Of a DNA stretch of 45,373 nt, positions 1 through 45,373 are shown in pieces; the first letter of the stretch is position 1; every line of letters starts with the position of its first letter. The notes below the pieces were generated by a model that made no database searches, was not told the DNA's origin, and was given only the letters and a program-made list of their open reading frames with translations. Source of the stretch: Thermococcus sp. JdFR-02 (GTDB lineage Archaea; Methanobacteriota_B; Thermococci; Thermococcales; Thermococcaceae); NCBI GenBank assembly GCA_002009975.1, contig MTLP01000003.1, positions 1-45,373 on the forward strand. Reading direction: 5' to 3'. Made by a program: the position numbers and the translations under genes.

Positions 1-66
1 TTATCGAAGCCCATGATAAGTAAGAGGAGGGCAGTCTTTAAATATTTAGCTGCTCTATCATAAAGG

Positions 67-1023
67 GTGAACTATTACGACTTCCTGTCCTTCAAGGAAG
101 AAGCTCTGAAGTACTACCCTCCGCTGGTCTACATAGCCCTGGGGATAGGTATACTTGCCTCCGCCTTCTCCGCTCTCTACATCTGGAGGAGGGAAGAGAG
201 GTACGAGAAACTCGCCTTCTACGCAGCCCTCGCGCTTACTGCAGAGCTTACTCTACTCTATGCTTTGCTGGTGAGGTACCACTTAGGCTTAGCCGGCATC
301 TCTTACATCAACCCCTTCGAAGGCGGTCGCTTCAATATACTTCTCCCCTTCTGGGTGGAAAAGGAGCGCCTTCTATTCTGGCTGTGGATCTATGCGTTCA
401 TGGTGCTATATGCATGGAGATACAGAGCAAAGACCTTCGCCTCTGCTTTAAACTTCGGCTCTCTCGCCTTCCTAATTGCGATTTTCTTCACAGGCAGAGA
501 AGAACCTCTGCCAGAGATGGCCCAGCTCACAGAGCAGTACTTGCTGTGGGAGCTTCATCCCTTTGCGGCGCCTGTCGAGCTTTTCCGCTCTCTTATAGGC
601 AAGTACTATCTGTACTCCACTTGGTACATGTGGCTCCACCCGCCCATGATATTCATCGCCTACGCCGCCTTTACTGTGAACTTCTTTGCCTGCATAGCGA
701 TGCTTCTAAAGAAAGAGGAGATATACGACAGCATCGCCTATGCGTATGCAAAGTTTGGATACCTGCTGCTCACCATAGGCATGCTCATAGGCTACCCCTG
801 GGCGCTTGAGGCTTGGCAGGGTCAGAGCTGGTGGTGGTCGCCTATAATAAGCGCCTCCTTTATGCTCTGGTTCTTTTACTCCGCCTACCTGCACGCGAGG
901 CTCTACATTAAAGATGAAAAAATGTGGCGCACAACGGCGATTCTGGGAATAATGGGTTACCTGAGCGTGATATTCGCCTACCTGGTGATCTTTCTCTTAC
1001 CAGGAGTGCACGCTTACGTTTAG
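67..1023 (+). CDS. ccmF: Cytochrome c biogenesis heme lyase, CcmF/CcsA family (N-terminal-type, 318 aa)
   Basis: Multiple TM helices; W...E-RLLFWLW segment; WLHPP motif; G..WA...W..WWWSP (WWD-like); SAYLH; C-terminal GVHAY. Confidence 0.8.
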   Translation: MNYYDFLSFKEEALKYYPPLVYIALGIGILASAFSALYIWRREERYEKLAFYAALALTAELTLLYALLVRYHLGLAGISYINPFEGGRFNILLPFWVEKERLLFWLWIYAFMVLYAWRYRAKTFASALNFGSLAFLIAIFFTGREEPLPEMAQLTEQYLLWELHPFAAPVELFRSLIGKYYLYSTWYMWLHPPMIFIAYAAFTVNFFACIAMLLKKEEIYDSIAYAYAKFGYLLLTIGMLIGYPWALEAWQGQSWWWSPIISASFMLWFFYSAYLHARLYIKDEKMWRTTAILGIMGYLSVIFAYLVIFLLPGVHAYV

Positions 1024-1229
1024 AGCAGCTTTTTAGTCAGTTTCATTACAAAGCCAACGAAAACCAGCAACAGCCTTAAGGCAATAAAAAAATCACCAGA
1101 GTTCCCAGCCAGCTTAGCACCAGCCCAAGGGCGATACTTGCTACACCACTTAGAGCGAACATCCCATTGCATATGTTTAGAAGAGAGTACCAGAGACGGA
1201 AAATGGGATATCTCTCAGTCTTCTAAAAA

Positions 1230-1547
1230 CTAATGAACTAGCTCGTAGATGTATTCGTAGAAGGCTTTGAGCTCCGGGCGGCGCTGAATAAGCTCCTTAA
1301 ATCCGTCGATTAGCATTTTCTGCAGTTCCATCTCGCTATCTGCTCTCCTTGCCCTGTTGAGTATCTTATAAACCTCTATCACAGCTGTGTTGAACTTCCT
1401 GAGAAAGGTTAATCTCGCCTCAGCCTGAACTGTTTGAGAAATAATAATGAGCTCCTTCTCTGCCAGCTCTACCGCAGTTGCGTGCAACCTATCATGTGGG
1501 TTGAGAAGCGCTATAACAAGGTTTGTATCCCAGCAGTTTATGGTCAT
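1230..1547 (-). CDS. PIN-domain (VapC-like) protein, probably C-terminally truncated
   Basis: N-terminal WDTNLVIALL..HD.LH and SQTVQAE match PIN motifs; ends at 105 aa without the C-terminal acidic PIN motif. Confidence 0.6.
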   Translation of the reverse strand: MTINCWDTNLVIALLNPHDRLHATAVELAEKELIIISQTVQAEARLTFLRKFNTAVIEVYKILNRARRADSEMELQKMLIDGFKELIQRRPELKAFYEYIYELVH

Positions 1548-1549
1548 CC

Positions 1550-2254
1550 TTACGCAGAGGTGAGCAAAGCCGCCAGTCCTTCCGGCACCTCGAAGCTCTC
1601 CACCTTCCTCAGCTTCCCGGAGATGACCGCAACATCATTGTAAAGCTTTTCTGGACTCTGCACACCTCTCCTTATACCCTCTACTCTGAGCAGCAGTATG
1701 AGCACGCCAAGCATATACTCCCCCTGCCGCTCAGGCGACTTCTCCTTCAGAGCCTCGTCGACGAGCATGCTCGCTAGGGCCAGGGCTTGATCAATGAGCA
1801 TCGCTTGCTCCGGTTCTTCGGTATCCAGAATCGCCTCGGAGAGGCTCTCCCTCAGAGACTCTATAACCCCGCGGCTCTTAAGCACCTGCATCCTTACAAT
1901 CTTCTCCTGCTCCTGAGGTGTCAGAATTCTGGATATCTCCTCCAGCAGGGGCAGAACATCCCTGAAGCGCCGCTCAAACACCTCCAAAATTTTGCTGTAA
2001 GATTCCAGATAAGCCCGGTAGGTAGGGTCCTCTGGCAGGCAGGTTATAAACTCCTCAATGAGGGCGTTCTTCTCTTCCTCGCTCAGGTGTCTCATCTCAA
2101 GTATCTTCCTGAACTTCCAGCCCGCATGCTTTCTCCTGAGAAACTCATAGGACGATAGGAAGGGCTTCAGCGCCCCAAGGATTATGCCAAAGATGTCGTC
2201 AAAGTAAAAGTCAAGAACCTCTCTATACCCATACCTCACCGCAGTAGCGCCCAT
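1550..2254 (-). CDS. Helical hypothetical protein, possible partner of the PIN gene
   Basis: Long ORF; ATG 2254 preceded by GGAGG is a better start than TTG 2338; stop lies 2 nt before the PIN start. Confidence 0.6.
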   Translation of the reverse strand: MGATAVRYGYREVLDFYFDDIFGIILGALKPFLSSYEFLRRKHAGWKFRKILEMRHLSEEEKNALIEEFITCLPEDPTYRAYLESYSKILEVFERRFRDVLPLLEEISRILTPQEQEKIVRMQVLKSRGVIESLRESLSEAILDTEEPEQAMLIDQALALASMLVDEALKEKSPERQGEYMLGVLILLLRVEGIRRGVQSPEKLYNDVAVISGKLRKVESFEVPEGLAALLTSA

Positions 2255-2476
2255 CGTTCGGTGATGCCTCCATAGTCTTACTTCATAATCCTGAGAATAC
2301 CATTTGTCCTGATTTATATAAAAAGAGGTTAATAACACTTTCGGATGGTGTTTGTTCTAAAACAATATCGACTGAAATAAATACCACCTACAAAAAAAGA
2401 GAACCTTCTCTCTCACAATTGGTATCCGACGTTATGTTTATACTTTGTTATAGAAATGTTTAAACAGTGAGAAGCG

Positions 2477-2647
2477 ATGGACATCGAAGTACGCATGGTG
2501 TTGCAGGGTGAAGAGGTCGTTGAACGTGAGGTGAAGCGCATAGGCAACAGCGCACACGTGATGCTCCCTCGGAGCTGGATAGGTGCAAAGGTGAAGGTGA
2601 TACGCCTGAAAAAGGATACGCAGGCAGAGGATGGAGGGGAAGGATGA
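2477..2647 (+). CDS. DUF2080 family (AbrB-like) small protein, 56 aa, absent from the ORF track
   Basis: Translated by hand: MDIEVRMVLQGEEVVEREVKRIGNSAHVMLPRSWIGAKVKVIRL; GNSAHV.LP..WIG.KV is the DUF2080 signature; ATGA overlap with next gene. Confidence 0.8.
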   Translation: MDIEVRMVLQGEEVVEREVKRIGNSAHVMLPRSWIGAKVKVIRLKKDTQAEDGGEG

Positions 2648-2991
2648 AAAAAGCAAAGGCAACATGGAAATACGGCGAGGCAACCTGCTTTCAAAAGCGC
2701 TGGTTCAGCGACTTCTGCCCCGAGTGTGAAAGCTCCGAGCGCTGCTCTGCGAGGGCGTGGCTCAAATTTACGATGAAAGCGCCAGAGCTGGCGCAGATAA
2801 AGCCTGACTTCCTTCGCAGAGCAAGAACAAACTTCAGGAAGCAGCGTCCACCGCAACCTGAGCGGAGATACAAACCAAGGAAAAGATACCCCAAACGGAA
2901 GTATCCAGAGGATAATTGGAGAAAAGGCGAAAGGAGAAGCTACTCGAAAAGAAGGTGGGGAAGCGAAAGGTTGAAAAAGGGCGGAAAGTGA
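2644..2991 (+). CDS. Small basic protein with 4-Cys putative Zn site and Arg/Lys-rich tail
   Basis: C-x9-CPEC-x5-C, then an RYKP/RYPK/KYP-rich tail; coupled to DUF2080; its TGA begins motif copy 1. Confidence 0.55.
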   Translation: MKKAKATWKYGEATCFQKRWFSDFCPECESSERCSARAWLKFTMKAPELAQIKPDFLRRARTNFRKQRPPQPERRYKPRKRYPKRKYPEDNWRKGERRSYSKRRWGSERLKKGGK

Positions 2992-3002
2992 TTCCTTTAT
3001 AA
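2989..3002 (+). promoter_or_regulatory. Backbone promoter motif copy 1 (TGATTCCTTTATAA)
   Basis: Motif match upstream of the 3040 gene; overlaps stop codon 2989-2991. Confidence 0.7.
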
Positions 3003-3039
3003 GAGACTGAATCATCAGTTGGGTGAGGAAGGCTGATAG

Positions 3040-3918
3040 GTGGTTGAGATGCGTGCGAAGACAATAATAGGTGTCGCGCTGGCAGTGATGCTGATACTCG
3101 CAGCGCTGCCGCAGGCGTGGGCGGTAGTGGAATATAATTCATATAAACTGCAAACCAAGCTGTGCGAGAAGTACAATATACCCAAAAATGAATATGGAAC
3201 ATATAACGTCCGTGATTTGGCAGAGAAACTTGAGTCCAAGCCAGAACGAGAACTAACGGTTGAAGAGGCACAGTTTCTGCTGGAATGGTACTCTGTAAAA
3301 GCAGGACAGTCTGGAAGCGATGAACTCTTTCAGCAGAACCTCAAAAAGGCTGAGCACTACTTCAACCTGATAATGCAGAAGGATTCAGACTACGTGCCCG
3401 CTTATCTGGCACTAATGAAGACCTATGGCATTGAAGGTTCTTCTCGCAACATTCCGGAACTTGAAAAGAGAGCCTTAGAACTCGAACTAAAAACGCTTGA
3501 ATTAAACCCCGATGGCAGAATCATTGACGATGGTGGTGAAGAGAATACTTGGACATACTTATCATACGATTTAGAGAGTTTTAAGTACTCCTATGGTTAC
3601 AGTATTCCAGACGACCTCATCAAGTGGTTCCGAGAGGTTGGCACTATGGCTCAGCATGACGAGATCAAGACCAAAGAAGACTTGGAGCGCATAGGCTTCT
3701 ATGAGAAGCGCGATGAAGTGCTGAAGGCGTTGGAGGAGAAGCCACTGCTGCAGAAGGTGATGGATGCGATACCTGTGGGCACCACTCAGACGAAGGGCTT
3801 GGCTGCGGAGCTTCTGCGCATCCACAGAAACATCGCAATAGCGGCAGGTGCAATCTTTGCTTTCCTCGTATTCTTAGGTGCTCTCTGGCTCAGGCAGCGC
3901 CGTGCAGCAGCCGCCTGA
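3040..3918 (+). CDS. Secreted helical/TPR-like protein with C-terminal membrane anchor
   Basis: Signal peptide ending QAWA; TPR-like segments (DSDYVPAYLALM, LELNPD); C-terminal TM followed by RQRR. Confidence 0.7.
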   Translation: MVEMRAKTIIGVALAVMLILAALPQAWAVVEYNSYKLQTKLCEKYNIPKNEYGTYNVRDLAEKLESKPERELTVEEAQFLLEWYSVKAGQSGSDELFQQNLKKAEHYFNLIMQKDSDYVPAYLALMKTYGIEGSSRNIPELEKRALELELKTLELNPDGRIIDDGGEENTWTYLSYDLESFKYSYGYSIPDDLIKWFREVGTMAQHDEIKTKEDLERIGFYEKRDEVLKALEEKPLLQKVMDAIPVGTTQTKGLAAELLRIHRNIAIAAGAIFAFLVFLGALWLRQRRAAAA

Positions 3919-3925
3919 ACTCCCT

Positions 3926-3935
3926 TTTATTTTTC
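3926..3935 (+). terminator. Oligo-T tract after stop, candidate archaeal intrinsic terminator
   Basis: TTTTATTTTT shortly after TGA 3918, between convergent genes. Confidence 0.4.
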
Positions 3936-3972
3936 ACTAAAAAAGAGAGAAGTGGAAGTTCTCGGCGTCGCA

Positions 3973-6771
3973 CTACACCGTTATGTCAGAGAATGCCAGA
4001 TACTTTTTCCCTGTCCAGTCTCCCGTAACACTGGCGCTTGAGGAGCACGGGTAGCTGCTGCACTTGTCGCAAGAGTCGCCATCATTTATCCACGCGTGCA
4101 CTATCTCACTGACCAGGCGGTTGACCTCAGCGATAATCTGCCTCGCCTGCGCGTCGGAGAATGGAGGTCTGCCGTATGGGTCCTTGGTAAGGGTATTCTT
4201 TATGTCATAGTAGACATCATTATTACCCCCCTTTTTGACCTCCCACGCGTGGCTGCACGCCTCCTGGAAGTACTGGCAGCCTGGGATGCGCTCCCTGCCC
4301 CAGTAGCCGCTGCATTTCCTGCTGATCGTACCCGTGCTTCCGAGCCATTCCATCAGCGTGGTGTCGCGGCTATCATTGGGCGGGTACGGCTCCAGCCTGT
4401 CCACAAGCACCCTTGCCGTGGCACCTGTCCACTCCTTGAAGTATATGGTCTGGCTGGAGGGGAACCCTTGGAGACCGTATTCTGTGATCCATATTTTAAA
4501 CACGTTCCTTACCAGGCCGTCCTCATAGCTGACCTCCACCTTAATCTTTCTCTGCGACTGCGGCGCAACGCAGCTCACCTGCTTGGAGCATGTCGCCCCA
4601 CCAGCGCGTGCCTCTATCGTGTGCATGGTATCGCTGCTGCAGGTTATCGTCACGCTCTTGCTGAACCTTCCCTGTGAGTCGGTGTAGGTGGTGGCGTAGT
4701 AGTTCCCGTCCACGTAGATGTCAACTCGCTGGTTAGCTGCGGAGCAGCCCTGCCCGCTCACGGAGAGGCGTCCTGAGAACATCACAGACTCGCCTGTTTG
4801 CACCTGCGTCCTGTCCACGGAGCAGGTTATGCTGAAGCTTGCGCCGCAGGTGACGGTGGTGCTCTGCACGGGAGTCACCTGTCCTGTGCTGCTCAGGATA
4901 CCCTTCACCTCGATGACGTTGCTGCAACCCAAGTAAGCGCTGTAATCGCTCTTAGGCACGTAGATGTTGAAGTTGCCTGAGGAGTCGGTGCTCACGCGCT
5001 TTCTCTCGCTGCCGTTAACGTACACGATGATGGTGCCCGCTGCGCCGTCGCCGTCGCTGTCCACGAGCTTTCCGCTGACGCTGAAGCCAGTGTCGCAGAA
5101 GCCCGAGGTGTCCCAGGTGACATTCCTGAGCGAGGGATTGCCCCCGGGTGGATTGATAGGCACGCACTGGCCGTTCACGCAGCGGTAGCCATCAGGACAG
5201 TCGGTGTCGCTGCAGCACTGCGTCGGACAGGCGCAGTCGGTAAAGAGTCTTGAGAACAGCTCATTGCCATTGTTGGCGTCAAGTATGTAGAACCAGAATT
5301 TGCCATTGCTAGTGTAGTTCTTCTTCACGGTGATCCGAGCCATTCCGTTTGAATCGGTTGTGAAGCTGCCGTGATACCACCCGACGCTCCCATAGCCGTA
5401 CTTGTAGTCAAAGGTTTTATTCCTCGCGGGGCTGTTGGTCCAGCAGTTTGTCACGTTTACAGTAACTACTATCTCGGGCGTGCACTGCACTGAGGTATTG
5501 AAGAAGAAGTTGCTTCTGCAGGTTTTGGGTGGTGGGTTGTAGTTCGGGCACGGGAGCTGAGCCTGGGTCTCGCAGTTGGTGCCTATGAGGCAGCCGGTCT
5601 CGCAGTTCGCTCCCGGGAAGGGAGAGTCGGCGGGGGAGCACACGTTGCTCTGGATGATGTCTTTCGGCACCACGAATGTGGCAAAGTCCGGGCCGTAGAC
5701 GTAGTAGACCAGGTGGTACAGGCTCGGCTCGAGCTTTGTGCTGTCCACGTACTGGTGGTACTCCTCGAGGCTGATTTGGTGTGTTACGAACATCTCGTTA
5801 TACCGCGGATCGACGACAGCACACGGGTCCAGGCAGGTGGTGCCCACGTCGGTACCGCCAGCGCGGAGAACCTTAAGCGTCAGGTCCTTGATGAACGTTG
5901 TTTCGTCAACGTGTGCAGGCTTCCCGCTGGCATCAGTCATGTAGTCAGGCGAAGGATACGGCTCACCTTCCTGAACCCAGCTGTGCACCTTGTAGTAGAT
6001 TCGCTTATACTTCTTATCTGTGATCAGCACATTCATGCGAAGGAGCAGGTTGCCATCCGCATCAAACCGAGCGCTGAGAATGCGAATGTCCCAGCCCACC
6101 ATTCTCGTGGCGGGCGAGCAGAAGAAGCCGCCTGCTGGGGCATGAAGCTGCGCAAACGTCTGGCAGGTCTCCTCGCAGGCGCCCTGGGTGCTTCTGTAAG
6201 GGACGGGCTGACCCCAACACGTCATTGCGTTCAGGTCGCGTTCCATGCGTCTTGCTTCATCCCTGACCACCTCAACCAGAAGTGCCTGGTTGCTGTTGTC
6301 TGCTATTCCCTCATCAGCTATGCGCTTTGCCACCCGAGCCTGGAACTCTCTGGCATAGATACCAAGCCACTGGTCACGCCAGTATACGAGTTCTTTGAAG
6401 CGAACCTTTGTGTTGCGTTCGTCCAAGCGAATATGGAATTTCAGGGTCCAGTTCTGTGCTTCTGCCTCTGGTATCTGGCCGAGTCCGGCGAGGGCGAAGC
6501 TGAGCACGGCGACAGCTTTGAGGAAGCCCCTGCGGGAGAGCTTTATTCCACCATCAGCATCGTTGTTATCCACCTCCCCGTCGCCTTCACCCTTCACGTG
6601 GTGCAGGTGCACGGCGATGCCTGCCCTCTTCGCTTCAGCGATAACCTTTCTGGCGAACTCCTCATCGTCACCGTTCAGTGCAGCACGTTTAAGCGCTTCC
6701 TCAAGATGCTTGGTAGTTATAAGATTCTCTTCGCCTGTATCAGATACTCTCTCGTGCAAATTAGGCAACAT
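3973..6771 (-). CDS. Large Cys-rich secreted adhesin-like protein with twin-arginine signal and Ig-like repeats
   Basis: SRRGFLK + hydrophobic core + AEA; three TDSxG-type Ig-like repeats; CCSDTDCPDGYRCVNGQC module; ATG 6771 is 36 nt from motif copy 2. Confidence 0.75.
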   Translation of the reverse strand: MLPNLHERVSDTGEENLITTKHLEEALKRAALNGDDEEFARKVIAEAKRAGIAVHLHHVKGEGDGEVDNNDADGGIKLSRRGFLKAVAVLSFALAGLGQIPEAEAQNWTLKFHIRLDERNTKVRFKELVYWRDQWLGIYAREFQARVAKRIADEGIADNSNQALLVEVVRDEARRMERDLNAMTCWGQPVPYRSTQGACEETCQTFAQLHAPAGGFFCSPATRMVGWDIRILSARFDADGNLLLRMNVLITDKKYKRIYYKVHSWVQEGEPYPSPDYMTDASGKPAHVDETTFIKDLTLKVLRAGGTDVGTTCLDPCAVVDPRYNEMFVTHQISLEEYHQYVDSTKLEPSLYHLVYYVYGPDFATFVVPKDIIQSNVCSPADSPFPGANCETGCLIGTNCETQAQLPCPNYNPPPKTCRSNFFFNTSVQCTPEIVVTVNVTNCWTNSPARNKTFDYKYGYGSVGWYHGSFTTDSNGMARITVKKNYTSNGKFWFYILDANNGNELFSRLFTDCACPTQCCSDTDCPDGYRCVNGQCVPINPPGGNPSLRNVTWDTSGFCDTGFSVSGKLVDSDGDGAAGTIIVYVNGSERKRVSTDSSGNFNIYVPKSDYSAYLGCSNVIEVKGILSSTGQVTPVQSTTVTCGASFSITCSVDRTQVQTGESVMFSGRLSVSGQGCSAANQRVDIYVDGNYYATTYTDSQGRFSKSVTITCSSDTMHTIEARAGGATCSKQVSCVAPQSQRKIKVEVSYEDGLVRNVFKIWITEYGLQGFPSSQTIYFKEWTGATARVLVDRLEPYPPNDSRDTTLMEWLGSTGTISRKCSGYWGRERIPGCQYFQEACSHAWEVKKGGNNDVYYDIKNTLTKDPYGRPPFSDAQARQIIAEVNRLVSEIVHAWINDGDSCDKCSSYPCSSSASVTGDWTGKKYLAFSDITV

Positions 6772-6792
6772 ATCAGATATGGTATGCAATAC

Positions 6793-6822
6793 TTTAAAAA
6801 AGAATCATGATTCTTTTTTAAA
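6793..6822. promoter_or_regulatory. Motif copies 2 and 3 back-to-back, a perfect 30-bp palindrome (divergent promoter)
   Basis: TTTAAAAAAGAATCA|TGATTCTTTTTTAAA between divergent genes. Confidence 0.8.
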
Positions 6823-6892
6823 TATTTGGACCAAGAGAGACAAGAAGTAATGTTCCTCTTCAGTTATTTCCGCTGATATGAGGTTATGAGAA

Positions 6893-8047
6893 ATGAAATT
6901 AAGCTGTGCCATCATTGGTGCTGGCAACTTCTGCAAAATGGTATTGCAGAGACTCACCGGAAGATATGGCAGGTCGCTTTCTGATGAAGTCAAAGATATA
7001 TACCTGGTGGATCTGGATAGACGTGCTCTAAAGCAGAGGGGTGAGGAGTTCGGGATACCCCCACACAGGCAACTTACCCGCGTGGAGCAGCTGGGAGAAG
7101 ATGTGGACTTTGCTGTGATTGCAACACCAGCAACGGCCCACTGGGAAGTTACTAGATACACCCTAGAGAAAGGCATCCCAACATTTATTTCGAAACCTCT
7201 CGACGCTGACTTCAAAATGGCAAAACAGATGGTTGAGTTGGCGGAATCCTGTGGCACGCTCAACGCTGCAGGTTCGCAGATGCTGTTCCACCCCGCCTTA
7301 TTGCGGGCGATTGAGTTCATTCATAAGAAACAGGTAGTTATAAAACACATAACAATTAACTGGACAAAAGAGAGAGGCCCCAGAGACCATCCTATACCAG
7401 GAATTGTGTTGGAGGAAGGTCCTCATTCCGTCGGCTGTCTTTACGCTCTAAAGCAGGAGTTACCTGAACAGGTGCACATGGCCGTGCGCCGGGGCGAAAT
7501 AATCATCTCTTGGGAGAAGTGGAAGAACTACAACAACCGCATCGGTATCAGGGTGCTCGGGATGGAGGAGGATGGTAGCAAGAGATTCATAGTAGCCGAA
7601 ACTTCGAAGGCTTTCACGGCCCTCCTAAAGTACAGCGACGGAACTGTTGCCACTGTGCACATGGATTTCGAAGATCCGTGCAAGCAGCGAACTTTGAAGA
7701 TTATAGGAGAACTCGACGGCAAAAGGTTTGAAAGGAATATCGCAATCCATGTTGACATGACTGAAGTGTCGTCAAAGGACATGGACAGCGCCAGACACCT
7801 GCTTCCAGGTCTCACGGTATGGCAGGGTTTTACATCCGAAAGGAGTGGTGTTGGAAAAGTGGTGATAAGAGAGGAGTTCCCAAATGCAGACCCGCTTGGC
7901 GACCAGCTCCTCAGCTTCATTGAGTACGTCAGAAGAGGGGAGAGACCGCACACGCTGATGAGCTTCAGGGAGGAACTTGAAATCGAGAACCTTCTCCAAA
8001 CTCTCCATAACAGAGCGGAATACCCACAAATAATGGTCATCAAATGA
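6893..8047 (+). CDS. Gfo/Idh/MocA family NAD(P)-dependent oxidoreductase
   Basis: AIIGAG Rossmann motif, VDFAVIATPATAH, SKPL (EKP variant), EEGPH. Confidence 0.85.
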   Translation: MKLSCAIIGAGNFCKMVLQRLTGRYGRSLSDEVKDIYLVDLDRRALKQRGEEFGIPPHRQLTRVEQLGEDVDFAVIATPATAHWEVTRYTLEKGIPTFISKPLDADFKMAKQMVELAESCGTLNAAGSQMLFHPALLRAIEFIHKKQVVIKHITINWTKERGPRDHPIPGIVLEEGPHSVGCLYALKQELPEQVHMAVRRGEIIISWEKWKNYNNRIGIRVLGMEEDGSKRFIVAETSKAFTALLKYSDGTVATVHMDFEDPCKQRTLKIIGELDGKRFERNIAIHVDMTEVSSKDMDSARHLLPGLTVWQGFTSERSGVGKVVIREEFPNADPLGDQLLSFIEYVRRGERPHTLMSFREELEIENLLQTLHNRAEYPQIMVIK

Positions 8048-8057
8048 ACAGCTCCTT

Positions 8058-8615
8058 TCAGCGATGTTTCGAGAACACTGCTATGCTGAAAAAGAAGTGT
8101 TCGTTTTTGATGAACTCAGTATACAAGAAGCGATGTTTATTCGAGTCACCAATTGCCACAAGGGTTTTATCAGCGTGGACTGCCCCGGCGAAGAACCTTA
8201 CCACCTTCAGGTTGGCCTGAATGCCGCAGTTCCTTCCAGATACCTGAGTGGCTCTCAGTACATGGTCGCCAATAATGAGGGCGTTGCCGTTCACGTCTAT
8301 CTGCACCTGTGCGTTTTCGCCCTCTGTTTTGATCACAGCCGCACGGAAGTCCTCAAAAGGCACAGTGGCCTTGGAGCAGACTGTAACCCTGTCCACCCGG
8401 ACCGGGGGTGCAACCCTACCTGCTGGGCGAAGTACGAAACTCTCTCCGGCACTGCTCAGTTTGGAAAGGTGTTTCTCCCTTTCAAGAGCAAAGAAGATGC
8501 CCTCACCATACCCCTTCAGAATGATGCGCTTGTCGTCTGAGAAAACAACCCGGTACACCGGGTTCTGCCTGTGAAACATATCCACAAGCTTGACGATGCC
8601 ATCCCTGATGCCCAT
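8058..8615 (-). CDS. Hypothetical alpha/beta protein with weak resemblance to a degenerate PCNA-like clamp
   Basis: KATVPFEDFRAAV and terminal FFSIA recall PCNA domain 2; 185 aa; coupled to upstream gene. Confidence 0.4.
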   Translation of the reverse strand: MGIRDGIVKLVDMFHRQNPVYRVVFSDDKRIILKGYGEGIFFALEREKHLSKLSSAGESFVLRPAGRVAPPVRVDRVTVCSKATVPFEDFRAAVIKTEGENAQVQIDVNGNALIIGDHVLRATQVSGRNCGIQANLKVVRFFAGAVHADKTLVAIGDSNKHRFLYTEFIKNEHFFFSIAVFSKHR

Positions 8616-8941
8616 CAGAAGGTCACCTCTACGGGTACCACCTTGCTGTAGTTTCCACCGCCCTGCACTTCAACAACCAGCAGTGTCTGGTTTCCCTGTG
8701 GAAAGATCCTGAGAACGTAGTCCCTGCCAGCTATCTTCGGCGGGAGTACAGCTGAGAAGTTCAGCTCGGCGCTGTAAGAGGACTTTGCCTCCGTCAGGTA
8801 ACTTGCCACCAGCATCAGCACGGAGCTGGCCTCTGCTCTCTCTCTCATATCTCCTGAGGACTTGAGCATCTCAGCGCTCACGTAAACCAGCGGTGCCGTG
8901 GCCAACACGATCACTATAATGAAGACAATGAGGTTTTCCAT
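8615..8941 (-). CDS. Archaeal minor-pilin-like protein
   Basis: N-terminal ME + hydrophobic helix; LPPKIAGRDY.L.I motif typical of euryarchaeal pilus-associated proteins. Confidence 0.55.
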   Translation of the reverse strand: MENLIVFIIVIVLATAPLVYVSAEMLKSSGDMRERAEASSVLMLVASYLTEAKSSYSAELNFSAVLPPKIAGRDYVLRIFPQGNQTLLVVEVQGGGNYSKVVPVEVTF

Positions 8942-8965
8942 AACATCACCCCAAAGGCGCAGGGG

Positions 8966-8980
8966 TTTAAAAAAGAATCA
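8966..8980 (-). promoter_or_regulatory. Motif copy 4 (TGATTCTTTTTTAAA)
   Basis: Starts at stop codon of 8978..9772; 39 nt to ATG 8941. Confidence 0.75.
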
Positions 8981-9772
8981 GACTCTGATCTGCTCCATGT
9001 ATCTTGCATCTGGCGGAACTGCTAGAAGCGTCTGGTAGACTCTCAGCAGGTGCCTCCCGCGCAGAGGTTCCACCCAGTGGGCACCAATCACTCCTCTTAT
9101 GGTGTTAACCATCATCTCTCTCTTGCTTCTCACCTCATCTATGGCAGCCTTCTTCGTGTACCCCTCTCCAGAGACGGTCACATAATAGAGCGTTACCATC
9201 GCCCCCTCCTCTCTTATTCTCTTTATGATCCCTTTTATGGTCCTGATGTCCTCCTCCGCAGCCTGTCTTGCTGCCTCGTCTCCCTCCTCTTTTGCCTTCT
9301 TGCTTTTCCTCCTGAGGCGGGCTATCTTCCTCTCGTAGAACTCGATCAGCACCCTCTCGTCGAGGGGGTAAGCGAAGGCACCAATGTTTGTGGGCTCTTT
9401 GAGTGTCATAAGAAAGGAGTTAATCTGATTGAGGTAGTTCGTCTTCTGGCTGTCAGAAAGGTCGATATAGACGCTGTCGGGAACAACCTTTATCAGGCTC
9501 ATTGCCACGTACTTGTCGCCGAGGTTCCTTACCACCACGTCGTCAAGCACCTCAACCACGTTCTCAAGAAAAACACTTCTCTCGCCGAAAAGGTGAGTGA
9601 GGATGTAGTCGCCCTGCTTCGCCATAATCACGCTTGCACCAGCGGTGAGTATTGCGAGAAAAGCCAGGCTCTTGCTGTAAAACACGGAGTACGCGGCTAA
9701 GCCGAAAAGCAGGCTGAGACCAACACCCGCCATGCTAATGAGCTGTGACAGCTTGTAGGGGTTTGCCGCCAT
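8978..9772 (-). CDS. Membrane protein resembling PrgI/VirB3 plus VirB4/TraC N-terminal-like domain
   Basis: Two N-terminal TMs, then alpha/beta domain (IKVVP..YIDLSDSQK...FL.TL; YYVTVS; PL.G..LL) similar to conjugation VirB4-associated domains. Confidence 0.45.
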   Translation of the reverse strand: MAANPYKLSQLISMAGVGLSLLFGLAAYSVFYSKSLAFLAILTAGASVIMAKQGDYILTHLFGERSVFLENVVEVLDDVVVRNLGDKYVAMSLIKVVPDSVYIDLSDSQKTNYLNQINSFLMTLKEPTNIGAFAYPLDERVLIEFYERKIARLRRKSKKAKEEGDEAARQAAEEDIRTIKGIIKRIREEGAMVTLYYVTVSGEGYTKKAAIDEVRSKREMMVNTIRGVIGAHWVEPLRGRHLLRVYQTLLAVPPDARYMEQIRV

Positions 9773-9796
9773 GCAACGGTAAAGAAACCATGAGCC

Positions 9797-9810
9797 TTAT
9801 AAAAGAATCA
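9797..9810 (-). promoter_or_regulatory. Motif copy 5 (TGATTCTTTTATAA)
   Basis: 38 nt to ATG 9772; lies at the left edge of the AT-rich Argonaute insert. Confidence 0.75.
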
Positions 9811-10129
9811 ATAATTGGCAGTGGCTTTTTAATCCAACTTAGGTATTTAGTAAGCTTCTGTTTTATTCATTATAAGGCACAAAATCTTCTTCAGGAATTT
9901 CCTTTTTAGCCTTGCCTTGAATATGGCCGCCCAGCGCCGCTTGTTTTTGATGAAGAGTAGGATGGGACTGAATTTACAATCAACTTGTTCTGATGAAATC
10001 TCCTGCTTTCTTGAAATCTTTTTAACCTCTTCCCATGTAACACCAATTTGTAAGACTGGTATCAATCTACTTTGCATCCCATCCCTGTAGGAGACATTTA
10101 GCGTCCTATTACAAAAGGGTTTAGACGTT

Positions 10130-10160
10130 GTTCCTTATCTCACATAGGTTCGGTTTCAAC
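10130..10160 (-). repeat. Solitary degenerate CRISPR-repeat-like sequence
   Basis: GTTGAAACCGAACCTATGTGAGATAAGGAAC resembles 30-nt euryarchaeal repeats of the GTTGAAATC..ACC....TGGGATTGAAA form; no convincing second copy. Confidence 0.3.
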
Positions 10161-10223
10161 ATTTAATAAAATTTATAAATATCTATTAGACTATAACTTT
10201 CAAGAATTACGGTGAGATGAGCC

Positions 10224-12866
10224 ATGAGAGAGGAATTATGGTGTTTGTATGTATTAAAGGTATTTCAAGAAAAAGGTCAACAAGCATCGCATGAATTACT
10301 TAAGGTAATAATATCAAGCTTATCAGGGGAAGAGATCGAATCTACTGAGTTTAGAAATTTAATTACGCGTCTGCTTGAAAGGGGATTTATACTCCGAGAA
10401 GGAGATGGTTTCACTCTTACTCCCGCAGGAAGTTCAATAATTGAAACTTTACAAGATGGGATACCTGAACTAGAGAAAGATTTTGTAGATGATATCATAA
10501 AAGAATATATTTCTCTTGAAATAAGCAGGAGGGGTAAATTCATTCAGAATTTAAAAGAATCTATTAAAAACGGTAAAGTTTCGCTTGGAAAAAGAGTTGT
10601 TAACCTTTCCGATGATGAGCTTAAAAATTACCTTACAAATTCTGTCCTTTTAACTATTGAAAACATTGAAAAAGAATTTTATAAAATCAAGCTAAAATGT
10701 CAATTTTTTAAGTCTATTAGTAAATCTAGTGATAGGTATAGAATTGGAAGTAAAATTAGCCATAACTTCAAGCAAAAATTAGGATATTGTATTTCCTATT
10801 TGAATGATGACGAACTTACTTTGTTGTCTCCGAAGACTTTAGACAAAAAAGTCTACACTATCGAAAACTACAGGTTAGAAGTTGTGGATATTCAAAAAGT
10901 TGAATTAAATGATGAAGATATTTACCGACTAATAACAAACGAAATTCTACCAGAAATTTTTAAGGATAAAGGTTTTACAAAGACACCAAACAATAGATAC
11001 ATAGACTATAATACACCCTCAGAAAAAAATACCAAGCTAGGTGTACTTAAAATTTTTTCTGGAATAAAAATTAAGATAGATAAACTTTCTTCTAAGGAGT
11101 ACATAATTTGGGTTGACCCTATTTACAGATTTATGTTTAATTTATATGATTTTATAGAATATTTAAAATCCTCTGGTAAAGATTCAGAAGAAATAGTGGA
11201 TTATTTAAAAAATACAATAAAATTTGTGAGAGTACTTCCGTATGACTCTTTTGGTGAGATAAATAAAATCTGGCTAGAAGAAAAAGATATGACAAAAGAA
11301 AGAGTTGAAAATTCTGAAATCACACTTTATGATTTCTGGAAAAATAGGCACTGCATTAAACTAATTAAAAAACAACCAATAATAGGGGTTAAACTTGGTG
11401 AGTCTATTTTTAAATATCCAGCTCAAGTAGTTTATATGGATAGGAAAATATTAGAAAACAAATTTCCTCATATATTGGATGAATTACCAGCTACTGCACT
11501 AAATCCACCGGAAAGATATCAAAAAACCATTGAATTCATAGATAGAATTAGCTGTGAAGTAAACAGAGATTTTATAAGATTAGATATAAATTCTGTTCCA
11601 TTATCTTTGGATTTTCTTATTAAAAATGGATATTTCAAAGAAGTGTATTATTTATCTCCACCATTGTTAAAATTTAATAAAGAGAGACATAGAAAAGAGC
11701 AAATTTCAGATCCACGAGCAATTTTTAAATATGGTCCGTATTCAAAAGGAAAGATTATAAAAATACATTCAGTCATCCATCCAACCCACATTTCGCGTGA
11801 TGAGGTATCGAACTTCATTGATGAACTGCAGAGGGCTTTCCAGAGACACAACTTTGGAAAGCTTATCTTTGATGAAAATACATATTATACTATAACAAAC
11901 AACCTAAGTGTAGACAGAATAGATAAAATAGTTAGGCAAACCCCAATTGCCGCAGGTAATTATCAAAATATAGCAATAGTGATATTGCCAAAAGAATTAT
12001 CATCGCAGGGATATAGACTAAATTTCAAGGCAAAATTTGCGAGACTTAGAAATATTCCTACTCAAATTATACTTGAAGAAACTTTAGAAAAAATAAAAGA
12101 AGGAAATTATGGTATAATAAAAAATTTGCTTATTCAAATCTACTCAAAGCATTTGAATGAAGGAGAAGCACTGTGGGTATTAGAGAATCCCGCAGATGAT
12201 AAAGAACGTTCAATATATGTGGGATTGGGATTCTCCCAAAAACCCCTAGAAGGCAAAAAGGCTAATTCGTTCGCTGCATTGTGCGATGCAAGGGGATTGC
12301 AACTTAAATGGAAACCAATAGGCATGCCATTTCAGGGGAAGTACATAACCGAGCCGTGGTTTGATGGACTTCTCATGTATATAAGGGAAAACCTTAGCGA
12401 TATTATTAACAGAATTGTAATTTATAGGAGGGGAGACACACATTTTAGAGAAATAGAAACAATGAGTTCAGCTATAAATAAATCAAAGTTTTGGTCAAAA
12501 ATAGATGTGAATTTTATATCGGTTAAAGACGATATAAGGAGATTATACATAAAAGGAGAAAATATAACCAATGTACCTCTAGGATTGTTTGTAATTTTGA
12601 GTGATAATGAAGCGTTATGTTACAACTCGATACATCAATCTGTCGAACTAAAACAAGGTACAGTAATTCCAGTAAGGGTAAAATTAGAGATTGGTAACAC
12701 TCCGATTCTTGATATGATAAAAGAGTATTACGACTTATGCTATTTGAATTGGTCTTCTCCTATAACTATATCAAAATACCCGCTTATTTTGAATATTGCA
12801 AATAAAATAGCAGATACCGTCAAGGAACTTCCTGATGAGATTATATTTAACTGGTTACCTCTATGA
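10224..12866 (+). CDS. ago: Long prokaryotic Argonaute, catalytically inactive, with N-terminal winged-helix extension
   Basis: wHTH (LLERGFI...FTLTPAG), N/L1 (YLTNSV, IWVDPIYR), PAZ (TLYDFW...QPII...YPAQ), MID (Y..K, IPTQII, QIYSK), PIWI (YVGLGFS, VIYRRG, GTVIPV, LCYLNWSS, YPL); catalytic Asp positions read G, R, N. Confidence 0.92.
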   Translation: MREELWCLYVLKVFQEKGQQASHELLKVIISSLSGEEIESTEFRNLITRLLERGFILREGDGFTLTPAGSSIIETLQDGIPELEKDFVDDIIKEYISLEISRRGKFIQNLKESIKNGKVSLGKRVVNLSDDELKNYLTNSVLLTIENIEKEFYKIKLKCQFFKSISKSSDRYRIGSKISHNFKQKLGYCISYLNDDELTLLSPKTLDKKVYTIENYRLEVVDIQKVELNDEDIYRLITNEILPEIFKDKGFTKTPNNRYIDYNTPSEKNTKLGVLKIFSGIKIKIDKLSSKEYIIWVDPIYRFMFNLYDFIEYLKSSGKDSEEIVDYLKNTIKFVRVLPYDSFGEINKIWLEEKDMTKERVENSEITLYDFWKNRHCIKLIKKQPIIGVKLGESIFKYPAQVVYMDRKILENKFPHILDELPATALNPPERYQKTIEFIDRISCEVNRDFIRLDINSVPLSLDFLIKNGYFKEVYYLSPPLLKFNKERHRKEQISDPRAIFKYGPYSKGKIIKIHSVIHPTHISRDEVSNFIDELQRAFQRHNFGKLIFDENTYYTITNNLSVDRIDKIVRQTPIAAGNYQNIAIVILPKELSSQGYRLNFKAKFARLRNIPTQIILEETLEKIKEGNYGIIKNLLIQIYSKHLNEGEALWVLENPADDKERSIYVGLGFSQKPLEGKKANSFAALCDARGLQLKWKPIGMPFQGKYITEPWFDGLLMYIRENLSDIINRIVIYRRGDTHFREIETMSSAINKSKFWSKIDVNFISVKDDIRRLYIKGENITNVPLGLFVILSDNEALCYNSIHQSVELKQGTVIPVRVKLEIGNTPILDMIKEYYDLCYLNWSSPITISKYPLILNIANKIADTVKELPDEIIFNWLPL

Positions 12867-12876
12867 GGGTGAAGAT

Positions 12877-13848
12877 ATGAATAACACCTTCGAGGAAAAG
12901 GTAATACAGGTACTAGAGGAATGGCAATGGGAACCTGCAAAAGAGAAAATTGAAATTGAATTAGACCCAAAAGTAAATAGATTCTCAACACTTCTTTTCT
13001 CATATGATAATTGGGAAACTATCTACAAAATACTAAGAAATTGTGTAAACAATGGTAAATACATCTATATATCAAATTATTTCCGACCGTTGGAAGACAT
13101 TAAACGTATGGTTATCGACTTATATCAAAAGAATTATGACTATATATTAGATTTTTTGGCTAAATATGTTGAACAATACAAAAATATCAATGATGAGGAT
13201 GCTAATAAGCTTAATGAGATCTTAAATAGCTTCCTTTATGATGATATTTTTGAAGAGACTCCTGAGGTGTTAGAATACTGCCAGAGCTGTGAAAAGATAC
13301 AAATCGTAGGAGAGAAACAAAGAGATGAGAGATGTATGTGTGATAGTAGGATATACAAAATTTTTAAATGTGTCTTGAACCCTAATATTAAGAAAAGTCT
13401 ACAAAATAATCAATTTATAGAAATTTATGTTAAAGAAATCTTTAAGGAAGCTAGTTTAAAAGTTATTTCTAAAAGAGTAAATGGAAGCGTGGTATCTACA
13501 AGTATTCCGTATAAGGTCCCACCCAACCCGCCAGTAGAACTAGATGTCGTAGCAGTTTATAATGACTGGATATTTCTATGTGAATGCAAAACAAAAAAGA
13601 TAATTCCAAACGATGTTGCAAATAAATTAGGCCAAGCAAATAGGTTAGTAAAGCGTATTTCTAAGCAAATAGGAGTACGGGATTTAAATGTAATATATGT
13701 GTGGGTGACAACTGAAGAAATTGACAAAAATATTCATCCATCTGGTTATCTTGAAGATTATGAATGGTTAAAGGATTTATTGTTTATTGATAAAGATAAG
13801 ATAATCAATTTAAAAGATGAAATAAGAAAGAAATTAATATCTTTTTAG
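12877..13848 (+). CDS. Argonaute-associated Zn-ribbon PD-(D/E)XK nuclease
   Basis: ATG 12877 with GGTGA RBS 10 nt after the ago stop; CQSC...CMC; FIEIYV, ELDVVA, ECKT motifs. Confidence 0.8.
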   Translation: MNNTFEEKVIQVLEEWQWEPAKEKIEIELDPKVNRFSTLLFSYDNWETIYKILRNCVNNGKYIYISNYFRPLEDIKRMVIDLYQKNYDYILDFLAKYVEQYKNINDEDANKLNEILNSFLYDDIFEETPEVLEYCQSCEKIQIVGEKQRDERCMCDSRIYKIFKCVLNPNIKKSLQNNQFIEIYVKEIFKEASLKVISKRVNGSVVSTSIPYKVPPNPPVELDVVAVYNDWIFLCECKTKKIIPNDVANKLGQANRLVKRISKQIGVRDLNVIYVWVTTEEIDKNIHPSGYLEDYEWLKDLLFIDKDKIINLKDEIRKKLISF

Positions 13849-13939
13849 AGATAATTGATATTAAACATGTTAAAATGTAAGTATTAGTTTATTTCCATTT
13901 ATGGTCCTTTATTTTGCTTTACAATCAATTTATAAGAAC

Positions 13940-14374
13940 TCAGCCGACCTGCACGTACAGAAAGACATCTGAGATGACGTTGGTCTTTGCAGAGCCAACC
14001 GCTCTTGAGGAGCTGAAGCCAGGAGAACTCACGTCGACGGCACCGTCAGAGGTAAACACCCTCCACCTGTTCAGGGACATTACAACATCAAAATAATATT
14101 TTATATCCTGCTCAGCCTGACCGTAGGCTCTCTGGTCTCCCTGCAGGTATCCGTATCTTATCAGCTCAAAGATTGTCATCCCCTCGTACTCCTCATTCTT
14201 CGAAGTTGTCGGGTATTTCTCGAGGGCGCTGAGCGCCTGCTTGGCCTTCAGGCTATTGAGTTCCTGCACTTGCGAGTGGATGAGAACAGAGGGATCCGCA
14301 GCTATGAACAGAAAAACCCCCAGAATGGTTAGCACCACTATAATCAGCGCAACCTCAAGGACTCTCGCGGGCAC
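13940..14374 (-). CDS. Pilin-like single-TM protein
   Basis: RVLEVALIIVVL hydrophobic N-terminus with Glu; small beta-rich C-terminus. Confidence 0.5.
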   Translation of the reverse strand: MPARVLEVALIIVVLTILGVFLFIAADPSVLIHSQVQELNSLKAKQALSALEKYPTTSKNEEYEGMTIFELIRYGYLQGDQRAYGQAEQDIKYYFDVVMSLNRWRVFTSDGAVDVSSPGFSSSRAVGSAKTNVISDVFLYVQVG

Positions 14375-14576
14375 GTCTGAACCGCCCCTCCATCTTTGCC
14401 TCTATTATAAGCAACTTTGCATATATACTCCCGAGAGTCTCCGGGTCTAATGTATTCTCTCTTACCTTATTGAGGATGCTGAGCACAGTAGATAGCGTAG
14501 ATTCCATGATCTCAAAGTTCGCCTCTAGCACGGCAATCCTGCTCTTCAGGGATGCCAGTTCCTCTTCAACACTCAT
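14355..14576 (-). CDS. Small coiled-coil protein
   Basis: Heptads ELASLKSRIAVLE; overlaps both neighbours. Confidence 0.6.
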   Translation of the reverse strand: MSVEEELASLKSRIAVLEANFEIMESTLSTVLSILNKVRENTLDPETLGSIYAKLLIIEAKMEGRFRRARESP

Positions 14577-14731
14577 TTTTCTACCTCACGCTCTCTTCCG
14601 AAGTCCTTGTCAATGTCCAGGCCCAGCTCCATAGCAATCGCCTTAATAATACCCTTGAGATAGGACACCTCATTCTCAAGGGCTTTTATTCTGCTTTGAG
14701 TCTCCTCGTCCACCTTGAGCAACTGCTGCAC
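14573..14731 (-). CDS. Small coiled-coil protein, 52 aa, absent from the ORF track
   Basis: GTG after TAGGAG; MQQLLKVDEETQSRIKALENEVSYLKGIIKAIAMELGLDIDKDFGREREVEK; ATGA overlap with the 14576 gene; fills the gap in the operon. Confidence 0.65.
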   Translation of the reverse strand: MQQLLKVDEETQSRIKALENEVSYLKGIIKAIAMELGLDIDKDFGREREVEK

Positions 14732-14734
14732 CTC

Positions 14735-15094
14735 CTAGCCACCAAATATTGCACCAATCAGATCCGCGAACCAGCCGAGTATCTTGTCCCCGTACTCTGC
14801 AGTTACATATATGCCCACCGCTGCAAGAAACACTTTTTCAGCCACATCTCTTGCGTACTCTTTGGATGTAGCGCTGCCTTTGCCCATGTTGGAGTAAGCA
14901 AAGAGCAAGAAGCTTACAAGGAGTGCAACCTTCGCCAGCGTCTTAGCGATGCCCTTGAGAGACTCCCAGAGGTTATTCACAGGCTGTCCCTGGAGCTGCC
15001 CTGCGGTGGAAGTGGCGGCGAACACTGGCTGCAAAAACACCAGCACCGTCATCAGCGCAAGCACAATGCCCACAAGCCTTCTCATGTACACCAC
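14735..15094 (-). CDS. TrbC/VirB2-like conjugative pilin
   Basis: Signal peptide (QPVFAA), amphipathic helix, TM, short charged loop, second TM; 119 aa. Confidence 0.55.
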   Translation of the reverse strand: MVYMRRLVGIVLALMTVLVFLQPVFAATSTAGQLQGQPVNNLWESLKGIAKTLAKVALLVSFLLFAYSNMGKGSATSKEYARDVAEKVFLAAVGIYVTAEYGDKILGWFADLIGAIFGG

Positions 15095-15116
15095 CAGAGA
15101 GGCGGAGTATAAATCA

Positions 15117-15131
15117 TTTAAAAAAGAATCA
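15117..15131 (-). promoter_or_regulatory. Motif copy 6 (TGATTCTTTTTTAAA)
   Basis: 37 nt to GTG 15094; divergent pair with copy 7. Confidence 0.75.
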
Positions 15132-15174
15132 GGCCTTGTGGAACAGGAACTCTATCAACGCGCCATCCTTCTCT

Positions 15175-15189
15175 TGATTCTTTTTTAAA
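15175..15189 (+). promoter_or_regulatory. Motif copy 7 (TGATTCTTTTTTAAA)
   Basis: 36 nt to ATG 15211. Confidence 0.75.
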
Positions 15190-15210
15190 TGGACAGAGCA
15201 GGAAGCAGGC

Positions 15211-15786
15211 ATGGGTATGCAGAAGATAGCCTTTGTTGGTACAGGTGGAGTGGGTAAAACAACAATCGCTGCTTTAATTTCAGCGTACTCCCAGGGCGTC
15301 GAACTGTACGATTTCGACCCCCTTGGCGGTCTCAGAAGTCTGGTGAAGAAGTGCAAGACCGAGAGGGACCTGCTAGTCCAGCCTGCCATCATCGATACAA
15401 GGGCAACAGAGTCTCTGCTGCGGTTTCTTGGCAGCAACCCTGATGTGAAGCTCCTGTATTTCGTAACTCCGCACCCGCACAAGGTAGCAGAGACAGAGGA
15501 ACTCATCAGGAGCTTTGAGCACTACCAGCTGTCGAACGTGCCCATTGGCGTGGTAGTGAACAAGGTTGTCGGGAAGGATGAGGGCGTGAGTGTTCGCGGG
15601 CTCAACGTGGTCTCCACGATTCCGTATTCAGCTGCCATTGACAGGTTGCTGAGTGAGGGCAGTGTGCCAGAGGACGGGGTGAGGCTGGAGAAGACAGTGG
15701 AAGAAGCGATTGTAGACCTGGTACACAAGCTGGGACTCAAGGTCAGAGAGGTGAAAAAGAGGAGGTCGATTCTGAGCTTCAAGTGA
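15211..15786 (+). CDS. Short MinD/ParA/CooC-like P-loop ATPase
   Basis: GTGGVGKTT (signature Lys replaced by Thr), DFDP, IIDT, VVVNKV, IPYS. Confidence 0.75.
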   Translation: MGMQKIAFVGTGGVGKTTIAALISAYSQGVELYDFDPLGGLRSLVKKCKTERDLLVQPAIIDTRATESLLRFLGSNPDVKLLYFVTPHPHKVAETEELIRSFEHYQLSNVPIGVVVNKVVGKDEGVSVRGLNVVSTIPYSAAIDRLLSEGSVPEDGVRLEKTVEEAIVDLVHKLGLKVREVKKRRSILSFK

Positions 15787-15790
15787 TACC

Positions 15791-17446
15791 ATGCTCACCA
15801 GGGTTGCAGATGCCTACTTCGGGACTCTTCAGAGGATCAGTATCGGTCAAAAAGTAGTTATTTTCAGCGACTTTTCTGCAATAGGGAAGCATTTTGGGTA
15901 CACCATTTCACCTGGTGAGATAGAAGGCAAAATAATCGTCCTGTTCCTGCCCCTGGTTCTTATAAACCTGGTCCTGTCAGTGGTAAGCAGCATCTTCGCC
16001 ATTCTTGCTGTACTCTCGCTTCTCGCAGCGGTGGTGTTGTTGCTGATACCGAAGTTGCTGCACGCTATGCTCAGGGTGGCCTTCTTTTCAGACCTCTTCA
16101 GCTTTTCAATATACTTCCTGACGCTGGCCAACTACAAAAACCTGTATCAGTGCTTTGAAGCCGCAGCCGCCAGAACAGAGACGACTTTCTTCAAGAGGGC
16201 GCTTGTCAGGTTGCAGCTTGGCGAACTCAAATCTGTGCAGGAGGCGATGAGGTATCTAATAGAGGAGACTAGGGACTTCGGGTACGAGGCATACGAGATC
16301 CTGAGCATAATCGAGGAGGAGGTTGGCAAGGCAAGCCCCAGCTACGAAGCCGCACTTTCCGAGGTGTTGCTGATACAGCAGGGCCTGGTTGGAGTGACCA
16401 CGGAGAGATTCAGGTCTGCGCTGAACATGGCCCTGGGCGTGCTCGGGATACTTCCTGCAGTTGTGCTCACGCTCGTGCCATTCTTCCTTATGATGGCCAA
16501 CTTTGACCCTACCCTCAGCTTCGTCATGGCGGCGGTACTGCTGCTCATTTTCAACATCTTGGCAATGCTCCTGCTTGCTACGAGCCTGCCTGTCGGCGGC
16601 AGCTTCGTGAACGTTAAAAATGTTGACTGGATGACGGTGAAAGAGCTTTTTGGCATAAAGAAGGCATCTCTCCCAAACAGGGTGGAGCTCCTCTACCTGA
16701 GCCTGGCTCTGCTCCTGATGGGTGTCGTCTCCCCCGTCTTCATAGTTTTCTCAGGTGTGGTCCTCGCGCTATATGCGGTGCCTGCGATGGATTATGAAGC
16801 CCTGCTTGGTAGAATTTCCAGAGAGTTGCCGTCAGTACCGGTGTTCGCCCGAAAGGTATCATACAGGCTGAGAAGGGACATGGCCCTTGAGAAGGCGCTC
16901 GAGGATCCAACGACGATCTCCAGAGCGGTTAGGGTGAAGGCATGCACAAGGACGTTCCTTATTGAGGAGGCATCTGTACTAGAGAGGGTTATATACGACA
17001 TGGGCGAGATGGGCAAGAAGCTCGGCGAGTCCCTCGCAGCGCTTGCGAAGTACCTGAACGAGAGCATCAAGCAAAAGCTGCTCACTGCGCAGCTGTTCAG
17101 AAACTTCCGCCTCACGATATACCTGCTCCTGTTCTTCATTCCCCTTATCCCCATAGTAAGCATCTTTATTCTGAAGATGATCTCCGGCTACACGGGTTTT
17201 GAGCCGTCTGGTTCCGATATACTGGGGGGATCCATCTTCTTCGAACTAATGGACAGGATGAAGGAAGTCAACACAAAGGCTGCAGCGGTGAGCACTCTCA
17301 TGGTATCTTACGTGACGAACGCCTGCTTGGCGGTGCTCGCTTCCTTCGCCTCTGGTATCTACTACAGCGAGAAGTACAGGTTTTACCTGCTGCTCTCTGG
17401 GATTGCATTTACCATTACAGGGCTACTACTGATACTTGTAATCTAG
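15791..17446 (+). CDS. TadC/ArlJ-like (T2SS F family) pilus platform membrane protein
   Basis: Two repeats of TM pair, cytoplasmic helical domain, TM; SRELP..P.FAR.....LRR...LE.AL pattern; 551 aa. Confidence 0.55.
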   Translation: MLTRVADAYFGTLQRISIGQKVVIFSDFSAIGKHFGYTISPGEIEGKIIVLFLPLVLINLVLSVVSSIFAILAVLSLLAAVVLLLIPKLLHAMLRVAFFSDLFSFSIYFLTLANYKNLYQCFEAAAARTETTFFKRALVRLQLGELKSVQEAMRYLIEETRDFGYEAYEILSIIEEEVGKASPSYEAALSEVLLIQQGLVGVTTERFRSALNMALGVLGILPAVVLTLVPFFLMMANFDPTLSFVMAAVLLLIFNILAMLLLATSLPVGGSFVNVKNVDWMTVKELFGIKKASLPNRVELLYLSLALLLMGVVSPVFIVFSGVVLALYAVPAMDYEALLGRISRELPSVPVFARKVSYRLRRDMALEKALEDPTTISRAVRVKACTRTFLIEEASVLERVIYDMGEMGKKLGESLAALAKYLNESIKQKLLTAQLFRNFRLTIYLLLFFIPLIPIVSIFILKMISGYTGFEPSGSDILGGSIFFELMDRMKEVNTKAAAVSTLMVSYVTNACLAVLASFASGIYYSEKYRFYLLLSGIAFTITGLLLILVI

Positions 17447-17593
17447 AAGGGTGAAACGTGTCTCTTTCTTTAAACCACAACATTGCCCGACGAAGAATGA
17501 TAAATGATAATTAAAGTACTGCAGAATGTGTTAGATGGACTGGTTTATCTCAAGATATGTAACCTATAAATAGCTCGATATTTATAAATAAAT

Positions 17594-19504
17594 TTGATGA
17601 TAAGGAATAGATTGTCTAAGAAGCTCAAAACTCTAAATAGGTATAGTACCGGTACCAAAATTTATATAATTTATATGTTCATACTTTTAATAGGTGTATC
17701 TTTCCTAATTTATATTTATACCTTTCATGAAGAATATCTATCTGGCGTATTTGCCGAAGTAGATTCTGCTAGATATCTTTTAAGCGCGGAGGCACAAGCT
17801 CAAGCTGCAATTTTGGGAATAGTAATTTCACTTACCCTGATAGCTATTCAATTAGCGTCACAGTCTTATTCAAGCAGAATTATCGAGGCTTTTGTTAAAG
17901 ATAAATGGTTATGGCTACTTTTATTGTTATATTGTATATCTATAATGTATGATTTAGTGATTCTTAGTTTAATTTCAAACAATTTCAAATATATTCAAAT
18001 ATTTGTTGTTTTAAGTCTTATTCTTATGACTTTTTCTATTGGTCTATTGTTTCCTTATATAGATTCTGTTACAAAGAAGCTATTGCCCGGGAGTATCATA
18101 AGCAGCATAAGTAATCAAATTAAAAGAGAAGAATTATTAGACGAAATAAACAATTTGACACATTCTGATTTTATTATGTTTAAATCTTTTAATGAGGAAA
18201 CATCAATTCGTCCAATATTAGATATTATAAAAGCAAGTATTTATAATAATGATCCTGTTACTGCAAAATATGGGATTAATGAAATAGCTAAAATTGCAGA
18301 AGATGTTTTCAAGTATATCTATGGCCCATCAGAAACTAAAAAAGCATTATCATTCTTTTTTGGACATATTTACGAAATATGGCAAACAACATTAATAAAA
18401 AAAGATGAATTGACCGCTATCCAGGTGGCAATATGTTTAAAGAATATTATAAAAATTGATAAAGAAACTTTAAATTATATCCCATCGTTCTATTATAAAA
18501 TATTCACTAAATCATTATTTGACACATCAATTAAGAATAATTGGGACGAATTTCTGGAAGAACTCATAGATATACATATAGAATTAGCTGACATATCTGT
18601 CAAATATAATTTGGAAAATTCATTTAATGAAGTCATTAATGCGTTAGAACAAATTGGTACCGAAACCATGAGATATGGAGACCGGTATATACATTACATT
18701 TTTATTATTAATAAAAAATTAGGCGAATTTTTGGAAAATTCTGTAGTAAAAAAGTGGGGTCCTGTTTCAGCGGATATTTTGAAATATATACAAGAAACAA
18801 GTGAATTTTTAATTGAAAATGCTAAATCACATACTATACTTGCATCAATTTTTTCTGGTGACTGGGGTAGATTTATGCCTTTAAATAATCTGGAAAGTAT
18901 AGCGAAAATTTTAATTAATAATGATTTCTATAATGATCATTGGTGGTATAAATTATTTTCGTTTTATTTATTACGGGAAGGTCCTTATTATAATATTGGA
19001 AAGAAATATGCACAAAAAATCTATGGAAATCCTTTATTTGACATAATAAAATCACTTGAAGAGATTGGAATACATGCAATTGAGCATGGATATGAAGAAG
19101 CTGTAGAAACTGTAATTAAAACTCTTACAGATATAGCGGTTGTTGATTTATATGAAGGTGGACCTAATATTGATAAATTTTTGCAAACTTTTAATGTAAT
19201 AAAAGAAAATTCACCTGATAAACTTCAAAAAAATATTTTTAAATGTGTAAATTCATCTGTAGAAGAACTAACGGAAAAAGTTATTGATATTGTGCGATCA
19301 ATAAAAGAAGATGAAAATTCAAATATATTAAGATATTGTAATCTTTTAATAGAGATGGGGCAGTATGGTTATAAGAATGTTATTGATCAAGTTTTAAGGA
19401 ATCATGCGGAGACTTCCCAGTATATACGAGGTTATAAAAAATTTGAGCAATTGAGAGACTGTTACTATGAAAAAAGTTCAGGTGAACCTCATTTTGATGC
19501 CTGA
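17594..19504 (+). CDS. DUF2254-family membrane protein with helical-repeat C-terminus (AT-rich insert)
   Basis: ARYLLSA...AAILGIVISLTLIAIQLASQSYSSRI signature; 4 TMs; strongly AT-rich. Confidence 0.75.
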   Translation: MMIRNRLSKKLKTLNRYSTGTKIYIIYMFILLIGVSFLIYIYTFHEEYLSGVFAEVDSARYLLSAEAQAQAAILGIVISLTLIAIQLASQSYSSRIIEAFVKDKWLWLLLLLYCISIMYDLVILSLISNNFKYIQIFVVLSLILMTFSIGLLFPYIDSVTKKLLPGSIISSISNQIKREELLDEINNLTHSDFIMFKSFNEETSIRPILDIIKASIYNNDPVTAKYGINEIAKIAEDVFKYIYGPSETKKALSFFFGHIYEIWQTTLIKKDELTAIQVAICLKNIIKIDKETLNYIPSFYYKIFTKSLFDTSIKNNWDEFLEELIDIHIELADISVKYNLENSFNEVINALEQIGTETMRYGDRYIHYIFIINKKLGEFLENSVVKKWGPVSADILKYIQETSEFLIENAKSHTILASIFSGDWGRFMPLNNLESIAKILINNDFYNDHWWYKLFSFYLLREGPYYNIGKKYAQKIYGNPLFDIIKSLEEIGIHAIEHGYEEAVETVIKTLTDIAVVDLYEGGPNIDKFLQTFNVIKENSPDKLQKNIFKCVNSSVEELTEKVIDIVRSIKEDENSNILRYCNLLIEMGQYGYKNVIDQVLRNHAETSQYIRGYKKFEQLRDCYYEKSSGEPHFDA

Positions 19505-19618
19505 AAAAAAGCCTCAGTACTAATCTTATTACCTAACTTGTAAAATTGAAAAATAATTGGTAAAAGAACGGGAAGCTATTATCTTGTATGTCTTTATCAC
19601 TGTGTCTTGATCTAAGTG

Positions 19619-19632
19619 TGATTCCTTTATAA
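19619..19632 (+). promoter_or_regulatory. Motif copy 8 (TGATTCCTTTATAA)
   Basis: 39 nt to ATG 19658; at the right edge of the AT-rich insert. Confidence 0.75.
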
Positions 19633-19657
19633 GCAGAGCCTTCTAATGGGGAGAGAT

Positions 19658-21937
19658 ATGCGCAAGCTCATAGCTGCGATACTGACCATTACTCTGCTCG
19701 CTGGCTTCGCCTACCTGTTGCTACACCACGAAAAGAAGATAGAGTGTAGGGCGGAGTTCAGCTATGGTGAGGATGGGAGATACATCCTTATAGACCCGCC
19801 CGGAACCGTGCTTATTAATGAGATACAGCTCAAGGACATCACATTCAGAATAAACGAGCGTGCAGACGTGTACAAGCTCTACTACAGGTGGTCGCCCGAA
19901 ACTAGGGTGAGCTTGAAGGTCTACACTGACAGAGGCGTGTGCACCATCTCAAAGAAAACACCCTCAGTTAGGGAGTCACTCACATTTGAGACTGTTGAGA
20001 GCATACCAGACCATATCTTTGTCAGGGTGGACAGTGCAGGCTACAGGGTATCCATCCTGACCTTTCAGACGCCTCTGAAAGTTGTCCTCTACAGGGGGCC
20101 TTCGGTGTTTACTGATGAGGGCGACCTTTACAGGGTCTACACTCTGCTGAAGAGGCAGCTCAGGGAAGCCGGTTTTGAAGTGGAGGAGAGCACTGAGGTA
20201 TCAGGGGATATTGCCGTGATTGCAGGGGGTGTAATCCCTCAGAACCTGAGTACAGAAACAAAGATAATCTACCTGGGCAAGACGCCGCCAGGGAAGTACA
20301 TTGCGAACCCCTCGGGAGGCATAGATAAGGGAGAGCCCATCGTCAAATTCGTCGAGAGCACATCAGATTACCTGCTGCCTGAGGGCAGAGTGAAATCGCT
20401 CTACTACCCTGCAGGGATAACAGAGTGGCTGAAAAGAAGGGAAGACGGACAGCCGGGGGTCTTTGCCTACAGAAACTTCGTCATCTACACATCAGGCATC
20501 GATGACTTCCCCTCTCCAGAGGTCTGTGCGAGGGAGGTGCTGAGGACCATCCTCAAGGGCAGGCTTGTGGAGTTTGAGGATGACAATTATATCAACGCGA
20601 AAGTGGTGCTCCCTGCGGAGCCAGGCAATTACACAGCTGTGGCTCTCGGCTGGAAGGGAAGCTTTATCTCCACCTCTAAAAAGCTCACTGTAACTGTGCC
20701 GGAGACGAAGGGTGATGTAGAGGTGAGAAGGGTCTCTAGCAGGGAGGCCAGGGTGTCTGTTTTCTCGGAAGACAAAACAGCTCTGTGGCTGGTAAACTAC
20801 TACAACGGGTACATGAGCAAGGACGTGTTCAACCTCTCCAGCCCAGTGGCGACGATCACAATCAGCCTCCATGACGGCGGCAACCTTCTCGTCTTGTACA
20901 ACTCAAAAGGTGAAGCTTTGGCAGCCCAACATGTACACGTCCCGCACTACAGAGTTGTTCTTGAGGACAATGTCCCTGTCCTCTATAGGGATGGACAGCC
21001 CTATAGCGGTGAGGTAACGCTGCTGACAAAGAGAGGTGAGAGAAGGGTCTACGTTAATGGGGGCAAACTTCCCAGAGCGGAGTTCGTCGTGGTGGACGGC
21101 TTTAACATCCCGATACCCAGAAGCCACTACAGCGTTACACCTGAACATATTCTCATCCTGATTGTGTTCCTGTTCATGGTCTTCTCAAAGCTGAAGAAAG
21201 AGGAGAAGGATGACGAACTTATCATAGTGTTCCGCAGGCCCGTCAGTCCCGGCGAGGAGGAGTCTGTGGAGATATCCGCTGAAGAGGTGGTGCACAGCAT
21301 GGAGAGGTTCTCTGAAGCCGTGGGCAGAAAATGGGTGCCTTTGAGCGCCGACGAGGTCAGGATGGCCCTTATCAAGTACGCTCCAAATGTGACCTTTCAT
21401 CCATCCCTCAAGGAAGTCAGGTCCCTTATGGATGCGATGGCCGCTGCGGGCTACGTGGTGGCCCAGGATGGGTACTACGCTCCGGAGAGGTGGTGCAGGG
21501 ATCAGAGCATGCTCCATCTGGTGATGTGCAGAGCGATCTATGAAAAGTTGGTGGAGAGGGGAGTGGCAGCGAGGATAACGACCAAGATGAGGGTGGAGGA
21601 GGTGCAGAGGGAGGTCAGGGCAACCGGAGACGGTATTGAAGTGGTTGAGAGAACCGTAAAGAAGAGGGCGAAGGTTCCAGATGTTGTGGGTGTAAAGGGC
21701 CACCGATTCTTCCTGGTGGAGTGTGAGACGGGGAAAAACAGAAATCCGAACAAAATAAAGGCGTTCATAAAGAAAGCTCAGGCGTTTCCCGAGAACTTCG
21801 TGTTCATTCTCGTAATCACCCCGGAGGCGCAGAAGATCCTCGATGCTGCCATCGAAGAGATCGGGCCAGTGCTCAGAGAGCTGGAAGAGCAGGACAGGTT
21901 CCAGCTTTACTACTACAGGGACGGGAAAATTTTCTAG
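19658..21937 (+). CDS. Membrane protein with large external beta domain and cytoplasmic PD-(D/E)XK-like C-terminus
   Basis: N-terminal anchor MRKLIAAIL; second TM ILILIVFLFMVF; C-terminal VPDVVG...FLVECETG. Confidence 0.65.
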   Translation: MRKLIAAILTITLLAGFAYLLLHHEKKIECRAEFSYGEDGRYILIDPPGTVLINEIQLKDITFRINERADVYKLYYRWSPETRVSLKVYTDRGVCTISKKTPSVRESLTFETVESIPDHIFVRVDSAGYRVSILTFQTPLKVVLYRGPSVFTDEGDLYRVYTLLKRQLREAGFEVEESTEVSGDIAVIAGGVIPQNLSTETKIIYLGKTPPGKYIANPSGGIDKGEPIVKFVESTSDYLLPEGRVKSLYYPAGITEWLKRREDGQPGVFAYRNFVIYTSGIDDFPSPEVCAREVLRTILKGRLVEFEDDNYINAKVVLPAEPGNYTAVALGWKGSFISTSKKLTVTVPETKGDVEVRRVSSREARVSVFSEDKTALWLVNYYNGYMSKDVFNLSSPVATITISLHDGGNLLVLYNSKGEALAAQHVHVPHYRVVLEDNVPVLYRDGQPYSGEVTLLTKRGERRVYVNGGKLPRAEFVVVDGFNIPIPRSHYSVTPEHILILIVFLFMVFSKLKKEEKDDELIIVFRRPVSPGEEESVEISAEEVVHSMERFSEAVGRKWVPLSADEVRMALIKYAPNVTFHPSLKEVRSLMDAMAAAGYVVAQDGYYAPERWCRDQSMLHLVMCRAIYEKLVERGVAARITTKMRVEEVQREVRATGDGIEVVERTVKKRAKVPDVVGVKGHRFFLVECETGKNRNPNKIKAFIKKAQAFPENFVFILVITPEAQKILDAAIEEIGPVLRELEEQDRFQLYYYRDGKIF

Positions 21938-21941
21938 CCCC

Positions 21942-21955
21942 TGATTCTTTTTTAA
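21942..21955 (+). promoter_or_regulatory. Motif copy 9 (TGATTCTTTTTTAA)
   Basis: 4 nt after the upstream stop; precedes tatA-DUF2226. Confidence 0.65.
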
Positions 21956-22047
21956 GGCCGTTCTGTAAAGCAGGGATGACCCGTCTTAACAATTGTAGCC
22001 ATTAGGGCCTCTTCCTTGTTGCTAAAAATAAGGAGAGGTGTTCGAAG

Positions 22048-22203
22048 ATGATTGGTACAGCCGAGTTGGTAGTTGTTGCCGGAATCGTGGTGCTGCTCTT
22101 CGGTGCCAGCAAGATACCCGAACTCGCACGCGGTCTCGGAAGAGCGAAAAGAGAATTCATAGAAGCTGCAAAAAGCGATTCGAGAAATGGCAGCGAAGAG
22201 TAG
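22048..22203 (+). CDS. tatA: Twin-arginine translocase subunit TatA/E, 51 aa, absent from the ORF track
   Basis: MIGTAELVVVAGIVVLLFGASKIPELARGLGRAKREF is the TatA consensus; GAGGTG RBS upstream. Confidence 0.92.
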   Translation: MIGTAELVVVAGIVVLLFGASKIPELARGLGRAKREFIEAAKSDSRNGSEE

Positions 22204-22205
22204 GG

Positions 22206-22736
22206 ATGTTCGGGAAAAAGGAGAAAGATATCAGGCTTCCTGTAGGGAAGCTTCTGAAGAAGGTGCACAACGCCGAAATTTCCGATATCCTGTTTAATGT
22301 GCACAGGGCCAGGGAGGTTGAATTTTCCGGGTACTTCAAGCTTTTCGTCAGGGATACTGGAGCCATAGTTAAGATACTCATTCTTGAGGGTGCGCCTGTT
22401 GCCTGCTCCATGATAAGTGGATCCTCTGTTTCCAACAGCCCTGAAAAGATTTTTAACTCACTGAAGGATGTGCTCTTTGATGTGGAGGTGTATGAGTTCG
22501 ACGACATTGACGCAATGCTGGCGAGAGACCTCAACAGATCTGTAATTCAAGACGGGTCTGGGGGAAAGCTGCGCACCTTGTTTAAATCGATGCTTCAAAG
22601 AGAGACTCCACCCCCCGAACAGCAGGTCCGCCAGACTAAAAAGCCCGCTCCAAGCAGGGATGAGCTGATGAAAAAGTACAGGCTCATAGACCCCTCTGAT
22701 GAAGAGATAGAAAGGCTGATAAGAAACGCTTTTTGA
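22206..22736 (+). CDS. DUF2226-family protein
   Basis: RLPVGK, FSGYFKL, VEVYEFD and C-terminal SRDELMKKYRLIDPSDEEIERLI; true start ATG 22206 after the tatA stop. Confidence 0.7.
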   Translation: MFGKKEKDIRLPVGKLLKKVHNAEISDILFNVHRAREVEFSGYFKLFVRDTGAIVKILILEGAPVACSMISGSSVSNSPEKIFNSLKDVLFDVEVYEFDDIDAMLARDLNRSVIQDGSGGKLRTLFKSMLQRETPPPEQQVRQTKKPAPSRDELMKKYRLIDPSDEEIERLIRNAF

Positions 22737-22915
22737 AATGGCTAGTGCAATTACACTCCATTGCAAGGTCTCGTAGTTTCGAGTAGCTTCTCTTATAATA
22801 ACCAGTAATGATGTAATAGGTGCTGTTGTGTGCCAAGGAATTTGCTGTTGAAGTACTACTGATGACAGATGTTTTTTGAGAAACCTTTTTAAACTCTGGA
22901 TAAAACTGATTAAAC

Positions 22916-23998
22916 ATGAGTGATACAGATACCAAGAAGCTGAAACTCAAAAATTTCCGTGGAGTGAAAAAAGGGGAAGTTGAACTTGGGGATATGACAA
23001 TACTTATAGGGGCGAACAACTCCGCCAAGAGCACAATACTTGAGGCAATTTTTCTTATTTCAAACCCGCTCCGCTCTGTTCCCTATATGAAGCCCGCAGA
23101 AAAAGATGTAGCCCTGCCTCTTAACGCCGTTTCACTAATTCATGAGTTGCACAAAACCCTCACTAGTGAGGGATATGCTTTTCTGCTGTATAAATACACC
23201 GCCGACTCGGCGGAAATAGGGTTAAACTTTAAGTCACGCAACATACAATTAAACTATGCATACTTACGTTTTAAAAAAACGGGTCATGAAATATTCCTAT
23301 CTACAGATATACCGACCATTACTCATAAAAATTTCCACACCCCTGCCGGAATCGTCAAAGCGTTTGGAAGTCTGGGAGTATCAGTTAATAAAACCACCCC
23401 TGAATTTTTAAATGATGTTTTACTGACAGAAGAATCCCTCTTAATCTCTTCCGAGCTTATAAAGCATGCCTACTGGTATATGCACAACAACTGGGCAAAT
23501 ATAATGAACCTTGGCATAACCAAGGAGGTTGCAAAGGACATCTCCCGTCTGGTTAATGAGAATTTTGTGAACATAACAATAGAACCATTTTTGGGAGGTA
23601 GGCTTTCAGTATTTGGCTTTCTCGAAGACGGCACTAGGATAAGGCTGGGAGACCTCGGTGCAGGTGCGCAGATATATATAACCGCTAGGATATTGTACGA
23701 ACTCACAAAGCCAAAGCTTCTGCTCTGGGACGACGTAGAGTCCCACATGAACCCCCGCATGCTTGTAAGAATAGCTGAGTGGTTCTCCGAGCTTATCAAG
23801 AATGGAGTCCAAATTGTAATCACAACCCACAGCCTTGAGGCCGCTAAAATAATCGCCGAGTTCATTGAGGATGCCAAAATCTGCACAACCACACTAAAAG
23901 ACGGCATGCTTAAAACAAGAGAACTGTCAATAGATGAAGTTAACAGCTTACTATCTGCAGGAATCGACGTTAGACTTGCAGATACGGTGATAGTGTGA
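22916..23998 (+). CDS. ABC-type (AAA_15/AAA_21-like) ATPase, putative defence or TA component
   Basis: LKNFRG, GANNSAKST Walker A, LGAG signature, LLLWDDVESHMNP Walker B, ITTHS. Confidence 0.85.
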   Translation: MSDTDTKKLKLKNFRGVKKGEVELGDMTILIGANNSAKSTILEAIFLISNPLRSVPYMKPAEKDVALPLNAVSLIHELHKTLTSEGYAFLLYKYTADSAEIGLNFKSRNIQLNYAYLRFKKTGHEIFLSTDIPTITHKNFHTPAGIVKAFGSLGVSVNKTTPEFLNDVLLTEESLLISSELIKHAYWYMHNNWANIMNLGITKEVAKDISRLVNENFVNITIEPFLGGRLSVFGFLEDGTRIRLGDLGAGAQIYITARILYELTKPKLLLWDDVESHMNPRMLVRIAEWFSELIKNGVQIVITTHSLEAAKIIAEFIEDAKICTTTLKDGMLKTRELSIDEVNSLLSAGIDVRLADTVIV

Positions 23999-24672
23999 GG
24001 CTAAAACCTCTTAGTCCACAACTTGAAGCAAAGATGAAGAAAAAATTATCAAAATTGATATCAAAAAATTTTAAAAACAATATTTTATCCGGAGATGGCG
24101 ATATTCGCTCCCTCATCATACTAGGAGATGGAGATGGAGACGATCTTGTCATCCCTATAGTTTGCCATCACCTCAACGGTGAGAAAACAGTTGGAATAAC
24201 AAAACCCGTAAATCCGAGAATAGGGGCTATAAGTGAGCTGCCAGTTATCCTCCCTCTTTTGAACGTTAATAAGATAGCCCTGGTAATGGACCAGGAAGGA
24301 GACGAATTAAAACAGCTATATAAACAAATCGAGAAGAAATTGAGGAAGATGAACGTAAAATTTGAAAAAGGAGATGCTGACAGGAGGCTTGTGCGCTATA
24401 TTTGCAAGCTTGGTCCAAGAAAATTTGAGCTTATCTTAATTATAAGTGGGATAGATGAGATGCCCTTGAAGATGCATAAAATCGAAGATCATTTACTTAA
24501 GGCTCTCTCAAAGCTTTCAAAAACAGAATATGATGTTGGAGATTCAAAGGAAGCATGGGAAGGCTTAGACAAATCTACTCAGCGAGAAGTGCTTCTGAAG
24601 CTGAAGGATTCCAGAAACCTGTGCCTTGGTATATTCTCCCAGCATTCTAAGGGTCTGGAACTTTTAGAGTAG
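23995..24672 (+). CDS. ATPase-coupled TOPRIM/DUF3226-like protein
   Basis: GTGA overlap with ATPase; LIILGDGDGD, ALVMDQE, IEDHLL acidic motifs. Confidence 0.55.
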   Translation: MRLKPLSPQLEAKMKKKLSKLISKNFKNNILSGDGDIRSLIILGDGDGDDLVIPIVCHHLNGEKTVGITKPVNPRIGAISELPVILPLLNVNKIALVMDQEGDELKQLYKQIEKKLRKMNVKFEKGDADRRLVRYICKLGPRKFELILIISGIDEMPLKMHKIEDHLLKALSKLSKTEYDVGDSKEAWEGLDKSTQREVLLKLKDSRNLCLGIFSQHSKGLELLE

Positions 24673-24784
24673 GTGGTAAAATCCTTTGCATGGATTATGT
24701 TTGGAGAATCAAGGTCTCGCAGTAATCGATAAGTATATATCTCTCCATTGTTATAAATCCTAATCACATAAACTACAAGGAGGG

Positions 24785-25090
24785 GTGATAGACATTAAAA
24801 TGTACGTAGCAACAGGGCCAATTGAATTTTCTGAAATTAGAAGGGGAATAGAGGAAGCCAAAGTACCAGAAAATGTGGTTGAACTTAAGGAAATTTTAAA
24901 ATCAATAAACAAGGAAATTAAAGAAAGCATCGAAACAGAAAGTGAGGTGACTATAGAGATTAGTGGTTCTGTTACGGTCGGAGGCTCGGGTGAACTAAAT
25001 ATAGGAATATTTAACATAGGTGGAGAAGGAGATAAACAGAAAACTGTCACAATATCCCTGACGACAAAAATAAAGCCAGAGAACAGATAG
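24785..25090 (+). CDS. Trypsin/peptidase co-occurring domain (Trypco/Pepco)-like protein
   Basis: Helix, then EVTIEISGSVTVGGSGELNIGIFNIGGEG....TVTISL beta-hairpin pattern; GGAGG RBS. Confidence 0.55.
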   Translation: MIDIKMYVATGPIEFSEIRRGIEEAKVPENVVELKEILKSINKEIKESIETESEVTIEISGSVTVGGSGELNIGIFNIGGEGDKQKTVTISLTTKIKPENR

Positions 25091-25126
25091 CAGCGTCCTT
25101 GTAATATCACGTATCAAAAGCAGTAG

Positions 25127-25918
25127 TCAGCTTCGCCTCCCAAGTATTCCCCTCAGAAACCTGTCTATAATGGACACCTTTGGTTTTGGTACCTTGTACT
25201 CATTTCCGGAAATGTCTGCTGCCAGCTTTTTAAAAGCATGAGCGGCAGGAGAGTCTGGATAGGCCTTAATCAAGGGGATGCCGTAATTCACGCAGGCTTT
25301 CATTCTGGGTTCTTCTGGAATTACTGCCATAACCTTTTTTTCTAGAATCGTCTCTATTTCCTCTGGTGCTAATTCTTCCTTCGTCCTGCTTGCTCTGTTA
25401 ACCACCACTCCCAGAATTGCAGAACCAAGCTTCTCTGCCACAACTCTGGTTTTCAGGGCATCAGACAGGCTGGGTATCTCCGGATTAACCACCAGGAGTG
25501 TATTCTGACAGGCGGAAATTGCAACAACTGTATTCTGGTTAAGCCCTGCAGGGGAGTCGACAATAAGGATATCGGTGTGGCTCGAGTCGGTCAGGTACTC
25601 TATCACATCAGACAGGGTGTCTGGGTTTATCCCTTTGAGCTTGGTTAGTTCAATTCCAGCAGGCACCACCCACAGATCCAGACCCTCGTAAGGCGTATAG
25701 ATGGCATCCTGCAAAATAGCCCTCCCTTTCAGAACATCCAGCAGACTCGTGTGCGCTGTTATCCCAAAGTGGTACTCCAGATTTGCCATCTCGATGTCTG
25801 CGTCCAGCACTGTGACCTTTTTCCCGAATTCAGCAAGAGCTATTGAGAGGTTAGCGGATATGGTGGTCTTGCCGACACCACCTTTTCCAGAGACCACCGC
25901 GATGGATGTGCTGCTCAT
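25127..25918 (-). CDS. minD: Archaeal MinD-family ATPase
   Basis: SGKGGVGKTT, DADIEMANL, DSPAG, VVNPEIPSLSDALK, IPEEP; C-terminal amphipathic IIDRFLRGILG. Confidence 0.9.
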   Translation of the reverse strand: MSSTSIAVVSGKGGVGKTTISANLSIALAEFGKKVTVLDADIEMANLEYHFGITAHTSLLDVLKGRAILQDAIYTPYEGLDLWVVPAGIELTKLKGINPDTLSDVIEYLTDSSHTDILIVDSPAGLNQNTVVAISACQNTLLVVNPEIPSLSDALKTRVVAEKLGSAILGVVVNRASRTKEELAPEEIETILEKKVMAVIPEEPRMKACVNYGIPLIKAYPDSPAAHAFKKLAADISGNEYKVPKPKVSIIDRFLRGILGRRS

Positions 25919-26109
25919 TCCCTTTCCTCCTGAATAATCATGATACAGTCATCTTTGCTGAAAATCTTGCTTTCTGGAACGTGCTTTGTTTTATTAAACT
26001 CGCTCAGTATCCTTTTCACCTCGCCGGAGAACTCACAGCGCTTGTGGTCTCCCTCTCCGCACTCTCGGAGCACCCAGAAAGGACAGGACTGCAGCTTGCA
26101 CTTATTCAC
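25915..26109 (-). CDS. Small Cys-rich putative Zn-binding protein between two MinD genes
   Basis: C-x4-C-x7-C-x7-C; overlaps both neighbours; GTG 26109 is the likely start. Confidence 0.5.
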   Translation of the reverse strand: MNKCKLQSCPFWVLRECGEGDHKRCEFSGEVKRILSEFNKTKHVPESKIFSKDDCIMIIQEERE

Positions 26110-26947
26110 CTGCCACACCCCCAAAGATGCTGTAGAGCCTCCGTGAAATAGATGAGAGAAAGCTCTCCCTAACCCTTGGCTTACCCTTCGGCTCCAGCTG
26201 ACCTGAGCATAGCATTATAACGGCTCTGGCAGCTTCCTGGAGTTCTCTAGCCGCCCTGCTCTTCGGAGCGATCAGGCTCACCGGCTTTCTCTGGTTGCAC
26301 GCATCCTCTATTTCCTGAGAGCTGGATATTGATGCGATAATTTCCAGGTTGAGGCTCTTTTCTACCTTCTCAATCTCTCTTTTTGATATTGCCTTGTTCA
26401 CTATTGCCTTTGTGATTCTGTGTTCCCCTTCCAGGTGTTCGTTAAGCTTGAGAAGCTCCCTGGCTCCCCTGAGTTCCAGGGATGTAGGAGCAGTTACCAG
26501 AATGGGTCTGAAGAGCCTTGCATAGTAGTAGTGGGACTTGGTTATTGAGCCAGGTGTGTCCACTATCACGAGCCCTATGCGGGGGTTGCTTTCCAGAGTT
26601 TTCTTGAAATACAGCAGCTTCTCGAGGGGTCCTCTGGCCTCTTCTGGGGTCTGAGCCGCGATGAGATCCTCCACCGACGAACATACCACGAAAAGCCTCT
26701 CGTAGGGTGTTCTGATCAGAACGTCCTCTATCTCCAAGTCCTCTCTGTTTATGTACTCAAACCAGCCGTTGACCTTCTCCGAGCTGTCGTCTATGTCAGT
26801 CAGAAACTCCAGGGACTTAGCAGGATCTGCAGAAATAAGTATCACGTCTGCAGAGAGCAGCTTTGTTGCCTCGTAGGCTATGTTGAAGGCTACTGTGCTC
26901 TTACCTACCCCGCCCTTGCCAGAGACTATGACTACAATCTTTGACAT
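26102..26947 (-). CDS. Divergent MinD/ParA-family ATPase
   Basis: SGKGGVGKST, ADP, VIVDTPG, IVNK; C-terminal amphipathic FLSSISRRLYSIFG. Confidence 0.85.
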   Translation of the reverse strand: MSKIVVIVSGKGGVGKSTVAFNIAYEATKLLSADVILISADPAKSLEFLTDIDDSSEKVNGWFEYINREDLEIEDVLIRTPYERLFVVCSSVEDLIAAQTPEEARGPLEKLLYFKKTLESNPRIGLVIVDTPGSITKSHYYYARLFRPILVTAPTSLELRGARELLKLNEHLEGEHRITKAIVNKAISKREIEKVEKSLNLEIIASISSSQEIEDACNQRKPVSLIAPKSRAARELQEAARAVIMLCSGQLEPKGKPRVRESFLSSISRRLYSIFGGVAGE

Positions 26948-26968
26948 CGAAGACGGGCATGTCAGAGC

Positions 26969-26983
26969 TTTATAAAAGAATCA
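26969..26983 (-). promoter_or_regulatory. Motif copy 10 (TGATTCTTTTATAAA)
   Basis: 36 nt to ATG 26947; divergent pair with copy 11. Confidence 0.75.
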
Positions 26984-27031
26984 GAGAAGCTGCTGTATGC
27001 GCAAAAAGTAGTGTTTGTGCCAGCAGCCACC

Positions 27032-27046
27032 TGATTCTTTTAAATA
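27032..27046 (+). promoter_or_regulatory. Motif copy 11 (TGATTCTTTTAAATA)
   Basis: 40 nt to ATG 27072. Confidence 0.7.
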
Positions 27047-27071
27047 TTCTTTTGGTGCCTCTGTGGCTGAA

Positions 27072-27926
27072 ATGAACATCAGAGAAGCAATCCTGAAAAC
27101 GTACGACGAACTCGTGCAGAAGTATCCGGCTCTCAGGGAAGTCGCCCCTAGAGCAAGAGTAGAGGCTCGGGCTGAGTACGTTAAAGAAGAACACCTCTGG
27201 AAAGTCGCTAACGAGAGCACGGTAACTGAAAATGACTTCAGAAGGGCGTTGCAGTCTGGGGAGCAGTCTGGCTTCAAGACCGCCTTTGAGTACATAGTTG
27301 TCCTGGCCGCCAAGGCTATGAATGCTGGCGGTAGCACAGGGGAGAAAAGTGAAGTGCCCTACAGCAATCTGCTGGAGGAAATAGACGATATATCCCCTCA
27401 GGATGACAAAGCAGAAGGAGAAAACAGGGCTCAGAACGCATCTTTCGAGAAGTTACTGGAGGACATTGATTCGGTCGATGAAGAAGTCTCCAGCGAGGGT
27501 GTGGAGAATACTTCCGAAGGATCCAGAAAGCATGACACTATCCCCGAGCAAAGCTTGCACACACCTGGGGGGGACCACGAAATAAGAGCCAGCCGCTTGG
27601 AAAGGGCTCTTCAGGCCCTCAAAGGGGCTGTTATTCGCTTGCACCACGAAAAGCTCGAGCTGTTAGAGGAAAACAGGAGACTGAAAGAGAGGCTGAAGGC
27701 TGCTAGCGAGTGGCTGATTCGAACGGAGACGGTAGAGAAGGTCTACAAAGCGTGCATGGAGATGAAGGTTTTCACCCCGAAGGAATTGAGAGAGAAAACA
27801 GGGCTCACAAACTCAACGATTGCAAGTGTGCTCAGGAGACTTCGCAGAGAAGGGAAGGTCAGGCGCGTTGTGGTGAAGGGGAGAGAGGTCAGAGGTCTGT
27901 ACGAGGTGTCTGAGGATGGGAGCTGA
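27072..27926 (+). CDS. DNA-binding protein: N-domain, acidic linker, coiled coil, C-terminal winged HTH
   Basis: FTPKELREKTGLTNSTIASVLRRLRREGKV; LLEENRRLKERL coiled coil; repeated LLEEIDD/LLEDIDS in the linker. Confidence 0.75.
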   Translation: MNIREAILKTYDELVQKYPALREVAPRARVEARAEYVKEEHLWKVANESTVTENDFRRALQSGEQSGFKTAFEYIVVLAAKAMNAGGSTGEKSEVPYSNLLEEIDDISPQDDKAEGENRAQNASFEKLLEDIDSVDEEVSSEGVENTSEGSRKHDTIPEQSLHTPGGDHEIRASRLERALQALKGAVIRLHHEKLELLEENRRLKERLKAASEWLIRTETVEKVYKACMEMKVFTPKELREKTGLTNSTIASVLRRLRREGKVRRVVVKGREVRGLYEVSEDGS

Positions 27927-28446
27927 TAGCAAGCAGCCCTTTATGGGGGTCCTGTCGTCAGTAGCAGTGCTCTGTTTCTTCCTCCCTCTTATCCTATACG
28001 CGCTCGGCTACTCATACAACTTTCTCAAGCCAATGGAACCCGGTTTCGACAGCTTCACGCTCACCTACGTTGCCGGACTCGCATGGTACGGCCTTGGAGC
28101 TGCATACCCCAGCTATAAGCTTGGTGTATACTTTGTGGACACGTACTCTCACGACCTGACAGATTTAACAGAACAAGCAATACCTGATATACCGTTAACA
28201 GACACCTCCATAAATAACACGGAGGATCCTGCTGAAGGACTTTACAGCGGCTTAACTGAGATACTCATTATAGGCGTGCGCTTTTTGCTCCTGCTCATAA
28301 TGGTTATACTTGCTTCTGTAAGTGGAGAGCTGCTTAACTGCGGATACTTCAAAGAGGGGCTCGTTACGTCAGGAATTTATGCAGTCCTTGTATTTACATA
28401 CAGCGATTTAGAATCTGCGCTAATTGGATTGGTCAACTTCTCATGA
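27916..28446 (+). CDS. Multi-pass membrane protein
   Basis: About four hydrophobic segments; overlaps the wHTH gene. Confidence 0.6.
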   Translation: MGADSKQPFMGVLSSVAVLCFFLPLILYALGYSYNFLKPMEPGFDSFTLTYVAGLAWYGLGAAYPSYKLGVYFVDTYSHDLTDLTEQAIPDIPLTDTSINNTEDPAEGLYSGLTEILIIGVRFLLLLIMVILASVSGELLNCGYFKEGLVTSGIYAVLVFTYSDLESALIGLVNFS

Positions 28447-28734
28447 TAATCCCAAGCCATGGCAATGAATACGAAATACATATATCTATGACCAAGCGAT
28501 ATTCACAGCAGTGATAGGTTAGCTTATAAGTTCCATTTACTCTTCTCTTTATGCTTTTCTGATAAGTGCGCATTGTAGCTAACTCGGTTTCAGATAATCA
28601 CCTGCGCTATGGAGGTGGCCAACAGCTTCGCACTCTTCCAGCTTTTGCAAGGTGATGTCGTCAATATAAAAAGATTGTGGTAACCGGATCTATCCAAGTC
28701 GCCTCTTACCTGCCCTGAACTCCAGTGGCAATCT

Positions 28735-28812
28735 GATTGGTGTTTGTAAAGTTTTGTGAAGCAAAATTTGAGTGAGCGAAGCGAACCACAAACATAGTGT
28801 TATATGAAGTTG
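28735..28812 (-). other. Truncated attC-like palindromic site after the helicase gene
   Basis: ACTTCATATAAC then TGTTTGT...CGCTTCGCTC...TTTTG-CTTCA-CAAAA...ACAAACA on the minus strand, starting just after the stop. Confidence 0.4.
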
Positions 28813-28825
28813 CGCCCCATGTTCT

Positions 28826-31800
28826 TCAACCATGACTATCTCCTATTATTTTCTCTTTTGCTAATCTTTCAATTTCTTGGCTATCTATCCTTCCATCCGG
28901 GCCATCTTTAGAGATAATTAGCTTTTCAAAGTAATCATTTTCTTTATACCATTTTTCTTTACTCTCCCATTCTTTTTTGTATTCAGGATCCTCTAACATT
29001 CCAAGATGTTCCCAATAAAACTCTTCCCCTTCATACTTTATTGTAAAATCTGGGAGACGGAAATCTTGCGGATTTGTTTTTGAATACAATGGTTTCTCAT
29101 ACTCATAGCTTATCCCCAAGTCTGTCAAAATATTTGCGATAATGACCTCAGATTTTGATCTTACCAATACACCTGTTTTTGTTCTATGTATCAAGCGTTC
29201 TGGATGAGGTATTCCCACAGTTTCAGGACGAACAGACAGTTCAAAAAGATTGGTGTTTCTTCTTAAAATCTCTGAGTATTGAGGGTTTCTAAAAATAATT
29301 AGGGGACTCACATCTTTTTCGATCAGGACGATTGTTTTCTTTTTGAAGCGTGTTAAGGCTGTATATAGTAATTCTCGAGACATAGTCCCAGCACTTTGAG
29401 GTAGAATGAAAAAAACGATATCAAAGTCACTTCCCTGAGATTTATGGACAGTAATCGCATAGGCTAATTCGAGGTTCTCATCAATCTCACTTCTATAGTA
29501 CCGGTATGTCAAATTAGGTTGAGTTGGGAATTTTACATCAATTGAGTCATATTTCTTGCTAGTATTCACTATCAACCCCACTTCTCCGTTTGCCACATAA
29601 CCATCTACCTTATAATTATCTTTCCAACCATCTCGCTTTGAATTAACAACCTGAATAACTTTATCATTCCATACCATTTGTTGCTCACCAAAAGGTTTTG
29701 GTTTTTTGCGTTTAGCTCTCTCTATTAATCCCCGTCTATATATTTTTTGAATAACTCTATTTATTTCGGTTGTACCAAATATTTGCATTCGGGTAGGAGA
29801 AAGAATTTGCCATTTATCAGGTTTCTCAATAGATTTATTAAATCCATCAAAATCAGGCGTGCTACCTTCATTTAATTTTATATTATCTCTGATAGCTTTC
29901 AATAACATTTCATAAAGTTCTTCCTCGTTATCCCAGAAGTGAACTTCCAAGTCTCCTGATACTTTACCCTGTGCTACCTGAGAGAGAATTTCATCATCTC
30001 CTGGTGAAGTTCTGTCCATTAAGAAAGAATCCGCAAGTTTTAAACACTGACTTTCTAAATTTTCGTGTCGGACTCTTTGAGTTAATTTAGCGATATGTTC
30101 CTTTCTGTTGCCGTCAGATTCCAACCATTTTATAATATCTACAAATGGGCGGCCGGGACCGATTGGGGGCAATTGATTTGGATCTCCTACAAGAACAAGC
30201 CGTTTTACATAATTGAAATCAATGGCTCTAAATAAGACACCCAATAAATCCATAGGAATCATCGAAGCTTCGTCAATAATTACTGTCTGAGCCCCCTCAC
30301 TGTTTCCTTCTTTTTCCTTCAATGAGAAGGTTTCTCCTCTAATCCACCCCAATCTCATAAGGAACTGATGGATAGTTTGAGCATTTTCGCGTGTTTTTTC
30401 TTGCAACCGAACCCTGGCTTTCCCGGTAGGAGCAAGCAAAAGTATAGATTGCTTCCCCTCTTTCTCTCTCAAACCTCTGATGAAGACTTTTAGTACGGTA
30501 GTCTTCCCAGTTCCTGCGCGACCTGTAAGTACAGAAAACCGAAATCTAAAGAGTGTATCAAGGGCTTTTATTTTCTCCTTGCGTGCTCTTTTTTCAATTT
30601 CTTCATTCAATATTTCAATATCTTTAAATTCATCGCAAAGAAGTTTCTCCCAAAAACTTTCGCCTGCATTTTCATATTTTTTTTCAACCATTACTTCTAA
30701 ACGTTTTTTAACTTCTAATTCCATCCTGTGGAGTGATTTTAGAGCAATCACTTTTGGATTTTCTTCCGGGAAAAAGCTAATTCTTTCTTCGAAGAAACTG
30801 CGATTATTTATAATAATATCTCGATCTGGCTCACAAATTCGATTTTCTGGAAGTCTTTTACGCACCCTTTTAATAGCTTCATCTATAGAAAGGCAAGTAT
30901 CCCCTTCTTGGGATGCTTCCTTCAAAATTTCAACCAATAAAGCTCTCACTCTTCTTTTATCATCATTACTTATAGATTCAATTTCTCCTTTAATTTTCCC
31001 GACCTCTTCAGATGGGATCATACCTCTATCTATTGTCTCAAAATCTACCGGTGGTGAGTCCTTATCCCCGTCATCCAACTCTGAGATTATATATGGATTC
31101 TCTATTATTTCCCTTTCTGACGCCTCTATGAAAGCTTCTCTTCTTTTTGTAGGATCACATATCCTCTTTATTTGTTCTGGAGATAACTCAAAATGGCTTA
31201 AAACCTTAAGAAGCTCCCTTTTTTCAGGAGGTATGGTCTGCCATTTGGCACAGGATTTTCTGAATTCATTTTGATATTCTTCTGGAGCGCTTTTTTTCCC
31301 TTCTAGAATTGAAACCACGAAATCATAAATATTTTCTCCATTAGCTTCTCTAGGTGATAGAACTGTGCGGTGATATATTATCCCATTTTTGAAACCGAGA
31401 TATTCTAAAACGCTCCCAATCCCCGGGAAACGCCCTCGGTTTTTCCATACCTCTTCTAAAACGCTATTTAACCACTTCAATCTATATTCCCATGTTTTGC
31501 CGTACGGTTCCGGCACTTTATTCTCAGCAATAATGGTCTTAACAGACTGTATTACTCTTTCAATGATTCCTACTGCAATATCATCCGGCACATGCTCTGC
31601 TACATAGGAAAAGTAAGGACGGGCTGAAATTGGTATGGTACAGACAATATTTGATAGATCATAGCCGTTATTGATATATTCTTGATATGGTAACCGGATT
31701 CCTTCTTCAGGAAAATTGTGTATTATACATCTAGACCAAATGGGATAATCTTCCATATAGCCTTTCTTTTTTCCAAAAAAAAGTTGATTTCCAATCTTTG

Positions 31801-32302
31801 AAATACGTCCTATTCCTACAAGTATTCGATCACTTTTTTCTTCTTTCAAAGGATTACCATGGTTTACATAGAAAAAAACTAATGATTTTCCGGGTTCGAT
31901 AGGCTTCCAAAACTCATTTAATCTTTCCAACTGCCTTTTAGGATTATCTTCCCATCCTTCGCCACTTTCTTTGAACATTCTCCCATATGGACTTGTGCAG
32001 AAAGAATATGGGGGTATATCTTCTTCCACTTCTGGTAAATTTCTCCAGTCTAATGGATCATAATGTATAATCTTAAATCCGATAGGAGAAAATGCACCGG
32101 GATCTCTAGAACAAGGTGGAAGATTTTTCAATTCTATTTCTGAAAGTTTTCTACCAGTGTTTTTTTCCTCAAATATATCGTCTCTACCGTCTCTTATATG
32201 CTCATGAACCATACAGGAAGTATTATGTTTTGGTTTCTTGCAAATGCAACCATTCCATCCACTATCATGCCAAGCAAGTCTTGCCGATAGATGAACAGTC
32301 AT
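28826..32302 (-). CDS. RecD2-like SF1B helicase fused to a large N-terminal domain and a C-terminal PD-(D/E)XK-like nuclease (AT-rich insert)
   Basis: GRAGTGKT, LAPTGKA, TIHQFL, IIDEASM, GDPNQLPPIGPG, YAITVHKSQGS, LYTALTR; C-terminal RSKSE...YE...PDF...WEHLG. Confidence 0.9.
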   Translation of the reverse strand: MTVHLSARLAWHDSGWNGCICKKPKHNTSCMVHEHIRDGRDDIFEEKNTGRKLSEIELKNLPPCSRDPGAFSPIGFKIIHYDPLDWRNLPEVEEDIPPYSFCTSPYGRMFKESGEGWEDNPKRQLERLNEFWKPIEPGKSLVFFYVNHGNPLKEEKSDRILVGIGRISKIGNQLFFGKKKGYMEDYPIWSRCIIHNFPEEGIRLPYQEYINNGYDLSNIVCTIPISARPYFSYVAEHVPDDIAVGIIERVIQSVKTIIAENKVPEPYGKTWEYRLKWLNSVLEEVWKNRGRFPGIGSVLEYLGFKNGIIYHRTVLSPREANGENIYDFVVSILEGKKSAPEEYQNEFRKSCAKWQTIPPEKRELLKVLSHFELSPEQIKRICDPTKRREAFIEASEREIIENPYIISELDDGDKDSPPVDFETIDRGMIPSEEVGKIKGEIESISNDDKRRVRALLVEILKEASQEGDTCLSIDEAIKRVRKRLPENRICEPDRDIIINNRSFFEERISFFPEENPKVIALKSLHRMELEVKKRLEVMVEKKYENAGESFWEKLLCDEFKDIEILNEEIEKRARKEKIKALDTLFRFRFSVLTGRAGTGKTTVLKVFIRGLREKEGKQSILLLAPTGKARVRLQEKTRENAQTIHQFLMRLGWIRGETFSLKEKEGNSEGAQTVIIDEASMIPMDLLGVLFRAIDFNYVKRLVLVGDPNQLPPIGPGRPFVDIIKWLESDGNRKEHIAKLTQRVRHENLESQCLKLADSFLMDRTSPGDDEILSQVAQGKVSGDLEVHFWDNEEELYEMLLKAIRDNIKLNEGSTPDFDGFNKSIEKPDKWQILSPTRMQIFGTTEINRVIQKIYRRGLIERAKRKKPKPFGEQQMVWNDKVIQVVNSKRDGWKDNYKVDGYVANGEVGLIVNTSKKYDSIDVKFPTQPNLTYRYYRSEIDENLELAYAITVHKSQGSDFDIVFFILPQSAGTMSRELLYTALTRFKKKTIVLIEKDVSPLIIFRNPQYSEILRRNTNLFELSVRPETVGIPHPERLIHRTKTGVLVRSKSEVIIANILTDLGISYEYEKPLYSKTNPQDFRLPDFTIKYEGEEFYWEHLGMLEDPEYKKEWESKEKWYKENDYFEKLIISKDGPDGRIDSQEIERLAKEKIIGDSHG

Positions 32303-32332
32303 TATATACCTCCCATTGAAAATTCGGACGAA

Positions 32333-32415
32333 ATTTCATATAAATGTTTTTGGTGCATCCGAAGCCTTTTAAGAGCTTGATAACGATAGCGAACTGCATG
32401 CCAGCTGTTAAATGA
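32333..32415 (-). other. Degenerate attC-like site between Shedu and helicase
   Basis: Minus strand TCATTTAAC (RYYYAAC) ... GTTCGCT ... TTTATATGAAAT, an imperfect terminal inverted repeat related to the 28.8 kb site. Confidence 0.3.
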
Positions 32416-32517
32416 TCCTCTAAGGGGCAATGTGCGAAGAACTGCAGAGCACTCACGCCTTTATAATTTATGATGAAAACATTTTTACTTGATGAAATAA
32501 TGCTAAAACTCAACACA

Positions 32518-33798
32518 TTAACCCCCTGAAATAATCTTACTTAGCGCTTTAATCTTATGGAAAAGTTCATCAAAAGTTACAATTTCAACATCTTTACTAT
32601 TGTTTCTTATTAATTCAAAGGCTTTCTGCTGTTCTTTAGAAAGATCACCAATAGTTCCAATAATTAAGATACATTTGGGATTATATGACTCAAAAGGTTG
32701 TGCACTCTTAGACTTTAAAGCATAAAATCCCTTCTGGAGATTGTCTTTTTGAGTTAAGACTTGATTAATCCCCCCACTTAGTTCATCACTCATTGGAAAA
32801 ACATCGTTACCACGATATGGGTTACTTTTTAATAATCTACTTCGATGGGTCTTTATTTCAATAATTGCGACATTATTTGTAAGTTCATTACGATAAATAA
32901 AATCGGCAATCTCACCGTTTTTGTTTTCTATTCCTTTACCCCCCACATATGCTTTATCCTTAAGAATTAATACAGGAACAGAAAACAATTGCGAAAAAAT
33001 CCAGCTATGTTCTTCGAAAAACTCCTGCCACTTTTTCTCCAAGTGTGGTGTCTCAGTTTTCTGACTCATCAATTTTCTAAATTGTTTTATTACATCTTCT
33101 ATATAAACGGTTTCGATTTCTTTCTTGGTTTTTAAGATTCTTATTTTGTGTCTAATGTAATAATTTGGAATATCTTTTGAAATTAATTCCAAAAGTGCGT
33201 TTATATCCTTTTCGGATAAGTTTAGATAATTATATTGGTGGATAAATGCACTTAAAGAATCCGGCACATATTCTTTTGCTTTTTCCATGTTTTCATCTTT
33301 AAATTCCTCTTTAGGAAAAATTTTTAATAGAATGTTGTTGATTAAAACTTCTTTCTCATTTTTTTGTTTGCGTAATAGAGAAGCAATATCAGAATACACG
33401 TTATCTAATGTATCAATGCAAATATACAATTTTCGATGAATCTTATCAATTCTATTTCTACCCTTTTTTTGTATAATAACTTCATTAAAATCGAACATAT
33501 CCTGTAATCTGTAAATGATGTGGTTATAAACTCTTGTAAAACCATAACCGGTTTTCCAACTTTTTAAAAAGCCTCTTGGCAGTTCTTCCTCTTTTTCGAA
33601 ACCGACATAAGTTATTTTTTGGAATCTATATTTAGGATCTCCATTATCTTTACGGAATGGGTAATGTCTAATTTTTTTCGTTATTTTAAAAATTTCTTTA
33701 CTTTTTATATTTATTCCTTTCTTTTCATCAATATAGTGGTACACTACTTTTGTCTTTAATTCATTTACAGGATATTCCCCTTGTTGCCTTTTAGTCAT
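32518..33798 (-). CDS. sduA: Shedu anti-viral nuclease (DUF4263) with N-terminal extension
   Basis: EKKWQEFFEEHSWIF, ADFIY, IIEIKT, LSGGINQV, IIG, VEIVTFDEL. Confidence 0.9.
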   Translation of the reverse strand: MTKRQQGEYPVNELKTKVVYHYIDEKKGINIKSKEIFKITKKIRHYPFRKDNGDPKYRFQKITYVGFEKEEELPRGFLKSWKTGYGFTRVYNHIIYRLQDMFDFNEVIIQKKGRNRIDKIHRKLYICIDTLDNVYSDIASLLRKQKNEKEVLINNILLKIFPKEEFKDENMEKAKEYVPDSLSAFIHQYNYLNLSEKDINALLELISKDIPNYYIRHKIRILKTKKEIETVYIEDVIKQFRKLMSQKTETPHLEKKWQEFFEEHSWIFSQLFSVPVLILKDKAYVGGKGIENKNGEIADFIYRNELTNNVAIIEIKTHRSRLLKSNPYRGNDVFPMSDELSGGINQVLTQKDNLQKGFYALKSKSAQPFESYNPKCILIIGTIGDLSKEQQKAFELIRNNSKDVEIVTFDELFHKIKALSKIISGG

Positions 33799-34314
33799 TT
33801 CCAACCCTCATATAAATTTATCCTGAAATACCACAATATTTCACCTTGATTGTATATCACGTACAGTCCCCCAGCAGGTTTTTGTAAGCTTATTCAGGAC
33901 TTCTCTTCTCCAAACTGGTATAAAATTTTACCGCTTTTAGCCACCCGACCGTCTGTTACCACTCCGAGTAATCCCTACACAAATAAAATCACGATCCTGT
34001 AACCAGAGAGCATCAATCTCATACCCTTAGGCGCCAAGACTATCGTAGTGCACTCATTTCCACCCTCTAACGAGAACTCCAAGAACTCTTTATTGCTTGT
34101 GATTACACTTAGCCCCATAGTACTACCCATTCTTTTTCACACTTTTCGCCTCTTAGCAAGACGGATAATTTCCAGTACCTACTATCGTGGAGAATGTAGA
34201 TCTGCATCGTGTATATTGTGTGATTTCAATTCGAGAGCCTTTTTAGATCCCTTTGTGGAGTTTTTATCTTAATTGATTTTAAGTAGCTACTCCTTTTTCT
34301 CTGCACTTTTGCTT

Positions 34315-34329
34315 TGATTCTTTTATAAA
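34315..34329 (+). promoter_or_regulatory. Motif copy 12 (TGATTCTTTTATAAA)
   Basis: 38 nt to GTG 34353; at the right edge of the defence insert. Confidence 0.75.
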
Positions 34330-34352
34330 CAATTCTCACCTCTCCCCCGTGG

Positions 34353-36857
34353 GTGATGCCCATGGTGAGGAAAGCTGCGATTCTGGTGCTGGCGATTCTG
34401 GTATTTGCAGCCACGGCAAGCGCACGGCCCGTCTCAGTACTCAATAGCGACGAAACAGTCACCAGACAGGGATACTTCCTCTACCTGCCGCTGGAGCACA
34501 GGGTGAACTACAGCAAGACATACATAAGCGAGTGCGGCGTGATACCCGACAACAAAGACGGCATAATAGCGAGTGCCCCTGTTTTCGCCGCAAGGCTGGC
34601 AGAGATTGCAGCACTCTACCACTACACCGGTGACGAGAAGTACAAGGAACTGTACAAGAAGGCAGCAAGCGCGGTGGAGACAATAAAGCAGAAGAATGGC
34701 TTCTACCCGTACTACGTTACGACCTCATGCGAGGCTGCAACCTTCGCGGAGGACGGCGAGATATTTCAGGACGCACTCACGCTTGCAGGGCTCCTGATAG
34801 GCGATAACGACACCATGCCTGAGGTGAAAATAACCAAGGAGATAAGCTACGACAGCTGCAGCGTGGGGTACCTGACGGCTGAATCAGAATCTGGCCTGCC
34901 AAGCGTTTGCACAGTGCTGGGACTTGAGGCCACCGCTAACGAGAGCGCAGAAGAGACATACACCGAAGAAGCCAGCGGGTGTGGTGACACGTGCTTTAGG
35001 GCGGGGCTCACGGTGGAGTACAGAGTTACGGACATCTACAGTGAGGAAATAGAAATCAGGAGAGTGTGGGTGCACGTCAACGGCTCAGAGGTTGAGATCG
35101 ACCCCGCGAGCATTAATCAGGACATAGTAAAAGGGATTCTGACACAGACGCTGAAGGACGACGTGAGAAGCGCCTTCGCAGACAGTATTCTGAAGAGCAG
35201 AGAGGCGAAGCGGGGCGCAAGAAACCTCAGAGGAGACGATGTTCTCTCCTCAACCGCAGCGCAGGTCTTCAGAGTTGTGCTTGGCCAATCGCCAGACACA
35301 CTGGATATAGTCAGGTATGGCAAGTCTGGCCCCGCCAGTGACATTATTGAAGAGTGCAGGGACGTATGCCTCTACAGAGGTGCAATATACATACCGTTCT
35401 TAGCAGAGGGAGAAAACCTCACAGAGTACAGGGTTGCGACCAAGGATAGCCTGGAGCATCTGGTTTACATCTCACCCGGCTGGGAGTATTCAGGAGGATA
35501 CCTGAAGGCCAAGCCAGAGCTATACGGATGGGACCCTGTATTCGGACACATTGTGGTGAGGTACTATCCTGTGAGGGAGTACATCTTCCACCTCGCAGGC
35601 AGTCTGCAGAGCATGACCTACTGGCTCAGTGGCAGCAAGGAGCTGTCTCTGGTTGTCCAGCACTACGCTCAGGCAGCTAAAGCCCCTGCAGGAACATACA
35701 AATTCGAAGATATGCAGCAGACAGAGAACACCACATTCAGAACCGTAGCACTGGTTCCGCGGGTGGCGGAGGCCTACAGAGACCCTGCTAACAGGCTGAG
35801 CAGGGAGAGGCTGGTCCTTGTGCCCACGCTGTCCTGGAAAGAGGCGTGGGACATGAAGAAGCAGGCTTTCGAGGAGAGAGACGCACTTAAGCTCTTCGTC
35901 GCTGTGGACAACCTCTATGCACACTCAATCGGCAAGAGTCCAACTTCCCCCAACGCAGTGCTTCTGGCCACCATGATGTCGTTGAGCGAGGAGAGGATGA
36001 AAGAATACGCGAAGGACCACAGCAGGGACGGGGCGGAGTACCGCAAGATTCTTGACACACTGCTCAACTTCAAGAAGGTCTTCCATGACCTGTACCTGCC
36101 TGTCGCACACAGCGCCGTGAAGGGGGATCTCATCAGAGGCGAACCGTCAATGGAGACCCGAGTGCTTCTGGCTGTGCTTGCAGACAAGGCAAAGAGGGCA
36201 GGGATTCCCGACTTCTACGAACTCTACGCAGACTACAGTGAGTACTTTGGTGAACACACCAAGAACTACACCAACCTGAAGAGGCTTGCTGAGGCATACC
36301 CAGAGGCAAAAAGAGTCATAGACCTCATAGAAGCCAGAAAGTACGAAGAGGCACAGGAGGCCCTGCAGAGCGTTGAGGGCGACGATGTGAGGAGCATCCT
36401 CTCGGAGGAAATCAGCAGGCGGATAGCAGCGGAGATCGACATAGTTGGCGAGGCGATGTCCGCATTGGAGCAGTACACCCGGGGGGAGACATCCGCGCAG
36501 GAGGCATTGAACATGGTGAGAGAGGCTCTTGCGGTTAAGCAGGAGCCGAGGCTCAGCGCTGCCGAGAGAATCCTCTCTGCAGTAGTATCTGGCTCTATAC
36601 CAGAGGATAACGCAAAGGGCTCGCTGAGAGCGCTGCTCGGCATATCAAAGCCAGAGCAGGTGGCACCAGAGGAAAAGAAGATTACACCCCCGCCACATGT
36701 TCAGGTGCCGGAAACACAAGAAGAGGTTCAGACACAAGAGACTGAACAGAAAGAAGACCGGAGACCACTGGTGCTCGGAATAGCTCTGTTTGCAGCAGTT
36801 GCGGTGACGGCTGTGGTGCTGGCGTTGCGCAGGAGGAAAAAGGTGATGCGGAGATGA
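34353..36857 (+). CDS. Large secreted protein with C-terminal membrane anchor
   Basis: Signal peptide ending ATASA; YHYTGDEKY alpha/alpha-barrel-like motif; P/E/Q/T linker, TM and RRRKK at the C-terminus. Confidence 0.75.
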   Translation: MMPMVRKAAILVLAILVFAATASARPVSVLNSDETVTRQGYFLYLPLEHRVNYSKTYISECGVIPDNKDGIIASAPVFAARLAEIAALYHYTGDEKYKELYKKAASAVETIKQKNGFYPYYVTTSCEAATFAEDGEIFQDALTLAGLLIGDNDTMPEVKITKEISYDSCSVGYLTAESESGLPSVCTVLGLEATANESAEETYTEEASGCGDTCFRAGLTVEYRVTDIYSEEIEIRRVWVHVNGSEVEIDPASINQDIVKGILTQTLKDDVRSAFADSILKSREAKRGARNLRGDDVLSSTAAQVFRVVLGQSPDTLDIVRYGKSGPASDIIEECRDVCLYRGAIYIPFLAEGENLTEYRVATKDSLEHLVYISPGWEYSGGYLKAKPELYGWDPVFGHIVVRYYPVREYIFHLAGSLQSMTYWLSGSKELSLVVQHYAQAAKAPAGTYKFEDMQQTENTTFRTVALVPRVAEAYRDPANRLSRERLVLVPTLSWKEAWDMKKQAFEERDALKLFVAVDNLYAHSIGKSPTSPNAVLLATMMSLSEERMKEYAKDHSRDGAEYRKILDTLLNFKKVFHDLYLPVAHSAVKGDLIRGEPSMETRVLLAVLADKAKRAGIPDFYELYADYSEYFGEHTKNYTNLKRLAEAYPEAKRVIDLIEARKYEEAQEALQSVEGDDVRSILSEEISRRIAAEIDIVGEAMSALEQYTRGETSAQEALNMVREALAVKQEPRLSAAERILSAVVSGSIPEDNAKGSLRALLGISKPEQVAPEEKKITPPPHVQVPETQEEVQTQETEQKEDRRPLVLGIALFAAVAVTAVVLALRRRKKVMRR

Positions 36858-37219
36858 ACAAGCCCATCATCTTCTTTTTTATTTTTATTTTTTTTATTGT
36901 TGCAAGTGTTTATCCAATTTTGAAGGGTCTTTCCGGATTTGAAGAGACTCAAAAGCTCATGCGTATAAAAAGCTCTGCAATTGCTGTGAAATCCTCTCTC
37001 GACCACCTCTCTGATGAGGGTTCGTCCACGACTGTTACGCTAAATGTCCCCAGTGGGTGCAGCATTGTCATAGAGAACGACCGTATGGACTACGGCTGCG
37101 GCAGCAGAAGGTATACGGTGAAGCTAAAAGCAATTGCATCATCGAGAGTGGAGATAACTGAAAGTGGCAGCTACCTCCTCTACTTCAGCCCCTCCGGCTA
37201 TGTGGTGGCCAAAAAATGA
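36854..37219 (+). CDS. Minor-pilin-like protein
   Basis: N-terminal TM, helix, EGSSTTVTLNVP motif; ATGA overlap with upstream gene. Confidence 0.55.
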   Translation: MNKPIIFFFIFIFFIVASVYPILKGLSGFEETQKLMRIKSSAIAVKSSLDHLSDEGSSTTVTLNVPSGCSIVIENDRMDYGCGSRRYTVKLKAIASSRVEITESGSYLLYFSPSGYVVAKK

Positions 37220-37230
37220 TTCTTTTATAA
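37217..37230 (+). promoter_or_regulatory. Motif copy 13 (TGATTCTTTTATAA)
   Basis: Begins with the upstream stop codon; 36 nt to ATG 37253. Confidence 0.8.
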
Positions 37231-37252
37231 GCTTTTTCCGCATATATTCAGT

Positions 37253-37984
37253 ATGCGGATCGAGACTCTTTTGTTCGCGATTCTGGTGTTTCTTATCTCT
37301 GCAGGTGTTGTTAATGCTGTAGCATACACCAAGTCATATATGGTTTTTGAGGGGGGTCAGGTTCTTGAGTTGAACAAACAGCAGGAAAGCAGTATTGTTC
37401 AGATTAAAGGAGGAGATAAAAAAACATGTAAGATAGGAAGCTCAATAAATGCTTTCGTTTCAATGGATTATAGAAAATTCGCTCGCTCTTATGGATGGTA
37501 CTCCTATGTGAGCCATTCTTTAAATGTGAGGGTTAATGGACGAATAGTAGTGTTTTACAGTGGGACTATAGATATCAGCACTTACATCGCAAACCCTGAC
37601 AAGCCACTGCCACCAGCCTTGAGAGCCTACTTCTCTGGAAAGTACAAGATTCCATACGGAAGCACAGCGACGATGAGAAGTGTAATAAATACTGTTTTAA
37701 AGGAAAGAGTCTTCACAGGTCCTCAGTTCCAAGCAGCTACTAACAATGACGCCTGGTGTCAGAGTGTCTATGGTCAATTAAATCAGGGGCCTGATACAGA
37801 TAAGGTAGTAAATGACCTTCAGAAAGCCATGGCCCACCAGAGGGCCTGCTACAATAGCGGAGATTTTTGCAGCTGCGTCAAGAAGTACAGTGGCTTTAAG
37901 TATTGCTATCTCCGTAGATACGGGTATTACTGGTACAGCGCATCGATTCTCCAAACATCATACCGCAGGTCTCTCGTGCTCTGA
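37253..37984 (+). CDS. Secreted basic Tyr/Cys-rich protein
   Basis: Signal peptide ending VNA; Cys cluster near the C-terminus. Confidence 0.65.
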   Translation: MRIETLLFAILVFLISAGVVNAVAYTKSYMVFEGGQVLELNKQQESSIVQIKGGDKKTCKIGSSINAFVSMDYRKFARSYGWYSYVSHSLNVRVNGRIVVFYSGTIDISTYIANPDKPLPPALRAYFSGKYKIPYGSTATMRSVINTVLKERVFTGPQFQAATNNDAWCQSVYGQLNQGPDTDKVVNDLQKAMAHQRACYNSGDFCSCVKKYSGFKYCYLRRYGYYWYSASILQTSYRRSLVL

Positions 37985-37996
37985 TTCTTTTATATA
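37982..37996 (+). promoter_or_regulatory. Motif copy 14 (TGATTCTTTTATATA)
   Basis: Begins with the upstream stop codon; 36 nt to ATG 38018. Confidence 0.8.
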
Positions 37997-38017
37997 TCTC
38001 TTTTTGCCATCCAAGGT

Positions 38018-38257
38018 ATGCTTGAGGCAGGGTTGTTGATAGTCATTGCATGTGGCTTCTTCACACTTGCAAAGAACATTTCGCGCTACGCAGACGTTGA
38101 GATAAGGGACGAGTATCTGCTAGCAGGTTCACTGCCTGTCGCACTTTTGTCTTTCTTCCTGACAGGCGGTGACTCTTTCTATACGCTCGTTGGAAGCTTT
38201 TCTGGTGTGCTCCTACTTACCGCTCTGGTGGTCGCGGTGTGGGGTGGTGTGAGATGA
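38018..38257 (+). CDS. Small 3-TM membrane protein
   Basis: Hydrophobic 79-aa ORF directly behind the motif. Confidence 0.6.
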   Translation: MLEAGLLIVIACGFFTLAKNISRYADVEIRDEYLLAGSLPVALLSFFLTGGDSFYTLVGSFSGVLLLTALVVAVWGGVR

Positions 38258-38643
38258 TATGGGTTCCTGGTGCAATTATGCTGGTGGTAGCCGGATACTT
38301 GGTCAACCAGAACCCCGCATACTCTCTTGTGGCAGGAGCCCTTGGTTTCCTCGCACTTGTGGTGGGGATTACAAAGGACGGCACCCCCAAGGACAGGTAT
38401 GACGAAAAAATCAGGACCTTCATTGAGACTATTGATATACTCGAAAGGGAGATCGAGGCAAAAAACAGACTGCTGAATGAAAAGGATAAAATAATCAGCG
38501 ACCTGGAAGCAGTTTGCGACAGGTACAAAGCAGAGTTGAGGGAGCTGAGAGAAAGGTTAACTGGCCGCTCGCCCGAAGACGAAGTGGAAGAGCTAGTCAG
38601 GGCATTTGAGGTTGCGAGAGAAGTTTCCAGAAGTGGGAGCTGA
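38254..38643 (+). CDS. 2-TM protein with coiled coil
   Basis: ATGA overlap at 38254 with GGTG RBS; heptad region. Confidence 0.65.
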   Translation: MIWVPGAIMLVVAGYLVNQNPAYSLVAGALGFLALVVGITKDGTPKDRYDEKIRTFIETIDILEREIEAKNRLLNEKDKIISDLEAVCDRYKAELRELRERLTGRSPEDEVEELVRAFEVAREVSRSGS

Positions 38644-38648
38644 CGAGT

Positions 38649-38663
38649 GGATTCTTTTATAAA
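38649..38663 (+). promoter_or_regulatory. Motif copy 15 (GGATTCTTTTATAAA)
   Basis: Upstream of the pilin pair; leadered, with GGAGGTG RBS. Confidence 0.7.
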
Positions 38664-38703
38664 GGTTTTTCGTTTCTTACTGGAAAAAGGAGGTGCTGGA
38701 AAA

Positions 38704-38898
38704 ATGAAGATAGGAAAGACCGTAAATGATTTTGTAAAGAACAGGAAGGGAGATATACCATGGAATGTAGTCGCAGTAATTGGAGCGATTGCACTGGTGG
38801 CTATATTTCTGGTAGTGGGAAACACCGCCAAGAATGAAGCAAATACTAGGACCACTGAGGCTTCGCAGAGGCTTGGGCAGGAGATCCAGAGCATATAA
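38704..38898 (+). CDS. Small Flp-like pilin with class III signal peptide
   Basis: NRKG|DIPWNVVAVIGAIALVAIFLVVG; GGAGGTG RBS. Confidence 0.7.
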   Translation: MKIGKTVNDFVKNRKGDIPWNVVAVIGAIALVAIFLVVGNTAKNEANTRTTEASQRLGQEIQSI

Positions 38899-38923
38899 AG
38901 ACCGCACCATTCAGGCGGATACT

Positions 38924-39121
38924 ATGACCACCAGCCACGTCGCTCAGTTCCTTTGGGACAGGCGAGGGAGTTCTGCTGAGGTAATTGTGCTGATGATTGG
39001 GGCATTTGCTGTTGCCATTGCAATCGCTGTTATGGCCAGACATGCCAAGGACTCTGGTATAACAGTGATAGACCGTTCAGAGGACAAGTCACTGCAGCTG
39101 ATAGACTCCATAACCACATGA
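38924..39121 (+). CDS. Small Flp-like pilin with class III signal peptide
   Basis: DRRG|SSAEVIVLMIGAFAVAIAIAV. Confidence 0.7.
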   Translation: MTTSHVAQFLWDRRGSSAEVIVLMIGAFAVAIAIAVMARHAKDSGITVIDRSEDKSLQLIDSITT

Positions 39122-39133
39122 TTCTTTTTTAAA
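39119..39133 (+). promoter_or_regulatory. Motif copy 16 (TGATTCTTTTTTAAA)
   Basis: Begins with the upstream stop codon; 36 nt to ATG 39155. Confidence 0.8.
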
Positions 39134-39154
39134 TCTATTATTTTGCTTAAGAGC

Positions 39155-39571
39155 ATGAACATTAAGCCAAGAAAGACTGACACATACGTTGTAAAAACTA
39201 ACCGAAAAAAGTTTTTGAATGATGTAAGAGACCTCTTCGGGGAAGAGGTTGTTTTAAGGCTCAGGCGCCTGTTCAGCAGGGAAGAGAAAAAAAGAGAGTA
39301 CAGAGGGAGGGAAATAATCAGAGAGATCAGGGCGGGCTTCAATGGGGATGACCAGCTATTTAGAGAGAGAGTTTTTGAGCTGCTCAGGAGGACATCTGAC
39401 TATAACTTGCCCGACGATGCAATAGGGGCTGAGCTTGAGGCAGCCTTCGAAAAGTTAGAGGCACCTGCAATGTTCCGCCTTGGTGGAAAGGAGATAAAGG
39501 AAATCGGTGTCTTGGGCTCATCTAATAAGGAGAAGGTTGGCTATGATGACCTCAAGCAGTTTCTGCAGTAA
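39155..39571 (+). CDS. Hypothetical cytoplasmic protein
   Basis: Charged 138-aa ORF; start inferred from motif spacing. Confidence 0.6.
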   Translation: MNIKPRKTDTYVVKTNRKKFLNDVRDLFGEEVVLRLRRLFSREEKKREYRGREIIREIRAGFNGDDQLFRERVFELLRRTSDYNLPDDAIGAELEAAFEKLEAPAMFRLGGKEIKEIGVLGSSNKEKVGYDDLKQFLQ

Positions 39572-39980
39572 CAGGAGAGGGTCTCTTACAATCTTCTGGA
39601 TGATTCTGCTGGCAGCTGCCACACTCGTTATCGCAGCGACATTCATGCAAGCAAACGCTACTGGAGCCAAGAGGGGTGCAGAGATATCATCTGCTTCCCT
39701 CTATGGGGGGATATCTGAAGATGATATCAGGCAGATACTCGACAGAGCGGTCGTCGAGGTTTCCAAGTATCAGGCGTACACTGGAGGCGGTAATACCACA
39801 GACCTTTTTCCACAGGTGGCAAACAGCCTGCTGCAGGAGTATCTTCACAAGAAGGGAATAAGTGAACTGAACCTGACTGTCATAAAGAGTGCGAATCAGT
39901 CTGAGACAGCCGCCGTCACAGGCTACGAAGAGCTGATTGATTACGGAGAGTATGTTGTTGTTATTTCAACCACAAAATGA
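39543..39980 (+). CDS. Pilin-like protein with class III signal peptide
   Basis: NRRG|SLTIFWMILLAAATLVIAA. Confidence 0.65.
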   Translation: MMTSSSFCSNRRGSLTIFWMILLAAATLVIAATFMQANATGAKRGAEISSASLYGGISEDDIRQILDRAVVEVSKYQAYTGGGNTTDLFPQVANSLLQEYLHKKGISELNLTVIKSANQSETAAVTGYEELIDYGEYVVVISTTK

Positions 39981-40053
39981 AGAACTGAGCTTAGTAGACC
40001 TAGCTGTGTAAAAAGAAAAGGTTTAATAGCAACTTTATTTTTAATTTTCATTC

Positions 40054-40944
40054 ATGAAATATCATCATGCTTCGGGGCTAAAAAATACGATATTTGAAAG
40101 ATTAAAAAATATCATATATTCTCCCAAATTGTTTATAACTCTTATAAAAATTTATAAGTTAATTTTAGGGTTTTCAATATTATTAATAGGTTCTTCTATC
40201 CTAGTCTTCGTTTTGTTATTTTTAAATAAATATCTAAAAATTCTTCCTTCCAGTTCTATTAATTTTTTTGTGAAATTATTTATAATATTATTCTATGCTT
40301 CTTCTTATGGCATTGTATTTGCTATTATTTTTCGAACATTAACTATAGACTTCCTTTATTCGGATCAAATCAAGGTAATATTGCATTTAAAATATGTTAA
40401 AAACCATATTCGAAATATTCAAGAAAAAAACAACGAATTAACTTATAAAGATAAATATAAAATTACATATTATTTAAAAAAAGCAATCGACCACTTGCCA
40501 GCACTTTACAAAATTCATAAAAGGGGGATAAAGGAATTAGATGAGGAATTGATACGAAGATTCACATCAATAAAAAACGAAATTGTTGACATCTCTATGT
40601 CAATATATTTTGATAAACATGTGTACTTAGGCATTATATTAACAAAAATAGATAATATCTTAAATGTATTAGAGAAAAACAAATTTGAGCTATTAGAACC
40701 TGCTACAGCGGATAAATTAATAACCGACGAACCTTTTTGGCAAAGACATTTCATTTTTGAAAAAATTATTAATATATTTTTGACAGAAATTAATAAGTTA
40801 CGCTCATATATAGTAAAAATAATAATACTATTAATATTCTTATCAATATTATTAATAATTTTAAAAAGATTGCCCATTTTACCAAATAATCATACTACAA
40901 GTGTAATTTTATCTTTTATTATCCAAAATCTATTCCGAATATAA
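40054..40944 (+). CDS. AT-rich orphan membrane protein (insert)
   Basis: Two N-terminal TMs, soluble helical part, C-terminal TM; very AT-rich relative to neighbours. Confidence 0.6.
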   Translation: MKYHHASGLKNTIFERLKNIIYSPKLFITLIKIYKLILGFSILLIGSSILVFVLLFLNKYLKILPSSSINFFVKLFIILFYASSYGIVFAIIFRTLTIDFLYSDQIKVILHLKYVKNHIRNIQEKNNELTYKDKYKITYYLKKAIDHLPALYKIHKRGIKELDEELIRRFTSIKNEIVDISMSIYFDKHVYLGIILTKIDNILNVLEKNKFELLEPATADKLITDEPFWQRHFIFEKIINIFLTEINKLRSYIVKIIILLIFLSILLIILKRLPILPNNHTTSVILSFIIQNLFRI

Positions 40945-40963
40945 ACACATCTGGAGAGCAAAC

Positions 40964-40978
40964 TGATTCTTTTATAAA
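40964..40978 (+). promoter_or_regulatory. Motif copy 17 (TGATTCTTTTATAAA)
   Basis: 39 nt to ATG 41003; just right of the AT-rich insert. Confidence 0.75.
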
Positions 40979-41002
40979 TCTCTTTTACCACTCAGGGCGT
41001 GT

Positions 41003-41293
41003 ATGGAAGAGGGACTAACAGAGTTTCTGAGATACCTTGCAATTGCTGTTGTATTTCTGCTCTTCATAGCCTTTACTGTTTACGGAGTGTGGATGTTTGC
41101 AGATGGGTGGCGCAAGGCAAACCAGATAGAGAATCTCAGAACAAGCACCGCTGAGATCATTTCGAAATCCAGCGGCGGTACTGGAGCTGTCAACCTCTCT
41201 TTGCTGAAACCATCTATACTGCCACCATGTACTGAAATGGAGGTCTACTACTTCAACGGAACTCTCGCTAAGAGAATCTCCACGCCATGCTGA
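41003..41293 (+). CDS. Pilin-like single-TM protein
   Basis: N-terminal LTEF + TM; C-terminal Cys pair. Confidence 0.5.
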   Translation: MEEGLTEFLRYLAIAVVFLLFIAFTVYGVWMFADGWRKANQIENLRTSTAEIISKSSGGTGAVNLSLLKPSILPPCTEMEVYYFNGTLAKRISTPC

Positions 41294-41310
41294 GAAAGCG
41301 AGGTGGGTAT

Positions 41311-41982
41311 ATGGAAGATGCTGTTTCATTGTTTGAGAAGCACGCTGCAGAACTCATCAGGAGCTACCTGCGATACTATGAGCGGGCTGGCGGCAGCAAG
41401 GAGGAGCTCATAAGGGCGCTCTACGCAATGGTATCGCACAGCAGGAAAAACAGATGCCTCAACTGCAAGCACTCACGAGCCGACCTGAGAAAAATCAAGG
41501 AGTCTGAAGTCTTATCCCTCTTCAACAGAGTCTGCGTATTCGGTCTGCGAAACACAGAGTGCTGTCCTGCACAGGGGGAATCACCCGGAAACGAACAGCT
41601 ATTTAGCGAATTCAAAAAGCTCGCAAAGGGCCTGATTGACAGCTATCTCAGACTCGTCAGGGGGAGAGGTATTGACGAAGACGCACTCGTAAAGGCTCTT
41701 TACGTAATGACTCAGCACAGCAGCAAAAACCCCTGCCTCAACTGCTTAAACTCACGAGCTAACATAAGGAAGGCAAGGAGGAGCTTGGAGGAAGCTGGCA
41801 CAATCTCTGTTTTTGACAGGGTTTGCGCACTTGGCCTCAAAAGCACAGAGTGCACAGGCACAAGAGATCCGCTGACAGGCAAGCTGATCAACATGAGGAG
41901 AGAGATTATAAGAGGAAAGCTGACACCGGAGGAACTCGTGAATGTGTGCCAGGAGATTATTAAGGTTAAGAGAGTGCAATAA
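41311..41982 (+). CDS. Tandem two-repeat protein, each repeat with CLNC...C...C
   Basis: LIxSYLR...L.xALY.M..HS.KN.CLNC..SRA.....S.F.RVC..GL..TEC occurs twice; GAGGTGG RBS before ATG 41311. Confidence 0.75.
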   Translation: MEDAVSLFEKHAAELIRSYLRYYERAGGSKEELIRALYAMVSHSRKNRCLNCKHSRADLRKIKESEVLSLFNRVCVFGLRNTECCPAQGESPGNEQLFSEFKKLAKGLIDSYLRLVRGRGIDEDALVKALYVMTQHSSKNPCLNCLNSRANIRKARRSLEEAGTISVFDRVCALGLKSTECTGTRDPLTGKLINMRREIIRGKLTPEELVNVCQEIIKVKRVQ

Positions 41983-42277
41983 GGCCTACACATCCGCCGA
42001 GAAGGCTGTGTACATGGGTGTTGCACTTCTGCTGGGCGCTATAATATTCTACACTGCATTCTCAGGCCTCCAGAGCCTTACTGAGGACCAGCAGGCGGCC
42101 AAGGCATTTAGCCATTACTATGTTGAGGCAAGGGAGCTGTACTACGGGGGCTTCGAGATACCTCCTTACAGCGGACACCTGCCGCCAGGGTATGAGATCA
42201 GACTTGAAACCTCTGGTGGTAACACCTATGTTGCACTTTACAGGAACAGCACACTGATTAAAAGAAAGATGCTTTGA
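41942..42277 (+). CDS. Pilin-like protein with class III signal peptide
   Basis: NKA|YTSAE (Glu at +5) followed by a hydrophobic helix. Confidence 0.65.
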   Translation: MCARRLLRLRECNKAYTSAEKAVYMGVALLLGAIIFYTAFSGLQSLTEDQQAAKAFSHYYVEARELYYGGFEIPPYSGHLPPGYEIRLETSGGNTYVALYRNSTLIKRKML

Positions 42278-42376
42278 GCGAGAAGGTTCTCTTTTTAGGC
42301 TGCCTACAGGACTCAGTTGGCACATTTATTTTAAAAACCTACCACGACTATACTCACTATATCCGATGTAGCTTAG

Positions 42377-42898
42377 CTAATAAATTAGTTTTCCAGAACT
42401 TATAATAAATCTTATTGCGTTAAATTTAAATATAAAAAGTATAATCCAAGCTGCTGCGAATATTATTATATATATTTTAAAGTATTCATGAACGCTTTTC
42501 AAACTCTTAAAATTTTCGCGTATTTTTTCCCCTTTACAAATTAAATTTGCAGGTAGTTGGTTTTCATCAAAAAGACGATGGTTCCATAAATTAAAATGTT
42601 TCTCAATAGCATTCATTTGAATACGTCTCAATTTATTTGCCATTGTAAGTCTCCTATCAATCTGATAAGCAGTACATAAACCTGCTATGGACACCAATGC
42701 AGCGCTAAAAAGCTGATAAAATGAAAGATGCTCTTGTTGTGCTATCCATGTTAGGATCGCTATTGATGTAGGTATTAAAAAAGCCATTACTCTATATGAC
42801 ATTTCAGTATTTTTTAAATTTTCCTCCTTTAAAAGATTATATTCAAATTTTAGGGTTTCTGCATCTTTTCCTATTAAAGAGGTGGATTTGTTACTCAT
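42377..42898 (-). CDS. AT-rich 3-TM orphan membrane protein (insert)
   Basis: EY..L.EE helix, TM hairpin, soluble segment, terminal TM; opposite strand to the backbone; GGTGG RBS. Confidence 0.65.
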   Translation of the reverse strand: MSNKSTSLIGKDAETLKFEYNLLKEENLKNTEMSYRVMAFLIPTSIAILTWIAQQEHLSFYQLFSAALVSIAGLCTAYQIDRRLTMANKLRRIQMNAIEKHFNLWNHRLFDENQLPANLICKGEKIRENFKSLKSVHEYFKIYIIIFAAAWIILFIFKFNAIRFIISSGKLIY

Positions 42899-42983
42899 CC
42901 CCTACCACCTGTAAGATTTCACTTTGATTTTATATTAATTTATCGCTTCTACAACACATTAATAAGGCTCACTACCACATGAC

Positions 42984-42997
42984 TGATTCTTTTTTAA
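42984..42997 (+). promoter_or_regulatory. Motif copy 18 (TGATTCTTTTTTAA)
   Basis: Upstream of GTG 43024/ATG 43027. Confidence 0.7.
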
Positions 42998-43026
42998 CAA
43001 TTAAAGCCTTCCGGTGTTGCGAGGTG

Positions 43027-43722
43027 ATGAATGTGAGGAAGCATGTTTTACTTGTGGCACTCATGGCAATTGCTCTGCTTTCGGCATGCACTGCAAATAC
43101 AAGCCAGAAACCGGAGCAGGGAGTCGGAACGCCGTACACCGCTGTGGAGCAGATATCCCCCGAGGAAGCAAGGCAGATAGCAGAGAAGGTGGTCAGGACG
43201 ATGACACCTCCGGAGATTCACGAGCAGATCAGCGTTTCGAATGTGGAGAAAGATGAGAAGTACCAGCTGTACAGGTTCAACGTCAGCATTGGCGAGGACG
43301 TGTACACATCTTACATGACCCTCGACGGGAAACTGATATTCCCGGAAGGGATCTCCACTGAGAACCCACCGGTGTTCACAGCGCCTGAGCTAGAAGAACA
43401 GAGCCAGATTCCCATGCCACCAGAGGAGTCCGGGCCACAGCCTCAGCAGAGCGACACAGTGGCTGAGGTCGCCCGCCTGCAGGATGGATGGTACTTTTTT
43501 TACCTGAGAACCTGTTCAGCGTGCCAGGAGCAGGAGAGGATTCTGGGCAACCTAATCGACAAGGTTAACAGAGTGGAGTGCAGCGAACAGAAAGAGCTGT
43601 GCAGAGCCTACAACATCATCGTCACGCCTACTTGGCTAAAGATAGAAGGCGGAGTGGAAGTGCAGAGGCTCGACGGTATCCAGAGCCTGGAGAGGCTCAG
43701 GCAGGCTGGCGCTCTACCCTAA
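43027..43722 (+). CDS. Lipoprotein with DsbC-like N-domain and thioredoxin domain
   Basis: Lipobox LLSAC; LY.F.V.....YMTLDGKLIF DsbC-dimerisation-like motif; CSAC and TPT thioredoxin motifs. Confidence 0.75.
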   Translation: MNVRKHVLLVALMAIALLSACTANTSQKPEQGVGTPYTAVEQISPEEARQIAEKVVRTMTPPEIHEQISVSNVEKDEKYQLYRFNVSIGEDVYTSYMTLDGKLIFPEGISTENPPVFTAPELEEQSQIPMPPEESGPQPQQSDTVAEVARLQDGWYFFYLRTCSACQEQERILGNLIDKVNRVECSEQKELCRAYNIIVTPTWLKIEGGVEVQRLDGIQSLERLRQAGALP

Positions 43723-43775
43723 CGTCCCACTGCGCTGAAGCACGATAGGCACCTCAGCGCGGCGTGAACCTTTTT

Positions 43776-43790
43776 GGATTCTTTTATATA
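43776..43790 (+). promoter_or_regulatory. Motif copy 19 (GGATTCTTTTATATA)
   Basis: 36 nt to ATG 43812. Confidence 0.75.
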
Positions 43791-43811
43791 TTTTTTTAAG
43801 CTATAATAGGC

Positions 43812-45373
43812 ATGTTAGCAAGAGTGCTAGTTCTATTGGTCCTCTTTTCACTTGTGGTTCCTGCTATACACGGCGACATTCCTGGCTACGTTCTGTACCG
43901 CGACAAAACTTTAAATCTTACTGTGCAGATACCCGTTGTTATAGCTGGCGGTGACACATCCGGCTCGCTATACAGTCAGACACCGCGCTACCTCAAAGCT
44001 TTTACGCCACCTGTGCTCACGCTGACCTACCCGTTCAACGGCACCGAGCACTACAACACGACGGTGCCCTTGATCGGCAGCGTGCTCACAGCCAACGGTT
44101 TGAGCAGGGTGGAGTACTCCTTTGACGGTGGCAGCTGGCAGAGCGTTGGCTTCGAGCAGAAGGGGGCCTTTGACTACCACTTCAGCGCAAATCTCACGGC
44201 GAGCGACGGGAACCATACACTTACGGTGAGAGCCACTGACAAAAAAGGTCTGAGAAGTGAGGTGAGGGTCTGGTTCAGTGTTATTTCAGCAGGCGGCGAG
44301 TGGCGCGTCTATCGCGTGCCCTTCCCGATAAAGTTCTTCGGGTATAACAGTCAGGCGGTGTTCTACACCGACACCGGGTTTAAGGTGGTAATCAAAGCAG
44401 AGGGCGACGGGGCAAGCTACAGGGAACATCGCAGAGATCCGCTCACCAACCCGCTCAAGGTGTACGTCTACGACCCTCAGGGCAGGTTGTACGCCTCCAG
44501 CTACACCATCGGAGTGGGGCAGGGAAAGACGATCCCAGGCAAGCTTGACTTCTCCTATGAGGTGTGGGATGCTGACTATAACCCCGATTATACACTTTAC
44601 TACTACGAGGTCTGGCAGGCATCAAGGGGTCTAAGCACACCCAGGATATATTACTCCGAAGACGATGGGGGCTGGCTTCACATCAAAAACCTGAAGGTGT
44701 GGCTCTATGAGCCGAAGAATCTTCAGAGAAGCTACTCTATAACCAAATCGCTTGTGCACTGCTCCTATGATGACGATGACTGGGGTGTGTTCACTGGTCT
44801 TTATCAGGTGTACTCGATAGGCAGCATCAGCAAGAGCTGCTATTTCCAGCATCCGGTGATAACAGACAAGTTGGTGCTTTATGGAGACAAGGAAAAACCG
44901 AAGATCATACCGAGATTCTACAGAGCTACGCCGTTTGTGTACGCCAAGACCAAGGAAAAGAATTATGACTTTGACTTCTGCTGGAACCCTGAACTCATCT
45001 ACGGGGACAAAAAAACATGCCCACAAGACAGGTACAGGACAATATACCACCAGACCTTCCCCAGCACAGAGGTGACGAGAGACAATGTGGTGCTGAGGGC
45101 AACTGATGACTCGGGCTACAAGAGAACCACAAGGCTTGAGACCTACAGGAGAAAGAGGAATGAGATAGACGGCTGGAAGTCGATCAACGATGCCTTCTCC
45201 GCGCCATCGCCAGCGGTCACCGTCTACATCCGGAAGCAGGGTGGCTCTTGGGTCACTGCAGGCAGGTACACCTTCGAGTACCCGTACAATGTCCACATAA
45301 GCTATGTGAGCAGTGTGAGCGAGTACTACAGTGATCGCAGTATCAACGTAGGCACGGAGTACTTCTACGCCAG
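43812..45373 (+). CDS. Large secreted Ig-like-domain protein, partial (runs off the window; absent from the ORF track)
   Basis: Open frame from ATG 43812 to the window end; signal peptide MLARVLVLLVLFSLVVPAIHG; PPVLTLTYP...VEYSFDGGSW...DGNHTLTVRATD Ig-like motif. Confidence 0.85.
   Translation, partial: MLARVLVLLVLFSLVVPAIHGDIPGYVLYRDKTLNLTVQIPVVIAGGDTSGSLYSQTPRYLKAFTPPVLTLTYPFNGTEHYNTTVPLIGSVLTANGLSRVEYSFDGGSWQSVGFEQKGAFDYHFSANLTASDGNHTLTVRATDKKGLRSEVRVWFSVISAGGEWRVYRVPFPIKFFGYNSQAVFYTDTGFKVVIKAEGDGASYREHRRDPLTNPLKVYVYDPQGRLYASSYTIGVGQGKTIPGKLDFSYEVWDADYNPDYTLYYYEVWQASRGLSTPRIYYSEDDGGWLHIKNLKVWLYEPKNLQRSYSITKSLVHCSYDDDDWGVFTGLYQVYSIGSISKSCYFQHPVITDKLVLYGDKEKPKIIPRFYRATPFVYAKTKEKNYDFDFCWNPELIYGDKKTCPQDRYRTIYHQTFPSTEVTRDNVVLRATDDSGYKRTTRLETYRRKRNEIDGWKSINDAFSAPSPAVTVYIRKQGGSWVTAGRYTFEYPYNVHISYVSSVSEYYSDRSINVGTEYFYA

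Follow-up and report, generated by a model that had tools for sequence, protein, structure and literature searches.

Low-GC island and gene organization

In the window, i.e. the whole analysed stretch of 45,373 nt, genes for an Argonaute (Ago) and a nuclease are located on an island of low GC content. According to composition profiles the GC content is about 25-36% inside the island and about 50% in its flanks; overall, the island has 30% GC against 50% for the genome. The following features were assigned to the locus:

9780..13940, no strand: low-GC island carrying the Ago and nuclease genes (composition profiles)
10172..10181, plus strand: candidate archaeal TATA box TTTATAAATA, 43 nt upstream of the Ago ATG (read by eye)
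10211-10215: candidate ribosome-binding site GGTGA upstream of the Ago ATG
10224..12866, plus strand: Ago gene (P0001), 880 aa, full-length prokaryotic Ago (pAgo) predicted to be catalytically dead
12877..13848, plus strand: nuclease gene (P0010), 323 aa

The reading frame of the nuclease is open from 12835 to 13848 on the plus strand, and translation probably begins at the ATG at 12877, which is preceded by GAGGGTGAAG and sits 10 nt past the Ago stop. The TATA box and the promoter reading at the Ago gene were derived from the letters and are given as candidates. A sigma-70 promoter and terminator scan, for which the model is inapplicable to archaea, remained at the level of shuffled sequence.

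Identical sequence was found on contigs from two other metagenome runs, one of these contigs spanning the left island border, and none of the contigs of these runs bypassed the island. The island is a horizontally acquired two-gene unit. Elsewhere in the window the defence genes Shedu SduA and PDC-S68 helicase are encoded.

Two side observations were made at the island. The only repeats flanking it were one 14-nt pair (13/14 identical), which may occur by chance in AT-rich DNA. In run X2 the contig depth was lower within the island, a difference that is uninterpretable.

Domain architecture of the Argonaute

The Ago was matched by the PADLOC pAgo models at E 9e-57; the PADLOC model name ‘PprPIWI’ was not found in the literature searched. 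Pfam Piwi did not fall below E 1 on this protein, yet it matched 18/29 members of its family. In the AF2 model (pLDDT 93.8, pTM 0.86), structural alignment recovered the N, L1, PAZ, L2, MID and PIWI domains and hence the long architecture. A total of 667 residues align to CbAgo, and the Agos that match the fold best have a full PAZ. The first-pass annotation had described an 880-aa pAgo with a hydrophobic C-terminus, and this holds for the ORF at 10224-12866: the protein ends in ...NWLPL, and the structural alignment extends to the very end of TtAgo and CbAgo. The following regions were distinguished, all on the plus strand:

10224..10592: N-terminal extra domain, residues 1-123 (AF2 secondary structure and structural alignment)
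11091..11438: PAZ domain of full size, roughly residues 290-405 (Pfam PAZ in relatives; boundaries approximate)
12015..12149: MID 5′-phosphate pocket R598, K602, Q614 and K642 (alignment column counts)
12228..12803: PIWI equivalents of the DEDX tetrad, G669, K706, R736 and N860 (column counts and PliAgo alignments)

Since solved Argonautes align as a whole only from residue 124 onwards, the N-terminal extension comprises 123 residues, slightly fewer than the about 130 given initially, and the core without it has 757 aa. In the AF2 model the extension is composed of helices at 2-16, 23-34 and 40-52, strands at 56-59 and 62-65 and then three helices, residues 116-124 forming a linker modelled with low confidence; the first three helices together with the beta-hairpin correspond to a winged-helix topology. 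Matches of the extension to winged-helix families were marginal (MCM_C E 0.041, MarR 0.12, PADLOC WH_III-A 0.013, Hel308 residues 440-505 E 0.015), and DUF4364 matched 5/29 family members. A profile search of the PDB with the N-domain gave nothing better than E 0.015, and an ESM Atlas search with residues 1-123 returned no usable match. The winged-helix assignment is a prediction based on the modelled topology together with marginal sequence matches (E of at least 0.013). This pAgo architecture is undescribed in the literature searched; the supplements of an Asgard Ago survey (PMC11217426) may include members, e.g. P0008.

The PAZ domain had appeared full at first sight, and this impression was borne out in the family. 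Pfam PAZ matched 12/29 members with a best E of 8.9e-7, scoring below the gathering score in the members listed, and in the member P0006 residues 320-406 cover PAZ profile positions 15-104 of 123. The winged-helix Ago thus lacks the shortened PAZ* that is usual, though not obligatory, in the long-B clade (Ryazansky et al. 2018). The MID domain carries the motif (Y/R/H)-K-Q-K in the form of R598/K602/Q614/K642; K, Q and K are retained in 29/29 family members, while 18 members start the motif with Y, 10 with R and 1 with H. The pocket is therefore intact as annotated, except that its first residue is not the neighbouring Y597 but R598, which occupies the canonical Y column.

Changed catalytic positions had been suspected in PIWI, and the comparison for an intact DEDX tetrad showed all four to be replaced. 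In 70 relatives from outside the family, D occurs 64 times in the column of G669, E 53 times in that of K706 and D 63 times in that of R736, while the column of N860 holds D in 19 and Q in 29. HMMER pairs R736 with D626 and N860 with D762 of PliAgo, whose tetrad is D563, E592, D626 and D762 (PMC9360449, partial text). At the first catalytic position D is missing from all 29 family members. A PIWI domain without the DEDX tetrad is also a feature of long-B pAgos. Judged from these alignments, the Ago is catalytically dead, having lost all four catalytic positions.

Partner nuclease

The downstream gene at 12877-13848 encodes the 323-aa Zn-ribbon PD-(D/E)XK nuclease that the first-pass annotation had placed 10 nt behind the Ago gene; it has four Cys and D223/E236/K238. 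Three parts were distinguished, all on the plus strand:

12877..13242: N-terminal alpha-helical domain, residues 1-122 (AF2 model)
13249..13377: zinc-ribbon-like beta element, residues 125-167, with C135/C138/C153/C155 (invariant Cys, AF2 strands)
13378..13845: PD-(D/E)XK core, residues 168-323, with E182, D223 and E236-C-K238 (motifs, structure matches)

The AF2 model of the nuclease (pLDDT 92.1) places the strands of the ribbon at 125-135, 140-144 and 158-167. C135, C138, C153, C155, E182, E221, D223, E236, C237 and K238 are invariant in 11/11 family members, and the four Cys of the ribbon are retained even in a homologue of 22% identity (G413). The closest folds are Can2, VC1899, Cdn1, Card1 and N.BspD6I, and the core, a Card1_endonuc-type PD-(D/E)XK domain, was matched by Foldseek and VIA to Can2, VC1899, Cdn1, Card1, AF1548 and NucS, with repair nucleases scoring below the Can2 group. 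All fold matches are nucleases, and no region aligned to the N, L1 or L2 domains of Agos.

The model aligns to Can2, Card1, Cdn1 and VC1899 only in the part behind their CARF domain, which starts at about chain residues 129-148. A CARF domain is absent from the nuclease, residues 1-122 being all-helical in the AF2 model. Without it, cyclic oligoadenylate would not be expected to activate the nuclease, and the role of sensor would fall to the Ago. A complex prediction with the full Ago and nuclease residues 1-120 yielded a score of 0.00, which is uninformative either way.

It is conceivable that the nuclease makes or trims guides and is not a suicide effector, and that the dead Ago silences by binding alone, like RsAgo. 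Interference of the RsAgo type by binding has been reported in heterologous hosts (PMC10620215, partial text), co-encoded nucleases are reported to supply guides for another pAgo (PMC11162769, partial text), the PAZ of the Ago is of full size as in guide-handling active pAgos, and its sister clade retains D-E-D. However, the closest effector folds, Can2, Card1 and Cdn1, are signal-activated collateral nucleases, and the build of the nuclease agrees with that of bAgaN, the autoinhibited effector of BPAN systems. A role in guide biogenesis is therefore regarded as unlikely.

Conservation and distribution of the gene pair

The Ago and nuclease genes are adjacent and on the same strand in 5/5 loci, at identities down to 28%/22% and with intergenic gaps of 2-13 nt. 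Of 401 Thermoproteota genomes, 2 contain the full-length Ago family, and they are also the ones with the nuclease family (threshold E<=5e-32). Retention of the nuclease neighbour by homologues, proposed earlier as a check, was thus found in all loci, together with perfect co-occurrence in Thermoproteota. An inactive long pAgo with a conserved, adjacent nuclease gene on the same strand is the arrangement known from BPAN. The strict 1:1 coupling fits a suicide effector and an enzyme of guide biogenesis equally.

In the host phylum the nuclease family was detected in 1/133 genomes, the window's own. No Ago relative was found on viral contigs. In plasmids, tblastn with P0001 returned only a 706-aa Pontibacillus Ago and one short pAgo with weak E, and tblastn with P0155 returned short pAgos only; neither search gave a long-B reference.

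The low GC content of the island, its absence from the other 132 host-phylum genomes and the proximity of Shedu and PDC-S68 fit a defence role. A role outside defence would make the winged-helix Ago a DNA-bound regulator or a repair or replication factor and the nuclease a repair enzyme of the NucS/Bax1 type, in line with the reported links of pAgos to replication and repair (PMC12477606, PMC11217426, both partial text). This is very improbable in view of the patchy, horizontally transferred distribution (1/133 host-phylum and 2/401 Thermoproteota genomes), the location on a low-GC island amid defence genes and the lower scores of repair nucleases in comparison to the Can2 group.

Phylogenetic position of the winged-helix Agos

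The N-extension is carried by about 29 clusters (50% identity). In a quick IQ-TREE analysis of 106 rows, which included no named long-B Ago as reference, the N-extended Agos form one clade (SH-aLRT 99), and the neighbouring group consists of D-E-D-retaining Agos (88). At E<=1 the family profile matched PliAgo, VbAgo, a short pAgo and SPARTA in the PDB, but no solved long-B Ago. The closest solved sequences are PliAgo (E 5.9e-8) and VbAgo (7e-4), matched in the PIWI C-terminal half, and P0058 from the sister clade had no PDB match at E<=0.01. With regard to the possibility that the pair falls inside a characterised family, the Ago clade stands apart from anything solved or named, in a tree that lacks named long-B Agos.

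Since the sister group retains D-E-D, the pairing with a nuclease may be of independent origin, and its mode of action could differ. The winged-helix Agos might accordingly be a fourth lineage of inactive long pAgos that descends from D-E-D long Agos and not from long-B, with an independently captured, CARF-less Can2-type nuclease; we consider this possible but doubtful. Such a lineage would have kept the full PAZ and gained a DNA-binding or assembly domain. The complex of Ago, guide and target would take the place of the cyclic-oligoadenylate/CARF switch that controls ancillary nucleases in type III CRISPR, with the winged helix as a new coupling element that either docks the nuclease or recognises invader DNA in duplex form.

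Proposed mechanism and implications

A guide-dependent archaeal defence system of two genes had been postulated for the locus. The defence part of this reading is supported by the dead tetrad, the coupling of the genes and the island and defence context, and the guide-dependent part is carried by analogy. On balance, the chances are slightly in favour of a mobile defence module of two genes with a mode of action like that of BPAN.

[quoted passage not shown] As pocket, carboxylate and full PAZ are kept, the Ago is proposed to carry a guide and to sense nucleic acid of invaders that is complementary to it. The nuclease gene is probably co-transcribed with that of the Ago, and its product would be a CARF-less PD-(D/E)XK DNase of the Can2/Card1 type. 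The helical N-domain and the zinc ribbon may hold the nuclease inactive until target-bound Ago recruits or oligomerises it. Once activated, it would degrade DNA indiscriminately, so that the infection is aborted or the plasmid lost. For the extra winged-helix domain, a part in assembly or in anchoring the complex on duplex DNA is most likely; autoregulation of the locus, suggested in the first-pass annotation, would be another possible role.

In sensor-plus-effector Argonautes (SPARTA, SPARDA, BPAN, SLFN-pAgo) one guide-binding scaffold has been rewired to different killing modules, and those characterised so far are almost only bacterial. The winged-helix Ago family would add an archaeal case, its host belonging to a group of mostly thermophilic archaea. 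Two questions are made testable: how a protein-nucleic-acid complex, and not a cyclic nucleotide, could switch on a Can2/Card1-type nuclease, and whether the partnership of Ago and nuclease has arisen more than once. Moreover, a thermostable, guide-triggered collateral DNase could serve nucleic-acid detection.

Comparison with known systems

The closest counterpart is BPAN (EcAgo and EcbAgaN of E. coli; PMC10620215 and PMC13535254, both partial text), in which a dead long pAgo is likewise followed by a separate nuclease gene. The BPAN effector is alike in combining a helical N-domain with a C-terminal PD-(D/E)XK domain with D...E-x-K, and the published structural neighbours of bAgaN, Can2 (7bdv), Card1 and BspD6I (PMC10620215, partial text), are the same three solved folds that are nearest to the nuclease here; the likeness is one of build and folds. 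EcbAgaN, with its helical N-domain and D-EVK nuclease, remains in an autoinhibited state up to its recruitment by the Ago (PMC13535254, partial text). By analogy, the expected logic would also be the same, from guide-bound sensor via collateral DNase to abortive infection.

The shared logic and gene order, the shared effector build and neighbours and the known N-terminal DNA-binding fusions of long-B pAgos (lambda-repressor-like, Schlafen; PMC6299218) would suit a plain orthologous member of BPAN, i.e. long-B pAgo plus bAgaN without meaningful difference. This is nevertheless rather improbable. The profile search of the PDB gave no sequence-level link from the winged-helix Ago to solved long-B Agos, and among the Agos that were matched PliAgo and VbAgo are active RNA cutters; the family forms a single clade next to a sister group in which D-E-D is retained. 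EcAgo is a protein of 731 aa whose PAZ is a hairpin of about 60 residues (PMC13535254, partial text), whereas here a 757-aa core with a full-size PAZ (positions 15-104 of 123 in P0006) is preceded by a 123-residue extension. The pocket starts with R-K and not with the Y-K usual in long-B. The catalytic residues are D223/E236/K238 in a protein of 323 aa, against D298/E309/K311 in EcbAgaN (partial text), and the Cys4 ribbon is invariant here, whereas the word ‘zinc’ occurs 0 times in the text on EcbAgaN (PMC13535254). Unlike the E. coli BPAN, the hosts are archaeal or environmental.

Can2, Card1, Cdn1 and VC1899 are fused to CARF and act in type III CRISPR and related signalling, in contrast to the CARF-less nuclease here. 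SLFN-pAgo and the lambda-repressor-fused long-B pAgos (PMC6299218; bioRxiv 10.64898/2026.05.29.728809) are dead long pAgos as well, with an additional nucleic-acid-related domain at the N-terminus, and each other's closest relatives within a monophyletic group of their own; however, this domain is Schlafen-GHKL or a lambda-repressor HTH instead of a small module of winged-helix type, and their effector is fused and not encoded by a separate gene. PliAgo and VbAgo (PDB 7r8f, 9v65) are full-length with a similar core size, but they keep DEDD and are DNA-guided RNA cutters, while all four positions are replaced here. The short pAgo systems (SPARTA, SPARSA, SPARDA, SiAgo) pair a MID-PIWI Ago with an APAZ/Aga partner, which differs from the pair described here.

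The view that the combination is unlike characterised systems stands in so far as no description of a winged-helix pAgo was found; it does not extend to the effector, with build and folds as in bAgaN, or to N-terminal DNA-binding fusions as such. The pair departs from BPAN in three respects, namely the winged-helix extension, the full size of the PAZ in an inactive Ago and a CARF-less, zinc-ribbon, Can2-like nuclease. Most likely, it belongs with the known suicide defence systems composed of an Argonaute and a nuclease, as an uncharacterised, BPAN-like variant from archaea.

Gene pair and low-GC island

The Argonaute (Ago) and nuclease genes both lie within a block of approximately 25-36% GC (roughly 9780-13940 in the composition profile), which is surrounded by DNA of approximately 50% GC.

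9847-10077, minus strand: basic ORF of 76 aa, divergent from the Ago promoter
10224-12866, plus strand: ORF of the Ago gene, 880 aa (P0001)
12877-13848, plus strand: nuclease gene, 323 aa, with GAGGGTGAAG before its ATG start, 10 nt past the Ago stop

The 76-aa ORF was without Pfam or PADLOC match and could be a small regulator or no gene at all. The island is flanked by a 14-nt direct repeat, TTTACAATCAACTT at 9973-9986 and TTTACAATCAATTT at 13918-13931 (13/14 identical, 3945 nt apart), which may be the scar of an insertion or may have arisen by chance in AT-rich DNA; there is no integrase in its vicinity. In X2, a further metagenome run holding an identical strain, the island contigs (10400-13900) had a word depth of 1-11 versus 22-24 in both flanks and no contig spanned the island, and this low depth could be caused by AT bias or a mixed population.

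Domain organization of the Ago

P0001 was matched by the PADLOC pAgo models (E 9e-57) and not by Pfam Piwi, which matches 18 of the 29 members (clusters at 50% identity) of the family of Agos with an extra N-terminal domain. An AlphaFold2 model computed from a 99-row alignment (mean pLDDT 93.8, pTM 0.86) matched full-length Argonautes end to end in Foldseek and VIA-align, including TtAgo chain residues 2-685, with PIWI-clade and human Agos scoring nearly equal to TtAgo. None of the solved Argonautes aligned ahead of residue 124. Residues 1-123, connected to the Ago core by a low-confidence linker, are predicted to form helix-helix-helix-hairpin followed by three helices, a winged-helix topology. 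At the sequence level, support for this fold is marginal: Pfam MCM_C wHTH (E 0.041) and PADLOC WH_III-A (E 0.013) in P0001, Pfam DUF4364 in 5 of the 29 members (best E 0.0015), and, for a five-sequence N-domain profile against the PDB, Hel308 residues 440-505 (E 0.015) and MarR regulators (E 0.12 and 0.37).

Judged from profile matches, the PAZ of the family is full size. Pfam PAZ matched 12 of the 29 members (best E 8.9e-7; scores under the gathering threshold among the members listed), and residues 320-406 of the member P0006 span profile positions 15-104 of 123. The chain end of P0001 (...NWLPL) aligned with the C-terminal residue of solved Agos.

Catalytic and guide-binding residues

The first-pass annotation had described changed PIWI catalytic positions, and the alignment bears this out, with G669, K706, R736 and N860 of P0001 at the columns of the DEDX catalytic tetrad. 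Among the 29 members these columns hold G (24), A (3) or S (2); R (21), K (7) or N (1); R (13), K (6), T (5) and others; and N (11), E (7), D (5) and others. Of the other 70 relatives, 64 have D at the first column, 53 have E at the second and 63 have D at the third. HMMER independently paired R736 with D626 and N860 with D762 of PliAgo (tetrad numbering from PMC9360449).

From the proposed intact Y/K/Q/K pocket of the MID domain, the K/Q/K part (K602, Q614, K642) is kept in 29/29 members; the tyrosine did not stand, as R598 aligns with the canonical position (Y in 18, R in 10 and H in 1 of the 29) and the residue first read there is probably the neighbouring Y597.

Structure of the nuclease

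The 11 members of the nuclease family (29-100% identity) share invariant C135, C138, C153, C155, Q179, E182, K199, S207-T-S209, Y212, E221, D223, E236-C-K238, T239, E281 and D283. The AlphaFold2 model (pLDDT 92.1, pTM 0.89) has three parts:

residues 1-122: helical N-domain
residues 125-167: beta ribbon bearing four cysteines
third part: alpha/beta nuclease core

An unbiased VIA fold search against 48,161 chains and a Foldseek search agreed, and since the matches begin beyond the CARF domains of the matched proteins, the nuclease is assigned as CARF-less Can2/Card1-type.

Conservation of the gene pair

Searching 5.8 billion clusters by word index yielded 8 Agos of 815-883 aa, including one named Asgardarchaeia and one Thaumarchaeota MAG protein. 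When 1.84 billion representatives were searched in full with a HMMER profile, 229 matches were obtained at E<=0.001. The N-extension was common to 22 further clusters of 855-895 aa among the 92 matches listed of at least 640 aa. Four proteins of 401-453 aa (P0025, P0027, P0046, P0048) matched the family profile over its MID-PIWI half only (E 1e-71 to 1e-202, starting near profile position 443-476) and may be short-contig fragments or genuine short forms of the N-extended Ago clade. No Ago relatives were found in viral contigs.

Whether homologues keep the nuclease neighbour had been raised at first pass: it lies directly 3′ of the Ago gene in all five readable loci (the window, L001, L003, L004 and L018/G413). 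The last of these differs strongly from the window (Ago 28%, nuclease 22% identical), and its nuclease retains CxxC...CxC, D and E-C-K. A survey of 401 Thermoproteota genomes placed the full-length Ago family in two of them and the nuclease family (E<=5e-32) in those two as well; five weaker nuclease matches (E 2e-8 to 6.5e-4, proteins of 223-455 aa) cover the core only, within profile positions ~180-261. What is observed directly is limited to the component parts and their genetic coupling. Within the host phylum, one of 133 genomes has the nuclease family, namely the window's own, which has one Ago only. Four of 40 relatives searched carry Agos matching Pfam Piwi, and these retain D, D and H at tetrad columns 1, 3 and 4 in the alignment.

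Phylogenetic placement

A quick IQ-TREE phylogeny (LG+C20 PMSF, SH-aLRT, MID-PIWI columns) was computed from 106 rows, comprising 99 library proteins and 7 read from loci with none dropped and without a named long-B reference, and is displayed with its root placed on two Thermococcales Agos. All N-extended proteins fell into one clade with support 99 and 33 leaves. Three shorter leaves, 641-690 aa in length, are without the extension, perhaps owing to truncated gene calls. Sister to the clade (support 88) is a large set of Agos of 730-830 aa that carry D-E-D followed by Q, H or D; a plasmid short pAgo and two allies branch outside. Sister-group proteins including P0058-P0062 and P0065 have Q at the fourth position, P0058 had no PDB sequence match at E<=0.01, and the group looks like another uncharacterised pAgo group.

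Against solved chains, the family profile matched PliAgo (E 5.9e-8), the short pAgo 9om4_B (E 1.8e-7), 9iad (E 2.6e-4) and, more weakly, VbAgo (E 7e-4) and SPARTA (E 0.045 or weaker); solved long-B Agos were absent from the matches at E<=1. Both PliAgo and VbAgo are catalytically active and cleave RNA with DNA guides (for PliAgo, PMC9360449).

Other low-GC islets

The window has further low-GC islets with defence genes, and a non-defence role of the pair in DNA metabolism is very improbable.

22916-23998, plus strand: AAA_21/AAA_15 ATPase, 360 aa (AbiEii/OLD-like ATPase families)
28826-32302, minus strand: RecD-like SF1 helicase, 1158 aa, full-length match to PADLOC candidate system PDC-S68
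32518-33804, minus strand: Shedu SduA (PADLOC E 1.2e-87; Pfam SduA_C E 5e-28)

SduA and the adjoining helicase sit in a second low-GC block (~30-38%). The ATPase gene overlaps by 4 nt with a 225-aa ORF without family match. Together (22916-24672, plus strand) they border a separate low-GC stretch and could form an additional two-gene defence pair. An ORF of 296 aa (40054-40944), without Pfam or PADLOC match, lies inside the window's lowest GC (24%, 40001-41000).

Proposed mechanism and comparison with known systems

The best-supported reading, which appears moderately probable, is that the dead Ago would hold a 5′-phosphorylated guide, that pairing of the guide with an invader target would let it recruit or rearrange an autoinhibited Can2-like nuclease, and that non-specific DNA degradation would lead to abortive infection. 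Activation, guide type and outcome we infer from BPAN, the E. coli long-B pAgo EcAgo with its nuclease EcbAgaN. It is possible, though unlikely, that the nuclease has its role in guide biogenesis, with the Ago acting through binding alone.

According to the text of PMC13535254, EcbAgaN forms an autoinhibited dimer. Its recruitment by target-bound EcAgo relies on an N-domain loop inserted between MID and PIWI, and the active form is an 8:8 assembly. That the pair is an ordinary BPAN orthologue seems quite unlikely: EcbAgaN shares with the window nuclease a helical N-domain and a PD-(D/E)XK domain, but the EcAgo PAZ is described there as hairpin-like with ~60 residues, in contrast to the full-size PAZ of the winged-helix family, and the word zinc is absent from that text on BPAN, whereas the window nuclease family has an invariant Cys4.

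A clade combining a winged-helix-type extension, full PAZ, dead PIWI and a Cys4-ribbon CARF-less Can2-like nuclease was not found in the literature searched, although members such as P0008 may already be in the supplementary tree of the Asgard survey, which in its available part reports 15 Asgard Ago clades, some beyond known groups (PMC11217426). BPAN is already an example of a dead long pAgo with a nuclease in its operon, and long-B pAgos fused at the N terminus to DNA-binding domains, lambda-repressor-like or Schlafen, are known from PMC6299218 and the SLFN-pAgo preprint.
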